Shown: positions 1-64,000 of the stretch, one piece after another
Layout: every line of letters starts with the position of its first letter
Position numbering within the stretch: position 1 is the stretch's first letter
Assembly: GCA_963765205.1 (NCBI GenBank)
Contig: CAVXVB010000009.1
Coordinates: 817,425 to 881,424 of the forward strand
Length of the DNA stretch: 64,000 nucleotides
Source: an uncultured Verrucomicrobiae bacterium
GTDB lineage: Bacteria; Verrucomicrobiota; Verrucomicrobiia; Opitutales; JABDGR01
Direction: 5' to 3'
Notes under the pieces: model-generated
Told to the model about the DNA's origin: nothing
The model's database searches: none
The model's input: only the letters and a program-made list of their open reading frames with translations
Translations under genes and position numbers: made by a program

Positions 1-365
1 TCCTGCTTATCGTGATTGCCGCGTGCGTTCTGCTCGTTGCGGCCATCCACTCGCACGCTGAGAGCGCCACGCCAGCGCCCGTCTCACCGCCTCAAGAGGC
101 GGTTAAATTAGAAGCCCTCCCGAAAGCGGCTTCCCTGGCATCCACGCCGGAGCCTGCTCCCAAGCCCGTTCCACCCCCGGCACCCTCCTTGCTGGCCCGT
201 GTACTGGCGGGCGAGGACATTCCCGAGAATGAAGCGCAGCCCGCCGGGGCTCCCGCGTTCTCGGCAACATCTTCAATCGACAAGCCCCAAACGACGAAAA
301 CCTATCTCGACCTCGTGCTCAACGGCGAAAGCATCCCGGAATGGGAAAAACTCACCCAACAATAG
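1..365 (+). CDS. Hypothetical Pro/Ala-rich exported protein, probably 5'-truncated by the window edge
   Basis: Frame is open to the window edge; hydrophobic N-terminal stretch; repeated motif VLAGEDIPE / VLNGESIPE. Confidence 0.5.
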   Translation, partial: LLIVIAACVLLVAAIHSHAESATPAPVSPPQEAVKLEALPKAASLASTPEPAPKPVPPPAPSLLARVLAGEDIPENEAQPAGAPAFSATSSIDKPQTTKTYLDLVLNGESIPEWEKLTQQ

Positions 366-380
366 TCCAATGTCACAGTC

Positions 381-737
381 ATGAACTCGAACAATTTCAA
401 CAATCAATCAGAGAATGAGGACGGACACATTTGGCGCCTTGGATACGAGGCCGTCGCGGTCCTGCTCGTGCCGGTGCTTGCGTTGATCGCGCCCGCGCCG
501 GTCATGACAGCCATTGCCACGCCTAAACAGAATATCTCCACCATCAACCTAAACGCCACTCCACCGCCGACAAACGGACAAGGCGGCGGTGTGGCGCCGT
601 TGAAGGCCAACTATAAAATCGTTCCCATTTCCGGTGATTTGGATCCGACGGCGCCTATCGTATTCGAACTCCCGGCCAGCGCCCCGCGGCAAATCCATGT
701 GATTCTCAACGAGAATCAAAACCAGCAATCCAATTAA
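381..737 (+). CDS. Hypothetical membrane-anchored protein
   Basis: ATG ORF packed between neighbours, one hydrophobic segment. Confidence 0.5.
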   Translation: MNSNNFNNQSENEDGHIWRLGYEAVAVLLVPVLALIAPAPVMTAIATPKQNISTINLNATPPPTNGQGGGVAPLKANYKIVPISGDLDPTAPIVFELPASAPRQIHVILNENQNQQSN

Positions 738-739
738 CC

Positions 740-1825
740 TTGCCCTCCATTGCCATGAAAATTCGCCATTTTCCCTGGATATTCGCCTTTGGCCTTGCCG
801 CAGTCACGACCACCCTGGTTATGGACGGGAACGCCCTCAACACGGCCATCAGCCAAACAGACACCATTGCGAGCTCGCTGATAAAGGGCGCGCTTGAACA
901 CCCACTGTTCGGCGCCGGGATGCTTTTGGCCCTGAGCGCCTATTGTGATGGCCTACGATTGACAGCCCGTCTTGGCCTTCCACCGCATATTCATGGATTC
1001 GGCGAACTGGTCAGTGGGGCTGCCTTGCTGGTCGCCTCAACCGAGGTCGCCAACGCCAACCTGCCGGCGGCAGCGGCGTTCGCAAAACAGCTTTACGGCG
1101 CATTGGCCTTGGGCTTCTGCGTGTTGACTTTGCACGGGGGTATAAAATTTGTTCAAAGCCTCCAGCAGTTGCACACCTTGGCGAAGAACCAAATCCCTAC
1201 TAGGGAGTACCCCGGGGCCCACTGGGTGTCCCGCAAATCGGCGGCCTTGGCTATCGGTGGATTAAGCATCATTTTGGCCCTGTTTTTCATCACCCGGAAA
1301 ATCGATCACGTCCATCCCGTTCAGCCATCGCTCACGCAGGCCGAGAAACAAGCCTCAAAAACGGAACATGAACCGTCAAAGCCGCTGACGGTGACAAGCG
1401 AACCCGTTTTAAACAAGCAAGTCGTCGTGTCGCAAAATGGATCAAGCCTCGGGGGCCTGCCAGGTTCTCAAGCCGGCCATTTGCCCGATGGATTGCGCGT
1501 GACCCTCGACAGTGACGGGAATGATTGGGCACCCGCATTTGCGCAACGAGTTTCTGATAGTGAATATGCGCTCGGAGACCACGTATTGACCGCCCGGGAT
1601 GCGAGCATCAATTATGCGACTGCGGGCCCTTGGATCCAAAATTCCGGCAACGGCGCATATTACTGCTTCAACAAGGCGGTATTGGCGGCACTGAACGAGG
1701 CGTGCAAAGACGGCGCGCCGTCCGAGATATTTGTAGATCGGGATTCCAGCACCGGAAACGTCGTGCTCTCCATCCCCGCCCAAAGGGGGCAACCGGCCCG
1801 TAAAATCACCGTGAGTTTGCTCTGA
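740..1825 (+). CDS. Hypothetical multi-TM protein with soluble C-terminal domain (element cargo)
   Basis: 361-aa ORF with about 5 hydrophobic segments, then a Pro/Ser linker and a globular region. Confidence 0.6.
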   Translation: MPSIAMKIRHFPWIFAFGLAAVTTTLVMDGNALNTAISQTDTIASSLIKGALEHPLFGAGMLLALSAYCDGLRLTARLGLPPHIHGFGELVSGAALLVASTEVANANLPAAAAFAKQLYGALALGFCVLTLHGGIKFVQSLQQLHTLAKNQIPTREYPGAHWVSRKSAALAIGGLSIILALFFITRKIDHVHPVQPSLTQAEKQASKTEHEPSKPLTVTSEPVLNKQVVVSQNGSSLGGLPGSQAGHLPDGLRVTLDSDGNDWAPAFAQRVSDSEYALGDHVLTARDASINYATAGPWIQNSGNGAYYCFNKAVLAALNEACKDGAPSEIFVDRDSSTGNVVLSIPAQRGQPARKITVSLL

Positions 1826-1949
1826 GAAAATCCGCATTAAATCCGGTAGCGCTCATAATATCGCGGTCGGTTAAACACAGTTTAGCGGTAACTCTGATAT
1901 AGGCATCAGCAGGTTATTTCTCCATTCAAGGAGCAGTGGGCACTGCAGT

Positions 1950-4725
1950 TTACAGGGAAATCTTATGGCCCGCCGCATGGCGGGTGGTGAACTGCATGTG
2001 AACCTCATGCAGTCGCGCAAGTTCGACAGATTTCATAATCCGGCGTGTCCATTCCGAGGCTTTGACGCGCGGGCCAATTGAGGGTGCCATAGTGGGGGCA
2101 GGCTTGATGTCCAAGGCGAGGCCACGGTCACCAGTTTGCTCGATATTAGCACGCAACTCGGCTTTGTCCGAGGTGAACACGACCACGCGCTTGCGGCCTC
2201 GGGAAATCGCCACATACCATTGATGGCAGTTAGTGGCGGCCCGGTTCGCGGCATCGGCGAAGAGCACGGTGTCCACGGTTTTTCCCTGGGAGGCGTAGGA
2301 AGTGACGACATAGCCGCGATTGAATAGCCGTTGCGAAGGCGACAGGGTCTTTCTTTTCCCCCGGTCATCCTCGACAACGAGCGAGCCGTTTTTACGCACA
2401 CGGCGGATGGTCAGGAGTTCGCCATTGGTCAGCGCATGGCCTTCGATGGACTTCCCATTGAACTTGAGTTGCAACCGGTCACCCGGAGCGACTTCCAATT
2501 CAACCGGCGCGACAACCGCAATTCGATTCGTATAGCGGTAACTCAGGGTAGAGCGACGGTCGTTTTTCAGAAGAACAACACCATGTTCACTGGCTCCGGC
2601 AATTTCGCAAAGATCGCCCTTGGCATATCGGCCGTAGCGTTGCAGAAAATAGACCTGTTGACCAACTCGGTAGAAACTGGCCTCACGTTTCTGCGCCTCA
2701 GTGCAATCCACCGCCTGAAAGGCGGTGAGCGTCGTGCCGCCGCTCAGTTTTCCTTTTGCCTTCAATTGTTCGCGGATGGCATCGTTCACTGCATTCACCT
2801 CAACCCAGGTCTGGGCCACGACCAGGACACTTTCATTGCGGTCAACGCTGGCGAGGTATTCCCGCGCCAGCGTTTCGCGGCGAGCATCCGGTGCGACCTC
2901 GCGGATACAGCCCAGCTTTTCCAGGCGGTCGAATGATTCAGTGATGTTCCCGGACGCCGCCGCTTTGACCGCCTGACGGTATCCATACACAAAGGCCCGC
3001 TCCTTGGCCGATTTTGCGGCGGCGGGATTCTGCCGCTGGATGTATTTTAATTCCGCTGCTTTCAACCCGCAGTATTTCTCAATGGCCCGGAGCGCATCGG
3101 AGGCTTGCACCGCGCCATGCTGCCGGGTGTCACCCGACAGAATCAATCGCCCATCGCGGGCCTTCACCAAGGCCATCAGGTGATTCAGTTGCTTGCCGCC
3201 CACCTGGCCCGCCTCATCCAGGAGCACGACCGCACGCCGGGGCATGGTTCCAGTTTCCAGACAATGCGCCACAGTGGTAGCAGGAAGGCCATCCCCACAC
3301 AAATCAGCCACTTGCTGGCGTTGCGGGGCCAGAACGACCACGGGCAGACCGGCGGCTTGAATACCTTTCATTACCTCCCGCAGGGTGAAACTTTTGCCGG
3401 TGCCCGCGCCGCCGCGAAACAACGTGACGAAATCCCGGCTTCTCAAAATGTGCCTGACTGCCGCCGCCTGTTCTTCCGACAAGACCGGAGACGGTTGGTA
3501 ATCCCGGTTTAAGGCCAATTCCATGCCACACCCATCACGGGCGGCGACCACGATGCCTAATTCGTAGCGCAGCATTTCGCGCGAAGTGAGCCTGTGTGTG
3601 CCTTCCTCGCGGACATAGCCGCGTTTTTCAATGGCTTCGCGCAACGCCGCCAAGTCGAAATCCTGTCCGCGACCATGCGCCAATGCCGCCGCCATCAGTT
3701 CGTAGTCATTCACCACGGAGCGCCGTTCAAAGAGGTGTTCATCCGCCCATGCGACGATGGCATTCACGTCGGCTTTCATGGGGACGTGCTGCTTTGCAAT
3801 CCATAACGAATCCAATGCCGCCTTATCCGCTGCCGACATTTGTTTTGCCCAACGGGGCCGTAATTGACTGGCGGTAGAGTCCTTGATTTTTCGTTTCCGG
3901 TCGTCATGCGCGATCTGTTTGCGGAGGTCACCAGCACTGCCCCGCAACCCCTCATGCTCGATGCGTTTTTGAGCCTCAGCATGGATTTGCTGATGCCGCT
4001 TGGAGAATTGGGCGATGACACTGGCCGGAACCTGCTTGATTTCAAAGTCGCGGGCAGTGGGCACAAGTTCATACCCAAAGCTCCGCAGCCCCTTCGCCAG
4101 TTCATGGTAGTAATAGTGCTCCACGAACTTTTGGGCGCGATACATGCCCGATGCCTCCAATGCCTTCCAACGGTTTTCCACCAGATCAAAGGTGGCATTG
4201 AAGATAACGCAATGGGTATGCAGGTGCGGGTCTAGTTCCCGGCTGGTGTCATGCCGGAAGGCCGCGCCCAAGATGTTCCCCGTCACCCGTTCCCCGTTCT
4301 GGCCGGACTTCCGCACGCGTGTTCCGGCGAACTTTTCGAGTTCAACCATCGCGGTTTTGACCGCCTGATTATGCAGTTCCAAAATACGGACATCCTGCAT
4401 CAGCGCGACCACCGAAACCGACTTTGGCGGGCTAATCGTGAAGTCATAGAACACCCTTCGATTGGCCACCATCTTTCCGTCTTCGCGACGTTTGTCATTT
4501 TGCCGAAGGGTCAATTTCTGACCCGTGCCCGGATTCAATCCCTCGCACAACGCCAGGAATTCTTTCTCACATACCTTGCCTTTGAGACCCAATTTTTCAG
4601 CAGCCTCGCCGAACCATTCACCTGAAACTTTTTCACCCTCGGCGTAGTAATCTCCCACGCTCAAATGCTCGCGAAAAATACTCCCGAGCATGTTGCAGAT
4701 TTAACTGTGGTTTTGGAGTCAACAT
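1950..4725 (-). CDS. MOBF (TrwC/TraI-like) relaxase-helicase, 1-bp frameshift near the N-terminus
   Basis: DYY motif, HDTSRELDPHLHTH HUH motif, Walker A GGAGTGKS, DEAG, SQGKTVD. ATG 4725 has a GGAGG RBS (MLTPKPQLNLQHAREYF) and joins the main frame if one base is removed from the A5 run at 4674-4678. Confidence 0.92.
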
Positions 4726-4750
4726 GGTAAATCCTCCGATTTGACGGGAA

Positions 4751-4885
4751 TCACTTACGAAAACGCAGTCGCGTTTTCATCATGGAGGACGCAGTTCCCC
4801 TTCCGATGGAACGGAAGGTTGCCATCCGCGTAAGTGACGCACGCCGTTACCCATGTTGTGGAGTCAACTGAACGCACCCGCGTAG
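4751..4885. other. Candidate oriT region
   Basis: Directly upstream of the relaxase; IRs TCACTTACG/CGTAAGTGA (4751/4829), GAAAACGC-4-GCGTTTTC and CCTTCCG-6-CGGAAGG. Confidence 0.4.
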
Positions 4886-5219
4886 GCCGTTACCTACTGA
4901 AATCAGGCTAAACGCAGCCCGGCATGACGCCGGTTTCCGACCCTCGCGAAGACGCGCCGCGCCCGCTGGTTGCGTCGCGCCCTCGTGAATGGTGCGGGGG
5001 TAATGAGGCACCGACGGGGAGACGCGGGCGCGAGTCACTTCCGCCGCCGTCCACCTCGCTTGCCGCCACCGGGCGGCGCGCTCAGGCTCCCGGCCCGGCT
5101 CCGCGCCTCGCAGCCCGTGACTCCTCTGGGCCTGTCTAATGGCGCATTTTGGCGCAGCCCGGACGGCATCGAGAATATGGACAGCAGTTGAAATCGAATG
5201 TAAAAAATGGCGCACAAAA

Positions 5220-5373
5220 AGATTGGTTACTCAGCGAGTAACCAATCTCCACTTTCACGGCACAGAGTTAGCGCAAAGATTGGTCACACAGTGTGTGACC
5301 GATCTTCGGGTGCCTTCATTTTTGCAGCGCTAAATTGGCGCTAAGATTCTTTACACAGTGTGTGGAGAATCTT
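5220..5373. repeat. Three related hairpins with AGY loops
   Basis: 5220-5248, 5276-5306, 5343-5373; 13-14 bp arms starting with AGATT. Confidence 0.85.
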
Positions 5374-5805
5374 CAATAAGTTGCGTCATCCTTGCCTAGC
5401 CGGGAGGGAAACGACGTGTCAATTAGCGCCAGAGACGGCATTTTAACCTACCCCAACCACCCCCTCGCGCCTCAATTATATCGCCGCCGTCAAGGTCCGC
5501 TTCGCTTTCCACCTTGACTGCGGCGGAAGAGGCGCAGTTATGGGTTGGTGGTGGGGAATAGCGGTTGGTTAAGCACATGGGCAACCGGCCTTGCTGGCCG
5601 TGTTTGTTGGTTGGCGGATGACTTGCTCGCAGTCGGTATGGTAGTTGTCTGGGTTCGTGGTTGGCCGGTTCGCATATTGCGTTTAGAACCATTGCGCTTT
5701 CAGAACCGCCGCATGTTCTATATTCCAACATGCAGCTCCCGCGCGGGAAGATACACCCATTTTGCATTTCAAAATAGGGTCAGCTTTGAATTCGATTTTT
5801 GCCCT

Positions 5806-6226
5806 AAATAGGCAACACGTGTTGCCTATTTCGTAACATAAAATTGACACGCCGAGCAGCCAACCCAGGGCGCTGCCCAAATACGTACAAAAATCCCGGA
5901 GCCGGAATTTTGCACTAATTAGAAAAACGCACCGCGTTTCGTTTTTTTTACAAAGAAGCGGCGTGGTGTTACCGATGGCGGGAAGGCCGAGGCATTGGCG
6001 TGAGCAATTTTGACCATGCTTTCTGCCAATTGTAAAAATGCCTCGATTTGCGTTATTTATTGACCGATAGGCTCTTTTGCGAAAACGAACCACGTGGTTC
6101 GTTTTCGCGCATCACAAGCCCGATTTGAAATAGCCCCAGCGTTCGGTATCCCAAGCTGTGGGGTTATTCTGAAAACGAAACACGTGTTTCGTTTTCAAAA
6201 TGCAACACACCGTGTCGTTTTTTAAA
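5806..6226. repeat. Array of CACGTG-centred palindromes
   Basis: Perfect palindromes at 5806-5831 (26 bp), 6079-6108 (30 bp) and 6170-6197 (28 bp); degenerate copies near 5923-5946 and 6197-6222. Confidence 0.85.
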
Positions 6227-6237
6227 CCTCCACCGGG

Positions 6238-7458
6238 TCACACGGCCACCGCCAGAGACGGGACTGGCACCGGGAAGGTCGTGGCTACCGTGACAACATG
6301 CCCCTGTCGTTTCGGCAGGATACTGAAGAACTGTTCAGCTTCCGCCGTGCTTTTCAGGTCGAGATAGTGCTTGCGGATGATGCTTTCCGAATTCCCAGCC
6401 TGAAGCGCGGCTTCGCCGATGGAGCGGAATTTAGCGACGTGCATTTAGATGAAGGTATGTCTCATGACATCATGCGATAGGTTGAACTTCACCACCGCCT
6501 TTTCCCGGATATGCTGGAGGTTGGTCGGGATGATGGGATATTTCGCCAGTGGATAGGCCCGCAGCCAGGCCGCAAGATTCGGCTGAATCGTGACCATGCG
6601 CGGCTCTCGCACCTTGGACACTTCGCGATCAATGCGAATGACCCCATCGGCGAGTTTCATATGCTCAGGCTTGAGACGGAGGATTTCACCCGTGCGGAGA
6701 CAAGGCCGGATACCCGCGAACAGGCAGAGGGCGAAGAACGGCACGGCGCTGGGATAGTGGCCCTCGACAAACGCCATGAGTTCCTTCGTCTGTGACGCGG
6801 AGAGCGTCACCGCGCCGCCACGCCGCCGCCGAATCCGGTGGGCTGGTATTTTCAACAGTGGGTTTTCCGAGACCCAATCCCGTTTTAGCGCAAATTTCAG
6901 GAAGCCCGAAACGATGCCGCGCCGATTGTTGTAGGTCTTGAGCGAGGCACGCCGTGCCTCGAAATAGCCCACCAGTCGCGCCCCGGTTAATTCTGCGACG
7001 GTCGCGCCGGGGAAATGTTTTTGCAGGCGCACCAAATCTCGTTTCAGTCGAATCAGGTAAGGCTCTGAAATCAAATCCTGCCCGCGCTCATGCTCTTTCG
7101 TCGCGACGTATCCCGCGACCGCCTCCGCGAGCAATTTTTGCGTCACCGGCTCGCGGTAGTTCGCCAACGCGAACTCGACATAGAATGATAGCGGATGTTT
7201 CTGGCTGGCTACCCGGTGGAATAGCGACTCCGCTTCATGGAGTTGCTCATCCGTCAGGCGAGTGACCGCAGTGTGAACACCGGTCTCGCCTTGGAGGCGG
7301 CAGACTTCGAGAACTTGGCGTTCCGCCTCGGCCTCGGGACGGCTGGGGAAGTTCTTGCGCACGCGCTTGCCGTCCAGCCAGCCGGATACGCGGTAAACGA
7401 TCTCCCCCGAGGGATTCGTGAATTCAGAGATACTAAACGAGGATATTGTGGCATTCAT
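6238..7458 (-). pseudogene. Tyrosine integrase interrupted by an in-frame TAA at 6445-6447
   Basis: FAGIR...HDVMRHTFI* continues in frame as MHVAKF...AGNSESIIRKHY, so the catalytic Tyr lies after the stop. Confidence 0.85.
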
Positions 7459-7500
7459 GACCGATTTGCCACGTCAACTGGCAAATCTGTCGTTGACCTA

Positions 7501-7529
7501 ATTAACTCATTGATTTTTAATGAGTTAAT
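7501..7529. repeat. att-adjacent inverted repeat
   Basis: ATTAACTCATT-7nt-AATGAGTTAAT; a second IR GATTTGCCA-7-TGGCAAATC lies at 7463-7487. Confidence 0.8.
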
Positions 7530-7551
7530 GGCGGAGAGGGATTCGAACCCC
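7529..7551 (-). repeat. att site: duplicated tRNA-Ser 3' end with a 4-bp deletion
   Basis: TGGCGGAGAGGGATTCGAACCCC versus TGGCGGAGAGGGAGGGATTCGAACCCC at 13737-13763. Confidence 0.9.
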
Positions 7552-7747
7552 AGCCGCCGGATTCAGAAGTAATTGAAGGCCGGAAACTTGTCAAAAACGG
7601 CAAAAGGCAGTCCCCAGTCCTGTCCCCCGGTCTGGCTGGTCAAGCGGGAGAAGACGTGGCTGACGTTGTTCTCGCGTGGTCAACTCTGCCCACGAAAGTG
7701 CGCGCCGCCATCCTCGCCCTGGTTGACGCGGCGCAAGGAGGAACCAA

Positions 7748-8923
7748 GTGAGTGCCGAGATTGCCGAGGGCTTGGCCGGCGTCGGGCCGGAGGCCGTCCC
7801 GCATGGCGGGACGGCCCCGGCCCCCGCCGGCCTTCCTAGTCTATTATGTCATAACTCAACTGATAAACTCTCTGACAGTCAGCGCAAGGGGCTGGTCAAT
7901 CTCACGCGCAACGTCAAATGGATGGCAAAAGAACATGGTGTCGAGCGCCTGCTTTTTGGCACCCTGACGCCCTGCCCGAAAATCTATGACATGAAGGAAG
8001 CCCAAAAAGTGTTCAACTCGTTCGCCACGCATTTTGTCCGTCCCCGCTTTCCTGACGCCATCGTGGGGGTGCATCGGGGTAAGGATGGGTTTGTCCATTT
8101 CCATTTTTTGCTCGTGGCCCCGGTCGGGGTCAACGTGAAGGCCGGATTTGACCATGCCGCCGTTGACCATGGCGACTATTCCAGTGCTTGTGAGTGGCTG
8201 CGCGCGGAGTGGAAGGCCTGGCGCGAGGCCACGAATTACAATGGGAAGCGCCCTGACGCCGCCTATCCCCGGATTGGCCGTTGCGAGGTGAAGCCTGTCC
8301 AAAAGAATCCCGAGGCCCTGGCGCGTTACCTCGGTGGCTACCTCTCCAAGGGCATCCGCCAGCGGGTCAGCGGTGATCACCGCGCCCGTTTAATCCGCTA
8401 TTGGGGCCGTTCGCGGGAGTTTCCGCCCGGCGTGGCCTTCACCTCCCCGCGCTCCTGGGTGTGCCGGGCCAAAATCCGCCAATGGGCCATTACAGTCGCA
8501 CTATGTCCCTCGCCCGAAGCGGTGCGCGAGAAATACGGGCCGCGCTGGTTCTGGGACAACAAAGAAGCCATCCATGGTCAAATTCTGACGGAATACCCGT
8601 CCGCCGCGCACGCCTATGCCGATGGACACCTTATGTTCCGAAACATGAGGAACGAGCCAGGGGCAATCCGTTGCGCCCCTGCTGGCACTGAGCTTTTGAC
8701 TCGTCTGGTATTGGAATGCGTGGACGGCGTGGAACGTCTCGTCTCGGTCACCCTGGCGGTCCCAGTGCCTGCGGGTGCCACTGGCCTGACCCTTCACCAC
8801 CTTTGCCGTCCACAGGTCGAGGAGGAGCCGGATGATGAAATAGAGTCAGCGGAGCTTGTTTATGCCGCTTCCGTATCCTCGTGGCCGGACACGGCAAAAA
8901 TAGCCGAAAACAATCCATTTTGA
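7748..8923 (+). CDS. Rolling-circle replication initiator (HUH endonuclease)
   Basis: Motif 1 FGTLT, motif 2 VHFHFL, motif 3 YLGGYLSK; GGAGG RBS before GTG. Confidence 0.8.
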   Translation: MSAEIAEGLAGVGPEAVPHGGTAPAPAGLPSLLCHNSTDKLSDSQRKGLVNLTRNVKWMAKEHGVERLLFGTLTPCPKIYDMKEAQKVFNSFATHFVRPRFPDAIVGVHRGKDGFVHFHFLLVAPVGVNVKAGFDHAAVDHGDYSSACEWLRAEWKAWREATNYNGKRPDAAYPRIGRCEVKPVQKNPEALARYLGGYLSKGIRQRVSGDHRARLIRYWGRSREFPPGVAFTSPRSWVCRAKIRQWAITVALCPSPEAVREKYGPRWFWDNKEAIHGQILTEYPSAAHAYADGHLMFRNMRNEPGAIRCAPAGTELLTRLVLECVDGVERLVSVTLAVPVPAGATGLTLHHLCRPQVEEEPDDEIESAELVYAASVSSWPDTAKIAENNPF

Positions 8924-9237
8924 GAAAACAGGGCCAGGTGCAGGATGGCGGCCTGAGCCTCCTGCTACTGCTCCGATTCCTCCCTTTACCGCCAAAAGAT
9001 TGGTTCAGTGCCGCCGGTTAAGCGCCGTCCGTGACGGGAATCCTCGGAATGGTCGGCGTCAGGCGGGCTTACTCCGCTGTGGCAGACTCGACGAAAGGAC
9101 ATGGGGTAGGGGTCCCATGGCGTTTTGTCGAGTGGGCCAACCGCATTTGCGATCAAATCATTAACCTGGCGGAGCCATATTTACCCACGGATAAATACCC
9201 TTGCCGCCCGCTCTCCAACCGCCCATTTTGCTGACCC

Positions 9238-10245
9238 ATGAAAATGACTGCATCTAAATATCCAAGCTTCAATGTGATTGATGAAGACCCGGTATCGGAT
9301 TTAGAATCGGAAAAGTTTGTTGCTTTAATTAAAGAAATTCTGAAAGGTTTTCGATATTCCGATAGAGAATGGATTGCCGAATATGAACGAAAATTTTTCA
9401 TGTTAATGAGGAAAATTGGATATGGTCAGGCCTCAGGGGTTTTTGGGAAGCGAACAAAACTACGCAGCAAATTAGATACCCTTTGCATGTTTGAATCCAT
9501 AGGAAATTACATTATTAATGGATCAGGGCAAAGCGCGGAAATTAAGAAGTTAATCCCGCGGCATCTATTTTGTATTTGCCCTGAGCATGACGCCATAAAC
9601 ATCACAGTTAAGCACTTCAGGACAGCCAGGCTGCCAACTGGCCCCATTTGGTCTCCTGCAACTGATCGGTTCGTCTTTTGGAACAAACAAAAGTTGATCC
9701 TGGCCTATTCTCAGCACGCTATTGAAAGGATGCAGGAACGAATCCTGATCGGAGATTCTCCATATAGGCAGGTGGAAGAATTGGGCTATTTATTTTTTGT
9801 TCATCTCACTTATCCCGCATGTCTTGGCGAAAACCATTCACCGATGATCGAATTTTATATGATCTTTACGAAGCGTGACGGGGAACTTGAGTATTTAAAC
9901 CAGGTTTTCGAGGAACAAATAGATGCCAAGATTTACTACGACGCCTTTTCCCTGCGCTTTTTTTACCGCGTTGGGTATGGCCCGTTTGTAATCGATAACG
10001 GCTACGCAGTTGTAAAATCAATTCTCTTCCCTGGAATGAAGGGCACGCCAGAAGAAAAGTTAATCTTGGAAAAATCCATGAGCAGCCAAGAGCGCAACAA
10101 TTTAACCCAAGCTTGGAAAGAGGGCATATTTTCCGATCCAAAATCCCAAAAACAAATCGCCCTCCTCGAATTTCTCCGAAATAATGGACTCCAGGTCATA
10201 TTCAACGATGAGGGATTGCGTGCTCGGTCAAAAATCCACCAATGA
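9238..10245 (+). CDS. Hypothetical AT-rich cargo protein
   Basis: 335-aa ORF, low GC relative to host genes; contains YSQHAIERMQER. Confidence 0.7.
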   Translation: MKMTASKYPSFNVIDEDPVSDLESEKFVALIKEILKGFRYSDREWIAEYERKFFMLMRKIGYGQASGVFGKRTKLRSKLDTLCMFESIGNYIINGSGQSAEIKKLIPRHLFCICPEHDAINITVKHFRTARLPTGPIWSPATDRFVFWNKQKLILAYSQHAIERMQERILIGDSPYRQVEELGYLFFVHLTYPACLGENHSPMIEFYMIFTKRDGELEYLNQVFEEQIDAKIYYDAFSLRFFYRVGYGPFVIDNGYAVVKSILFPGMKGTPEEKLILEKSMSSQERNNLTQAWKEGIFSDPKSQKQIALLEFLRNNGLQVIFNDEGLRARSKIHQ

Positions 10246-10356
10246 ATTTTATGGACGTTCCGAAAACTAGCCCTTTCCTCCAAGCCACGATAACCCCAAA
10301 AAAGCGATTTCAGCTCAGTTCTGTTTCAGTTGGTCAACTATGGCGATGGGGCAGTT

Positions 10357-11178
10357 TTAGATCCTCTTGCGATAATCAATGCATTCACGATTGCCCTTAC
10401 TAAGGTTATCAACAGAACATAAAGTTTGTAGATTATCCAGAATCGTGATGCCTCCATTGGCAATTGGAATAATATGGTCTGCGTGCAAATCAACCTTGGT
10501 ACCACATTTGAGACACGCGTAGCCGTCACGCTTAAACACAAGAGCCCGAAGGCGTGACGGTATATGGCGAGAGTATTTTGATCGCGCCACGCTAGATCGA
10601 GGCCCTTTCGGATGAAATTTTACTCTTTTGGAAATAATATCTTTGATCTGTGCTGTGGTCAACTTGACGCCGTAATTGTCAATCACAGCCGCATAAATAC
10701 GATGCCAATATGGAATCAGCTCTAAAAAAGCTTGATATGCATTTTCATGAAAGTCTTCGAGGGTTCCCGCTTCAAACATTCTAAACAGGCCGATCATTTG
10801 CTGATTTTCTAAAGCCTGGAAGTTATGCAGAGTTTTTTCGGCCTTGCGCATTTCATCCCACAAGACAGATATAACTTCGCCTGTCTTATCGTATATTCTT
10901 TGCCGATTGGCATAAAACCTAGCAATAAATGGCTTTGGATGATATCGAAGGAAAGGATCATGAATTAACGCGTAGCCGAAGTGATGAAAATCTAAAATCG
11001 AAGGCTGGTGGATATCATAAAAGTGAAACATAAACATTCGTGTTTCAGTGCCATGTCGCTGTGCAACCCGCTGAGCCTTAAGGCGCGGTTGAATTTCCTC
11101 GGGAAAGTCTCGGACGAGACCCGCGTAGATATCCTTTGAAACCGCCGCGACATCAGAAATTGTGAATTTCGACTTCAT
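10357..11178 (-). CDS. HNH endonuclease domain protein
   Basis: C-terminal VFKRDGYACLKCG...DHIIPIANGG...NLQTLCSVDNLSKG. Confidence 0.85.
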   Translation of the reverse strand: MKSKFTISDVAAVSKDIYAGLVRDFPEEIQPRLKAQRVAQRHGTETRMFMFHFYDIHQPSILDFHHFGYALIHDPFLRYHPKPFIARFYANRQRIYDKTGEVISVLWDEMRKAEKTLHNFQALENQQMIGLFRMFEAGTLEDFHENAYQAFLELIPYWHRIYAAVIDNYGVKLTTAQIKDIISKRVKFHPKGPRSSVARSKYSRHIPSRLRALVFKRDGYACLKCGTKVDLHADHIIPIANGGITILDNLQTLCSVDNLSKGNRECIDYRKRI

Positions 11179-11526
11179 TTTTCGTGGCAGAATTAAGGTT
11201 TCTCAAAAGTTACCTCGTGGCCTTCTTCGGGAAGATTTCGGTTTAGATTTTATCCATCTCCGAGTGCCCCGGCACATAAGGCCAAAACATCCTAAGATGA
11301 TTGTTAAGAAGAACATATAGCAGTCTTTCTGGGTTAAAGAATGAAATTTTAATGCGTGCGTAAAACTATGTAAAGGGAAAATTGGTCAGGAAATTTAGCC
11401 GCCCTACGAGCTCGCGGCCCACCCGGCAACCGGGCCGAGCGTGCCTTGGGCAGCGGTGAAAAAACTGCAACCAGGGGCGAATTTAGTTGTTGACGTATTG
11501 GTGACGGCCCTCAAAATGTTGTCATT

Positions 11527-12237
11527 GTGTCAACGAACTTTCCATTTGTCGAAATTCCACCCGAGATGGCCGAAATCATCGGCGAGCGGGAGGGTGATTC
11601 GCGGGTCTATGCCAAAGAGGGCGTGCAGGAAGAATGTGCGCCTTGGTATGACGCTCTGCATGAAATCGTCGGGCCGTGCGTCAGCCCCGGCGGGGTGGCA
11701 ATGTATTGCCCGGTCACGCGGGCGGCCACCCATCGGCGCATTCGGGAAGGGCGCCTGTCCTGCTTCACCTACCATGTCAAAGAGCGCAAGATCAACTTCT
11801 TTGGCAAATTGCGCGGGCTGCGCGACACGCCTTATTCCTACGTCCCAGTCTCGGAATGTCGGGCTTGGCGCAAGGAATTGGAGGAAAAAGCCCTGCGCAA
11901 CGAGCGCGTTACCCAGGAGGAATTGGAGGGCGCAGTGCCGGATTGGGATGCTGAATTCCTGGAATGGGAATCCCGCTGGCGCAAGGAACAGCGCAAGCTG
12001 GGCGGGCCGCGCAACATCCCGGTGACGATCAAGCTGGCCCGCAAAGAGGTTGAATGCCTGGACCGCCTCGTGGAGCTATTGAAACCCGAGTTTTCGACCA
12101 AAGAGGAATTTATCACCCATCTGCTCAACTATACCACCATGGGGGGCATGAGCGGACTGAGCTTTACCAAGTTCGGCTTTCGGCTCGCCCGGATGTATGA
12201 TGAGGCGGATGCCAGGCGGAAGGAGAAGGAAAAATGA
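11527..12237 (+). CDS. Putative DNA-binding regulator
   Basis: HTH-like segment VSPGGVAMYCPVTRAATHRRIREGRL; possible C-terminal RHH; ATGA overlap with the next gene. Confidence 0.55.
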   Translation: MSTNFPFVEIPPEMAEIIGEREGDSRVYAKEGVQEECAPWYDALHEIVGPCVSPGGVAMYCPVTRAATHRRIREGRLSCFTYHVKERKINFFGKLRGLRDTPYSYVPVSECRAWRKELEEKALRNERVTQEELEGAVPDWDAEFLEWESRWRKEQRKLGGPRNIPVTIKLARKEVECLDRLVELLKPEFSTKEEFITHLLNYTTMGGMSGLSFTKFGFRLARMYDEADARRKEKEK

Positions 12238-12443
12238 GCACTACCAGCAATTTCTTTACTGACCCGCACCGCACCCTCAAGGAGGCTGCGGACTTGCTTG
12301 GTCTAAGTATCTCGACCCTCCGGCGGGAAAAACGTCGCGGTAAACTTCACGTTTTCGAATGGGGTGGCAATGATTGCGTTTTGGATACAGAACTCCGTTC
12401 ATACTGGGAACGCAAAATCCAACAGCCGAAAAAAAAGGATTAG
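12234..12443 (+). CDS. Excisionase-like HTH protein
   Basis: TLKEAADLLGLSISTLRREKRRGKL, directly upstream of the integrase. Confidence 0.75.
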   Translation: MSTTSNFFTDPHRTLKEAADLLGLSISTLRREKRRGKLHVFEWGGNDCVLDTELRSYWERKIQQPKKKD

Positions 12444-12445
12444 CC

Positions 12446-13861
12446 ATGTATCTCGTCAAACCCAATGCCAGCAACCCCTACTACCGGGGCCGTTACACCC
12501 TCGGGCGCAACCCGCGCGAGTATGAGGTCTCGACGCGAACCAAAAACCGGGAGGTGGCCCGGGAACGGCTCAAGCGAATTGTTGCGGAGCATGAGCGCGA
12601 GGATGTCGGCCTGATCGCGCCCAAAGCCGTGCGCGAGGCCCAACAGCGCCCGGTCTTGGATATATTCGCTGAATTCATTGAGGATTTGCGCAGCCAAGGG
12701 CTGAAAAACGATTACATCCGCCACGTCAAAAACCGTTTCCCCAAACTTGTGAAGGCCTGCGGCTGGAAACACCTGGCGGACATGACGCCGAAAAGCATTC
12801 AGGACTGGCGCAAGGCGAACCCGAAATACCGGGCGCGAACTATCAATCATTTTTACGACGCGGCCAATCGCTTCCGCAACTGGGTCAAGCGAACCTACGA
12901 CATTCCCAACCCGATAGAAGGCGTCGGCAAGGTCAAGGTTAGCGCCCGGTATCCCGATGGCCCGCGTGCGTTCTCCAATGAAGAACTTACCCGCCTGTTC
13001 GTCGTGGCGCAGAATTGGAGGCTGCTGTATCGGCTCCTGGCCTTTACGGGGCTGCGCCGGCAAGAAGCCCGGGACCTCCAATGGGGTGACGTGGTGCTGG
13101 ACGAAAATCCGCGCCTGCAACTCCGCGAGGATGCCACCAAAAGCGAGCGGGCGGACACGCTTCCCCTGCCGCCCGAGCTGGCCCGCGACCTCGCCGCCAC
13201 CCGGCCCTGCTACTGGAAGCCCACGGATCGCGTGTTTCGGGAAGGCGTGGCCCGCAACCCCAAGCTCAAGAAAGACCTCCAGGCGGCGGGCATTGAGTTG
13301 GTGGATCGCTATGGCCGTCCCCTGGGCTTCCATACTTTTCGCCGGAGTTATATCACGATGATGCACAACCTGGGCGTGCCGCCGCGTGCCGTGATGCAAC
13401 TGGCCCGCCACAAAAACCCAAACCTGACCAACTGGACTTACACGGACACCACCAAACTGGACTTGCATAGCCATGTCGCCCGGCTGGAAAACTCGATTAT
13501 AAAGGGGCCGGATTCAGCCCCCCCGGTTCGCCCCGATCCCAATCATCCCCCAAAAGCCGCCCCGGAGTCATCCCCACCCCTGTCCCCCGGTCCAACCGGT
13601 AATCCGTGCCTTTCGGTGGATACGAATGGTTATGATAGAGAATCCCGGAAAATAACTTCAAGTGCAGAAGCGGCTGTATTTGAGGAGGATAGACCACCGC
13701 TGGGCACGAATGGCCACGCTGGGCCAAACGGTAAACTGGCGGAGAGGGAGGGATTCGAACCCCCGGTGGACTTTCGCCCACACAGCATTTCCAATGCTGC
13801 ACATTCGGCCACTCTGTCACCTCTCCCGGTTCGGCAGGCTCATGCCGCAAAAGCAGCTTAG
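12446..13861 (+). CDS. Tyrosine integrase; frame reads through att and antisense across tRNA-Ser
   Basis: TGLRRQE, FHTFRR, LARH and YTD catalytic motifs; ATG 12446 lies 2 bp after the xis stop. Confidence 0.92.
   Translation: MYLVKPNASNPYYRGRYTLGRNPREYEVSTRTKNREVARERLKRIVAEHEREDVGLIAPKAVREAQQRPVLDIFAEFIEDLRSQGLKNDYIRHVKNRFPKLVKACGWKHLADMTPKSIQDWRKANPKYRARTINHFYDAANRFRNWVKRTYDIPNPIEGVGKVKVSARYPDGPRAFSNEELTRLFVVAQNWRLLYRLLAFTGLRRQEARDLQWGDVVLDENPRLQLREDATKSERADTLPLPPELARDLAATRPCYWKPTDRVFREGVARNPKLKKDLQAAGIELVDRYGRPLGFHTFRRSYITMMHNLGVPPRAVMQLARHKNPNLTNWTYTDTTKLDLHSHVARLENSIIKGPDSAPPVRPDPNHPPKAAPESSPPLSPGPTGNPCLSVDTNGYDRESRKITSSAEAAVFEEDRPPLGTNGHAGPNGKLAEREGFEPPVDFRPHSISNAAHSATLSPLPVRQAHAAKAA
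13737..13826 (-). tRNA. tRNA-Ser(GGA)
   Basis: GGAGAGG/CCTCTCC acceptor stem, loop TTGGAAA, long variable arm, GTTCGAATC, encoded CCA. Confidence 0.97.
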
Positions 13862-14144
13862 CGCACCGATGGGTGCCGGGTCAATGGATTTATGCCGGAA
13901 ACGGTTCAAATTCATGGTAGAATCATGCCAGAGGGCGAGGCGCACCAAAACATTGCTTCTGGACTGCCGGGCAACAAGTGCTCCCGCCCATAAAATGCGC
14001 GTTTCCGATGGGTGGCAGGGAGTTAGGGAAAAAGCGGGGCATGAGTGATGCTTATTTCACAAAATGGTTCTTGTCGCTGGCCAAGTTTTCTCTAGCGTGG
14101 GGCGGTTCACGTTTGCGTTTGGCCGGCGCGGCTGAACTCCAACC

Positions 14145-14684
14145 ATGGTCACCAACACCGAATTTGCCTACAATAGCAAGGTGGAAGGCGAAGTGGTCGT
14201 CTCCCAAGCCGACGCCGTCATCAATTGGGTGCGGCGGCACTCGGTCTGGCCGATGCCGATGGGGCTGGCCTGCTGCGCCATTGAGTTAATGGCCGCCGGG
14301 GCCTCAAGGTTCGACATTTCGCGCTTTGGCATGGAAGTGATGCGTTTCTCGCCGCGCCAGAGCGACTGCATGATCGTGGCCGGCACCGTGACTTATAAGA
14401 TGGCCGAGGTCGTACGCCGCATTTACGAGCAGATGGCGTCGCCCAAGTGGGTGGTCGCGATGGGGGCCTGCGCCTCGACCGGCGGGATGTATCGCTCTTA
14501 TGCGGTTTTGCAGGGGGTGGATCGCATCGTGCCCGTGGACATTTATATCAGCGGCTGCCCGCCGCGCCCGGAAGCGCTGTTGGACGGCATGATGCTGCTC
14601 CAGGAGAAAATCCGGAAGGAACCCGGCGCCACCGGCCTCTTCAGGCCGCGGCCCAACGAACCCGTCGTCGTGGGGGCGAAATAG
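14145..14684 (+). CDS. nuoB: NADH-quinone oxidoreductase subunit B
   Basis: [31 protein letters not shown]. Confidence 0.97.
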
Positions 14685-14688
14685 CGCC

Positions 14689-15313
14689 GTGGACACGATT
14701 TTCGAGACGCTCAAGGCCAGGTTTCCCTATGTCGCGCCGCGCCCGTCGGCCGACCACCCGGCGGTCAACGTCCCCGCCGCGCAGCTGCGCGAGTTCGCCC
14801 AACGCCTGCGCGACGAGTTCGGGTATAACATGCTGCTCGATTTATGCGGCGTGGATTGGGAACCAGGAGACACCGCGCTTCGGTGTGGTTTACCAATTTT
14901 ACCATGGCGGGCGGAAGACCTACTTGCGCGTCGCCACGCTGGCGCCGGACGACGCGAATCCGGCCGTGCCCTCGCTGGCCGCGCTGTATCCGGCGGCGGA
15001 CTGGCACGAGCGCGAGGCCTATGACATGGTTGGCATCCGCTTTGAGGGGCACCCGCATTTGACACGCATTCTCATGTGGGAAGGCTACCCGTATCACCCG
15101 CTGCGGAAGGATTTCCCCCTCGCGGGCATCGAGACGGAACTGCCTGCCGCCGACACAGCCGCGGCAACGAAGGCTAAAGTCATCGCCGCGCCGATGATGG
15201 GCGGCCCGTTCCATTCCGCGACGGAAGCCCAGCATCACATGTCCGACGCCGAACCCCGCGCCGAAGACGAAAGCTGGACCGAGGACCAGCCGAAGCCGGG
15301 GCAAAGAGGATGA
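14689..15313 (+). CDS. nuoC: NADH-quinone oxidoreductase subunit C (1-bp frameshift at GGG 14858-14860)
   Basis: LLDLCGVDW in one frame; RFGVVYQF...[20 protein letters not shown]...HPLRKDFP in another. Confidence 0.92.
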
Positions 15314-15443
15314 TTTAGGAATTAAGATTTATGAATTATGAAGTAAAACCAGGGCCGCTTTTTGAACACCGCTTTCCAAACCTTCGTCATGCAGCCTTCT
15401 TTTTCTTCACTTCTGAAATCTTAAATCCTAAATCATAAATTTT
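15310..15443. repeat. Inverted heptamer tandem repeats
   Basis: ATGATTT AGGAATT AAGATTT ATGAATT ATGAAGT ... AAATCTT AAATCCT AAATCAT. Confidence 0.8.
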
Positions 15444-15451
15444 ACACTACC

Positions 15452-16690
15452 GTGTCCACCTCCACCGAAATATCCCTGGGCGATGTGGGCGCGCGTGGTG
15501 CGGCCTACGCGGCGGAGCTGCCGGCTGAGCACATGACGCTCAACGTGGGGCCGTCGCACCCGACGACCCACGGCGTGCTGCGGTTGTTGCTGGAATTGGA
15601 CGGCGACCGGATCATCAAGTGCGAGCCGGTTATCGGTTATTTGCACCGGGGCGACGAAAAAATCGCCGAGAACATGACCTACAACCAGTTCGTGCCCTAC
15701 ACGGACCGGCTGGACTACCTGGCGCCTCTCGCCAACAACGTGGCCTATGCGCTCGCGGTGGAGAAGCTGGCCCACCTCGAAATCCCCCCGCGCTGCCAGG
15801 CCATCCGCGTCATCTGCTGCGAACTGGCCCGCATTTCCTCGCACTTTCTCGGCATTGGGGTCTTTGGCATGGACGCCGGGGCGTGGACGATTTTCATGTA
15901 TACATTCACGCAGCGCGAAAAGCTGTATACGCTATTTGAGGAGCTGACCGGGGCGCGCTTCACCACCAGCTACACCCGCATTGGCGGCGTCGCGCGCGAC
16001 ATGCCCGAGGGCTGGCTGGGCCGCGTGAACAAGTTCTGCCAGGATGTCATTCCCGTCGTGGACGAAATTGACAAGCTGCTGTCGCGAAACAAAATTTTTG
16101 TCGAGCGCACGGAAGGCGTCGGCGTCATTTCCAAGGAGGACGCGCTGGCTTATGGGATCACGGGCGCGAACCTGCGCGCCTCGGGCGTCGAGGCCGACTT
16201 GCGCAAGGACAACCCGTATTGCGGCTACGAGAATTACGATTTCGAGGTGCCCATCGGCACGCGTGGGGACTGTTATGACCGCTACCTTGTGCGCATCGAG
16301 GAATTGCGCCAGAGCGTACGCATCGTTCGCCAGGCTATTGAGAAAATGCCCGAAGGGGCGTGGTATGCGGAGGGCGCGAAAAAAATCTTCGCCCCGCCCA
16401 AGGGCAAAATCCTCAGCAGCATGGAGGAACTGATCCAGAATTTCATGATTGTGACGGAAGGCCCGCAAATGCCGCCTGGTGAGGTTTATTTCGAGGCAGA
16501 AAACCCCAAGGGCGCGCTGGGCTTTTACATTGTCTCCAAAGGCGGCGGCGTGCCGTATCGCCTGCACATCAAGGGGCCGAGTTTTGTCTCGCTGGGCATC
16601 CTGCCCAAAATGCTGCCCGGCCATTTGCTCACCGACACCACCGTCATCCTCGGCAGCCTCGATTTTGTGCTCGGGGAATGCGACCGCTGA
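15452..16690 (+). CDS. nuoD: NADH-quinone oxidoreductase subunit D
   Basis: GPSHPTTHGVLRL, GYLHRGDEK, DRLDY, LGECDR end. Confidence 0.97.
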   Translation: MSTSTEISLGDVGARGAAYAAELPAEHMTLNVGPSHPTTHGVLRLLLELDGDRIIKCEPVIGYLHRGDEKIAENMTYNQFVPYTDRLDYLAPLANNVAYALAVEKLAHLEIPPRCQAIRVICCELARISSHFLGIGVFGMDAGAWTIFMYTFTQREKLYTLFEELTGARFTTSYTRIGGVARDMPEGWLGRVNKFCQDVIPVVDEIDKLLSRNKIFVERTEGVGVISKEDALAYGITGANLRASGVEADLRKDNPYCGYENYDFEVPIGTRGDCYDRYLVRIEELRQSVRIVRQAIEKMPEGAWYAEGAKKIFAPPKGKILSSMEELIQNFMIVTEGPQMPPGEVYFEAENPKGALGFYIVSKGGGVPYRLHIKGPSFVSLGILPKMLPGHLLTDTTVILGSLDFVLGECDR

Positions 16691-16692
16691 CC

Positions 16693-17196
16693 ATGAACCT
16701 TTCCACAAAAACCCTCGACTACGTCGAACGCCTGCTGCCGCGGTATCCGCAGAAGCGCAGCGCGATGCTGATGGTGCTCCATACCATCCAGGAGGATCTG
16801 GGCTACATTTCCAAGGAGGCGATGGAGTGGACGGCGCAGAAACTGGAGGTCACGCCGATCATGGTTTACGAAGTGGTCACGTTCTACCCGATGTTCCGGC
16901 TGGCGCCCATTGGCCGGCGGCATGTCAAGGTTTGCCGCACGCTTTCGTGTGCCCTGCGCGGCGCGTATAAGGTGTGCGACTCGCTGCAGGAAAACCTCGC
17001 CTGCGGCCTCGGCGAGACCTCGGCGGACGGCAATTTCACCATCGAGTTTGTCGAATGCGTCGCCGCCTGCGGCTCGGCCCCGGTGGTGATGGTGGATGAC
17101 CAACTCCACGAAAACATCACCCCGGAAAAAGCCCCGGATTTCGCGGCCCAACTCAAACTCCACACCACGGCCGCGATGCCCCCCTCGCGCCACTAA
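16693..17196 (+). CDS. nuoE: NADH-quinone oxidoreductase subunit E
   Basis: VTFYPMF, CRTLSC, ECVAACGSAP. Confidence 0.95.
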   Translation: MNLSTKTLDYVERLLPRYPQKRSAMLMVLHTIQEDLGYISKEAMEWTAQKLEVTPIMVYEVVTFYPMFRLAPIGRRHVKVCRTLSCALRGAYKVCDSLQENLACGLGETSADGNFTIEFVECVAACGSAPVVMVDDQLHENITPEKAPDFAAQLKLHTTAAMPPSRH

Positions 17197-17215
17197 ATAT
17201 AATTTTTCATAGTTC

Positions 17216-17243
17216 GCGGACAGCTCGGAGAGCCGTCCCTACC
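17216..17243 (-). repeat. GTAG-type REP-like hairpin
   Basis: GGTAGGGACGGCTCTCCGAGCTGTCCGC between nuoE and nuoF. Confidence 0.6.
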
Positions 17244-17302
17244 ACGCAAAATCCATTCACCAACCAAGCACGAGAAAACCAAGCACTAGAACACTTACTT
17301 CC

Positions 17303-18676
17303 ATGCTTTCCGAACGCCGCATCATCTATCGTCATGTGGACGAGCCGGGTTACACGACCGATTTGGCGTGTTACCAGCGGCTGGGCGGCTATGAAGTGTT
17401 GCGCAAGGCCCTCCAGCGCAAGCCCGGCGAATTGGTGCAGGAAGTGAAGGACTCGGGCATCAAGGGGCGGGGCGGGGCGGGCTTTCCGACCGGCGTGAAG
17501 TGGGGTTTCCTCGATTACAAGTCCGGCAAGCCGATTTACCTGATTTGCAACGCCGATGAATCGGAGCCGGGCACCTACAAGGACCGCCAGATCATTTATA
17601 AAGACCCGCACCAATTGATCGAGGGCGTCATCCTCTCCGCCTATGCCATCCAGGCGAAGCTCGCTTTCATTTATATCCGCGGCGAAATGTTCGAGGGCGC
17701 AAAAATCCTCGACCGCGCCATTGACGAGGCGCGCGCGGCGAATTTTCTTGGCGAGAACATTCTCGGCTCCGGTTATTCGGTGGAAATTATTGTGCATCGC
17801 GGCGCGGGCTGTTATATCTGCGGCGAGGAAACCGGTCTCATCGAATCGCTCGAAGGCAAGCGCGGCTACCCGCGCATCAAGCCGCCCTATTTTCCGGCCG
17901 TGCTCGGTCTCTATAATTGCCCGACCATTGTGAACAATGTCGAGACGCTCTGCTGGGTGCGGCATATCCTGGAAATGGGCGGCAAGGAATTCGCGAAAAT
18001 CGGCGTGCCCACCGACACCGGCACGCACATCTGGGGCATCAGCGGCCACGTCGTGCGCCCCGGTTATTACGAAATCGAAGCGGGCAAGGGCACCGTGCGC
18101 GATTTGCTCTATGATTTTGGCGGCGGGCCGCCGCCCGGGCGCTCATTCAAGGCGATCATCCCCGGAGGCGTCTCCATGAAAATTTTGCGCGTCGGCGAGA
18201 AATTCAAGGTCAAGCTACCCGACGGTTCTCCGGGCGAGTGGGGCGTGCTGGACATCCCGCTCGACGGCGGCAGTTTCAGCCAGTGCGGCACCTCCCTCGG
18301 CACTGGCGGCATGATTGTCATGGATGACACGACGGACATGGTCGAGGCCCTCGCCAATCTCAATTCCTTTTACGCGCACGAAAGTTGCGGCCAATGCACG
18401 CCGTGTCGGGAAGGCTCGCTTTGGCTCAAACGCATCACCACGCGCGTGTGCGACGGCGGCGGGCGGCTGGAGGACATTGATTTGGTCAAGAACATCGCCG
18501 ATCAAGTCGCGGGCCGCACAATTTGCGCGCACGGCGAGGCCGTCGCGTGGCCCTGCCAGAGCAACGTGCCGAAGTTCCGCGACGAATGGGAGGCGAAAAT
18601 CCGCGCCCAAATCCAAGTCCGCGAACATGCCAACGGCGCCGCGCCACCGGCTCGCAAGGGCCTGCGCCTTGTTTGA
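17303..18676 (+). CDS. nuoF: NADH-quinone oxidoreductase subunit F
   Basis: GRGGAGFPTG, NADESEPG, YICGEETGL, CGQCTPCREG. Confidence 0.97.
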   Translation: MLSERRIIYRHVDEPGYTTDLACYQRLGGYEVLRKALQRKPGELVQEVKDSGIKGRGGAGFPTGVKWGFLDYKSGKPIYLICNADESEPGTYKDRQIIYKDPHQLIEGVILSAYAIQAKLAFIYIRGEMFEGAKILDRAIDEARAANFLGENILGSGYSVEIIVHRGAGCYICGEETGLIESLEGKRGYPRIKPPYFPAVLGLYNCPTIVNNVETLCWVRHILEMGGKEFAKIGVPTDTGTHIWGISGHVVRPGYYEIEAGKGTVRDLLYDFGGGPPPGRSFKAIIPGGVSMKILRVGEKFKVKLPDGSPGEWGVLDIPLDGGSFSQCGTSLGTGGMIVMDDTTDMVEALANLNSFYAHESCGQCTPCREGSLWLKRITTRVCDGGGRLEDIDLVKNIADQVAGRTICAHGEAVAWPCQSNVPKFRDEWEAKIRAQIQVREHANGAAPPARKGLRLV

Positions 18677-18704
18677 TTTTTCCCATCTTTAATTTTCCAC
18701 CGCC

Positions 18705-20399
18705 ATGCCTTCGCCCAATCTTGTCACCATCAACGTGGACGGCCGCGACCTGCAGGTTCCGGCGGGAATGAACCTGATTGACGCAATGGCCCGCCACGGG
18801 CTGGAAGTGCCGCATTATTGCTACCACCCGAAGCTCACGGTGGCGGGCAATTGCCGCATGTGTCTGGTCGAGACGGGAATGCCGATGAAAGACCGGCAGA
18901 CGAACCAGATTCTGGTTGAGCCGGATGGCCGCATGAAAATCGGCTGGGGACCGAAACCCGCCGTCGCCTGCACCACCAATTGCGCCGCGGGCTTGCATGT
19001 GCGCACGAACACGCCAGTCGTCAAGGACTGCCGCGAGGGTGTGATGGAATTCCTGCTCGTCAACCACCCGCTGGATTGCCCGATTTGCGACCAGGCCGGC
19101 GAATGCAAGCTCCAGGAATTCGCCACCGATTATGGCCGTGGCTATAGCCGCTTCGTCGAGGAAAAGAACGTCAAGCCCAAGCGCACGCGCCTCGGGCCGC
19201 GCGTTACGCTCGACGACGAACGCTGCATCCTGTGCTCGCGCTGCGTGCGCTTCTGCTCGGAAATCGTCAAGGACAACGTGCTCGGCTTCATTGACCGCGG
19301 CAGCCATTCCACACTGACCTGTTATCCCGGCCGCGAACTTGACAATAATTATTCGCTCAACACGGTGGACATCTGCCCTGTCGGCGCGCTCACCAGCACC
19401 GATTTCCGCTTCAAGATGCGCGTATGGTTTTTGAAGCCCACGCCCAGCATTTGCACCGAAAGCAGCGTCGGCGCCAACACCGAGGTCTGGAGCCGCGAAG
19501 GCAAAATCTACCGCATCACCCCGCGCGACAACGACGCCGTCAATGACTGCTGGATGGCGGACAGCGGGCGCCTGCTTTACCAGCCGGTCGAGTCTCCACT
19601 GCGCATTGATTTCTTCGCGGTGGACAACGGCAAGTGCGCCGCCGGCAAGGCTCGCGCGCGCACCGCCGAACTGCTTAAAGGCGGCGGGGTGGGGTATGTC
19701 GGCTCGGCGCAGAGCAGCCTCGAAGAACAATTTCTACTCTGGAAACTCGTTAAGGCCGAACCCGGCCCGGTGTCTTTCGTCCGACATACGCGCGCTGGCG
19801 ACGGTCTGTTGATTTCGAATGACGCGACTCCGAATCTCCGCGGCGCGTTCCTAACCGGCCTGCTGCGCGAGTTGCCGCAGGCCAATCTCGATGAACTGCG
19901 CGACAAGGTCGAGACCGGCGCGATTAAAACGCTGTTCGTCGTCCACGAAGACCTCGCCGCGCTCGGCTTTTCAGAAGAGGTGCTGCGCCGTGTGCAGGTG
20001 ATTTACCTCGGCACTCACGCCAACCTCACCAGCGATCTCGCCCAAGTCGTGCTGCCGGGGCTGACGGTGTTCGAGAAAACCGGCAGTTTCGTGAACCAGC
20101 AATGGCGCGTGCAACGGTTTTTTCAGGCTGTGCCCGGGCCAGCGGGCGCCGTGCCGGATATGCTTTTGCTTAGCCAACTGCTCGCCCAGATTGTTGGTGG
20201 AAGCGCCGCGCCCGTGTCGCCGGAAATCATCTGGTCGGAACTTGCCGCCGCCCTCGCGCCGCTGGCTGGGTGGACGTGGGCCGGAATCGGGATGCAAGGC
20301 CGGGTGCTGGACGGCTCGGCGTGGGCGCACATTTCCTTTGGCGAAGGCAAATCGCTGCACTACGACCCCGCGGCCCTCACCGCCGTCAAAGCCGGTTAA
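18705..20399 (+). CDS. nuoG: NADH-quinone oxidoreductase subunit G
   Basis: CYHP...GNCRMC, NHPLDCPICDQAGEC, CILCSRC, DICPVGAL. Confidence 0.95.
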   Translation: MPSPNLVTINVDGRDLQVPAGMNLIDAMARHGLEVPHYCYHPKLTVAGNCRMCLVETGMPMKDRQTNQILVEPDGRMKIGWGPKPAVACTTNCAAGLHVRTNTPVVKDCREGVMEFLLVNHPLDCPICDQAGECKLQEFATDYGRGYSRFVEEKNVKPKRTRLGPRVTLDDERCILCSRCVRFCSEIVKDNVLGFIDRGSHSTLTCYPGRELDNNYSLNTVDICPVGALTSTDFRFKMRVWFLKPTPSICTESSVGANTEVWSREGKIYRITPRDNDAVNDCWMADSGRLLYQPVESPLRIDFFAVDNGKCAAGKARARTAELLKGGGVGYVGSAQSSLEEQFLLWKLVKAEPGPVSFVRHTRAGDGLLISNDATPNLRGAFLTGLLRELPQANLDELRDKVETGAIKTLFVVHEDLAALGFSEEVLRRVQVIYLGTHANLTSDLAQVVLPGLTVFEKTGSFVNQQWRVQRFFQAVPGPAGAVPDMLLLSQLLAQIVGGSAAPVSPEIIWSELAAALAPLAGWTWAGIGMQGRVLDGSAWAHISFGEGKSLHYDPAALTAVKAG

Positions 20400-20417
20400 T
20401 TTTCTTTCCTCTCCTTC

Positions 20418-21530
20418 ATGCTGCAACTGTTAATCTACCTTGTTTTGCACGCCATCTACGCGCTGCTGGTCATCAGCGTGCTGATGGGCATGTGCGCGTA
20501 TGCGGTGTTGGCGGAGCGCAAGATCAGCAGTTGGATCCAAAACCGCGTCGGCCCGAATCGCACGCAACTGCCCATCCTCGCCTATATTCCCGTGGCCGGG
20601 ACCATGCTCCAGCGCATTGGTTTTTCGCAGCCCATGGCTGATGGATTGAAATTTTTGTTCAAGGAAGATGTGGTGCCTGGGCATGTGAAGAAGTTTTACT
20701 ATACGCTCGCGCCCTGCCTTTCGCTCGTGGCGGCCCTGACCACTTGCACAGTGCTGCCGTTTGGGCTGTGGTGGTCGGAAGACGCAAAACACAATCTGGT
20801 GGAGCAACCGCTCGTGCTGGCCAATCTCGACATCGGCCTGCTCTTCATCCTGGCGATCAGCTCGCTCGGGGTTTACGGGCTGGTGCTGGCGGGCTGGGCG
20901 TCGAACAGCAAATACCCGTTCCTCGGCGGCATCCGCGCCTCGGCGCAGTTGATTTCCTACGAACTGGCGATGGGCGTCGCGCTGCTGCCCGTGTTCCTCT
21001 GGTCGAGCCGGCCCGGCGTGGACAGCCCGCTGAATTTGTATCGCATCGTGCAGGCGCAAGACGGTTTATGGCTGTGCATTTGGCAGCCCATCTCCGCGCT
21101 GGTTTTTCTGATTTGTATTTTTGCCGAGACGAACCGCCTGCCCTTCGATATGGCGGAGTCGGAGACCGATCTGGTCGGCGGTTTCCACACAGAATACGGC
21201 AGCTTCAAATTCGGGTTTTTCTTCATCGCGGAATACGCCCACATGATCGTCGGTTCGGCGGTGTTCGTCGTGCTCTTCTTCGGCGGCTGGAACTTTTTTC
21301 CCGGCCTGGCCGACCCCTGGCCGCACAACCTCCTCGGCTCGGTGCTCACCATCGTCTGGTTTTTGGCCAAAGTGGTTTGCTTCGTCTTCTTTTTCATCTG
21401 GATTCGCTGGACCCTCCCGCGTTTCCGCTACGACCAGGTAATGAAGCTCGGCTGGAACGTCCTGCTGCCGCTGGCGGTGGCGAACTTTGCCGCCTACCTC
21501 ATTTTCTTCGCCCTCTTCCCCAATCTTTAA
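20418..21530 (+). CDS. nuoH: NADH-quinone oxidoreductase subunit H
   Basis: AERK...RVGPNR, AETNRLPFD, PRFRYDQ. Confidence 0.97.
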   Translation: MLQLLIYLVLHAIYALLVISVLMGMCAYAVLAERKISSWIQNRVGPNRTQLPILAYIPVAGTMLQRIGFSQPMADGLKFLFKEDVVPGHVKKFYYTLAPCLSLVAALTTCTVLPFGLWWSEDAKHNLVEQPLVLANLDIGLLFILAISSLGVYGLVLAGWASNSKYPFLGGIRASAQLISYELAMGVALLPVFLWSSRPGVDSPLNLYRIVQAQDGLWLCIWQPISALVFLICIFAETNRLPFDMAESETDLVGGFHTEYGSFKFGFFFIAEYAHMIVGSAVFVVLFFGGWNFFPGLADPWPHNLLGSVLTIVWFLAKVVCFVFFFIWIRWTLPRFRYDQVMKLGWNVLLPLAVANFAAYLIFFALFPNL

Positions 21531-21552
21531 CCGCCTCCCCCGCGCAACCACC

Positions 21553-22101
21553 ATGGCCAAAGTCCTCGAACGCAAACCCCTGACCTTTTGGGAGCGCACC
21601 TACCTGCCGCAAATCCTCGGCGGGCTGCGCATCACTTTCTTCAATATGTTTCGGCGCAAGGAAACGCTCGAATACCCCGAGCAGCGCCCGCAGCTTCCGC
21701 GCGGCTACCGCGGCGCGCCCACGCTCGTCAAAGACCCCAACGGCCGCGAAAAATGCGTCTCTTGCCAGCTTTGTGAATTCGTCTGCCCGCCCAAGGCCAT
21801 CCGCATCATCCCTGGCTCCATTCCCTTCGACGCCCCCACCGCGCACGTCGAGAAGGCGCCGAAGGAATTCGACATCAACATGCTCCGCTGCATTTACTGC
21901 GGCTTGTGCGAGGAAGTCTGCCCCGAGGAGGCCATCTGGTTGCAGGATATTTATTCCCTGACCGGCACCAGCCGCGGCCAGCTCGTCCATAACAAGGCCA
22001 AGCTCTACGAACTCGGCGGCACGCGGCCCGACACCCATTACAAGTGGGACAAAAAACTCGCCGCTGAAAAAGAGCAGGCCGCCGGCGGCGCGCATCATTG
22101 A
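21553..22101 (+). CDS. nuoI: NADH-quinone oxidoreductase subunit I
   Basis: Two CxxCxxCxxxCP motifs. Confidence 0.96.
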   Translation: MAKVLERKPLTFWERTYLPQILGGLRITFFNMFRRKETLEYPEQRPQLPRGYRGAPTLVKDPNGREKCVSCQLCEFVCPPKAIRIIPGSIPFDAPTAHVEKAPKEFDINMLRCIYCGLCEEVCPEEAIWLQDIYSLTGTSRGQLVHNKAKLYELGGTRPDTHYKWDKKLAAEKEQAAGGAHH

Positions 22102-22186
22102 ACCAGCGCCGCCTTTTTGCTCGATTAACCCCCGCGCTCCACGCTTAATCAAACCTTTTGCCCGTATTCCGCCACCCTTCCGCGCC

Positions 22187-22762
22187 ATGCTGCCCGCCTT
22201 TCTCTTTTACTTCTTCTCCGCGCTGACGATCCTCGCCGCGCTGCTCGTGGTGCTCAACCGCGAGGCCGTGAACAGCGCCATGTGCATGATTGTCGCGCTC
22301 TCCGGGGTGGCGGCGCTCTTTGTGCTGCTGCAGGCCTACTTTCTGGCGGTGCTGCAAATCGTGGTTTACGCCGGCGCAGTCATGGTGCTCTTCCTCTTTA
22401 TCATCATGCTGCTCGACACCTCCGCTCGCCGCATTCATGTGACGGAGATGAACCTTGTGGCGGCCATCGCCGCGCTGATGGTGCTGGCCGGCGGGGCCAT
22501 CTGGCTGGCGCACCAATTTCCCGCCGTGGGCGTTTTGCCCGACGTTCAGCCCATGCCCACGGATCAGGCTCCGATGGCCTACGCCACCACCGCCAAGGCG
22601 TTTGGCTACGGACTCTTCACCCGCTACATGCTCCCGTTCCAAGTCGCGGGCTTCCTGCTCCTCATCGCCATGGTCGGCGTCATTGTGTTGAGCAAGCGCC
22701 CGTCGGACGCCAAGGGCGACCCGGTCAAGGAACCGGCGCAGGAATCGGAAACCAATCCCTAA
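22187..22762 (+). CDS. nuoJ: NADH-quinone oxidoreductase subunit J
   Basis: [15 protein letters not shown]. Confidence 0.95.
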
Positions 22763-22769
22763 TTTCGCC

Positions 22770-23075
22770 ATGCAACCCGGACTCCAAGCCTACCTGACCG
22801 TCGCCGGCATTCTATTTGCCATCGGCTTTTTCGGCGTGCTTCTGCGCAAGAACACGCTCGTCATCTACATGTGCCTGGAATTGATGCTCACGGCCGCAAC
22901 CTTGGCGCTGGTCGCCTTCTCCCGCTTTTACGGCACGATGGACGGCGCGCTCTTTGTCTTCTTTATCATCACGGTCGCTGCGGCGGAAGTCGCCGTCGGC
23001 CTGGCCATCATCGTCGCGCTCTACCGCCGCCGCCGCACGGTGCAGGTGGACGAATTGAATTACCTCAAGCACTGA
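22770..23075 (+). CDS. nuoK: NADH-quinone oxidoreductase subunit K
   Basis: [15 protein letters not shown]. Confidence 0.96.
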
Positions 23076-23085
23076 TTTTTTCCGC

Positions 23086-24963
23086 ATGGATTTGCCCAAG
23101 ATATTGACCGTCATTCTGCTGCTGCCGCTCGGCTCGGCGGCGCTGATTGTGTTGTTCCTGCGCCGGCGCGGGAACCTAGCCGCCGCTCTGTCGGTGGGCG
23201 TCGGCTTCGCCATCATGGCGCTGTCGCTGTATGCCGTGCTCTCGTGGGACGGGCAAACCCTGGAAGTGTCACGCGAATGGCTGCGCTTCGGCAATTACGC
23301 CTTTTCGATGGGTTTTTATTTCAACAACCAGACGGCGCTGATGCTGTTGGTGGTCTCGTTTGTCGCGAGCTGGATCCAGCTTTTCAGCGTCGGGTATATG
23401 GCGGACGACGAGGGCAAGGGCCGGTTTTTCGGCGGCCTGTCCATCTTCATGTTCTCGATGCTCGGCATCGTGGTCGCGGATAATTTGGTGATGCTGTTCG
23501 TGTTTTGGGAACTGGTCGGCTTCAGTTCTTACCTGCTCATCGCGCATTATTTTAAGACGGATTTCGCCAACATGGCCTCGAAAAAGGCCTTTATCGTCAA
23601 CCGCGTCGGCGACTTCGGCTTCATCCTCGGCATTGTATGGTGCTGGGATCATTACGGCACAGTCAATTTGGCTGAGTTGGGGAAAATCGCCGCCGCCAAT
23701 CCGGGCCTGTTGGGCACGACCGCCGCGGTCGGCATCGGCTTCCTGCTCATGTGCGGCTTCGTCGGCAAGAGCGCGCAATTCCCCTTGCAAGTCTGGCTGA
23801 CCGATGCGATGGCCGGCCCCACGCCCGTCTCCGCGTTGATCCACGCCGCGACCATGGTGGCCGCGGGCATCTATTTTCTGGCGCGGGTCTTTTTCCTGCT
23901 CGCGCCCGCCACGCTCCACTGGATCGCCTGGAGCGGCGCGGCGATGACGGCCTTTGCCGGCCTGTGCGCGCTTGGGCAGACGGACATAAAGAAAATCCTC
24001 GCCTATTCCACGCTCTCGCACCTTGGCTATATGGCTTGCGCGGTCGGCCTCGGTTATCCGGAAATCGCCATGTTCCACCTGGCGATGCACGCCTGCTTCA
24101 AGGCGACGCTCTTCCTCGGCGCCGGCTCTGTCATTGCCGGCTGCCACCACGAACAGGACATTTACAAGATGGGCGGCCTGTTCAAGAAAATGCCGATTAC
24201 CGGCCTGACCTTCCTGCTCGCCATCCTGGCCAACTGCGCGATTCCTTTCTTTTCCGGCGGGTATTCGAAGGATTCCATCATCTCCGCCGCGTTTTTGGCC
24301 GGGCATGACCAAGGCGTGATTTATTACGGTGTTTACGCCTTGGTGCTGGTCGGCGCGCTTTGCACGGCCCTGTATTCGGCCCGCCTCTTCTCCGTCGTAT
24401 TCCTCGGCTCACCGCGCAGTGAGGACGCCGAGCACGCGCACGAAACCGGTCCCGCGATGACGGTGCCGCTGGTCGTGCTGGGTTTTCTTTCCCTGGCCGC
24501 CGGCTGGAAGGGCCTGCTTCCCGCGCGGAGCGCCGTAGTTTTTCTCGATGCTGTTGCCAAAATAAATGAGCGCGTGGAAAGTGTAGGCGCGGGCCACGCG
24601 CTGGAAGTCATCAACGTTGCCGTCATCCTCGCTGGCCTGGCGGCTTCCTATCTTTTTTATCGCAGCGTCAAGGATCGTGACGCGCTCGCGGCCAAGGCCC
24701 CCGGCGCGTTTCACGTCCTCGAACGCCATGGTTGGTTCGACGATGTTTACGATTGGTATGTCGCGCAAGTCCAGCAACGCGTCTGCGATATTCTTGGCGC
24801 GCTCGACTTGCTCGTTTTCAAATTTACCCTGGGTTGGGGTTCGGGCGGCTTCGCCGGGTTGGCTGGTTCGCTGCTGCGCCGCGCCCAAGTTGGCAGCATC
24901 CATGCCTACGTTTACTGGTTCCTCGCCGGCGTGATTCTTTTCTGGGCCTTCGCGATTCACTAA
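23086..24963 (+). CDS. nuoL: NADH-quinone oxidoreductase subunit L
   Basis: GKSAQFPL, AMAGPTPVSALIHAATMV. Confidence 0.96.
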   Translation: MDLPKILTVILLLPLGSAALIVLFLRRRGNLAAALSVGVGFAIMALSLYAVLSWDGQTLEVSREWLRFGNYAFSMGFYFNNQTALMLLVVSFVASWIQLFSVGYMADDEGKGRFFGGLSIFMFSMLGIVVADNLVMLFVFWELVGFSSYLLIAHYFKTDFANMASKKAFIVNRVGDFGFILGIVWCWDHYGTVNLAELGKIAAANPGLLGTTAAVGIGFLLMCGFVGKSAQFPLQVWLTDAMAGPTPVSALIHAATMVAAGIYFLARVFFLLAPATLHWIAWSGAAMTAFAGLCALGQTDIKKILAYSTLSHLGYMACAVGLGYPEIAMFHLAMHACFKATLFLGAGSVIAGCHHEQDIYKMGGLFKKMPITGLTFLLAILANCAIPFFSGGYSKDSIISAAFLAGHDQGVIYYGVYALVLVGALCTALYSARLFSVVFLGSPRSEDAEHAHETGPAMTVPLVVLGFLSLAAGWKGLLPARSAVVFLDAVAKINERVESVGAGHALEVINVAVILAGLAASYLFYRSVKDRDALAAKAPGAFHVLERHGWFDDVYDWYVAQVQQRVCDILGALDLLVFKFTLGWGSGGFAGLAGSLLRRAQVGSIHAYVYWFLAGVILFWAFAIH

Positions 24964-24997
24964 ACCGCGCCGCGCCACCTACCTTTTTATTTTATCC

Positions 24998-26623
24998 ATG
25001 ACCAGCGACGCGCTCATCCTGCCCCTGGCGATTGCCGTGCCCTTTGCGGCCGGGCTGCTGCTGCTGGTCAAAGGCAGGCAACTGGCACCGTGGCTGGCGC
25101 GCGCGGTGGCGTGGGTCGGCTTTGTGACCCCCGCGCTCACCGGCCTGTGCGTCTGGTATATATTTATCCTGCGCCCCGGCGAAATACCGATCATCTCGCA
25201 CCCCGGCCCCGGCTTCCACAACTCGCCGGACTTTCTTTTCAATTCCGATCTGGACCTCGGCCTCGGCTTCATCGGCTTCACGCTCAAGCTGGGCTTGAAT
25301 GGCCTTTCGATGCCGATGTTTGTGCTGGCGGGTCTGGTGGGCCTCGCCGCGGGCATCCACGCGCTTTATAATCAAAGCGACCGACCCTGCGCCTATTGGG
25401 GGTTGCTGCTTTTCATTGTCTCGGGCGCGGTCGGCGTGTTTGCGTCGGTCAATTTGTACTATTTTTATTTCTTCCATGAATTTGCGCTGATTCCCACGTT
25501 CATCCTCATTGGTTGGTGGGGTGGGCCGGGCGGGCGCTCCGCTGCGCTGGAAATGACGATTTACCTCACCCTTGGCGCGATGCTCTCGCTGCTTGGGCTG
25601 TTGGCGCTCTACATGCACAGCGGCGCGCACAGCTTCGACTTGGTCAGCCTGCGAGCGTGGAGCCTGACGGCGGGTGCGGACGCCGGCTCCGGCCACAAAA
25701 TTTTCGCGCTGCTGCTGTTTGGGTTTGGGATTTTGGTGTCGCTTTGGCCGTTCCACTCCTGGGCGCCCTCCGGCTATGCCGCCGCGCCCGCGCCGGCGGC
25801 GATGCTGCACGCCGGCGTGCTGAAAAAATTCGGGCTATACGGCCTCCTGCAAATCGCCGTGCCGCTGCTGCCGGGCGGCATGGCGGACTGGGGCCACACG
25901 CTGGCGTGGCTGGCGCTTGGCAACGTCGTGATCATCGGCGCAGTCACGCTCGCGCAGCGCGACTTGAAGATGATGCTCGGCTACAGCTCGGTGATGCACA
26001 TGGGCTATATATTCCTCGGTATCGCCTGCGTGAGCGCGCTCGGCGCGGGCGGTGCGGTGCTGCTGATGTTTGCGCACGGCCTGTCCGTCGCCGCGTTGTT
26101 TCTGCTGTCAGACGCGGTGTATCGCCGCACGCACACCTACGACTTCGGCGCGATGGGCGGCCTGGCGCAGAAGGCGCCCGTGCTGGCGGGTTTCTTTGTG
26201 GCCGCGACCATGGCGGGCATCGGCCTGCCAGGCTTTGCAAATTTTTGGGGCGAATTCAGCGTGTTTGTCGCGCTGTGGAAATACTCCCACTGGATGACGG
26301 CAGCGGCGGCCTTGGGCGTTGTCATCTCGGCTGTCTACGGTCTGCGCGCCGTGTCCCGCGTTTTTTACGGCGAGCCTTCGCCCGCGTTTCAGCCGTTGTT
26401 TGACGCGCCGGTGGCCGATATTCGGTCGAGCGAACGCTGGCCGGCGGTGATTTTGCTCGGCGTGCTCATGCTGGTCGGTTTCTGGCCGGCTTCGATCAGC
26501 CGCGGCATCAATGAAGCCCTGCCTGCCGTTTACCAAAACACGAGTCCCTTGGGCGGCTATGCCGACAAAGGCAGCCCCAATCCGGCAGTCGTGCCGTCGT
26601 CCGCGCCGCCCAGCCACCTGTGA
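24998..26623 (+). CDS. nuoM: NADH-quinone oxidoreductase subunit M
   Basis: PFHSWAP, YSSVMHMG, GLPGFANFWGE; operon position. Confidence 0.94.
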   Translation: MTSDALILPLAIAVPFAAGLLLLVKGRQLAPWLARAVAWVGFVTPALTGLCVWYIFILRPGEIPIISHPGPGFHNSPDFLFNSDLDLGLGFIGFTLKLGLNGLSMPMFVLAGLVGLAAGIHALYNQSDRPCAYWGLLLFIVSGAVGVFASVNLYYFYFFHEFALIPTFILIGWWGGPGGRSAALEMTIYLTLGAMLSLLGLLALYMHSGAHSFDLVSLRAWSLTAGADAGSGHKIFALLLFGFGILVSLWPFHSWAPSGYAAAPAPAAMLHAGVLKKFGLYGLLQIAVPLLPGGMADWGHTLAWLALGNVVIIGAVTLAQRDLKMMLGYSSVMHMGYIFLGIACVSALGAGGAVLLMFAHGLSVAALFLLSDAVYRRTHTYDFGAMGGLAQKAPVLAGFFVAATMAGIGLPGFANFWGEFSVFVALWKYSHWMTAAAALGVVISAVYGLRAVSRVFYGEPSPAFQPLFDAPVADIRSSERWPAVILLGVLMLVGFWPASISRGINEALPAVYQNTSPLGGYADKGSPNPAVVPSSAPPSHL

Positions 26624-26642
26624 CCCTGCCCGTTTCCCCGCG

Positions 26643-28199
26643 ATGAATCCCGCCATTTATCAAAGCATTACCGACACGAACCAGTGGCTGATGCTCTGGC
26701 CCGAGATTATGCTCGGGCTGCTCGCCTTGCTGTTGCTGGCGCTGGATTTGGTGCTGAAGAAGGACAAGAACGTGATCGTGCCCCGCGTCGCGGCGCTCGG
26801 CCAGATTGTCATCCTCATCGCCCTGCTCGGCCAGATTGGCTACGAGAGCGCGGAGCCGTCCATGGAAAAAATGGTGGATTGGCCGTTCTTCGGCGGCTTG
26901 ATCACGCTGACGCCAATGGGCCAAGCCGGCCGCGTATTCATCCTGCTCACATCGCTTTCGGTCAGTTATCTGGCGCAAATTTATTTCAAAAAGCAGACGC
27001 TGCCGCGCATCGAGTTTTACCACATCATGCTGGTGGTCGCCGCCGCGATGATGCTGCTCGTGCAAAGCAGCCAGTTCGTGCTCTTCTTCGTCGCGCTGGA
27101 GACCGTGACGGTCGGCTTCTATGTCTTGGTCGCTTATGGCCGCAACAGCGCCCTTTCGTTGGAGGCCGGCTTAAAATACCTGATTCTCGGCGCGCTCAGT
27201 TCGGCCATCCTGCTGTTTGGCATTGTGCTCCTCTACGGTGTGGCCGCCGCGCCCGGCGCGCATTCCTCCGCCCGGCCCCTGGCCGACGCGATGAATTTCC
27301 TCGAACTGGGCCGCGCCATCGCGCGCCACGCCGGCAATCCGCTGGCGGCGACCGGCGTGGCGCTGGTGTTGTGCGGGGTGGCCTTCAAAATCGGCGTGGT
27401 GCCCTTTCAGATCTGGGTGCCCGATGTTTATCAGGGCGCGCCGACGCCGACCACGGCCTATTTGGCGGTTGGCTCGAAGGCGGCGGGCTTTTTTGTCCTG
27501 CTCAACCTCGTCACCGGCCCCTTTGCCTCGCCGTGGCTGGCTCACGATGTCCTGGTGCCGCTGCTCTCAACCATTGCGGTGCTCTCGATTTTGTATGGCA
27601 ATCTCGCAGCCCTCGGCCAACGCAATGTCAAGCGGGTGATAGGCCTGTCCGGCATCGCGCACGCGGGCTATATGCTCGTCGGCGTGGTAGCGGCGGCGCA
27701 AGGAGTATCCTGGGCGGCGGGGGCGGTGCTGTTTTATCTTTTCACCTACCTGCTCGGTTCGATGGCGGTTTTCGGCGTCATGGCCCACGTGGCCGGCCCG
27801 CGCGACGAAACGCAGGAACTTGGTGACTACGCCGAACTCGGCCAGCGCCAGCCCTTCCTTGGCGGGGTGCTCGCAATTGGACTAGGCTCACTCGCGGGCA
27901 TTCCACCGCTGGCGGGTTTTATCGGCAAGCTCCTGCTCTTCTACGCCGCGTTCCAGGCCCATCTGTATATGCTGCTCGCCGTCTCGATCATCGGTGTGGT
28001 CATCTCAATTTATTATTATTTTGGCTGGATGCGCGAGGCGCTCTTCCGCCAGTCCAGCGTGCCTGGTCTCGTCGGCTCGGAAGCCGCCGCCCCACCCTTG
28101 GCGCCCACGCAGTGGGGCCGCCTCGCTCTGGGCCTGCTTGCTGCCGCCACGCTGCTGGCGGGCCTCTATCAAGGATTTTTCCCCGATTCGTTGAAATGA
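26643..28199 (+). CDS. nuoN: NADH-quinone oxidoreductase subunit N
   Basis: EAGLKYL, FKIGVVPFQIWVPDVYQGAPTP, GIPPLAGF. Confidence 0.95.
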   Translation: MNPAIYQSITDTNQWLMLWPEIMLGLLALLLLALDLVLKKDKNVIVPRVAALGQIVILIALLGQIGYESAEPSMEKMVDWPFFGGLITLTPMGQAGRVFILLTSLSVSYLAQIYFKKQTLPRIEFYHIMLVVAAAMMLLVQSSQFVLFFVALETVTVGFYVLVAYGRNSALSLEAGLKYLILGALSSAILLFGIVLLYGVAAAPGAHSSARPLADAMNFLELGRAIARHAGNPLAATGVALVLCGVAFKIGVVPFQIWVPDVYQGAPTPTTAYLAVGSKAAGFFVLLNLVTGPFASPWLAHDVLVPLLSTIAVLSILYGNLAALGQRNVKRVIGLSGIAHAGYMLVGVVAAAQGVSWAAGAVLFYLFTYLLGSMAVFGVMAHVAGPRDETQELGDYAELGQRQPFLGGVLAIGLGSLAGIPPLAGFIGKLLLFYAAFQAHLYMLLAVSIIGVVISIYYYFGWMREALFRQSSVPGLVGSEAAAPPLAPTQWGRLALGLLAAATLLAGLYQGFFPDSLK

Positions 28200-28282
28200 A
28201 GCCCACGGCGTTTATTTTTTCTTAACGCATTTACCCGGACATTTCATTATCCGTTGTCTCCTCCTTCAGGCATAATCGTAAC

Positions 28283-29365
28283 ATGAACGCGTGCACTCCG
28301 CGACCGCTCGAGGACATTGCCTCCTGCCGCAACCTCGCTGAAAAGCATGACCGGGTGGACCTGTCCACCGGGGTGGAGTTGCAACCCGGGCACATCCTCG
28401 ACGGCCGCTTTGTCATCGGCGAACCCATCAGCCAGGGAGGCATGGCCACCATCTATCTGGCTGAAGACAAGCAAAACGACTGGTGCAAAGTCGCCATCAA
28501 GGTCCCCTTCCTGCGCTTTGAACGCGACCCCGCCTACGTCGCCCGCTTCCTGCGCGAGGAGCAAATCGGCCTGAAATTAAGCCATCCCTCGCTGCTCAAA
28601 TTTATCCCCGTTGAAGGCGACAAAAGCCGGCTTTACCTCGTCACCGAATACCTGGCCGGCAGCACGCTCTCGCGCCTGCTCCACAAGCACGGCCCGCTCC
28701 CGGAAGCCGACGCGCTGAAAATCGCCAGCCTGCTCTGCGACGCACTGCGCCATCTGCACGACTGCGGTTACATCCACCGCGACCTCAAGCCTGATAATAT
28801 CATGTTGTGTTGCGACCATACCATTCGCATCATGGATTTCGGCCTGGCTTCCCCCATCGCGGGCCGCCTCGACTTTTTGGCCGACAAAACCCCCGTCTTT
28901 GGCACGCCCCAATACATGGCCCCCGAACAAGTCAAACGCTCCCGCAGTGATGTGCGCACCGACATCTACAGCATCGGTGTCATCCTCTACGAAATGCTCA
29001 CCGGCCAATTGCCCTTTACGCATCAAGACCCGTGGGTTATGGCGCAATCGCGCGTCGCCGGCGACCCCGCCGCGCCGCGCCAAATCAACCCCGCCATCTC
29101 CCCGGCGGCCGAGGAAATCGTCCTCCACGCCATGCAACGCAAGCCCGCCGCGCGGTATGCGACCATCACCGCCTTCCAGGCGGAACTCGACGCCCCGGAA
29201 AAAGTCCACGTCACCGGCTATTGCACGCGCCTGCGCCCGCCGCGCTTCGTGCTCAGTTATGAGCAGGCCCAAATCTATTCCGGCATCGCCATGAGCATCG
29301 TGATCGCCATCCTGCTCATTGGCGGTTTTTTCGTCGCGCTGCATTTTACCGGCAAGCATCATTAA
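28283..29365 (+). CDS. Hanks-type Ser/Thr protein kinase with C-terminal TM segment
   Basis: GGMATIY, VAIK, HRDLKPDN, DFG, GTPQYMAPE. Confidence 0.95.
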   Translation: MNACTPRPLEDIASCRNLAEKHDRVDLSTGVELQPGHILDGRFVIGEPISQGGMATIYLAEDKQNDWCKVAIKVPFLRFERDPAYVARFLREEQIGLKLSHPSLLKFIPVEGDKSRLYLVTEYLAGSTLSRLLHKHGPLPEADALKIASLLCDALRHLHDCGYIHRDLKPDNIMLCCDHTIRIMDFGLASPIAGRLDFLADKTPVFGTPQYMAPEQVKRSRSDVRTDIYSIGVILYEMLTGQLPFTHQDPWVMAQSRVAGDPAAPRQINPAISPAAEEIVLHAMQRKPAARYATITAFQAELDAPEKVHVTGYCTRLRPPRFVLSYEQAQIYSGIAMSIVIAILLIGGFFVALHFTGKHH

Positions 29366-29392
29366 GCGACGCTACATTAGAGAATAAAGGGG

Positions 29393-29474
29393 TGCTCGGG
29401 AAGGGACTTGAACCCTTACACCTTGCGGCATACGCACCTCAAGCGTACGTGTCTGCCAATTCCACCACCCGAGC
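29393..29474 (-). tRNA. tRNA-Leu(GAG)
   Basis: GCTCGGG/CCCGAGC stem, loop TTGAGGT, variable arm; CCA not fully encoded. Confidence 0.95.
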
Positions 29475-29529
29475 AAAATCAGAATGGTTACGCTAACAAA
29501 CGCCCGGCCGATTGCAATAGCAAAGCGAT

Positions 29530-30555
29530 TTATTTCCGCCTCCCCGCCAGTAGCTGAAACTTCCCCCCGAGGTGCGCGGGGTGGAGCAATTCCATCAGGG
29601 TTTGGCGTGCAGGGGAAAACGCCTCGGCGTTTTCTGCGAGGAGTTTTTCGATTTCCGCCGCCGCGTGCCGCATGAAAAACGCCTCCTGCCGCTCGACCCG
29701 CACATCGGCAAAGCCGTTCTTCTGCAGCACGCGTTCGAGCCGGTCCCAGCAGACGTGGCAGGTGAGGTCCTGTTCGCCGGGCCGGGCCAGCAATGCATCC
29801 GAAATTTCATGTCTGTAATACGCCCGCGCCGTGCCGACGGGTCGTTCATTAATGAGTTCTGCCCAATCGTGCCCGTAATCGGCAAGGATGATAGCGCCCC
29901 GCGAGGGAGCAGCAGTGAGTTCGCGCAAAAGCTCTTCGGCATCGAGGGATATGTCCAGATGGTATTCCTCCGGCGCAACAGTGGGCAAGGACGGCACCAA
30001 GGATTGCGCCGCGGGGGACATGCCCTCCAACTCGACCTCGGCTAAATCTTCGCCGTCCACGCGCACACCCAACTCCCGCCATACGCCGCGCCGGAACACG
30101 AATCGGTGAAACGGTTGGGCGTCGAGCCACTCATTCGCAAAAATGACGCTGCGCGCCGGCGGCCTCAGTTCGTCTCCCAGCCGTCGGGTGATAATTTGGG
30201 TGAAGGGCTCGGCGTCCCGGCCAAACACACCTGCGCCCGGCTCCGCGCCAACTTCAAGCAGTGCATAATCTTTCGGCGCCTCCGGCTCGATCAGCTTCGC
30301 TGCGGCGGCCCGCAACAGCCGGCCAAAAATCCCGCCCCGCAGGCTGGTCGCCGTGTAGAAATCCGTCCCCGCGCCGCGGCCCACGCGCACGCGCTCCGCG
30401 TGCTGGTAGTAGCCCAGGCCCGGCGCGTAGAGCGCCTCGGCCACGAAATCGCGATAGCTTAAGACGCCGTTTGGCCCCGCCATCAGGCGCAGGCGCGCAC
30501 GCATGGCCGGCTTGGGCGGGGTGGGGGAACGCGCTTGCGCGGCGGCGGGCTTCAT
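29530..30555 (-). CDS. SAM-dependent methyltransferase, MidA/NDUFAF7 family
   Basis: ALYAPGLGYY, DFYT, ANEWLDAQP, PGEQDLTCHV, LLHPAHLGGKF. Confidence 0.85.
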   Translation of the reverse strand: MKPAAAQARSPTPPKPAMRARLRLMAGPNGVLSYRDFVAEALYAPGLGYYQHAERVRVGRGAGTDFYTATSLRGGIFGRLLRAAAAKLIEPEAPKDYALLEVGAEPGAGVFGRDAEPFTQIITRRLGDELRPPARSVIFANEWLDAQPFHRFVFRRGVWRELGVRVDGEDLAEVELEGMSPAAQSLVPSLPTVAPEEYHLDISLDAEELLRELTAAPSRGAIILADYGHDWAELINERPVGTARAYYRHEISDALLARPGEQDLTCHVCWDRLERVLQKNGFADVRVERQEAFFMRHAAAEIEKLLAENAEAFSPARQTLMELLHPAHLGGKFQLLAGRRK

Positions 30556-30580
30556 GTTGCAATGTCGGCTTCCCCCCACC

Positions 30581-31954
30581 GTGCCGCGTTCGCCCAATCT
30601 ATTCAAGCGCGTCTTCCTGCCCGTCCTCGGTTTATTTCTGTTGACGGCGTTCCTCGTGCGCATGGCGTTTGACCGCGACTTCGACACGGCGCTGCTGGCC
30701 GGCGGGCGCGAAGTGCGCGGGCTGTTCGACCCGCAATTCTGGCAGCAATGGTGGCGGGTCGGGCGCGTCATGGAAGTGGCCCACCAGAATTACCTCCACG
30801 ACAACAAGGTCACGTATGACAAACTGGCCGACTCGGCCCTCAACCATGTGCTCGACGGCCTCGATCGTTACACGGATTACCTTTCGCCGGAGAGTTACCA
30901 GGAATTCGAGCGCGAGAGCAAACAGCACCCGGTGGGGATAGGCGTGGATATCGAGCGACGCAACGGCACCATCCAGATCGTCCGCATTTATCGCGGCAGC
31001 CCCGCCGCGGAAAAGGGCTGGCAGCCCAACGACCGCATTCTGGCCATTGACGGCACCGATGTGCGCGACTTCACCGTGGCGGGCGTCGCGGATTTGTTGC
31101 ACGGCCCGGAAAATTCGAAAGTGGTCGTCCGGCGCGAACGCCCGGGCGAATTCACCCAGGAGGAAACGCTCACACGCGGGGGTTTCGATGTGCCGAGCAT
31201 TCGCGACAGCGAAGTGCGCCCGGACGGGGTCGGTTACCTGCGCGTCACCCAATTTGGCGACAACACGGGCGGCGAATTCGCGGACACTCTGAGTGGCATG
31301 ATGGGGCCGGAAACGCTGCGCGGGCTGATCATTGATTTGCGCGACAACACGGGCGGCTTGCTCGAAGCGGATGTCGAGGTCAAGATGCTGCAGACGTTGT
31401 TGCCGGACAACTCCAGCATCGTCACCACGAAAGACCGGGACGGCCACGTGGTGCAGAGTTTGAAGACGCCGCTGCCGGCGGCGCCGCCGTCGGTGGACGG
31501 CTCCCCGCTGGACCAGCCGGAGGACGTGCATTACGCCGGCCCCGTCGTCGTGCTCGTCAACGAAAACACCGCGAGCGCCGCGGAAATTGTCGCGGGAGCC
31601 TTGCAGGACCACCACCGCGCCGTCCTCGTTGGCCAGCGCACCTATGGCAAAAGCGTCGTGCAAAGCATCATTACGCTCAGCGACGGTGGCGCACTCCACC
31701 TGACCACCGAAGACTATTTCCTCCCCAGCGGCCACTCCATCCCGCTGGACGGCATTGCACCCGACGTGTTCGTCCCCCAAACAAGTGACGAGCATGAATC
31801 GCTACGCATCCAGAACTCCGACCTGCGCCCCGATTTGCACCGTTTCACGAATGCGACCTTTGTTGCCGCCTTCGGCTACGCACCCGTGCCCGACCCGGAA
31901 ATTGAAACCGCCGCCAGCCTGATCCGCGCCGTCACCCCGAATTTCGCCAAATAA
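30581..31954 (+). CDS. ctpA: C-terminal processing protease (S41A, PDZ)
   Basis: DLRDNTGG, TASAAEIVAGALQD, RTYGKSVVQ; start codon uncertain. Confidence 0.88.
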   Translation: MPRSPNLFKRVFLPVLGLFLLTAFLVRMAFDRDFDTALLAGGREVRGLFDPQFWQQWWRVGRVMEVAHQNYLHDNKVTYDKLADSALNHVLDGLDRYTDYLSPESYQEFERESKQHPVGIGVDIERRNGTIQIVRIYRGSPAAEKGWQPNDRILAIDGTDVRDFTVAGVADLLHGPENSKVVVRRERPGEFTQEETLTRGGFDVPSIRDSEVRPDGVGYLRVTQFGDNTGGEFADTLSGMMGPETLRGLIIDLRDNTGGLLEADVEVKMLQTLLPDNSSIVTTKDRDGHVVQSLKTPLPAAPPSVDGSPLDQPEDVHYAGPVVVLVNENTASAAEIVAGALQDHHRAVLVGQRTYGKSVVQSIITLSDGGALHLTTEDYFLPSGHSIPLDGIAPDVFVPQTSDEHESLRIQNSDLRPDLHRFTNATFVAAFGYAPVPDPEIETAASLIRAVTPNFAK

Positions 31955-31962
31955 ATTGCCGC

Positions 31963-33021
31963 ATGATTCTCGCCCTTGAAAGCTCGTGCGACGAATCGGC
32001 GCTGGCGCTGTTCGACCCCGCGCGCGGCCTCGTCGGCGAATGGGTCCACAGCCAGATCGCGCTGCACCGCGAATATGGCGGCGTGGTGCCCGACCTCGCC
32101 AGCCGCGAGCACCTTGACCGTTTTCCCGCGCTGCTGGCCCTCGCCGCCCGGCAACCGGAATACGCGCAAGTCACGCAAATCGCCGTGACGTATGGGCCGG
32201 GCCTGGCCGGTTGTCTGGCCCTCGGGCTTGCACTGGGCCAGGCGCTTGCGTTCGCTAAAAATGTGCCCCTCACCGGTGTTAACCATCTGCGCGGCCATGT
32301 CTGGTCGCCGTTCATCACCCTCCACGCGCGCGAGCCGGGCCGCTTTGCGGAAAATATGCGCGCCTTGCTGCCACACCTTGGCTTGATTGTCTCCGGCGGC
32401 AACACGCTGTTGTTTATTTTGGAGGAAGGCGGGCGCCTGCGCGTCGTCAACCGCACTGTGGACGACGCCGCCGGCGAGGCGCTCGACAAAGGCGCGAAGT
32501 TGCTGGGCCTGCCGTATCCGGGCGGCCCGCTCGTCGAGCAATGGGCTGCGCGGGGCGACGCGCATGCCTACGATTTTCCGCGCGCGCTCGGGGAGGGGAG
32601 TGCCCGCGCGCAGACTCCGTTCAGTTTCTCGGGCCTGAAAACCAGCCTGCGCTACCGCCTCGAAAAAATGACCCCCGCGCAAATCGAAAACGCCCAAGCG
32701 AACCTCTGCGCCAGCTACCAGGCCGCCGTCGTCGGTCAACTCTCCGCCAAAACCGCGGCCGTGCTCGAATCCGACGATCCTGATCTCCCGCCTCTGCGCA
32801 GCCTCGGCCTCTCCGGCGGCGTGGCCAACAACCAAACCCTCCGCGCCGCGCTGGCCGCGCTCGCCGCAAAACATAATCTCCCCCTCCTCGCCGCCGAACC
32901 CCGTCACACCGGCGACAACGCCGCCATGATCGCCTTCACCGCCTGGGCCCACCCCGCCCATGTCGTGAATTTTGATTCCTCCCACCCCGCTACCTTCGAA
33001 CCGTCGCTGTCGCTTGAGTGA
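31963..33021 (+). CDS. tsaD: tRNA threonylcarbamoyltransferase TsaD
   Basis: ESSCDE, YGGVVPDLASREH, DDAAGEALDK, GGVANN, DNAAMIA. Confidence 0.95.
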   Translation: MILALESSCDESALALFDPARGLVGEWVHSQIALHREYGGVVPDLASREHLDRFPALLALAARQPEYAQVTQIAVTYGPGLAGCLALGLALGQALAFAKNVPLTGVNHLRGHVWSPFITLHAREPGRFAENMRALLPHLGLIVSGGNTLLFILEEGGRLRVVNRTVDDAAGEALDKGAKLLGLPYPGGPLVEQWAARGDAHAYDFPRALGEGSARAQTPFSFSGLKTSLRYRLEKMTPAQIENAQANLCASYQAAVVGQLSAKTAAVLESDDPDLPPLRSLGLSGGVANNQTLRAALAALAAKHNLPLLAAEPRHTGDNAAMIAFTAWAHPAHVVNFDSSHPATFEPSLSLE

Positions 33022-33065
33022 GCGGAAGTATGGTGGAAGAATCGAGAAACAGACCAGTTTTGATG

Positions 33066-33242
33066 CTATTTGATCCTTAAATGTGACAGCAATTCAGTGA
33101 ACTTAGCGATATGTTTAACCATATCGGCAAATTTAACTTGAATTGCGTCATCATCAAGTCTAACAGACGCTTTATTAATTCGACTACCGGCTTGCGTCAG
33201 TAGATGCTCAATTTCTTCGTAATCTTCAATTTTATTTTTCAT
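33066..33242 (-). CDS. Small AT-rich hypothetical protein (58 aa, MKNKIEDYEE...)
   Basis: Read manually; below the ORF-track cut-off; lies in an AT-rich patch. Confidence 0.35.
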   Translation of the reverse strand: MKNKIEDYEEIEHLLTQAGSRINKASVRLDDDAIQVKFADMVKHIAKFTELLSHLRIK

Positions 33243-34086
33243 ATTATTTTTAGGATTTTATATTGTCATACATATCATCTAAATTTCTGAAACTAAATCG
33301 TGAAATGTTTTTAATTTAAAAGGCATTTGCCGACCCATCGCCTAAATGCCTAACTATCATTCACTTCCATTGGCACTTCTGGATTTTATGTTGCGGTGTT
33401 GGGTGAGCCGCGTTGCATTTTTATTTAATTTGATTCAAGGACAGGTTAATGCTTGCACTATAATATACTAAAAAATCCTCGATTTTCAAGGAAAAAATAA
33501 AAAAGGCTCAAAAGAATTAAGGTTTTTAATTACAACCACCACCACGGCCTTCTTTCTAAGCGAGGCGAATTCACTCAAACTAGGGTTAGCTTCTCTCAAA
33601 ATACTTGTCTTTGGTAATCAGTTTGACGCCTTTCGCTATGCCATATAATCTCACGAGGCCGGGATCGGTGCGCCTCAACTCCATTAACCAGACGATCTCC
33701 GATTCCTTTTCGGGATTCTTCACCAACGGTTTAGACGCGCTCGTTTTCCGCTTCCGCGCCCGATGTTTGGCTCGGTGGATCGTTTTATCCGAAGCGTTAA
33801 GCCGCAACTTCATGGGCTTCATGGTTTCAGATTCATCGGATATCTTCAAGAGGCAATGGCGAGCGTTAGACCATTTGACAAGAAGCGGTCGGTGGGACGC
33901 CGACCGCAGCGACCGGGACGGTCGTGTCCCCGAGGACTGAAGAATCATGCCTATTTTGACCATGCGCCGTTGGCGACAACTTTTACTTGACTATCTTACC
34001 TAATTGACCAAAGATAAGGCGCAAACACCGCCGAGACAGGGTTTGGCATCGCCTAACCCATTCTCTCCTGTCATTTTTTTATTTTC

Positions 34087-35840
34087 ATGATAACCGACAC
34101 CGGCATAGACATCCCGGCGGTCAAAGAACCGTCGAAAAACGAGGGCATCAAGGAGGCCAGCCACTATCTGCGCGGCACCATCTTGGAGGGCCTGGCGGAC
34201 GCGTCCACGGGCGCGGTGTCGGAGGAGGATTCGCAGCTCCTGAAGTTCCACGGCACCTACCTGCAGGACGACCGCGACTTGCGCAACGCGCGCCGCAAGG
34301 AAAAGCTCGAAAAGGCCTTCATTTTCATGGTGCGCGTGCGCGTGCCGGGCGGGGTCTGCACGCCGCCACAATGGCTGGAAATTGACCGCATCGCCGGCCA
34401 ATACGCCAACGGCACCATCAAGCTGAGCACGCGCCAGGCGTTTCAGTTGCACGGCATCCTCAAGGGCAACCTCAAGGCCTCGATCAAGGAAGTCAACGAG
34501 GCGCTGCTTTGCACGCTCGCGGCTTGCGGCGACGTGAACCGCAACGTGATGTGCAACCCAAACCCGCATCTGTCCGCCATCCACGCGCAGGCGCTCGATT
34601 ACGCCCTGCAATTGACGCAGCACCTTTCCCCGCGCACGCCCGCCTACCACGAAATTTGGCTCGATAAGGAACGCGTGGCCGGCGGCGACACCGGCGGCGA
34701 GGACGACGCGTCCGACCCGGTCGAGCCGATTTACGGCAAGCATTATCTCCCGCGCAAATTCAAAATCGCCATCGCCATCCCGCCGGACAACGACGTGGAT
34801 ATTTTCGCGAACGATCTTGGCTTCATCGCCATTGTCGAGGAGGGGCGGCTCGCGGGCTTTAATGTCACGGTGGGCGGCGGCATGGGCATGTCGCACAACA
34901 ACAAGGCGACGTATCCGCGCCTGGCCGACGTATGGGTTTTTGCACGCCCGCGCAAATCGTGGACGTTGCGGAGAAAGTCGTGCTCGTCCAGCGCGACTTT
35001 GGCGACCGCTCCGACCGCAAGCACGCGCGCCTCAAATACACCATTCAGGATCGCGGGCTGGACTGGTTCCGCGGCGAGGTCGAAGCGCGCCTCGGCTACA
35101 AATTGGAAACCGCGCGGCCCTTCACCTTCACCGACAATGGCGACCGCTACGGATGGACGGACGGCGTGGACGGCAACCAGCATCTAACGTTGTTCATCGA
35201 AGGCGGCCGTGTGCGAGGCCGGCAGCGGGACGGCCTGCGCGAGATCGCCAAAATCCACCGCGGCGATTTCCGGCTCACGGGGAACCAAAACCTCATCATC
35301 GGCGCCGTCGCCCCGTCCGAACGTCCGCGCATCGAGGCACTGCTCCAGGAATACGGTCTCGATCAAACCTGGCAGAATATCACGGGCCTGCGGCGCGGCG
35401 GCCTCGCCTGCGTCGCGTTGCCGACCTGCGGGCTGGCGCTCGCCGAAAGCGAACGCAATTTGCCGAATCTGGTGGACGAGCTGGAAAAAGTCATCCGCGC
35501 CGCCGGGCTGGCCGAGCAGTCCATCCACATCCGCTCGAGCGGCTGCCCGAACGGCTGCGCGCGCCCCTACCTGGGTGAAATCGGCCTCGTTGGCAAAGTG
35601 CCGGGCAAATACAATTTATACCTCGGCGCGGCGCACAACGGCTCGCGGCTGAACAAACTTTACAAGGAAGCGATCACCAACGAACAAATCGTGGTGGAAC
35701 TGACGCCCATCATCCAGCGCTACGCGGCCGAGCGCCATCCCGGCGAGAGCTTTGGCGACTTCGTCATCCGCGCGGGCTACGTCAAGGCCGTCACTTCCGG
35801 CGCGGTGGATTTCCATCACGACGCCGAGTGGCAAATTTAA
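34087..35840 (+). CDS. cysI: Sulfite reductase hemoprotein subunit (1-bp frameshift near 34931)
   Basis: [44 protein letters not shown]; join reads RLADV/MGFCTP. Confidence 0.92.
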
Positions 35841-35874
35841 TCTCGACCGCGCGCTTGGTCTGTATCGACGCGCC

Positions 35875-36180
35875 TCAGTTCTGCTCCATCTGCTGTTGCA
35901 GCGACCAGTGGATGTTTTCCAGCAGACTGCAAAAGTGGTGGCATTGGCCATCCCACGTCTCCGCGTCGGAGCCCGCGCGCCGGTATTCAATCTCCTGGCT
36001 GAGTTGAAACAGCTTGGGCAGGCCGAGCAGGCCCAGCGTATTGCGCAATTCGCCCGCGAGGCCGCGCACGGCGGACTCATCGCTCCGGTGCAAGGCGGCT
36101 CGCAATTGCGGCACCCGGGCGCTCATGGCGCCGAGGCAGAGTTGGAACACAAACCGGTCTTTGGCAGCAGGGGGTCTCAT
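35875..36180 (-). CDS. Hpt-like protein
   Basis: LRAAL...VRGLAGELRNTLGLLGLPKLFQLSQEIE resembles the Hpt pattern. Confidence 0.55.
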   Translation of the reverse strand: MRPPAAKDRFVFQLCLGAMSARVPQLRAALHRSDESAVRGLAGELRNTLGLLGLPKLFQLSQEIEYRRAGSDAETWDGQCHHFCSLLENIHWSLQQQMEQN

Positions 36181-36229
36181 GGCAGGGTTGAGTTAGGGAA
36201 GGAGGGCAGTTGGTCGGTGTTTTGAATAT

Positions 36230-36895
36230 TTACGCCGCGGCCGCAGCGGATTGATTCGTGGCGGCAAAGCGGGTGGCATGCGCGGCTGGCAGGCGAAATT
36301 CAAAATGCGCGCCACCTTCGCAGCGGTTGCGCATCCCGATTTTGCCGTGGTGGGTTGCGATAATTTGCCGGCTCAAGACCAGCCCGCGATCGGCCCCGGC
36401 GTCATCCGCGTCCAGGAGGCTAAAAAAGTGCTCTTCGTCTTCGAACAGTTCATTTTGCTCATCAAGCGGCACACCCGGGCCTTCGTCATCCACCCAGAGG
36501 CGCACCACGCCGTTTGCGCAGCACGCGCCCAAGGTGATGGTGCTGCCCGCCGGGGAGTATTTGATGGCATTGGAAAGCAGGTTTTCCAGCACGCGCTGGA
36601 TGCGGACTTCGTCGCACTCGGCGAGCAGGGCCGAGGCGGGCATCTCCACTTTCAGGGTGATTTGTTTGTGGGCGGCAATCGGTTGAAAGATCCACTCCGC
36701 CAGGCGCACTATTGAGGCCAAATCTTTTTTGGAGAATGGCTGGGTCTTGCGCCACGGGCTGTTTGTTGAAGTGGCCGGGCGACTGGCAGGCTTGGCTGGG
36801 CTGCTGGCTCCGAGGAGCTGCGGCGCAGCGACAAATTCGCGCTGCGTGCGGATGAACAGGTGCTGGAAGGCGTTGGTGAGTGAGGTGGCATTCAT
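36230..36895 (-). CDS. Stand-alone HATPase_c (histidine kinase catalytic domain) protein
   Basis: N box ENLLSNAIKYS, G1 box DDEGPGV; no H-box. Confidence 0.8.
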   Translation of the reverse strand: MNATSLTNAFQHLFIRTQREFVAAPQLLGASSPAKPASRPATSTNSPWRKTQPFSKKDLASIVRLAEWIFQPIAAHKQITLKVEMPASALLAECDEVRIQRVLENLLSNAIKYSPAGSTITLGACCANGVVRLWVDDEGPGVPLDEQNELFEDEEHFFSLLDADDAGADRGLVLSRQIIATHHGKIGMRNRCEGGAHFEFRLPAAHATRFAATNQSAAAAA

Positions 36896-37115
36896 GGTTC
36901 CTCATCTTCGCCCAACCCGGGGAATTCGCCCATTGGGAAAAACCCGGAACGGGTGGGGGTGTTATCGGGTAAATGCCTCCGGGGAATCCTGTAGGGAGGC
37001 GCCGAAAACCTCCTGATTCTCCCTCGGAAACAGCGTTTTCAGGCCGTCCTGGGTGCTTTGATCAAAAATTTCTGAATTTATCGCCGTCGCTTCCCTGGCT
37101 GGTCTCGAACACTCC

Positions 37116-38348
37116 CTACTGCTCTGCATTTCGATGCCGCATCACTGCATGACGCACCGCTGCGGCGAGCGCCGCGGCATTGCGCGCGGCGTCAAAGTTT
37201 TCCACCACCCAGGCATGGGCGCGCCGACGGATGGCTTCGGTTGCCTCTCCGTCGCGGATCGCGTGCAAAATCGCGTCGTGCCAGCTCTCCCAATCATCCA
37301 ATGCAGCGACAAAACCTGTTTGCCCGTGAATCACCGCCTCCATCGCTCCGGGCATGGGACTGGTGATAACCGGCACCCCCGCGACCATCGCTTCGGGGAT
37401 GACATTCGGCAGGCCGTCCCGGTCGCCGTCCGGTGCGACGATGCCCGTGAATAAAAACACGTCCGCCCACTCGCGCTGGAGTTTCGCCACTTCGCCATAG
37501 GCCAGCGCGCCAGTGATGTGGGTGCAATCTTCCAGGTCGAGTTCACGCGCGCACGCGCGCAGGTTGCGCTCGAGCGGGCCGCCGCCAATAATGCGGCACT
37601 CGAAGGTGATTCCACTCGCGCGCAAATACCGCAGCACCCGCAGCAATTCTGGAAATCCCTTTTTGGGGATGAGCCGCCCGATGGCGAGCAAATGCAAAAC
37701 CCGGCCTGGCGCGCGCCGTGGCGGTAGCGGTGGGATTTCACCGAGGCCGCGGCGAATTAAAACAATGTGCGAAGCGTTGGCCCCGCGATCAAGGAGGCGC
37801 GCGCGCGTTGCCAAGGTCGTCGTGTGGATCAGGCGCGCGTCGCGCAGCTTTTCTTCGAGCAGCCAGTCACCGCCGTGCTGAAACACATCGAAGGCGTGCG
37901 CACCCATGGTGTAGGGAACGCCCAGGAGGCGTTCGAGCATCCACCCGGCAGCGGCGGGCGTCGTGGCCCAGACGGCATGGCACAAATGCAGGCGCTGCGC
38001 GAGCATCTCAAATCGCCGCGAGTAAACCAGCGCAAACCCCAAACCGAGCAAATTTTCCCCGGCGTTCAGCCCCGATGGTGGCGGCCGGCGGGTGAGGGCG
38101 GTGGCGATTTCGAGCAGCACGCGTGGTCGCCGCCACAACCAGTAAGGCAACCACCAAAACAGGCTCAGCAATTCCCGCAAATCAAAGCGTTCAACGGCCA
38201 AGCCCTCCCATTGTTCCGCGCCGCCCCAGAGCGAGTGGAGCGTGAAATCCACGGGCTGCGCGCGCATGGCCCGCACCTCGCGCTGCAAAAAAGTCTCCGA
38301 CGCCTCGGGAAAGGTCGTGAACAGGTAAGCAAGGCGCAGGCGGGACAT
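37116..38348 (-). CDS. GT4 glycosyltransferase (WcaL-like)
   Basis: FPEASETF, GRLIPKKG, DRDGLPNVIPEAM. Confidence 0.9.
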   Translation of the reverse strand: MSRLRLAYLFTTFPEASETFLQREVRAMRAQPVDFTLHSLWGGAEQWEGLAVERFDLRELLSLFWWLPYWLWRRPRVLLEIATALTRRPPPSGLNAGENLLGLGFALVYSRRFEMLAQRLHLCHAVWATTPAAAGWMLERLLGVPYTMGAHAFDVFQHGGDWLLEEKLRDARLIHTTTLATRARLLDRGANASHIVLIRRGLGEIPPLPPRRAPGRVLHLLAIGRLIPKKGFPELLRVLRYLRASGITFECRIIGGGPLERNLRACARELDLEDCTHITGALAYGEVAKLQREWADVFLFTGIVAPDGDRDGLPNVIPEAMVAGVPVITSPMPGAMEAVIHGQTGFVAALDDWESWHDAILHAIRDGEATEAIRRRAHAWVVENFDAARNAAALAAAVRHAVMRHRNAEQ

Positions 38349-38471
38349 GAGGAAGGCGGGAGGTGGAAGGTGGAATAAAAGTTGAGTTTATTGGGTCGGG
38401 GAGGGGCAATCAAATGCCGGATTGAGTCTGGATATTAATAAAACGTATTTAACCCCAATGGACTCTGTCTT

Positions 38472-39734
38472 TTACATTGCTTTTAGCACCAGCGCCACGT
38501 TGGCGCCGCCGAACCCGCTGCTGTTGCTCAGGGCGACGCGCGGGCCTTGATCGAGATTGGCGCGGATGATGTTCAGGCCAGTGGCTTCGGGGTCGAGGAT
38601 ATGAATGTGCGCCGAGCCGGGGGTGAAGCCGTGCTTGATGGCCGCTGCGCAGATGACCGCCTCCAGAATGCTCGCCAGTGACAGTCCGTGGCCGGTCAGC
38701 GCCTTGGTCGAACTGATGGCGGGGCCATGGCCAGAATTAACGCCAAACACGGTTTTGAGCGCGCGCAGTTCGGAAAGGTCGCCGATGGGGGTAGAAGTGG
38801 CGTGGGCGTTGATATAATCCACATCGCCCGGTTGCAAGCCCGCCCGCCGTAGCGCGAGGCGCATGGCTTGCGCCAAGCCGCTGCCCTCGGGATGCGAAAT
38901 CGCGACATTGTGGCCGTCGGACGCCATGCCCCAGCCGGGCATCTCGCAATAAATTTCCGCACCGCGCCGCTTCGCCTCTTCCTCAGTTTCAAGCACCATC
39001 GCGCACGCCCCGCCCGCGCCGACAAAGCCGTCGCGATCTTTATCGAAGGGCCGCGACGCGGTGTTCGGATCCGGGTTCAAGCTCAAGGCACGCATACCGG
39101 CAAAGGGCAAAATTGTCTCCAAATTTCCATCTTCACCTCCGACGACGAGCATCCGCTTCTGGCGGCCGGCGGCCACTTCCTCCCACGCAAAGCCCAGCGC
39201 GTGCCCGGACGACGCGCAGGCCGACGCAAACCCGCACGACGAGCCCAGCACCTTGAACGCCGCGACCAGATTGAAACTGAGCGTGCCGACCACCGACGCG
39301 ACAATGCCCAGCGGTGAACAACGCATGACCCCGTGCTTTTCCAAGCGTGTCAAATTATGATGCAACATCAGCGTCGAACCCGCCGAGGCCGTGAACAACC
39401 CAGTATCCGGGTTGGAAACATCACCCGGCGCGAGCTTGGCGTCGGCGATGGCCTGCGTTAGCGCGCAATATCCATAGAGCACATGCGGCGCGAAGCCACG
39501 CAGGGTCTCGCGCCGGATTTTATAAAGGTCGGGAAAAGTCCAGTCCTCGGGGTCGGGAGACTCCACAGCGAAATCCTTGACCAACCCGGCCACCCGCACC
39601 GGGATATTCGGCGCGTCAAAACGCGGATACAACGACAAGCCGTGGCGCAGGTGGCGCAGACTGTCCACCACCGCCGCCTGGTCGTTGCCAATCGGGCAGA
39701 TAAAGCCGAGGCCGGTGATGACTACCTTGGGCAT
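38472..39734 (-). CDS. Beta-ketoacyl-ACP synthase (FabF/FabB family)
   Basis: SACASS, NAHATST, KALTGH, SSGFGG. Confidence 0.92.
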   Translation of the reverse strand: MPKVVITGLGFICPIGNDQAAVVDSLRHLRHGLSLYPRFDAPNIPVRVAGLVKDFAVESPDPEDWTFPDLYKIRRETLRGFAPHVLYGYCALTQAIADAKLAPGDVSNPDTGLFTASAGSTLMLHHNLTRLEKHGVMRCSPLGIVASVVGTLSFNLVAAFKVLGSSCGFASACASSGHALGFAWEEVAAGRQKRMLVVGGEDGNLETILPFAGMRALSLNPDPNTASRPFDKDRDGFVGAGGACAMVLETEEEAKRRGAEIYCEMPGWGMASDGHNVAISHPEGSGLAQAMRLALRRAGLQPGDVDYINAHATSTPIGDLSELRALKTVFGVNSGHGPAISSTKALTGHGLSLASILEAVICAAAIKHGFTPGSAHIHILDPEATGLNIIRANLDQGPRVALSNSSGFGGANVALVLKAM

Positions 39735-39796
39735 GAAGACCCGACCGTAGCAGGCAAAAGGCAAAATGGAAAATGGAAAATCGGCTCTCCCGCCAG

Positions 39797-40762
39797 TTAC
39801 AAATGCCGTGTTCCCAGCTGCGCGCCGCCAACTGGCGGGGTAAGTTCGCGTTCAGAAGGCAGAGTGGGGGACGCCACTTCGGTTGGGCGATGGACCTGTC
39901 CGTCGCCATTTGTCTGTGGCGCAGCCGCTTCCTCTGGCAACACGTAATCGAAGGTCAGGCAAATTTCTTCGGCAAAGGCGACCTTCTCCGTGCCGCAGGT
40001 GATGTGACCCTCGAAAAGGCCGAGGGGGTGCTTGATGCGCTTGGGCTTGACCACGAGGGTAAGCAGGTCGCCCGGCTTGCACACGCGCTGGCAGCGCACG
40101 CCGTCACAGGCTGTGAAGAATATTCGCGTGGGCGACACCGGGGCGGTCAACTCCGCCCGCTTGGTCTTGAGCAAGAACAAGACCGCGAGCTGCCCGAGCG
40201 CCTCGAGCATGATCGAGGCCGGCAACACCGGGTTGTTCTTGAAATGGCCTTCGAGGAAAAATTCGTCGCCGGCGATCTTATAAACACCCCGCGCCTCGTC
40301 CGAGCGCAGCGTGGCCTCCTGCACGAACAGGAACGGCGGCTGCTGCGGCATGAGCGCCATGATTTCCGCGACGTGGACATGCACCGGTCGTTCCGGCAGC
40401 GGCAGGCCGCGGATGCGGCAGTCAATGTAGGTCTTCACGTCGCCAATGGTGCGTAGATCACGCAACTCATCGTTGTTTATTTTGATTTGCAGCACGTCCT
40501 CGACGAGCATCACAACCTCTACCATGGTTAGGGAGTCAATTCCCAAGTCGTCGAAAATACGCAAACCGTCACCCCCGCCATGCAGGCGTGGGCGCACCTC
40601 GGGGTCGAGGAACCGCTCAATGATGCCGAGGATGACCACACTGACGCCCTCCGGGGCGCCCGTGGCGCGGTAGTGCAACGCGCCCCGCACGGTTTCCGGC
40701 GAGCAACGCTTAAGTTGCTCGCGCAGGTCTTGTTCGGCTTCGGGAGTAAGTGGGTTGGGCAC
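39797..40762 (-). CDS. Acyl carrier protein-FabZ-like dehydratase fusion
   Basis: LGIDSL ACP motif; GHFKNNPVLPASIMLEALGQ hot-dog motif. Confidence 0.88.
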   Translation of the reverse strand: MPNPLTPEAEQDLREQLKRCSPETVRGALHYRATGAPEGVSVVILGIIERFLDPEVRPRLHGGGDGLRIFDDLGIDSLTMVEVVMLVEDVLQIKINNDELRDLRTIGDVKTYIDCRIRGLPLPERPVHVHVAEIMALMPQQPPFLFVQEATLRSDEARGVYKIAGDEFFLEGHFKNNPVLPASIMLEALGQLAVLFLLKTKRAELTAPVSPTRIFFTACDGVRCQRVCKPGDLLTLVVKPKRIKHPLGLFEGHITCGTEKVAFAEEICLTFDYVLPEEAAAPQTNGDGQVHRPTEVASPTLPSERELTPPVGGAQLGTRHL

Positions 40763-40884
40763 GGGAACCGCCGATAATATGAAAAAAAAGACGGTTGGAA
40801 AATGTAAAAATTAACCTTTTTACCGCCAGAGTTCAATTCTAGCCTTGCTTTTCACCCACCGAATCACGACATTTGTGCCCAGCC

Positions 40885-41517
40885 ATGTCCCGTTTGTTTG
40901 CCTCCGCGAAAACCCTGGTCTCGAGTCCGCCCGAACATGCGGCCGAGGCCAGTGTGGATTGGGCTCTGGTGCAACGCGTGCAAGCGGGCGATGTGCGCGC
41001 TTTTGACGTGCTCATTCAGAAATACCGCGAGCGCCTGTTTGCGATAATCTACAACCTCACCGCCAACCGCGAAGACGCCTCGGATCTCGCGCAAGAAGCC
41101 TTCATCCGAGCCTTCCGCTCCATCCAGCGTTTCAAAGGCGATTCCTCCTTTTTTACCTGGCTCTACCGCATTGCCGTCAACGCCTCCCTGACCCACCTCA
41201 AGCGCACGCGGATGCGCCGCTTTTTCAGCTTCGAAACCCTCAGCGAGGAAGTCTCCCAAAGCGAATTGGCCGAAATCCTGGCGGACAAGCTCCATGCCGA
41301 CAAACCCACGCTCATCAAGGAGTTGCAGGAAAAATTGAACGAAGCGCTCCAACGCTTGTCTCTTAATCATCGCACCGTGGTGATTCTCTTTGAAATAGAA
41401 GGCCTGAGTCACCAGGAAATCGCCCAAGTCATGGACTGTTCCGAGGGCACCGTGCGCTCCCGCCTCCACTACGCCAAACAACAACTGCAATCCTATTTAC
41501 AAGACTACCTGCGCTGA
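40885..41517 (+). CDS. ECF sigma factor
   Basis: DLAQEAF, FFTWLYRIAVN, GTVRSRLHYA. Confidence 0.93.
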   Translation: MSRLFASAKTLVSSPPEHAAEASVDWALVQRVQAGDVRAFDVLIQKYRERLFAIIYNLTANREDASDLAQEAFIRAFRSIQRFKGDSSFFTWLYRIAVNASLTHLKRTRMRRFFSFETLSEEVSQSELAEILADKLHADKPTLIKELQEKLNEALQRLSLNHRTVVILFEIEGLSHQEIAQVMDCSEGTVRSRLHYAKQQLQSYLQDYLR

Positions 41518-41542
41518 CTCCCGCGTCTGCGGGAACTTCGCC

Positions 41543-42112
41543 ATGCCGGAACCCACCCCAACACCGCGTAAAATTACGCTCGAAGAACTGCTGCGCCTGA
41601 AGCGTCTTGAACGCCCGGGGCCGGAGTATTGGATGCGCTTCGACCGTGAACTCAATGAAAAGGTTTGGCGCGCTCTCACGCAACCGGTTCCGCGCACGGA
41701 CTGGCTGGCGGCGTTCTGGGGCCGTCGCACCCGCTGGCTCGCGGCGGGCGCAGCCTCCCTTATGGCAGTCTTCTTCTCCTGGTCTGGGCGCATCGGCACT
41801 CCTATAATCGTTGCGCACCAGCCGGCCGCTGCTCAAATTGCGGCTAATGAAGTTTCCCTGGCGCCGTCTCCAACTCCCAGCGAGCCGGTGCATGTGGCCT
41901 CCGTTTTGCCTGCACCGATAAAGGCTGATGTTGTGCCAGTGGATGCGCCTTCCCAGTATGCCGTTTCAACGCTCGACCCCTCAGTGAATCCTGCCAATGC
42001 AAAAATCCCGGCGAAAGTGGTTTTTACCGCCGAGCGCCCCAACGGCGAACGGTATGCTTCAGACGCTCTTTACACCGCCTCCGGCGCTGCTTGGCGCGAG
42101 TCGGCCTATTAA
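41543..42112 (+). CDS. Putative anti-sigma factor (single TM)
   Basis: Directly downstream of the ECF sigma; short N-domain, TM, low-complexity C-terminus. Confidence 0.55.
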   Translation: MPEPTPTPRKITLEELLRLKRLERPGPEYWMRFDRELNEKVWRALTQPVPRTDWLAAFWGRRTRWLAAGAASLMAVFFSWSGRIGTPIIVAHQPAAAQIAANEVSLAPSPTPSEPVHVASVLPAPIKADVVPVDAPSQYAVSTLDPSVNPANAKIPAKVVFTAERPNGERYASDALYTASGAAWRESAY

Positions 42113-42115
42113 CCA

Positions 42116-43342
42116 ATGAAATCAGCCGGCATACTGACCGCTGGCCTGGCGGCAATTCTATGCACCGGGGCCGCGTTTGGGCAATCGCCCCAACCGGCGG
42201 ATGTGGCGTCGGCTCCCCCTGTCATCGCACCGGCGACTGCGACCCCGGCTTCCGCAACAGCCAACGACTTTAAATCGGGCGATATTTTGGATGCACTGCA
42301 GGATCGCTACACGTCCCTGTTTGAAAAAATCAGCCCGGCGGTCGTGAGCGTGAATGCCGCCATCCCCGGTCCCACCACCGAGACCCCGCCCACCGCCTAT
42401 GTTTGGTCCGGCTTTTTCATTACACGCAGCGGCGATATCCTGACCACCAACGCCCATTACCTGCAAAATGCGACGCGCGTTTGGGTGATCAGCGGCAACG
42501 TCGGCTTTACGGCCGAAGTGAAAGGCCTCGATTTGGTGACCGACGTGGCCTTGTTGCACGCCGATTCACTGCCCAAGAATTTTGCGGTGCTCGACCTCGC
42601 CGACCATCCGGACCTTCCTCAAAAAGCCACCATGCTCATGTCGGTTACCTGCAAACAAGGCCAGGATCCCGGTCCCTCCACCGGTCTCGTGCAGGGTTAC
42701 AACGTCAATGTTGGCAATCGCGAATTGCCCACGCTCTATTTGCGCACCAACATCCCCGACGATGGTGGCGAGGGCGGTTCGCCCGTCGTGGATTTGCAAG
42801 GCCGCCTGGTCGGCATGATGATTGCCTCCCTCACAGAAAGCCGCTCCTCCCTCGTGCTGCCATCGCGCGCCGCCCTGCGGGTCCGCGATGATTTGCTAAC
42901 CAACGGCAAAGTCGCCTACGGCCAACTTGGCTTTCACGGCGAGCAACGCAGCGACACCGCTTCCGGCGTTAATATCTTTGTCACCAGCGTGGATTACGGC
43001 GGCCCGGCCCTCGACGCCGGACTCAAAACGGGCGACGAAGTCCGCACCCTCAATGGCGCCCCCATTAATAACGAAACCGATTTGCGCCAGGCTGCTTTCT
43101 ACCTCCGCCCCGACCAGGATGTCTCCCTCGGCGTGCATCGCGATGGCCAGGATCTCCAACTGACGCTGCACGTTGGCGAAATGCCCTTGGCCACCGACCT
43201 TAATAAGCAATTGGCCACGGAGGCAAAAACCACCCCGCCCACCGCCGCCACCGCGCCCAAGCCCGATTCCGCCCCCGCCAGCCTCATCCCCGGCGTCGGT
43301 GATCCGGCTCTGCCGCCGCCGCCGGTCGAGAAAGTGAAGTAA
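42116..43342 (+). CDS. HtrA/DegS-like trypsin + PDZ protein
   Basis: Signal peptide, SGFFI...LTTNAH, DVALL, PDZ GPALDAGLKTGD. Confidence 0.85.
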   Translation: MKSAGILTAGLAAILCTGAAFGQSPQPADVASAPPVIAPATATPASATANDFKSGDILDALQDRYTSLFEKISPAVVSVNAAIPGPTTETPPTAYVWSGFFITRSGDILTTNAHYLQNATRVWVISGNVGFTAEVKGLDLVTDVALLHADSLPKNFAVLDLADHPDLPQKATMLMSVTCKQGQDPGPSTGLVQGYNVNVGNRELPTLYLRTNIPDDGGEGGSPVVDLQGRLVGMMIASLTESRSSLVLPSRAALRVRDDLLTNGKVAYGQLGFHGEQRSDTASGVNIFVTSVDYGGPALDAGLKTGDEVRTLNGAPINNETDLRQAAFYLRPDQDVSLGVHRDGQDLQLTLHVGEMPLATDLNKQLATEAKTTPPTAATAPKPDSAPASLIPGVGDPALPPPPVEKVK

Positions 43343-43351
43343 GCCTCGCCC

Positions 43352-43771
43352 ATGCCCGTCCGCACCGACTTGCTCGTCGTTCGCACACCCGGCCGCGGCA
43401 CCCATGAAATCACCGCGCAAGTCGAGGAAGCCCTGCGCCGCTCCGGCCTGCGGGAAGGCACGGTCACCATCTTTTGCCAGCACACCAGTTGCAGCCTGGT
43501 TTTGATGGAAAACGCCGACCCCACGGCGCGGCGCGATTTGCACCATTATCTGGACAAACTGGTGCCCGATGGCGACCCGGACTTTGTCCACACCCTCGAA
43601 GGCAAGGACGACATGTCCGCCCACATCAAAATGGCCCTGACGCGCAGCGCCGAAATCATCCCGTTCCAAGGCGGCCGCCTGTTGCTCGGAACCTGGCAGG
43701 GGATTTTCCTCTGGGAGCACCGCCTCCGCCCCCATCAACGGCAGTTGGTGCTGACGTTGATGGGTGAATGA
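43352..43771 (+). CDS. yjbQ: YjbQ/UPF0047 family protein
   Basis: HTSCSL, ENADP, AHIK, LGTWQGIFLWEH. Confidence 0.9.
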   Translation: MPVRTDLLVVRTPGRGTHEITAQVEEALRRSGLREGTVTIFCQHTSCSLVLMENADPTARRDLHHYLDKLVPDGDPDFVHTLEGKDDMSAHIKMALTRSAEIIPFQGGRLLLGTWQGIFLWEHRLRPHQRQLVLTLMGE

Positions 43772-43783
43772 GCCGGGAGGGGA

Positions 43784-43865
43784 TTCACCGCAAAGAAGCG
43801 AAGATCGCCAAGGAGAATTTGGGCGGTAAAGCCAGTTTTTGCGATCTTCGCGGTTTTGCGGTGAA
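43784..43865. repeat. Long intergenic inverted repeat
   Basis: TTCACCGCAAAGAAGCGAAGATCGC ... GCGATCTTCGCGGTTTTGCGGTGAA. Confidence 0.75.
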
Positions 43866-43929
43866 AGCTACGGGATATTCCCACGCAATCAGCATTGCTT
43901 CGCGCAAAATTGCGGCCTAATTATCCTGC

Positions 43930-44745
43930 ATGTTTTTCCTCCGGCATTCCAGCCGCTTTTGCCGCGCCACCCTGGCCTTGCTCACGCTCAGTCTGGCTGC
44001 GGGCTGTGGCAACGCCACCAAACTTGTCGTCGCCCCGGAGACGGACGACCGGCAATACCAATACGGCGAAGAAATGCTCAAGGAAAACCGCCCCGACGAC
44101 GCGCTGGCCGCCTTCCTGAATGTTATCAAGGCCCGCGAGGACGACGCCCCCGAATCTCATCTCGAAACCGGGCTGCTCCTGCTCAATGTCAAGAACGACC
44201 CCATCGCCGCCATCTATCATTTTCAAAAATATCTCGTGGCCCAGCCCAATTCCGAGCAGGCGCCGCGCGTGAAGCAGTTGATTGAGACCGCCGAAAAGAA
44301 CTTTGCCCGCTCCCTGCCGATGCACCCCGACAGCGCGTATGACGAAGCCGACTTGATGGACCAGATCAAAACCCTGCAAACCGAAAACGAAAACCTGCGC
44401 CAGCAGTTGGCAGGCTCATCCGCCTTTCGTGCGGCCAGTGGTCTCCCCTCCGGAAACACCCCCGCTACGGTCATGCCCGTCACGCCCATCGCGAATCCCG
44501 CCCCTCCCGCCCCGCGCGCGTCCGTTCCGGTCACGGCCGCGCCGGTTGCTTCCGTCACCGCCATCACTCCGACTCCCTCCACGAACACTTACACCGTCAA
44601 GGAACACGACACGCTGATGTCCATCAGCCAGACCCTCTACGGCACGCGCAGCCGCTGGCAGGACATCTACAACGCCAATCGCGACAAACTGCCCAGCCCC
44701 GAATCGCTGCACCCCGGTCAAGTTCTCAACCTGCCGAAGAAGTGA
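43930..44745 (+). CDS. Lipoprotein with TPR-like and LysM domains
   Basis: Lipobox LAAGC; YTVKEHDTLMSIS...LHPGQVLNLP. Confidence 0.88.
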   Translation: MFFLRHSSRFCRATLALLTLSLAAGCGNATKLVVAPETDDRQYQYGEEMLKENRPDDALAAFLNVIKAREDDAPESHLETGLLLLNVKNDPIAAIYHFQKYLVAQPNSEQAPRVKQLIETAEKNFARSLPMHPDSAYDEADLMDQIKTLQTENENLRQQLAGSSAFRAASGLPSGNTPATVMPVTPIANPAPPAPRASVPVTAAPVASVTAITPTPSTNTYTVKEHDTLMSISQTLYGTRSRWQDIYNANRDKLPSPESLHPGQVLNLPKK

Positions 44746-44762
44746 TGGTCCCGCCGCCGGCC

Positions 44763-45890
44763 ATGCCGTATTTCGACCATAACGCCACCACGCCGCCGCA
44801 CCCCGCCACGCTGGCGGTGGGCCGGGAAACCGCCGAAGAGTCCTGGCACAACCCATCCAGTCCCTATCGGGCCGCCGCCCGCGCGCACGCGTTGCTCGAA
44901 ACGGCGCGCGAAGAATTGGCCGCGCTCCTCGGGGGCGGGCCCGAGGAATATGTCTTTACCTCCGGTGCCACTGAGGCCAACAACGCCGTCTTGGCCCATT
45001 TCGCGCGGAAAAATCCGCCCGATGCGCGCGTCCTCGTGTCGGCCATCGAACATCCCAGCGTGCTCGAGGCCGCGCAAGAATGGTTTCCCCACCGGGTCGA
45101 ATTGATTCCGGTGGATTCCACCGGGGTCGCGCGCCTGTATGCCCTTGACCGCGCGCTCGACGCCGGCCCCGTCGCCGTCGTCTCCCTGATGGCCGCCAAC
45201 AACGAGACCGGCGTGCTCCAGCCCTGCGCCGAAGCCGCCCGCCAGTGCCGCGCGCGCGGCGTGCCCTTTCATTGCGACGCCACGCAGGTTTTCGGAAAAC
45301 TGCCATGGCGGGATATTGCTGAATATGATTTTGTCACCGGATCAGGGCACAAGTTTGGCGGCCCCAAAGGCGTCGGCTTTCTGAAAATCCCGAAAAGCTC
45401 CGGCTTTCACGGCCAGCTTGGGGGCGAACAGGAGCACGGCCGGCGCGCCGGCACAGAAAATCTACCCGCCATTCGCGCGATGCTCGCCGCGCTCACCACC
45501 CGCGCCGCGGACCTTCCAGCAAAAACCCCGAAGTGGGCGAGGGCGCGCGCCGATTTTGAAGTTGCGCTCGTCGCCGCCCTGCCCGGTGTCATTATCGTGG
45601 GCGAAGATGCCCCCCGGCTGTGGAATACCGTGATGTTCCTGCCGCCGCGCCACGCCAACACCCGCTGGATCGCCGCGCTCGACCGGCGTGGTTTTCAAAT
45701 TTCGACCGGCTCCGCCTGTGCCACCGGCCGCGCAGGCCCTTCCCACGTCCTCACCGCGATGGGGGTTGACCCCGACGACGCCCGCCGTGCGTTGCGCGTC
45801 TCCGGCGGGTGGGAGACCACCGCCGCCGACTGGGCCGCGCTTGCTGAGGCGTTCGCTGCGGCGAGGGTAGAGCTGGACGCCGGTCGTTAA
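44763..45890 (+). CDS. Cysteine desulfurase (IscS/NifS family)
   Basis: YFDHNATTP, SGATEANN, SGHKFGGPKG, STGSAC. Confidence 0.92.
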   Translation: MPYFDHNATTPPHPATLAVGRETAEESWHNPSSPYRAAARAHALLETAREELAALLGGGPEEYVFTSGATEANNAVLAHFARKNPPDARVLVSAIEHPSVLEAAQEWFPHRVELIPVDSTGVARLYALDRALDAGPVAVVSLMAANNETGVLQPCAEAARQCRARGVPFHCDATQVFGKLPWRDIAEYDFVTGSGHKFGGPKGVGFLKIPKSSGFHGQLGGEQEHGRRAGTENLPAIRAMLAALTTRAADLPAKTPKWARARADFEVALVAALPGVIIVGEDAPRLWNTVMFLPPRHANTRWIAALDRRGFQISTGSACATGRAGPSHVLTAMGVDPDDARRALRVSGGWETTAADWAALAEAFAAARVELDAGR

Positions 45891-45978
45891 TGCCAGACAC
45901 ATAAAACGCTCAAGTAACTTCCAGCCTAAGGATTGCCAAGCCGCAATAAACCTTCTAAGGTGAAAGGAGCTTACCATC

Positions 45979-47031
45979 ATGGCGCAACCCCGCAGACAAT
46001 TCTGGCGCATCGCCGCCTGCTTGGTGATTCTCGTCACCGCCGGGCCTGGCCTCGCGCGCGCACAGATCAGACACAACGACTTTACGGAGATGAGCAGCAC
46101 GTTTTCGACCAACCAGGCTTCCTCCGTGCTCATCAGCCCGGGCCAAATGGGCATCTCCGGCCCCAGCATGTTCGTGGGGACGCTGCCCAACCTCGACAGT
46201 TCAGTGAATGACAAGCGCGCCACGCTCACCGGCAACAGTTTTCAAAAAACCTTCAGCACGCTGAACGGCCAGATGGCCGGCTCTCAGTGGAAGAGCAATT
46301 TTCCCCTCGGCCCGAACCTCCCGCTGAAAATGGCTCCCTCATCGCCCATGCACCAGCCGCAGATGGCGGACAGCATGCAAAAAAATTCCCCACTCAACGA
46401 TTTTGCCAGCCGCGACCAACTGGACCAGCACGAGGTCGGTCCTTCGAAATTCACCGACGCCTACACCTTTCACGCCGTGGACAATGGCACCCAGCTCGCG
46501 GAAGTTGGCCATGAATTGTCCCTGCAGGATATCAACCGTTACCAATTCCAAGGCTCCTTTTCCAGCGCACCCGGTCTGCCGGTCACCCATGCCGGCGGCG
46601 CCACCGACCTGCCCAGCGTTTCCGGCGGCTCCTTGAGCAACATTACCAGCGGAGACAGCCTCTTCGACTCCGGCTCCATGCCCACCAGCCATCCCCGCAG
46701 CGGCGCCGCCGTCGCCCCGAACTTTATCACTACCGGCGGCACCATTCCTTATAATCCCACCCGCGGCACGTCACCATCCTCGTCGGTTCCACTCGGCGCC
46801 TCCAGCAACGGTGGCCCGGCCCCCAATGATTCGACCGACGGTTTCTCCGTCCCCTTGCAACATTCCGCATCCGCGCAAAGCTCGAACAAACCCCAAAATA
46901 TCATGCCGACGGGAGGCCTTATTCCCAGTGGCACCTATGAGCCAACCTCACCCAGCGGCAAAGAACTTCCCATCCAGGTGGATCAAGGGGAAGTCATCGT
47001 GCGTGGCGCCACGCCAGCGCCGCAACAATAG
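45979..47031 (+). CDS. Hypothetical secreted Ser/Pro-rich protein
   Basis: Signal peptide; 350-aa ORF. Confidence 0.65.
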   Translation: MAQPRRQFWRIAACLVILVTAGPGLARAQIRHNDFTEMSSTFSTNQASSVLISPGQMGISGPSMFVGTLPNLDSSVNDKRATLTGNSFQKTFSTLNGQMAGSQWKSNFPLGPNLPLKMAPSSPMHQPQMADSMQKNSPLNDFASRDQLDQHEVGPSKFTDAYTFHAVDNGTQLAEVGHELSLQDINRYQFQGSFSSAPGLPVTHAGGATDLPSVSGGSLSNITSGDSLFDSGSMPTSHPRSGAAVAPNFITTGGTIPYNPTRGTSPSSSVPLGASSNGGPAPNDSTDGFSVPLQHSASAQSSNKPQNIMPTGGLIPSGTYEPTSPSGKELPIQVDQGEVIVRGATPAPQQ

Positions 47032-47140
47032 GGAAGCCGGGGCCTTTCCATACATCAGTCTGGTGGGGAGGGAGAGGAGTAAATGGCAAAATTATGGGTC
47101 CTCCGCCCTAAAAACAACAGTTGCCCCGAGGGGAAACATA

Positions 47141-47168
47141 ATTAGACATAATGTTTATTGTGCGAAAA
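47141..47168 (-). other. dif-like XerC/XerD site
   Basis: Minus strand TTTTCGCACAA-TAAACA-TTATGTCTAAT; 11-6-11 layout like E. coli dif. Confidence 0.65.
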
Positions 47169-47288
47169 TAGCCTTTGGGGGCAACGGGAGTTGCGATGTT
47201 TTGCGTCGGCCCGTTGGGGGATCGAATTCCGAAACACGATTATCCTCATATAGGTCGGGTCTAGCGCCTTTCACGGACCCACACTCGG

Positions 47289-49526
47289 CTATCTTTCTTC
47301 GAGAATGCTTAATTCCGCGTTGGCGGTGCGCAATCGTTTCGAGATGGCAAAGGCCAGTTGTTCAAAAACCCGGTTGCCCAGCACGGGGTTGGATTTCAGG
47401 AGTGCATCAAAGTGGGCGCGAGAGAGGACATAAAGGTCGGCCGCCGTCTCGGCCTCCAGATCGGCCGAACGCGGTTCGCGGTCGAGAAAGGCCATTTCGC
47501 CAAAAAAGTCGCCCCGGCAAAAAGTTGCGATATGATGGCGCCGGCCGCCGGCGAGCGGCAGCAGGGCAAGAATGCGCCCGCGCCGGACAAAGAATATTTC
47601 GTCGCCCGGATCGCCGCGGGAACAGAGGCGGCCCGCCGCCGGCACGGAAACCTCATGGATGATCCCGGCCAGATTCTGCAGGGTCGCCGCATCGAATTTG
47701 GCAAAAATCTCGATTTCACCGAGACCTAGTGGAGCCGCCTCCTCCTGCGGTTGCCACCCGGCGTCGGCCAGGATTTTGTCCTCCATCCATTCGAGCGCGC
47801 TGTCGCGGGTGTCAAACACGCGGATGCCGTGGCCGCTGCGCACCAAGCCGAGCTGGGCCAGGTAAATCTCGGTGTCCCGGCGGCTGGGCAGGCCGGAAGG
47901 CATGCCGCTAAAGAGCAGTTCCCCGCCCCGCTCCTCGAGGCGCATCTTCATCTGTTCAAGCAGGTGCGCCGCCGTGTAATCCATGGAGTGGATTTTGCGC
48001 AAATCAATGAGCAGGAACCGCACGGTGGCCAAATCGTGATCGAGTTCGGAAAAGAGCTGATCGGTTGTGCCAAAGAACAAATCGCCTTGGAGCTGCACCA
48101 GCTCCCCCTCTTGTCCGTGCTGGGCGAGAAGTTCGGCTTCGGCCCCAAGTCGGCGGCGTTTCGAATGCATGGCGCGCAAATCGAGCTTGCGGATAATCAC
48201 CGAGCTGCGAATTTGTCCCCGAATGAAGAGCAGGATGGCGAAACAGATGCCGGCGGCGGACGCGGCAATCAAATCATATTGCGCCACGAGGACGACGGTC
48301 AGTATCACCGCAAAATCCACCCGGGTCGAGGGTTGCCGGGCCAGGTGGAACACGCCGCGGTCAAACATTCGCCACGCCACGGCCAGCAGCACGCCGGCGA
48401 GTGCGGCGATGGGTACCCAGGCAATCAGCTTGCTAAACAGGAGAAAGGTGCCCACCAAGAGCAAACCTTCAGTCACCCCCGACCACAAGGAACGGCCGCC
48501 ACTGGTGAAATTGACGAGGGTCGGGCCCATCGTGCCCGAGCCTGGCATGCCGCCCATCAGAAAGGAGGTGGCGTTGGCCGCGCCCTGGGCGAGTAGTTCG
48601 CGGTTCGAATTGTGCCGGCGCCGGGTGAGGGCGTCGAGCACCACCCCGGTTTTGAGCGTATCAATGGAGAGCAGCAAGGACAGCGTTACCGCTGAAATGA
48701 AGATCAGGCTGAGATCCGCCGTCCCGACGTGAAACAGGGAAGTGGCCCGATCGTGAATCGCTCCGAAGAGCGAACCGGAGGCTTCGATCGGCCCGATCAC
48801 CAGGGAGTTGCCCGTCACTTGCAGTAAATGGGGAATAAACAGCGCCAGGACAAAATAGACCGCAATCCCGGCGAACAAGCCGAGAATCGCCGCCGGAATC
48901 CGTTTTGTGAACCGTGGGGCGGAGACCATGACGCTAATGGTCACGAGACCAACGATAATCCCCGGCCACTGCCACAATTGCGGCGAGATTAGCCCGCGGC
49001 CCAGTGCAACGCCCTTCGGTAATCCGAGTAGTTTCGGCAATTGACCCAAGGCGATAATCACTGCCACACCGGAAAGATAGCCGGTGACCACTTGATACGG
49101 GATATACTTGATGAGGCGGCCGGCACGCACCGCCCCATAAAGCAGTTGGAAAAGCGCCGCCAGCAAGGCCGTCAATCCCAGCAAGGCGGTGACGCGTCCG
49201 GCATCCAAGTCGCCACTGGCGCTGAGCGTCGCCGCCAAGGCCGAGAGGACGGCGGCGGCTGGCGCGCACGGCGCGGAAATAAAACCGCCATTGCGGCCCA
49301 CTAGCGGAGCCACAATGCCGAGCGCCGCTGCGCCGAAGATGCCCGCCCGTGCGCCTTCTGCGGCCAGACCCGGGTCAATCGATGTGTAGACCAGCACGCC
49401 AAACGCGATGGAGGAAGGCAGCGCGACCAGCATCGCCGCCAGCCCGCCCCAGAGGTCACCGGGGAAACTGCTGGCACCCATCGGGGCCCGCCCGGTGGGT
49501 TTCTGATTGGTCGTTGGGTTGCTCAT
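47289..49526 (-). CDS. SulP/SLC26 anion transporter with STAS and cNMP-binding domains
   Basis: ALPSSIAFG, NSNRELLAQG, LFFGT, FGEMAFLDREPRSA. Confidence 0.92.
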   Translation of the reverse strand: MSNPTTNQKPTGRAPMGASSFPGDLWGGLAAMLVALPSSIAFGVLVYTSIDPGLAAEGARAGIFGAAALGIVAPLVGRNGGFISAPCAPAAAVLSALAATLSASGDLDAGRVTALLGLTALLAALFQLLYGAVRAGRLIKYIPYQVVTGYLSGVAVIIALGQLPKLLGLPKGVALGRGLISPQLWQWPGIIVGLVTISVMVSAPRFTKRIPAAILGLFAGIAVYFVLALFIPHLLQVTGNSLVIGPIEASGSLFGAIHDRATSLFHVGTADLSLIFISAVTLSLLLSIDTLKTGVVLDALTRRRHNSNRELLAQGAANATSFLMGGMPGSGTMGPTLVNFTSGGRSLWSGVTEGLLLVGTFLLFSKLIAWVPIAALAGVLLAVAWRMFDRGVFHLARQPSTRVDFAVILTVVLVAQYDLIAASAAGICFAILLFIRGQIRSSVIIRKLDLRAMHSKRRRLGAEAELLAQHGQEGELVQLQGDLFFGTTDQLFSELDHDLATVRFLLIDLRKIHSMDYTAAHLLEQMKMRLEERGGELLFSGMPSGLPSRRDTEIYLAQLGLVRSGHGIRVFDTRDSALEWMEDKILADAGWQPQEEAAPLGLGEIEIFAKFDAATLQNLAGIIHEVSVPAAGRLCSRGDPGDEIFFVRRGRILALLPLAGGRRHHIATFCRGDFFGEMAFLDREPRSADLEAETAADLYVLSRAHFDALLKSNPVLGNRVFEQLAFAISKRLRTANAELSILEER

Positions 49527-49752
49527 GGAATTTTTACCTGGATGGGGTTGACCTTTTCTATCGGGGTCGTAATGACGGTCTTAAGCGAGCTGTTCCAGCT
49601 GCGCCTAGGAACGAGACTGGCCCGGCCCTGGCCCGCTCGCAATCCATCAATGTCTAGGGAAAATCCTTAGCGAGAATTAGCCGCAATAGCAGTAGCTCAA
49701 AGGCCGCTAAACGATTAATAGTAACCAGCGCGGCACGCTTCCGCAAATAGCC

Positions 49753-51153
49753 ATGAACTTCGCATTAATCGGCTCCTCCGGGTCAGGCAAGGGCACTCAG
49801 CTCGCGCGCCTGACGCAGCAATTTGGCTTGGCGCCGCTCAATGTCGGCGGCATCCTGCGCGAAAACCTGGCCACTAGGACTGCCTTGGGTATGCTGGCCC
49901 GGAAATACATGAACCAAGGCGAACTGGTGCCCGACGAAGTGGTGGACGCCATGGTCGAGGCTTGGCTCGCGGGGATTGGCCCGCGGCAGGGAATAATTTT
50001 GGACGGGTTTCCGCGCACGGTCTATCAAGCCCGATTTCTTGACGAATTATTCGCCGGGATGAAGCGCACCCTCGACGCCGTCATTTACCTCAAGATCCAC
50101 CCGGATACGGCGCTCCGGCGGCTCACCGGAAGATATTTCTGCCTACGCTGCCATGCATCCTATCACATGGAATATCTTCCTCCCGCGCAAGCGGGGGTGT
50201 GCGACCGTTGTGGAGGCAAACTTGACCGCCGCCCCGATGACAATCCGGCCTTCGCTCAAATGCGCTTGCGGGCCTTTCAGCGCACCACCGGCCCGCTGCT
50301 CGATTATTATCATTCCTCGAATCGTCTGGCGGTGGTGGAGGCGGAGGCCGCCGCCGAGGTGGTTTTCGAGAACATACGCCAAGCGATAGAGTCCCTCACA
50401 CGGCGCGAACCGCTGGCAGTGGCCGTGGTTTCCACGGCCTTAATGCAATTGCCCAAATCGGCGCAGATAACGACCGCCCCACGTCCGATTCCCAAGGGCG
50501 GAGGATTCGTGCTCGTCGGCGGGCCGGGCAGCGGCAAAGGCACCCAAGCCGAGCAACTCTGCGACCAACTCCACCTCCCGCATATCGCCACCGGCGATCT
50601 TTTTCGCGACAACCTCAAACGCCAGACCGAGTTGGGCAACCTCGCCAAGACCTACATGGATCGCGGTGAATTGGTGCCCGACGAGGTCACGGACGCGATG
50701 GTGCAGGCCCGGTTGGGACAACCGGACACCGCGGCCGGCTTCGTCCTCGACGGCTTTCCTAGGACGATGCATCAAGCCGAGGCGCTCACGGACATGCTCG
50801 AACACCTCGGGCGTCATCTTGCCGGCGTCATTTATATCAATGTTTCCGACGACGAAATCGTAAAACGGCTCTCGGGGCGGCTGGTCTGCCGCAATTGCCA
50901 GACGCCCTACCACACACTCTTCAAACCGCCGGCGCAGCCCGGAATTTGCGACCATTGCGGCGGCCCGCTCTATCAGCGCGACGACGACAACCCCACAACC
51001 GTCCGCGCGCGGCTAAAAACTTTTCACGGCCAAACCGGCCCGCTCATCGAGTATTACCAAAAGGCCGGCGTGGTCGCCGAAATCGCCGGAGAAGGGCAGG
51101 TCGCCCAAGTCACCGCGCGCACGCTGGACGCCGCCAAAAAGCTCGCGGCTTAA
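49753..51153 (+). CDS. adk: Tandem two-domain adenylate kinase
   Basis: Two complete GxxGSGKGTQ / GELVPDE / DGFPRT / Zn-lid / RxDD units in one frame. Confidence 0.9.
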   Translation: MNFALIGSSGSGKGTQLARLTQQFGLAPLNVGGILRENLATRTALGMLARKYMNQGELVPDEVVDAMVEAWLAGIGPRQGIILDGFPRTVYQARFLDELFAGMKRTLDAVIYLKIHPDTALRRLTGRYFCLRCHASYHMEYLPPAQAGVCDRCGGKLDRRPDDNPAFAQMRLRAFQRTTGPLLDYYHSSNRLAVVEAEAAAEVVFENIRQAIESLTRREPLAVAVVSTALMQLPKSAQITTAPRPIPKGGGFVLVGGPGSGKGTQAEQLCDQLHLPHIATGDLFRDNLKRQTELGNLAKTYMDRGELVPDEVTDAMVQARLGQPDTAAGFVLDGFPRTMHQAEALTDMLEHLGRHLAGVIYINVSDDEIVKRLSGRLVCRNCQTPYHTLFKPPAQPGICDHCGGPLYQRDDDNPTTVRARLKTFHGQTGPLIEYYQKAGVVAEIAGEGQVAQVTARTLDAAKKLAA

Positions 51154-51180
51154 CCGCGCCCACCCCAAAATCCATTTGCC

Positions 51181-52685
51181 ATGTTTGAATCCGCCAATCT
51201 CGACCACCGCGTGGACAAAGCGGTGTATAAGCGCGAAGTGCCGAAGCTGCGCGAGGCACTCCTCAATGCGCAATACGACCTGAAGGAAAGTGGCCGCTTT
51301 CCCGTCTTGATCCTCATTGCCGGCGTGGAGGGCGCCGGCAAGGGCGAGACCGTCAATCTGCTCAATGAATGGATGGACCCGCGCTACATCAGCACCCAGG
51401 CTTTTTTTGAGCCGTCGGATGAAGAGCGCGAGCGGCCCGCCCTCTGGCGCTTTTGGCGCGCGCTGCCGCCGAAGGGCAAACTCGGCGTCTTTTTCGGGGC
51501 TTGGCACACCATGCCCGTCATCCAGCGCGTGCAAGGCGATATCACCGAGGGCGAGTTTGCACAGCAAATTGGCGAAATTGTGCGCCTGGAAAAAATGCTG
51601 TGCGACGAGGGCGTCCTGCTGCTCAAATACTGGTTTCACCTCTCGAAGCCGCAGCAAAAACGCCGCCTAAAACAACTGGAAAAGGATTCCGCCACGCGCT
51701 GGCGCGTCACCGAGCGCGAATGGGAATATTTCAAGGCTTATAAAAAGTTCATCCGCGTGTGCGAACCGTTTTTGCGCAAGACCTCGACGGGCGAAGCGCC
51801 CTGGATCGTCGTCCCGGCTGCGGATCCGCGTTACCGCGCCCTGACCGTGGGCCGCCACCTGCTGACCGCCCTGCGCGAGCGTCTTAAAGACCAGCCGGCC
51901 AAAGTCCCAGCGGTCAGCACGCCGCCGCTGGCGCTGCCTGCGGACAACCTGAACGTGCTGCGCGCGCTGAAGCTCAACCAGCCGCTGACCAAGGACGCAT
52001 ACAAGGCGGAACTGGAGAAATGGCAGGGCCGCCTCAATGCCGCAGCGCGCGATCCCCGTTTCCGATCCCTTTCCGTGGTCACGGTGTTTGAAGGCAATGA
52101 CGCTGCCGGCAAGGGCGGCGCCATCCGTCGCGTGACCAGCGCGCTCGACGCGCGGTCCTACCACAATATTTCGGTCGCCGCGCCCACCGAGGAGGAGCGC
52201 GCGCAACCCTACCTCTGGCGTTTCTGGCGGCATCTGCCGCGGCGCGGTCGTTTTGCCTTTTTCGACCGCTCGTGGTATGGTCGCGTGCTGGTGGAACGCG
52301 TCGAAGGGTTTTGTAGCGAGGCCGACTGGCACCGCGCCTACGTCGAAATCAACGACTTCGAACAGGCCATGGTGCGCCACAACATCATTGTGGTTAAATT
52401 TTGGCTCGCCATCAGCAAGGAGGAGCAGCTCAAGCGCTTCCAATTGCGCGAGAAAACCGCCTTCAAGCGCTTCAAAATCACTGCGGAGGACTGGCGCAAC
52501 CGCAAGCAATGGGGCGCCTATGAGCTTGCCGTCTGCGACATGGTGGACCGCACCTCAACGTCCATCGCGCCGTGGACGCTGGTTGAGGCCAATAATAAAT
52601 ATCACGCCCGCATCAAGGTGTTGAAGACCCTCTGCCAGGCCGTGGAAGCGGCGCTCGAAAACGTCAAGCCGGCCAAAAAAAGTAG
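51181..52685 (+). CDS. pap: Polyphosphate:AMP phosphotransferase (two-domain PPK2); likely true stop at 52683-52685
   Basis: GVEGAGKG, EGNDAAGKGG, FDRSWYGRVLVERVEG; A7 at 52675-52681 plus one A gives KKK*. Confidence 0.9.
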
Positions 52686-52751
52686 TACTGCGGAAAATCC
52701 GTGCGATTCCTCCGCGCCGGGATGCAAGTTCACGTCTTGGTTGAGCGCCGC

Positions 52752-53981
52752 TTATTCTTCGAGAAAATCCAGGGAGCGCCCGAAGGTTTCGCGGGACAGG
52801 GCGACGGCGACGATGGCGATGAGCACGCAGGCGCAGCCCACCACCGCCGCGCCGTCAATAATCCCGAGCCGGTCGCGCGCGAACGCAAAGGCCCACGAAA
52901 TTGGGATCAGCGCCCCGCGCACCAAGTTCGGCACCGCCGTCGTCACCGTGGCGCGGAGGTTGGTGCCGAATTGCTCCGCGGCATTGGTCACCATCAGCGC
53001 CCAAAAACCGATGCCAATGCCGAGAAAGAGGCACCGCTCGTAATACCCGGTCAAATTCGCAGGCGTCCAATAGAGATAAATGAGCGTGCTCATCAAACCG
53101 AGCAGATGAAAGATGATCAGGGCCGCGCGGCGGCGGCGAATGACCTGGCTCAAGCCGTTGCAGAGCAACCCGCCAACCGTCAGCCCCGTGTAGGCGAGGG
53201 TTATGGCCGTGCCGGCCACCGGCACGGGATTCAGGTTCATCGCCTTCCCGAACTCCGGCGCGTAAGTGATAAGAATGCCGATCACCAAATAAGCCGGCAG
53301 CCCGGCGAGGATGCACAACAGAAAGCGGTAAACGCGCGTCGGCGAACGAAACAGCAGCGGCAGGCTGCCGCGCACAATGTTGGCCTGGCGCACGGAGTCG
53401 TAAAGGCCGGATTCATACAGGCCGACGCGCAGCAGGAGCAACAACAGCCCCATGCCCCCGCCAATCATATAGGCCGTGTGCCAATTGAACGCCTGGCCCA
53501 CCCACGCCGCGAAAATTGCCCCCGGCACCCCCACCGTCGCGATCAGCATGGTGCCCAGCCCGCGCCGTTCGGCCGACATGCATTCGCTGACCAACGTCAC
53601 GCCCGCGCCCAATTCGCCGGCCAGGCCAAATCCAGCGACAAACCGCCACGCTTCATACGCTCCCACCGAATGGGCAAAACCGTTCGCCAGATTCGCCACG
53701 GAATATAAAATGATGGAGCCAAATAAAACGGAGAGCCGCCCGCGTTTGTCGCCCACCATGCCCCAAACAAACCCGCCCAGGAGGATTCCCGCCATCTGCC
53801 AGTTAAGCAGCCGCAACCCGACCGCCAAAGTGTCGGCATCCGCCACGCCCAAATCCAGCAGGCTCTGCTTTCGTACGACGCTGAAGAGCAGCAAGTCAAA
53901 CACGTCCACGAAATAGCCCAGCGCGGAGACGGTGATCAACAGCCCGAGGTGTTTTGACGATGGGGAGTTCTTGGCAATCAC
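52752..53981 (-). CDS. MFS transporter
   Basis: GDKRGR motif A, RFVAGFGLAGELG, EQFGTNLRAT. Confidence 0.9.
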   Translation of the reverse strand: MIAKNSPSSKHLGLLITVSALGYFVDVFDLLLFSVVRKQSLLDLGVADADTLAVGLRLLNWQMAGILLGGFVWGMVGDKRGRLSVLFGSIILYSVANLANGFAHSVGAYEAWRFVAGFGLAGELGAGVTLVSECMSAERRGLGTMLIATVGVPGAIFAAWVGQAFNWHTAYMIGGGMGLLLLLLRVGLYESGLYDSVRQANIVRGSLPLLFRSPTRVYRFLLCILAGLPAYLVIGILITYAPEFGKAMNLNPVPVAGTAITLAYTGLTVGGLLCNGLSQVIRRRRAALIIFHLLGLMSTLIYLYWTPANLTGYYERCLFLGIGIGFWALMVTNAAEQFGTNLRATVTTAVPNLVRGALIPISWAFAFARDRLGIIDGAAVVGCACVLIAIVAVALSRETFGRSLDFLEE

Positions 53982-54144
53982 AGCGGTTCAGACAGGCTGG
54001 AAATTTAAAAAAAAGCAAAACGTTATTTGCCCTTGGCCGGGGCGGGCAGAAAGACGGCGCAACCGGGGACGGGTGCGGCGACGGGCATGAGGTGGCCGGT
54101 TTGGGCGTTGACGCAAAAGGCCGAGCGGGCCTAAAACGGCCACG

Positions 54145-54630
54145 CTATTTCTTCTCGGCCTGCGCCCTGGCCCATTCGGCCTGCTGGTCGGCCCACCATT
54201 GGTTGAGCTTGACGGGGTCCACGCCCAAATTGGCAATATCCTTGCCGTAGAATTTGAGGGAGATTTCCTGAAGACACTCGACCGCGTAATCGCGTTCCGG
54301 CGCGGAGTCGTGCGTGGCGGCGTTAATCAGGATGGGGACGGCGAAGGTGTTCCAACTGACGATTTGGTCCATCAGCGCGATTTGCTTATCTGAGGTCAGC
54401 GCGGGGTCGTCGAGCTGCGTGACGAGGGCGGAAAGTTCGCGGTCGGCCTTGGTCGGAAAGAGACCCCAATGGTAATGCTGATCAAGGGCGAGGACATAGA
54501 GCATCGCCACATAAAGGAAAAAGGCCGCCAGCGCCGCCGGGGCCAGGTAGCGCCGCCAGGGCGGGGGCGTCGGCCCAGGCGTGGGGAGCGCAGGCGCGGG
54601 GGGGGCGGGAGGGGCGGCGATGGTTTCCAT
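54145..54630 (-). CDS. Hypothetical membrane-anchored helical protein
   Basis: Pro-rich N-terminus, TM segment, HEAT-like helices. Confidence 0.6.
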   Translation of the reverse strand: METIAAPPAPPAPALPTPGPTPPPWRRYLAPAALAAFFLYVAMLYVLALDQHYHWGLFPTKADRELSALVTQLDDPALTSDKQIALMDQIVSWNTFAVPILINAATHDSAPERDYAVECLQEISLKFYGKDIANLGVDPVKLNQWWADQQAEWARAQAEKK

Positions 54631-54801
54631 TGTGAACAGCCTTTTAGATAAACCTATGCTTGGCCGTTTGTCAAAAGGAAGTGGAGGGAAAGTTGGCGAA
54701 AAACGCGCGCGCAAAGGCAACCATCCCGCACGGGGGCCAAAATTCTATAAACTCGGAACTGGCAACTTTGTTGCACCCCTGCCACACTTTTCCCTTTTTC
54801 C

Positions 54802-55617
54802 ATGAACCCACATGATCATTTTTGGGAGCGCGTCCGCGCCGAGGCCGCGGCTGTGGCCCGGCGCGAGCCAGCCCTCGGGCCGTTGCTCGAGGAGGTCTTC
54901 GTGCGGCGCGGGTCGCTCGAGGAGGCGCTGAGCATCCGCCTGGCGCGCAAACTGGCCTACCACGCCACGCCGGAAAGCCAGCTCCTCGAAGTCTTCCATG
55001 AAATTTTCGCCGCGGGCCCGGACCTCAAGCTCCAGGTCCAGGCGGACATTCTGGCCATCAAGGAGCGCGACCCGGCCTGCCGCGATTTGCTCACGCCGAT
55101 CTTGTATTTCAAGGGCTTTCACGCGCTGACGTGCCACCGCTTCGCCCACCATTTGTGGAACCACGGGCGCACCGACCTCGCGCTGTATCTGCAAAGCCTC
55201 GTCTCCGAAGTCTTCGCCGTGGACATCCACCCGGCGGCGCGCATCGGCGGGGGCATTCTGCTCGACCACGCCACGGGCTTCGTCGCGGGCGAAACGTCCG
55301 CTATCGCCGACAACGTGTCCATCCTGCACGGGGTGACGCTCGGCGGCACGGGCAAGGAATGCGGCGACCGGCATCCGAAAATCCGCAGCGGCGTGCTGAT
55401 CGGCGCGGGCGCGAAAATCCTGGGCAACATCGTGGTCGGCGAAGGCGCGAAAATCGGCGCCAACAGCGTCGTGCTGCACGACGTGCCCCCGCACGCGACC
55501 GTCGCCGGCGTCCCCGCGCGCATCGTCGGCCGCGCCGCCGAGGCCGAACCCGCCCGCGCCATGAAACACGACTTGGACAATCTCGAGGAGTTCATCAACC
55601 ACGGCGAGGGGATTTGA
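54802..55617 (+). CDS. cysE: Serine O-acetyltransferase
   Basis: ERDPAC, DIHPAA, DHATG, TLGGTGKECGDRHPKI. Confidence 0.96.
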   Translation: MNPHDHFWERVRAEAAAVARREPALGPLLEEVFVRRGSLEEALSIRLARKLAYHATPESQLLEVFHEIFAAGPDLKLQVQADILAIKERDPACRDLLTPILYFKGFHALTCHRFAHHLWNHGRTDLALYLQSLVSEVFAVDIHPAARIGGGILLDHATGFVAGETSAIADNVSILHGVTLGGTGKECGDRHPKIRSGVLIGAGAKILGNIVVGEGAKIGANSVVLHDVPPHATVAGVPARIVGRAAEAEPARAMKHDLDNLEEFINHGEGI

Positions 55618-55680
55618 AACCGCTATTATAGGTGTTGACGCATTTTGGGACATTGCTCGTTTCGTAGCGCTGAGCTTTAG

Positions 55681-55893
55681 CCAGCGCTACGAAAATACCT
55701 CCGCAGCGCAAACGCGTATGTCATCCGGACTTCCGATGGCAAGGAACACCCCGTGCCCCATCCGGACTTTGCGCTGATTGGAAACTACAACATCGTCGTG
55801 GAAGGCAAAAAGGGTGGCATCATCGTCATTGACCCTGATCATGTGGTGGCCATCCAATGGGTGAACAAGCGCCACCGCTCCAAAGCGGCGTGA
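55681..55893 (+). pseudogene. Start-less small ORF (...YVIRTSDGKEHPVPHPDF...)
   Basis: Protein-like open frame after TAG 55678-55680; its 5' end overlaps the 13-bp IR at 55660-55694. Confidence 0.4.
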
Positions 55894-56096
55894 GCACAGT
55901 GGGCTGCTCTTGCGACTCAGTGGCAACATGGAGCTTTTTGGATAAAGCACAAAATATGTCCAACGTAAAAAAAGTACTGGAACTGTTTCGGGCAAAGGGA
56001 ACTGTACAGCATGTCCTGACAGCAGCCGAGAAAGATTATCCGTGTTGGCAACGTGCCAATTATTCACGACGGTGATATATCAGCTGCTTTATAGCT

Positions 56097-56483
56097 TCAT
56101 CTTGGGTTTTTTGACATAGACCTTTTGAGCACATCTCTTAGTATCTTTTGACTTTCCTCGTTATCATTAATTTCACAACATACAGCAGCATGTCTAGCTG
56201 CTACTTCGGTTACTTTAAATTCTTTTTTCAATAGGCTTTCAACCACTCTCTTATGGCCAAAAAGACTGGCTACACAAAGTGCATCATTTAGTTCCTCTGG
56301 AGTGAAGGCAATTCCTAGCCCTAATAAACTCTTAACAATATCTAAATTTCCTTCTTCGCTCGCCCTGCGCATTGCAAATCGTACCTTTACCTTAAACCCG
56401 GGCTGTTCCTGATACTGGCCCATTAACTCATTTGCATAAATTCTTCCTATGATTTCAGTATATAGACCTTCGGGAGTTTGCAT
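56097..56483 (-). CDS. Ankyrin-repeat-like protein, AT-rich
   Basis: ASEEGNLDIVKSLL and ASLFGHKRVVESLL repeats. Confidence 0.7.
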   Translation of the reverse strand: MQTPEGLYTEIIGRIYANELMGQYQEQPGFKVKVRFAMRRASEEGNLDIVKSLLGLGIAFTPEELNDALCVASLFGHKRVVESLLKKEFKVTEVAARHAAVCCEINDNEESQKILRDVLKRSMSKNPR

Positions 56484-56590
56484 GGATGTATGGGGTTAAG
56501 GGCTGAGTGTTGAACGAGAAATGAAACGCAATTATTTAATCCCTGCACCTGAACTCCGGCAACTCCAAAAGAGCAATTCCATTTATCAGT

Positions 56591-58927
56591 TTAGCTCAAA
56601 TCCACCGGATCCACGTCAATCGTTTCCAAGACTTCCTTGTCCAGGGGAAACTCCTCGCGGAGTTGGCTGAGGAGCGGGGCGATGCGGGAAATGCGGTCGG
56701 TGAAATACCAGAGTTGGAAGCGGTAATAGCCTTTTAATTTGTCGAGGGGCGGCGGGGCGGGGCCGCGCAGTTCGACCCCGGCGGGCAATACCGCTTCCGC
56801 GCGCCGAGCCCATTGCTCGGCGTAAAATTTCACCTTCTCGGCGTTGTGGCCGCGAAACAGATGGCGGACGAGCCGGCGCGACGGCGGGTAATGGTATTCC
56901 CGACGCAGCGCGAGTTCGGCGTCGAGAAAGCCGTCGAAGTCGGCGCGCTTGGCGAACTGGATGGGCGCGGCGTGCGGCGTGTAGGTTTGCACGAAGACTT
57001 CGCCCGCAGTGTCCCCGCGGCCCGCGCGACCGGAGACTTGCACGAGGAGCTGAAACGTGCGCTCGTTGGCGCGGAAATCCGTCTGGTGCAGCGAGAGGTC
57101 GGCGTCCACCAGGCCGCAGAGGGTGACGTTGGGGAAGTCGAGGCCCTTGGCGATCATCTGCGTGCCGACGAGCACGTCAATTTTGCCGCGGCGGAAATCG
57201 GCGAGGATTTGCCGGAAGAGCGTGCGCTTTTGCATCGTGTCGGAGTCGAGGCGCACAATTTTGGCGCGCGGCAGCACGCGCAGCGCCGCCTCCTCGACGC
57301 GTTGCGTGCCCGAGCCGCGCTGGCGGAGGGATTCCGTTTTGCATTGCGGGCAGCGGCGCGGCGCAGGTTCCGTATAGCCGCACCAGTGGCAGCGCAGGCG
57401 CTCGTCGGTGCGGTGATAAGTGAGCGCGACGCTGCAGTTATGGCAATGGGACACAAAACCGCATTCAAGGCATTGCAGCGACGAGGAATAGCCGCGGCGG
57501 TTGAGGAACAAAATGCTTTGCTCGCGCTTATCGAAGCGGTCGCGCAGGGCTTCGGCGAGTTCGCGCGAAATCACCAGCGGGCCGGCGCGGCGGTTCTGGT
57601 GGCGCAGATCCACCAGGCGCATCGGCGGCAGCGAACGGCCGTCCACGCGCTCGGGCAGGCGGTTCAATTTGTAGCGGCCCTCGCGCGCGTTGAACAGCGA
57701 TTCGAGCGCAGGCGTGGCGGAGCCGAGCACGGCGACCGCCCCGGCGAGTTTCGCGCGGTAAACCGCGGCGTCGCGCCCGTGGTAGCGCGGCGCCTCCTCC
57801 TGCTTAAAGGCCGGCTCGTGCTCCTCGTCCACCACTATGAGGCGCAAATTCGCCACCGGTGCAAACACCGCCGAGCGCGCGCCGACGACCACGCGCGCCT
57901 CGCCCCGCGCCACCGCCATCCACGAATCGAAGCGTTCGCCGGCCGAGAGATGGCTGTGCCAGACGACGACCTGCGCGCCGGTGTCGGCCAGCGCCGAGCG
58001 CAGCCGGCCGACGGTCTGCGGAGTCAGCGCGACTTCGGGCACAAGGTAAATGACGCCGCCGCCCGCCGCGAGCACCGCGCGGATGGAGCGCAGATACACT
58101 TCCGTTTTGCCCGAGCCGGTGATGCCGTGCAGCAAATGGACTTGGAATTTTTTTGCGTCGAGGCTCGCCGTAATGTCGGAAATGGCGGCTTGCTGGTGTT
58201 CGTTCAGCTCGAATTTTCCGACGGCGGCGGCGGCTTCGGTTTCGGCGATTTCGTCCTCATAGGCGACGCGCGGGTTTTCCTGCTTCACTTCCTCGGCAAG
58301 GCCTTTTTCGACAAGGGTATCGAACGTGGCGGGGGAAAGTTTCAGCCGAGCAATGAGCAGGCCGCGCGCGAGGGGGACGGTTTGCTGGGCGAGAAAGCGG
58401 TAGGCGGCGGCCTGTTTGGGCGCGCGGCGTTCGAGCGCGGCGAGTTCTTCGGCGGTGAGCGCGAGGCGGCCCGCGCGCAACCGCCGTTCCATGCGCAGCG
58501 CCATGCCCGCGCGCACGGGCGCGGGAATCATGGTTTCGAAGACCGTCTCGATGGGCGCGAGGTAATAGGCGGCGATCCATTTCGCGAGCGCGAGCAAATC
58601 GGGCGTCAAAATCGGCTCGGGAAAAACGAGTTCGAGGACGTTTTTGATTTTTGCGGCGGGCACATCCTGGGCGGTGCCGAGGCGCTCGACGATGCCGAGC
58701 GTGGGCGTGTGGCGCAGCGGCACGCGCACCAGGCAGCCGGGCTGCACGCGGCCCGTGAGGTGCGGCGGCAGGCGGTAGGCCAGCGCGTGATCCACCCCGG
58801 CAAGGGGAATGACTTCGACCAACTCGCCCCCGCCGGCATCCGTGGCACGCACGACGGTGGCGCGTCGCGAGTGGGCAACCACCGGGGGGAAGTCCGGAAA
58901 AAGATCAAATTCGCTCGCGCGCGACAT
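56591..58927 (-). CDS. priA: Primosomal protein N'
   Basis: GITGSGKTEVY, DEEHE, NRRGYS, four CxxC, GTQMIAKGLDFP. Confidence 0.97.
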   Translation of the reverse strand: MSRASEFDLFPDFPPVVAHSRRATVVRATDAGGGELVEVIPLAGVDHALAYRLPPHLTGRVQPGCLVRVPLRHTPTLGIVERLGTAQDVPAAKIKNVLELVFPEPILTPDLLALAKWIAAYYLAPIETVFETMIPAPVRAGMALRMERRLRAGRLALTAEELAALERRAPKQAAAYRFLAQQTVPLARGLLIARLKLSPATFDTLVEKGLAEEVKQENPRVAYEDEIAETEAAAAVGKFELNEHQQAAISDITASLDAKKFQVHLLHGITGSGKTEVYLRSIRAVLAAGGGVIYLVPEVALTPQTVGRLRSALADTGAQVVVWHSHLSAGERFDSWMAVARGEARVVVGARSAVFAPVANLRLIVVDEEHEPAFKQEEAPRYHGRDAAVYRAKLAGAVAVLGSATPALESLFNAREGRYKLNRLPERVDGRSLPPMRLVDLRHQNRRAGPLVISRELAEALRDRFDKREQSILFLNRRGYSSSLQCLECGFVSHCHNCSVALTYHRTDERLRCHWCGYTEPAPRRCPQCKTESLRQRGSGTQRVEEAALRVLPRAKIVRLDSDTMQKRTLFRQILADFRRGKIDVLVGTQMIAKGLDFPNVTLCGLVDADLSLHQTDFRANERTFQLLVQVSGRAGRGDTAGEVFVQTYTPHAAPIQFAKRADFDGFLDAELALRREYHYPPSRRLVRHLFRGHNAEKVKFYAEQWARRAEAVLPAGVELRGPAPPPLDKLKGYYRFQLWYFTDRISRIAPLLSQLREEFPLDKEVLETIDVDPVDLS

Positions 58928-59072
58928 GGTGGATGTTGAAGGGTGGAAATCACGGGGGCAACCCCGACGGTGGCCCGACTAGGCTACCCCACCCTATTTC
59001 CTGACGTTGACCTTCCGGCGCTTTAGTGTCAATTTTGTCTCAATAACGGATTCCTCCCTTCCCTTCACCCGC

Positions 59073-59636
59073 ATGGCCGCCACTGTTTCCAGCGCCACCG
59101 GCACCTCCGGCCCGCCGCCCCGCGCGCCGTCAGCGGAGCCTTCGATGGCCATCGAGAACCCGCGCGACACGTTCAAGGAATTTCTCGCCAGCAAGGGCCT
59201 GCGCGTCACGAACCAGCGCCTGGCAATTTTTGACGCCGCCTTCAACCAGCACGACCACTTCACCGCCGAGGACTTGCTCGAACGCGCCCGCGCGCTGGAC
59301 GACTCGGTGTCCCGCGCCACCGTTTACCGCAGCCTGCCGATTTTGACCGAGAGCGGCCTGGTGCGCGAGGTGGACGTGGGCCGCGACTATAAATACTACA
59401 TGGCCAACGCGCGCGCCCGCACCTTCCAGGCCCAGCTCATCTGCCTGGATTGTGACAAGATCTTCGAGGTGGATGCGCCCTTCATGGAATGGTATGGAAA
59501 AACTGTTTGTGACAAGCGCGACATGGAGCCGGAATCGCAGCGCCTGCAGGTCACGGCCCGCTGCCGCGCCCGGCTGCGCGGCGCCCGCTGCCCGCACGCC
59601 GCGGCCGCGACCGTCTCCTCGACCCGCGCCAAATAG
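59073..59636 (+). CDS. Fur-family regulator
   Basis: [29 protein letters not shown]. Confidence 0.88.
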
Positions 59637-59643
59637 GCATTTT

Positions 59644-60039
59644 ATGGCCGATCCCGACCGCCAATTCCAAATCAAGTTCTTCGAGGGCGTCCTCAAGCAC
59701 AATCCGGATTACCCGGAGGTGATTGCCTTGCTCGGCGGCCTTTACACGGAAGAGGGCCGCGTGGACGAGGGCTTGCGCATGGATCGCAAGCTGGTGCGCC
59801 TGACGCCGCAGAACCCCATCGCGCATTACAACCTCGCCTGCTCGCTCGCGCTCAAGCGCCGCAAGGCCGACGCCGTGCGCGCCCTGCGCCGCGCCGTCGA
59901 AACCGGCTACCGCGATCTGGACAAACTGCGCGAAGACCCCGACCTGGCCTCGCTGCGCGACTACGCGGCTTTTCTGGAAGTCGAAGCCGAGCTAATTCGC
60001 GCGCAAACGCAGGCCAATCCCGAGCTGGGGCGGTCGTGA
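59644..60039 (+). CDS. TPR protein
   Basis: AHYNLACSLAL...DPDLASLR. Confidence 0.85.
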   Translation: MADPDRQFQIKFFEGVLKHNPDYPEVIALLGGLYTEEGRVDEGLRMDRKLVRLTPQNPIAHYNLACSLALKRRKADAVRALRRAVETGYRDLDKLREDPDLASLRDYAAFLEVEAELIRAQTQANPELGRS

Positions 60040-60135
60040 CCTAATCGCTTCTCATACGACTTAACGAATCGGAGATTTTACGGAACTATGCACTTAACAA
60101 ACCTTTGGGTCTCCTCGTTTCAAAAAATAAACGCT

Positions 60136-60519
60136 TCACTTGACGCTAACATAGCCACAAACAACCAGTTGCATCGTTCGCAACAAGTCAAAATGTTCTG
60201 GTATTGCACTAACACTAGCTGGGCCTCTGTCCCTTATAACATCTTTTATCATTTTAACGAATTCATCAATACTTTTTGCTTCACCTCCCGCAAAATTCTT
60301 GCGGGAATCTGGAACACTGGGGAATATCGCAACATGGTGAATCGGCGTTATATCACTTAATTCTTTGGGGGACGGTTCGAGATAAAGGTCAATGGCCTCC
60401 CGAATATTCTTCAACGCGGCCGCGCGCGTGCGGCCTTGGGACCAACAGCTTTTCAAAGAGGGGCAGTGGGCGGTGAAGTAACCGTCCTGACCGCGGGCAA
60501 TGACAATTTTCAGCTCCAT
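60136..60519 (-). CDS. HicB-like antitoxin with atypical AT-rich extension
   Basis: GYFTAHCPSLKSCWSQGRTRAAALKNIREAIDLYLE. Confidence 0.75.
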   Translation of the reverse strand: MELKIVIARGQDGYFTAHCPSLKSCWSQGRTRAAALKNIREAIDLYLEPSPKELSDITPIHHVAIFPSVPDSRKNFAGGEAKSIDEFVKMIKDVIRDRGPASVSAIPEHFDLLRTMQLVVCGYVSVK

Positions 60520-60575
60520 GGAAAACAAGTTTGCGGTCATGCCGGAAGAAGTCAATTTTATAGCTCGGACTGTCC

Positions 60576-61568
60576 ATGCCCGCCGCCCTTCCCGAATTGA
60601 ACTACGAACCGCACGTCCTCGCGCCCGCGCGGGGCGGGCCGGCGCCGTTGTCGGCGTTGCAGCAGGAGGTGCTGCGCCTCAAGCGCGAGCGCCGGGCCGT
60701 CATCCTCGCGCATAATTACCAGGTCGAGGAAATCCAGCGCGTGGCGGATTTCGTGGGCGATTCGCTGGGCTTGTCCTACGAGGCGGCCAAGGCCGATGCG
60801 GAGGTCATCGCTTTTTGCGGCGTCCACTTCATGGCGGAGACGGCGAAAATCGTGAATCCCGGCAAAATTGTGCTGCTGCCGGACCTCGCCGCGGGATGCT
60901 CGCTATCGGACTCATGCCCGGCGGAAAAACTGGCCGCCTATAAAGCCGCGCACCCAGGCCTCTACGTGGTCGCCTACATCAATTGCTCGGCGGCGGTGAA
61001 GGCGCTCAGCGACGTGATCGTGACGAGCAGCAACGCGGTGAAAATCGTACAACGCGTGCCGCCGGAGCGGGAGATTTTGTTCGTGCCCGACCAGAACCTG
61101 GGCCAGTGGGTCGCGCAACAGACGGGAAGGGCCATGCGCCTGTGGCCGGGGAGTTGCTACGCGCACGTCCTGTTCACCGTGCGCGCCCTCGAAAAAATCA
61201 AATTGAAGTTTCCCGGCGCACCGGTCGTCGCCCACCCGGAATGCGTGCTGGCCGTGCGCGATCTGGCGGATGAGGTTTGCAGCACGGAAAAAATGGTGGC
61301 GTTCTGCCGCAACAATCCGGCGCCGGCCTTCATCGTGGCGACCGAGTCGGGCATGATGCACCGGCTGCACCGCGAAATCCCGGACAAAACCTTCATCGCC
61401 GCGCCGACGGACAAATGCGCGTGCAACGACTGCCGCTTCATGAAACTCAACACGCTGGAAAAGCTGCACGCCTGCCTGCGGGACTTGCAACCCCGCATCG
61501 AGTTGCCGCCGGACATCCTCGAGCAGGCGCGGGCGCCGATCCAGCGGATGCTCGACTGGAGCCGGTGA
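60576..61568 (+). CDS. nadA: Quinolinate synthase
   Basis: LAHNYQ, GDSL, FCGVHFMAETAK, AGCSL, AHPEC. Confidence 0.96.
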   Translation: MPAALPELNYEPHVLAPARGGPAPLSALQQEVLRLKRERRAVILAHNYQVEEIQRVADFVGDSLGLSYEAAKADAEVIAFCGVHFMAETAKIVNPGKIVLLPDLAAGCSLSDSCPAEKLAAYKAAHPGLYVVAYINCSAAVKALSDVIVTSSNAVKIVQRVPPEREILFVPDQNLGQWVAQQTGRAMRLWPGSCYAHVLFTVRALEKIKLKFPGAPVVAHPECVLAVRDLADEVCSTEKMVAFCRNNPAPAFIVATESGMMHRLHREIPDKTFIAAPTDKCACNDCRFMKLNTLEKLHACLRDLQPRIELPPDILEQARAPIQRMLDWSR

Positions 61569-61581
61569 ACCTTTGCCAGCC

Positions 61582-61836
61582 ATGCCTCCGCCGTATCAGG
61601 TCAGTTTCAAACCACGCGCCCTGAATGACCTTGCCGCGCTGCCTCAGGCTGGCGCGGCCCGAGTCATGGAGCGCTTGGGCCATCTCGCCCAAGGTCTGCC
61701 CGCCGACGTAAAGAAATTATCCCAGCAGGAACCCGGCTACCGCCTGCGCTCCGGTGAATGGCGCGCCTTGTTTGATCTCGACAGCCAGCAAATCACCGTT
61801 TACCGTGTCTTGCATCGCCGCGAGGCTTACCGATGA
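61582..61836 (+). CDS. RelE/ParE-family toxin
   Basis: DVKKL...YRLRSGEWRALF...HRREAYR. Confidence 0.88.
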   Translation: MPPPYQVSFKPRALNDLAALPQAGAARVMERLGHLAQGLPADVKKLSQQEPGYRLRSGEWRALFDLDSQQITVYRVLHRREAYR

Positions 61837-62036
61837 GCGCCCCATCCCTCCATCCCCGCTACATTGAAGAGGACGGCAAAAAAACCTTTGTGGTTCTGCC
61901 GTATGATGAGTTTGTGGGCCTGCAGGAGCACTTGGAAGATGCCGAAGATTTGCGCATTATCCGTCGCGAGCGGGAAATTTCCCGTTCGGAACCGACGCTT
62001 TCACTGGATGAAGTCAGGCGGCGTTTGGGTCTGTAA
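61833..62036 (+). CDS. Cognate antitoxin
   Basis: ATGA overlap with the toxin; VVLPYDEF...LEDAEDL...SLDEVRRRLGL. Confidence 0.8.
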   Translation: MSAPSLHPRYIEEDGKKTFVVLPYDEFVGLQEHLEDAEDLRIIRREREISRSEPTLSLDEVRRRLGL

Positions 62037-62129
62037 ATTGTCGCCCATGCTCGACTGGAGCCGCTAACGCAAAAGGACCATTTTATCATGGCGCGGGCCG
62101 GGGGTTGTGTTCATTATCCCGCTTCAAGC

Positions 62130-62606
62130 ATGAAATCAAACCCCTCAACTTGGACGACTGCCGCAGCGCGGTCGCTAGCCGGCCTGTTGGCGGCCGGGGC
62201 GCTGCTTTTCGCCGGTGCTTGCAGCGACGGGCCGAACAGCGACGTGGAGGAGACGGTGCAAATCATTTCCGCGCCGGCCAACGCCAAAGTGACGATTGAT
62301 GGCGTGGACTCCGGCACCACGCCCATCCCGGCCGTGCTGGGCAAAGACCGCGAGACGCACGTCGTCATCAGCAAGCCGGGGTTTGCGCCCGCGGACATTT
62401 ACGTCCATGTGCAGGACGGGCACCTGACACCAAACCCGGTGGACGTGAAACTGCGCTGCGAATTGCTGCCCGACAAACCCGGCCCGAATCGCGCGGCCGA
62501 GCTGGCCACCTGCCTGGAAAATTTGAAGAAATACGTCGCCATCGGCAACATCGTGCCGGAGGACGAGGCCTATGCGGAGGCGCAAATCCGGGAGTTTTAT
62601 AAGTGA
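62130..62606 (+). CDS. PEGA-domain lipoprotein
   Basis: Lipobox FAGAC; SAPANAKVTIDG...GTTP. Confidence 0.8.
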   Translation: MKSNPSTWTTAAARSLAGLLAAGALLFAGACSDGPNSDVEETVQIISAPANAKVTIDGVDSGTTPIPAVLGKDRETHVVISKPGFAPADIYVHVQDGHLTPNPVDVKLRCELLPDKPGPNRAAELATCLENLKKYVAIGNIVPEDEAYAEAQIREFYK

Positions 62607-62632
62607 AGTGCCTCAGTGCCTTCTTCAAAAAA

Positions 62633-62708
62633 TGGAGCCGGCAGTCGGACTCGAACCGACGACCTACGGTTTACAAAACCGTAGCTCTACCAACTGAGCT
62701 ATGCCGGC
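62633..62708 (-). tRNA. tRNA-Thr(TGT)
   Basis: GCCGGCA/TGCCGGC stem, loop TTTGTAA, GTTCGAGTC, CCA. Confidence 0.97.
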
Positions 62709-64000
62709 AAATTGCTTATAAGCAACGAGTTATAAAATAGATTTTTGACCCTAAAATAGTAGTTGTCACCCGTTCGTGTAACTCGGTAGTATTCGGGCAT
62801 GAAATCCCCACAAAAAAAACCCCGCCCGCCAGGATGGGCGAACGTATTCCAAGGTAGCTGAGTGCCTGTATCGAAGTGACGCATCAGGCATATATTATGC
62901 ACTGCTCAAAAAGAGCGGCAAGCAAATCCGCCGGTCCCTCAAGACCGATGATCGCAAGTTGGCGGAACGTCGCTTGGCTGAATTCCGCGAAAAGGTTGAC
63001 CGGCTCGACCTCGGCGAAGGCAAGACCCGCCTGACCTTTGACGAAGTGGCGGCGCGGTGGCTGGATTCCCTGCGGTCGCATCTCAAGCCATCCTCGGCGC
63101 TGCGCCGGGAAACCAGCCTCAAGCAACTGCGCCCCACCTTCGGAGCCGTCCCAGTGCGCAGCATTATCCGCCTGCAATGCGAAGAGTGGGCCAAGCATCG
63201 TAGCCCGCAGATCGCGGCCTCCACCTTCAACAATGAGCGGGAAACCATGCTCTCGGTGCTGGAATACGCGCAGCGGGAAGGGTTGATCATGGACAATCCG
63301 GCCAAGGTCATCGGTCGCCGCAAGCTTGGCAAGACAACCGTGCTCATTCCCAGCCGGGAGCAATTCGAAAAGCTGGTTGCCACCCTGCGCGGTCTCGACA
63401 TCCGCTACCAGGACGCCGCCGATTTTATCGAACTCCTAGCATACTCCGGGATGCGTAAGGCAGAAGCCAACGCCTTCGGCCTGGCTGACGTGGATTTTGA
63501 GCGCGGGAGCTTCAACGTTACTGGCGGCGAGCTCGGCACCAAAAACCACGAAATGCGTGTGGTCCCGCTCTTTCCCGTCTTCCGCGCGTTCGTTCAACGC
63601 CTCCAAACACAAAGCCCGCGTCCGGCAGATAAACCGCTGGTGCCGATCCTCGACGGCAAGAACGCTTTGGACACCGCTTGCAAGCTCAACGGTTACCCGC
63701 ACTTTACGAATCATTGCATGAGACACTTTTTTGTCAGTAATGCGCTTGAAAAGGGCGTTGAATTCAAGACCATAGCTGCTTGGGTCGGCCACAAGGACGG
63801 CGGCTTGCTCGTCGCCAAAACCTACGGCCACCTCCGCGATACCCACTCTTTCGAAATGGCCAAAAGAATTACTTTATGAATGCAGAAGCAGAAGCCCAGA
63901 AAAATCGGCACCTCCGAGAGTTTTTGGAGACCAAAGCTGCAAGTGCCGTTTCTGGAGCTTCGCGAGATCGCGTAGATGGCTCGGAGGCCCCGCCAACAAA
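62709..64000. mobile_element. Start of a third integrative element at tRNA-Thr (extends beyond the right edge)
   Basis: Integrase adjacent to the tRNA; att-adjacent motif shared with 7503-7529; next ORF coupled by ATGA at 63876. Confidence 0.6.
62799..63879 (+). CDS. Tyrosine integrase (probable 1-bp frameshift near A8 at 62812-62819)
   Basis: SGMRKAE, HCMRHFF, WVGHKD, KTYGH; the frame is open upstream of TTG 62959 (KVAECLYR...RRSLKT) and ATG 62799 is off by one base. Confidence 0.88.

Follow-up and report, generated by a model that had tools for sequence, protein, structure and literature searches.

Analysis of a 64,000-nucleotide stretch of DNA from an uncultured Verrucomicrobiae bacterium (hereafter the window) revealed a 6.2-kb mobile element that is integrated in a tRNA-Ser gene and carries its attachment site (att) inside its own integrase gene (int), a layout kept by related elements in two bacterial phyla. 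Because att lies within int, excision would restore to the integrase (Int) a conserved C-terminal domain of two helices, and rep would likely become the last gene of one regulator-xis-int-rep transcript, a reading to which we assign a probability of about 0.7. The following features show directly that int is split, that its catalytic domain is intact upstream of att, that both parts have a common reading frame and that a Shine-Dalgarno (SD) sequence with a stop/start overlap lies at rep.

7529–7551, unstranded: distal att copy, formed by the displaced 3′ end of tRNA-Ser and missing 4 bp toward the acceptor stem, with the 16-bp T-arm block at 7536–7551 (from block comparison; the deletion is also present in the contig of a second sample)
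7552–7751, plus strand: detached int 3′ end (the tail), an approximately 35-residue linker with arm-like repeats followed by the conserved two-helix domain (about 7641–7733; invariant Trp at 7677)
7619–7632, plus strand: 14-bp direct repeat of 13579–13592 in the same reading phase, a putative Int arm-type site
7735–7751, plus strand: SD-like AAGGAGG (7735–7741) and GTGA stop/start overlap of tail and rep
7748–8923, plus strand: HUH rolling-circle Rep, 391 residues (T72, H117, H119, Y194 and Y198 invariant in 17 aligned homologues)
7774–7840, plus strand: strong hairpin (−39 kcal/mol, z −8.4) with a 10-bp motif after it, a candidate double-strand origin
9080–9138, plus strand: second hairpin, 3′ of rep (z −4.8), a candidate terminator or single-strand origin
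9238–10245, plus strand: cargo ORF, 335 residues, no family
10357–11178, minus strand: cargo HNH endonuclease, 273 residues
11490–11517, plus strand: sigma-70-like site directly 5′ of the regulator, a candidate operon promoter by consensus match only (9/12)
11527–12237, plus strand: putative regulator, 236 residues, no family
12234–12443, plus strand: Xis-like HTH protein, 69 residues, with an ATGA overlap with the regulator
12446–13861, plus strand: tyrosine integrase, integrated form, 471 residues, the last 34 from antisense tRNA and host DNA
13737–13763, unstranded: proximal att, within the int reading frame
13737–13826, minus strand: intact tRNA-Ser(GGA), the sole tRNA with that anticodon found in the assembly

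The element has the organization of an Islander-type island, with the whole tRNA at one end and a displaced 3′ fragment at the other, and the two att copies have one 13-bp and one 16-bp block in common. The 4-bp deletion in the distal copy is no assembly error, since the contig of a second sample from the same study is identical across 7458–7793; small deletions in the displaced tRNA fragment are a known feature of such islands. If the crossover falls in the 16-bp T-arm block, the predicted product is a circle of 6,212 bp encoding a 505-residue Int; a crossover in the 13-bp block would instead give a 444-residue Int without the tail. We judged the latter unlikely because two of the three crossover sites listed in the Islander paper (the T loop and the T/acceptor junction, the third being the anticodon loop) fall within the 16-bp block. 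As T-arm crossover would deprive the only tRNA-Ser(GGA) found in the assembly of four acceptor-stem bases, the copy in the window may seldom excise. The circle-closing joint was not found in the contigs of four DNA runs, a form of data from which rare forms are dropped, and none of 121 viral and metagenome loci carried a terminal repeat.

Consistent with the original prediction, Int has no stop codon within the element: its frame crosses att and the antisense tRNA-Ser(GGA), and terminates at 13859–13861 after a C-terminal Ala-Ala. The six R-K-H-R-H-Y residues of a tyrosine integrase (R204, K232, H296, R299, H322 and Y332; PF00589, E 5e-12) are all encoded upstream of att, Y332 by about 300 nt. 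At the opposite end, the ATG-less open frame that had been claimed there does run from 7539 to the TGA at 7749–7751, and its GTGA overlaps the start of rep. Since an open frame of this length occurs in 11% of base shuffles and is by itself unremarkable, the evidence for the tail comes from relatives.

In the window's class, all 34 mapped elements have Int and tail in a common frame; of 38 tail-Int pairs, 4 without a T-loop repeat were left out. These elements target 18 RNAs and use the three frames in 19, 9 and 6 cases; on the Int tree the frame has switched at least 11 times, and sister elements at one tRNA differ in frame, each matching its own tail. The same was true for 15/15 mapped elements of the Planctomycetota, including elements with sense-oriented and anticodon-type att; 29 of 44 tails in that phylum could not be matched to an Int. 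In a control set of 8 Ints located directly upstream of a tail, only 3 shared its frame. The linker from att to the Trp is stop-free in 34/34 (6/34 and 2/34 in the other frames), as is the Int linker (34/34, against 3 and 0), although the tails were detected with a protein profile, which biases the sample toward open, protein-like frames. The arm-like repeats keep the reading phase in 20 of 23 cases, an in-frame start with an SD is present in a single tail out of 34, and 11 of the 34 have no ATG, GTG or TTG at all upstream of the Trp. Natural Int-att-tail fusion proteins also exist (P0008, of 572 residues, P0009, L182 and L188), and one natural fusion, L177, sits in a tandem array. Taken together, these comparisons indicate that the frame match is selected and not due to chance, and the predicted exchange of the Int C-terminus is strongly supported by the 49 of 49 mapped elements that keep the frame and by the natural fusions. 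Scanning with the Int alignment returned nothing in viral contigs and, in genome contigs, two Phycisphaerae loci, neither with an adjacent tail. The tRNA of some members is directed into the tail.

The tail itself evolves as a protein (pS 0.72 versus pN 0.36): all six Leu codons are used at its conserved Leu, and its predicted fold is a pair of helices (pLDDT 90). It matches 10,616 cluster representatives and was found in 53/401 genomes of the window's class and 49/201 genomes of Planctomycetota, and the motif that the original prediction had placed next to att sites was confirmed in PVC genomes. The tail has no family in Pfam, NCBIfam, PHROGs or the PDB sequences; Foldseek gave one match (E 6.7), the ESM Atlas matches were under 0.9 and unnamed, and plasmid and phage collections gave only matches of E 3 or worse. 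A domain represented in over 10,000 clusters would be hidden from annotation by the splitting of its gene in each chromosomal copy. In gene calls, the tail is given as short ORFs (33–286 residues among the best 150 matches).

We then considered the gene that follows the tail. The protein has the motif I, HUH motif and YxxxY of HUH nucleases, and several of its relatives score above the PF23343 cut-off, whereas the window's Rep alone is a weak match below it. Using Rep profiles built from the same elements to which they were applied, we found Rep in 30/34 elements, at the far end of the integrated form, co-oriented with int across attP, as in the haloarchaeal pleolipovirus SNJ2, and never antisense. 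Its start coincides with the tail stop in 16 elements and lies elsewhere in 14 of the 30 that have Rep, and in element L060 the tail and Rep form a single ORF. An SD precedes the tail stop in 28/34 elements, against 5.1 expected from controls, while a sigma-70-like site (the only promoter types covered by our scan) lies between att and the tail stop in 1/34, against 1.7 expected. The NTGA overlap on its own is weak evidence, since 30/34 tail stops are TGA. Overall, the proposed link between int and rep is supported by the layout, as far as sequence comparison can tell. The 10-bp motif after the hairpin at 7774–7840 is common to 7/34 elements, and the regulator has a homologue in 14/34. Rep was not found in 40 Planctomycetota loci or in 4/34 elements of the window's class; the protein role of the tail appears to be primary, and the link to Rep a lineage-specific addition.

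These observations suggest a mechanism in which crossover would take place in the T-arm block. The short integrated Int would excise the element with the help of Xis, by analogy with Myxococcus phage Mx8, whose integrated short Int is reported to be able to excise (Tojo and Komano 2003), and the tailed Int would represent the integration-competent isoform. The helical pair on its flexible linker likely acts as a self-association or docking module, and the length of the linker probably reflects its second task of encoding attP, of roughly 250 bp. Ribosomes ending the tail would restart on rep, so that Rep would be made mainly on the circle; in the chromosome, Rep might otherwise nick the origin hairpin. 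A broader proposal, which we put forward tentatively and regard as somewhat less probable than its converse, is that the two-helix domain constitutes a built-in directionality switch, whereby a single recombination event makes Int integrating and turns on Rep by translational coupling, in a phylum-wide class of tiny self-gating PVC replicons.

The conserved SD and overlap, the 16/34 elements in which Rep begins at the tail stop and the single tail-Rep ORF of L060 would also fit a tail that is a mere translational relay from int to rep on the circle, with an idle protein product. A relay, however, needs only an open frame, which would explain neither the invariant Trp nor the purifying selection on the amphipathic pair of helices, and the tail is kept in Planctomycetota elements in which Rep was not detected and ends an Int located after a DUF3987 gene (L188), which makes this explanation quite improbable. 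Slightly less so, but still unlikely, is that the tail is a real Int domain in an Mx8-like switch and rep is run by its own promoter or by read-in from adjacent DNA, the overlap reflecting compact packing. Rep starts away from the tail stop in 14/30 elements, the tRNA of some members faces the tail, the SNJ2 replication transcript begins inside int and not at the regulator, and the promoter scan was confined to sigma-70 types; against this stand the scarcity of sigma-70-like sites between att and the tail stop, the enrichment of the SD and the complete lack of antisense Rep.

The swap could also set Int stability, through an ssrA-like degron on the integrated form that is replaced by the tail, as the original prediction had it. 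Both the window's Int and the genome's tmRNA tag end in Ala-Ala, and mycobacteriophage BPs has attP-dependent C-terminal tags (PMC4557955), yet Ala-Ala ends just 1/34 integrated forms; these show 24 different terminal dipeptides, 5–71 residues past att, that vary with the target tRNA, so the degron does not hold up as a rule of the family and we consider this explanation very unlikely. Even less probable is an incidental frame match, with the tail being either a small gene of its own or a stretch conserved as DNA and not as protein. The window's tail does contain an in-frame GTG at 7656 with GGAG upstream, from which a 31-residue product is possible, and gene callers do list tails as ORFs, but the 49/49 frame matches across many frame switches, the lack of a conserved start, the synonymous variation and the natural fusions led us to reject it.

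Both halves of the switch have precedents. In Mx8 IntP (and also Mx9), attP lies inside int and integration swaps the C-terminus of an enzyme reported to remain active (PMC6070905). As in Mx8, the element described here carries attP in int, downstream of the catalytic domain and in frame with a distal C-terminal segment, and the int frame continues antisense through the 3′ end of a tRNA. By contrast, the Mx8 tail is longer (about 110 residues) and shows no similarity to that of the element (hhalign probability 0.2%), the Int cores being only distantly alike; the next Mx8 gene, which starts after 47 nt, carries no Rep annotation, whereas rep overlaps the tail stop here; and Mx8 is a 49.5-kb tailed phage, compared with 3–18 kb for this family. 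In SNJ2, experiments have shown that excision unites int with a rolling-circle replication operon that lies at the opposite end of the element, creating a new ORF across attP, an outcome that in our case is predicted from sequence. The SNJ2 junction ORF (orf26) lies downstream of int (PMC13107129), whereas our tail would extend Int; the SNJ2 transcript starts inside int, the SNJ2 Rep is Rep_trans-related and not HUH, and SNJ2 is an archaeal virus with structural genes.

The archaeal suicidal integrases of SSV1, pTN3 and pT26-2 also carry att in int and are split upon integration in a tRNA gene; a review (PMC8371274) calls self-disrupting integrases exclusive to archaea. In these, the split parts Int(N) from the catalytic Int(C) and leaves inactive pieces, whereas in our element none of the six catalytic residues is lost from the expressed part. 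In BPs, attP likewise lies in a gene whose C-terminus is altered by integration, but that gene is the repressor, with an ssrA-like tag on the viral form, and our Int has no conserved tag. Our literature search, which covered main texts mostly from outside the subscription journals, returned no description of the family in PVC bacteria or of an int-spanning, Rep-coupled element.

If this reading is correct, a design for which Mx8/Mx9 and archaeal elements are the cited cases would be standard across a very large family of PVC integrases, so that the annotated chromosomal Ints of the family would be the truncated form. Genetic tools for Verrucomicrobiota or Planctomycetota cloned from such a gene would lack the tail. 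With its five genes, the element would represent a bacterial counterpart of the replication operon that excision builds in SNJ2, and is small enough for direct tests of the coupling between directionality and replication. Its cargo has a GC content of 42%, versus about 61% for the host.

The 6.2-kb integrative element in the tRNA-Ser gene comprises, in order, a startless 66-codon frame (the tail), rep, two low-GC cargo genes, a putative regulator of 236 amino acids, an Xis-like protein and int, which encodes the tyrosine integrase (Int). Its landmarks are:

7529-7551: distal attachment site (att), a displaced tRNA 3' fragment with 4 bp missing
7748-8923: rep
13737-13826, minus strand: tRNA-Ser(GGA), the other element boundary

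As the original prediction had it, int contains no stop within the element (the frame stays open until 13859), and the 66-codon frame at the far end indeed lacks an ATG and lies directly before rep. All six catalytic residues of Int precede att. When crossover was computed within the 16-bp T-arm block, it yielded a 6,212-bp circle and a 505-residue Int ending in the tail, while the 13-bp block gave a 444-residue protein devoid of it. The 4-bp att deletion recurs in a contig from a second sample, and damage in displaced tRNA fragments is described as a known feature in passages of PMC4383910.

The continuity of frame between Int and tail, which had been proposed as a check in related elements, turned out to be conserved. 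The same genome holds three further complete elements and one remnant with a tail, and all three complete paralogues are in frame at the T-arm, taking between them two distinct frames with respect to the tRNA. The tail profile has matches in the family (6 of 10 genomes), the class (53 of 401) and the phylum (31 of 301). The family and class searches gave 80 matches outside this genome, from whose surroundings 60 regions were taken (those omitted lay mainly near contig ends); across the 73 loci analysed, Int was found downstream of 38 tails, and removal of four cases without a T-loop repeat left 34 mapped elements. Int and tail share a frame in all 34 (33 by automated score, the sole miss, L056, resulting from a wrongly chosen 5-mer and being in frame once corrected). 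These elements target 18 RNAs and occupy all three frames (19, 9 and 6), and the Int tree requires at least 11 changes of frame label. Even sister elements that share a target tRNA can use different frames, each in agreement with its own tail. Since kin are not independent, we build the argument on these switches rather than on a p-value. In a control using the Int directly upstream of the tail (tandem junctions or attP forms), only 3 of 8 pairs were in frame. On either side of att, only the Int frame runs through the linker without a stop, and 20 of 23 cases of arm-like repeats spanning attP keep the phase. In Planctomycetota, where 49 of 201 genomes carry the tail, all 15 mappable pairs are in frame (the starting set was 44 tails at 40 loci, of which 27 lacked an Int within range and 2 lacked a repeat; four of these 15 pairs depend on a partial match to Int). 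The Int-tail frame match is thus real, selected and family-wide.

Judged from its codons, the tail is under selection at the protein level: across 70 aligned cores pS is 0.72 against a pN of 0.36, the Trp is invariant, and the conserved Leu and Ala use every synonymous codon, a pattern somewhat inflated by profile-based selection. The AlphaFold model is a pair of helices (pLDDT 90), and such paired helices often self-associate. The profile matches 10,616 cluster representatives (E up to 0.001), with no match in Pfam, NCBIfam, PHROG or PDB. An in-frame start with a Shine-Dalgarno-like site (SD) occurs in 1 of 34 tails, solely the window's own, so a stand-alone tail gene is not the family rule. 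Natural single chains combining Int, translated tRNA end and tail occur in P0008, P0009, P0007, L182 and L188; the L182 fusion (2121-6072) lacks the N-terminus and follows genes that we take to be cas1/cas2/cas4-like. Two secreted-looking proteins, P0014 and P0070, have a signal-peptide-like start and a Cys and carry the motif in tandem, in three or four copies, an arrangement compatible with self-association, and the motif is apparently reused there outside integrases.

The tail is also laid out with rep. Rep, an HUH initiator, lies downstream of the tail and co-oriented with it in 30 of 34 elements and is missing from four (as scored with Rep profiles built from the same elements). Of these 30, 16 have the Rep start at the tail stop, 13 have it within 400 nt and one has it farther away. 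Upstream of the tail stop, 28 of 34 elements show an SD, compared with 5.1 for control windows; the NTGA overlap by itself says little, since the majority of stops are TGA. A sigma-70-like site between att and tail stop was found once in 34 (1.7 expected), and in the window a candidate promoter lies upstream of the regulator, with no plus-strand terminator-like site along the path to rep. A hairpin of -39 kcal/mol begins 26 nt inside rep and may be the replication origin; hairpins of -25 kcal/mol or stronger lie behind the tail in 17 of 34 elements, whereas only one of 34 control stretches has one. The link to rep does not look universal: the 40 Planctomycetota loci yielded no detectable Rep, and the fused Int of L188 follows a DUF3987 gene.

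Several relatives vary this layout. At L060 (3025-4485, minus strand), tail and Rep form one 486-residue ORF from att on, a single case with no Int on the fetched contig part; on a circle it would encode an Int-tail-Rep polyprotein, and it may reflect a frameshift. L004 and L055 carry two small antisense genes between tail stop and rep, presumably a PIN-type toxin-antitoxin pair, while in L095, L098 and L103 the first gene after the tail, before Rep, encodes an 89-90-residue family that we would guess to be a single-strand DNA-binding protein. In L036, L126, L153, L219, L238, L256 and L275 the tRNA is oriented into the tail, so its promoter could read into the replication end while integrated.

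The split int gene has parallels. In Mx8, attP lies within int and integration alters the C-terminus (passages of PMC6070905), a segment dispensable for excision according to a paper's title; its sequence has the layout of the window's element, but its tail is unrelated. SNJ2 forms an int-containing rolling-circle operon only upon excision, as found by experiment (passages of PMC13107129), and the BPs repressor carries attP-dependent tags (passages of PMC4557955). Archaeal suicidal integrases are split upstream of the catalytic domain (passages of PMC8371274), whereas the window's Int keeps its six catalytic residues before att. By analogy, the enzyme side would work like Mx8 and the replication side probably like SNJ2; the tail domain is homologous to neither. 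In a literature search of limited coverage, no publication turned up on the PVC family or on the tail.

Beyond the split gene, the selection on frame and on the tail as a protein, and the layout with rep, which are shown, we propose a scheme in which crossover would fall in the T-arm, short Int with Xis would carry out excision, tailed Int would be the integrating form, and most Rep would be made on the circle by way of read-through and coupling. A problem for this scheme is the sole tRNA-Ser(GGA) found, whose acceptor stem would be broken by excision here. Comparable att deletions are present in 8 or more of the 34 elements, and copies damaged in this way may therefore be trapped to some extent. 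The ssrA-like degron suggested for integrated Int is not a family mechanism: Ala-Ala ends 1 of 34 integrated Ints, the window's only, and the ends differ by target, although it may affect this one protein.

The tRNA-Ser site is a tandem array. A second island adjoins the left att (1950-7458), with a TrwC relaxase-helicase (1950-4691), palindromic repeats (5218-5374 and 5804-6196) and a minus-strand integrase that starts at 7458 and meets a frame stop at 6445, ahead of the last catalytic motifs. Near the cargo, loose contig ends lie at 9010 and 11442, and a contig from run X1 bridges it (9033-11396) by a weak join, 24 letters on its short side, possibly representing a variant with other cargo.
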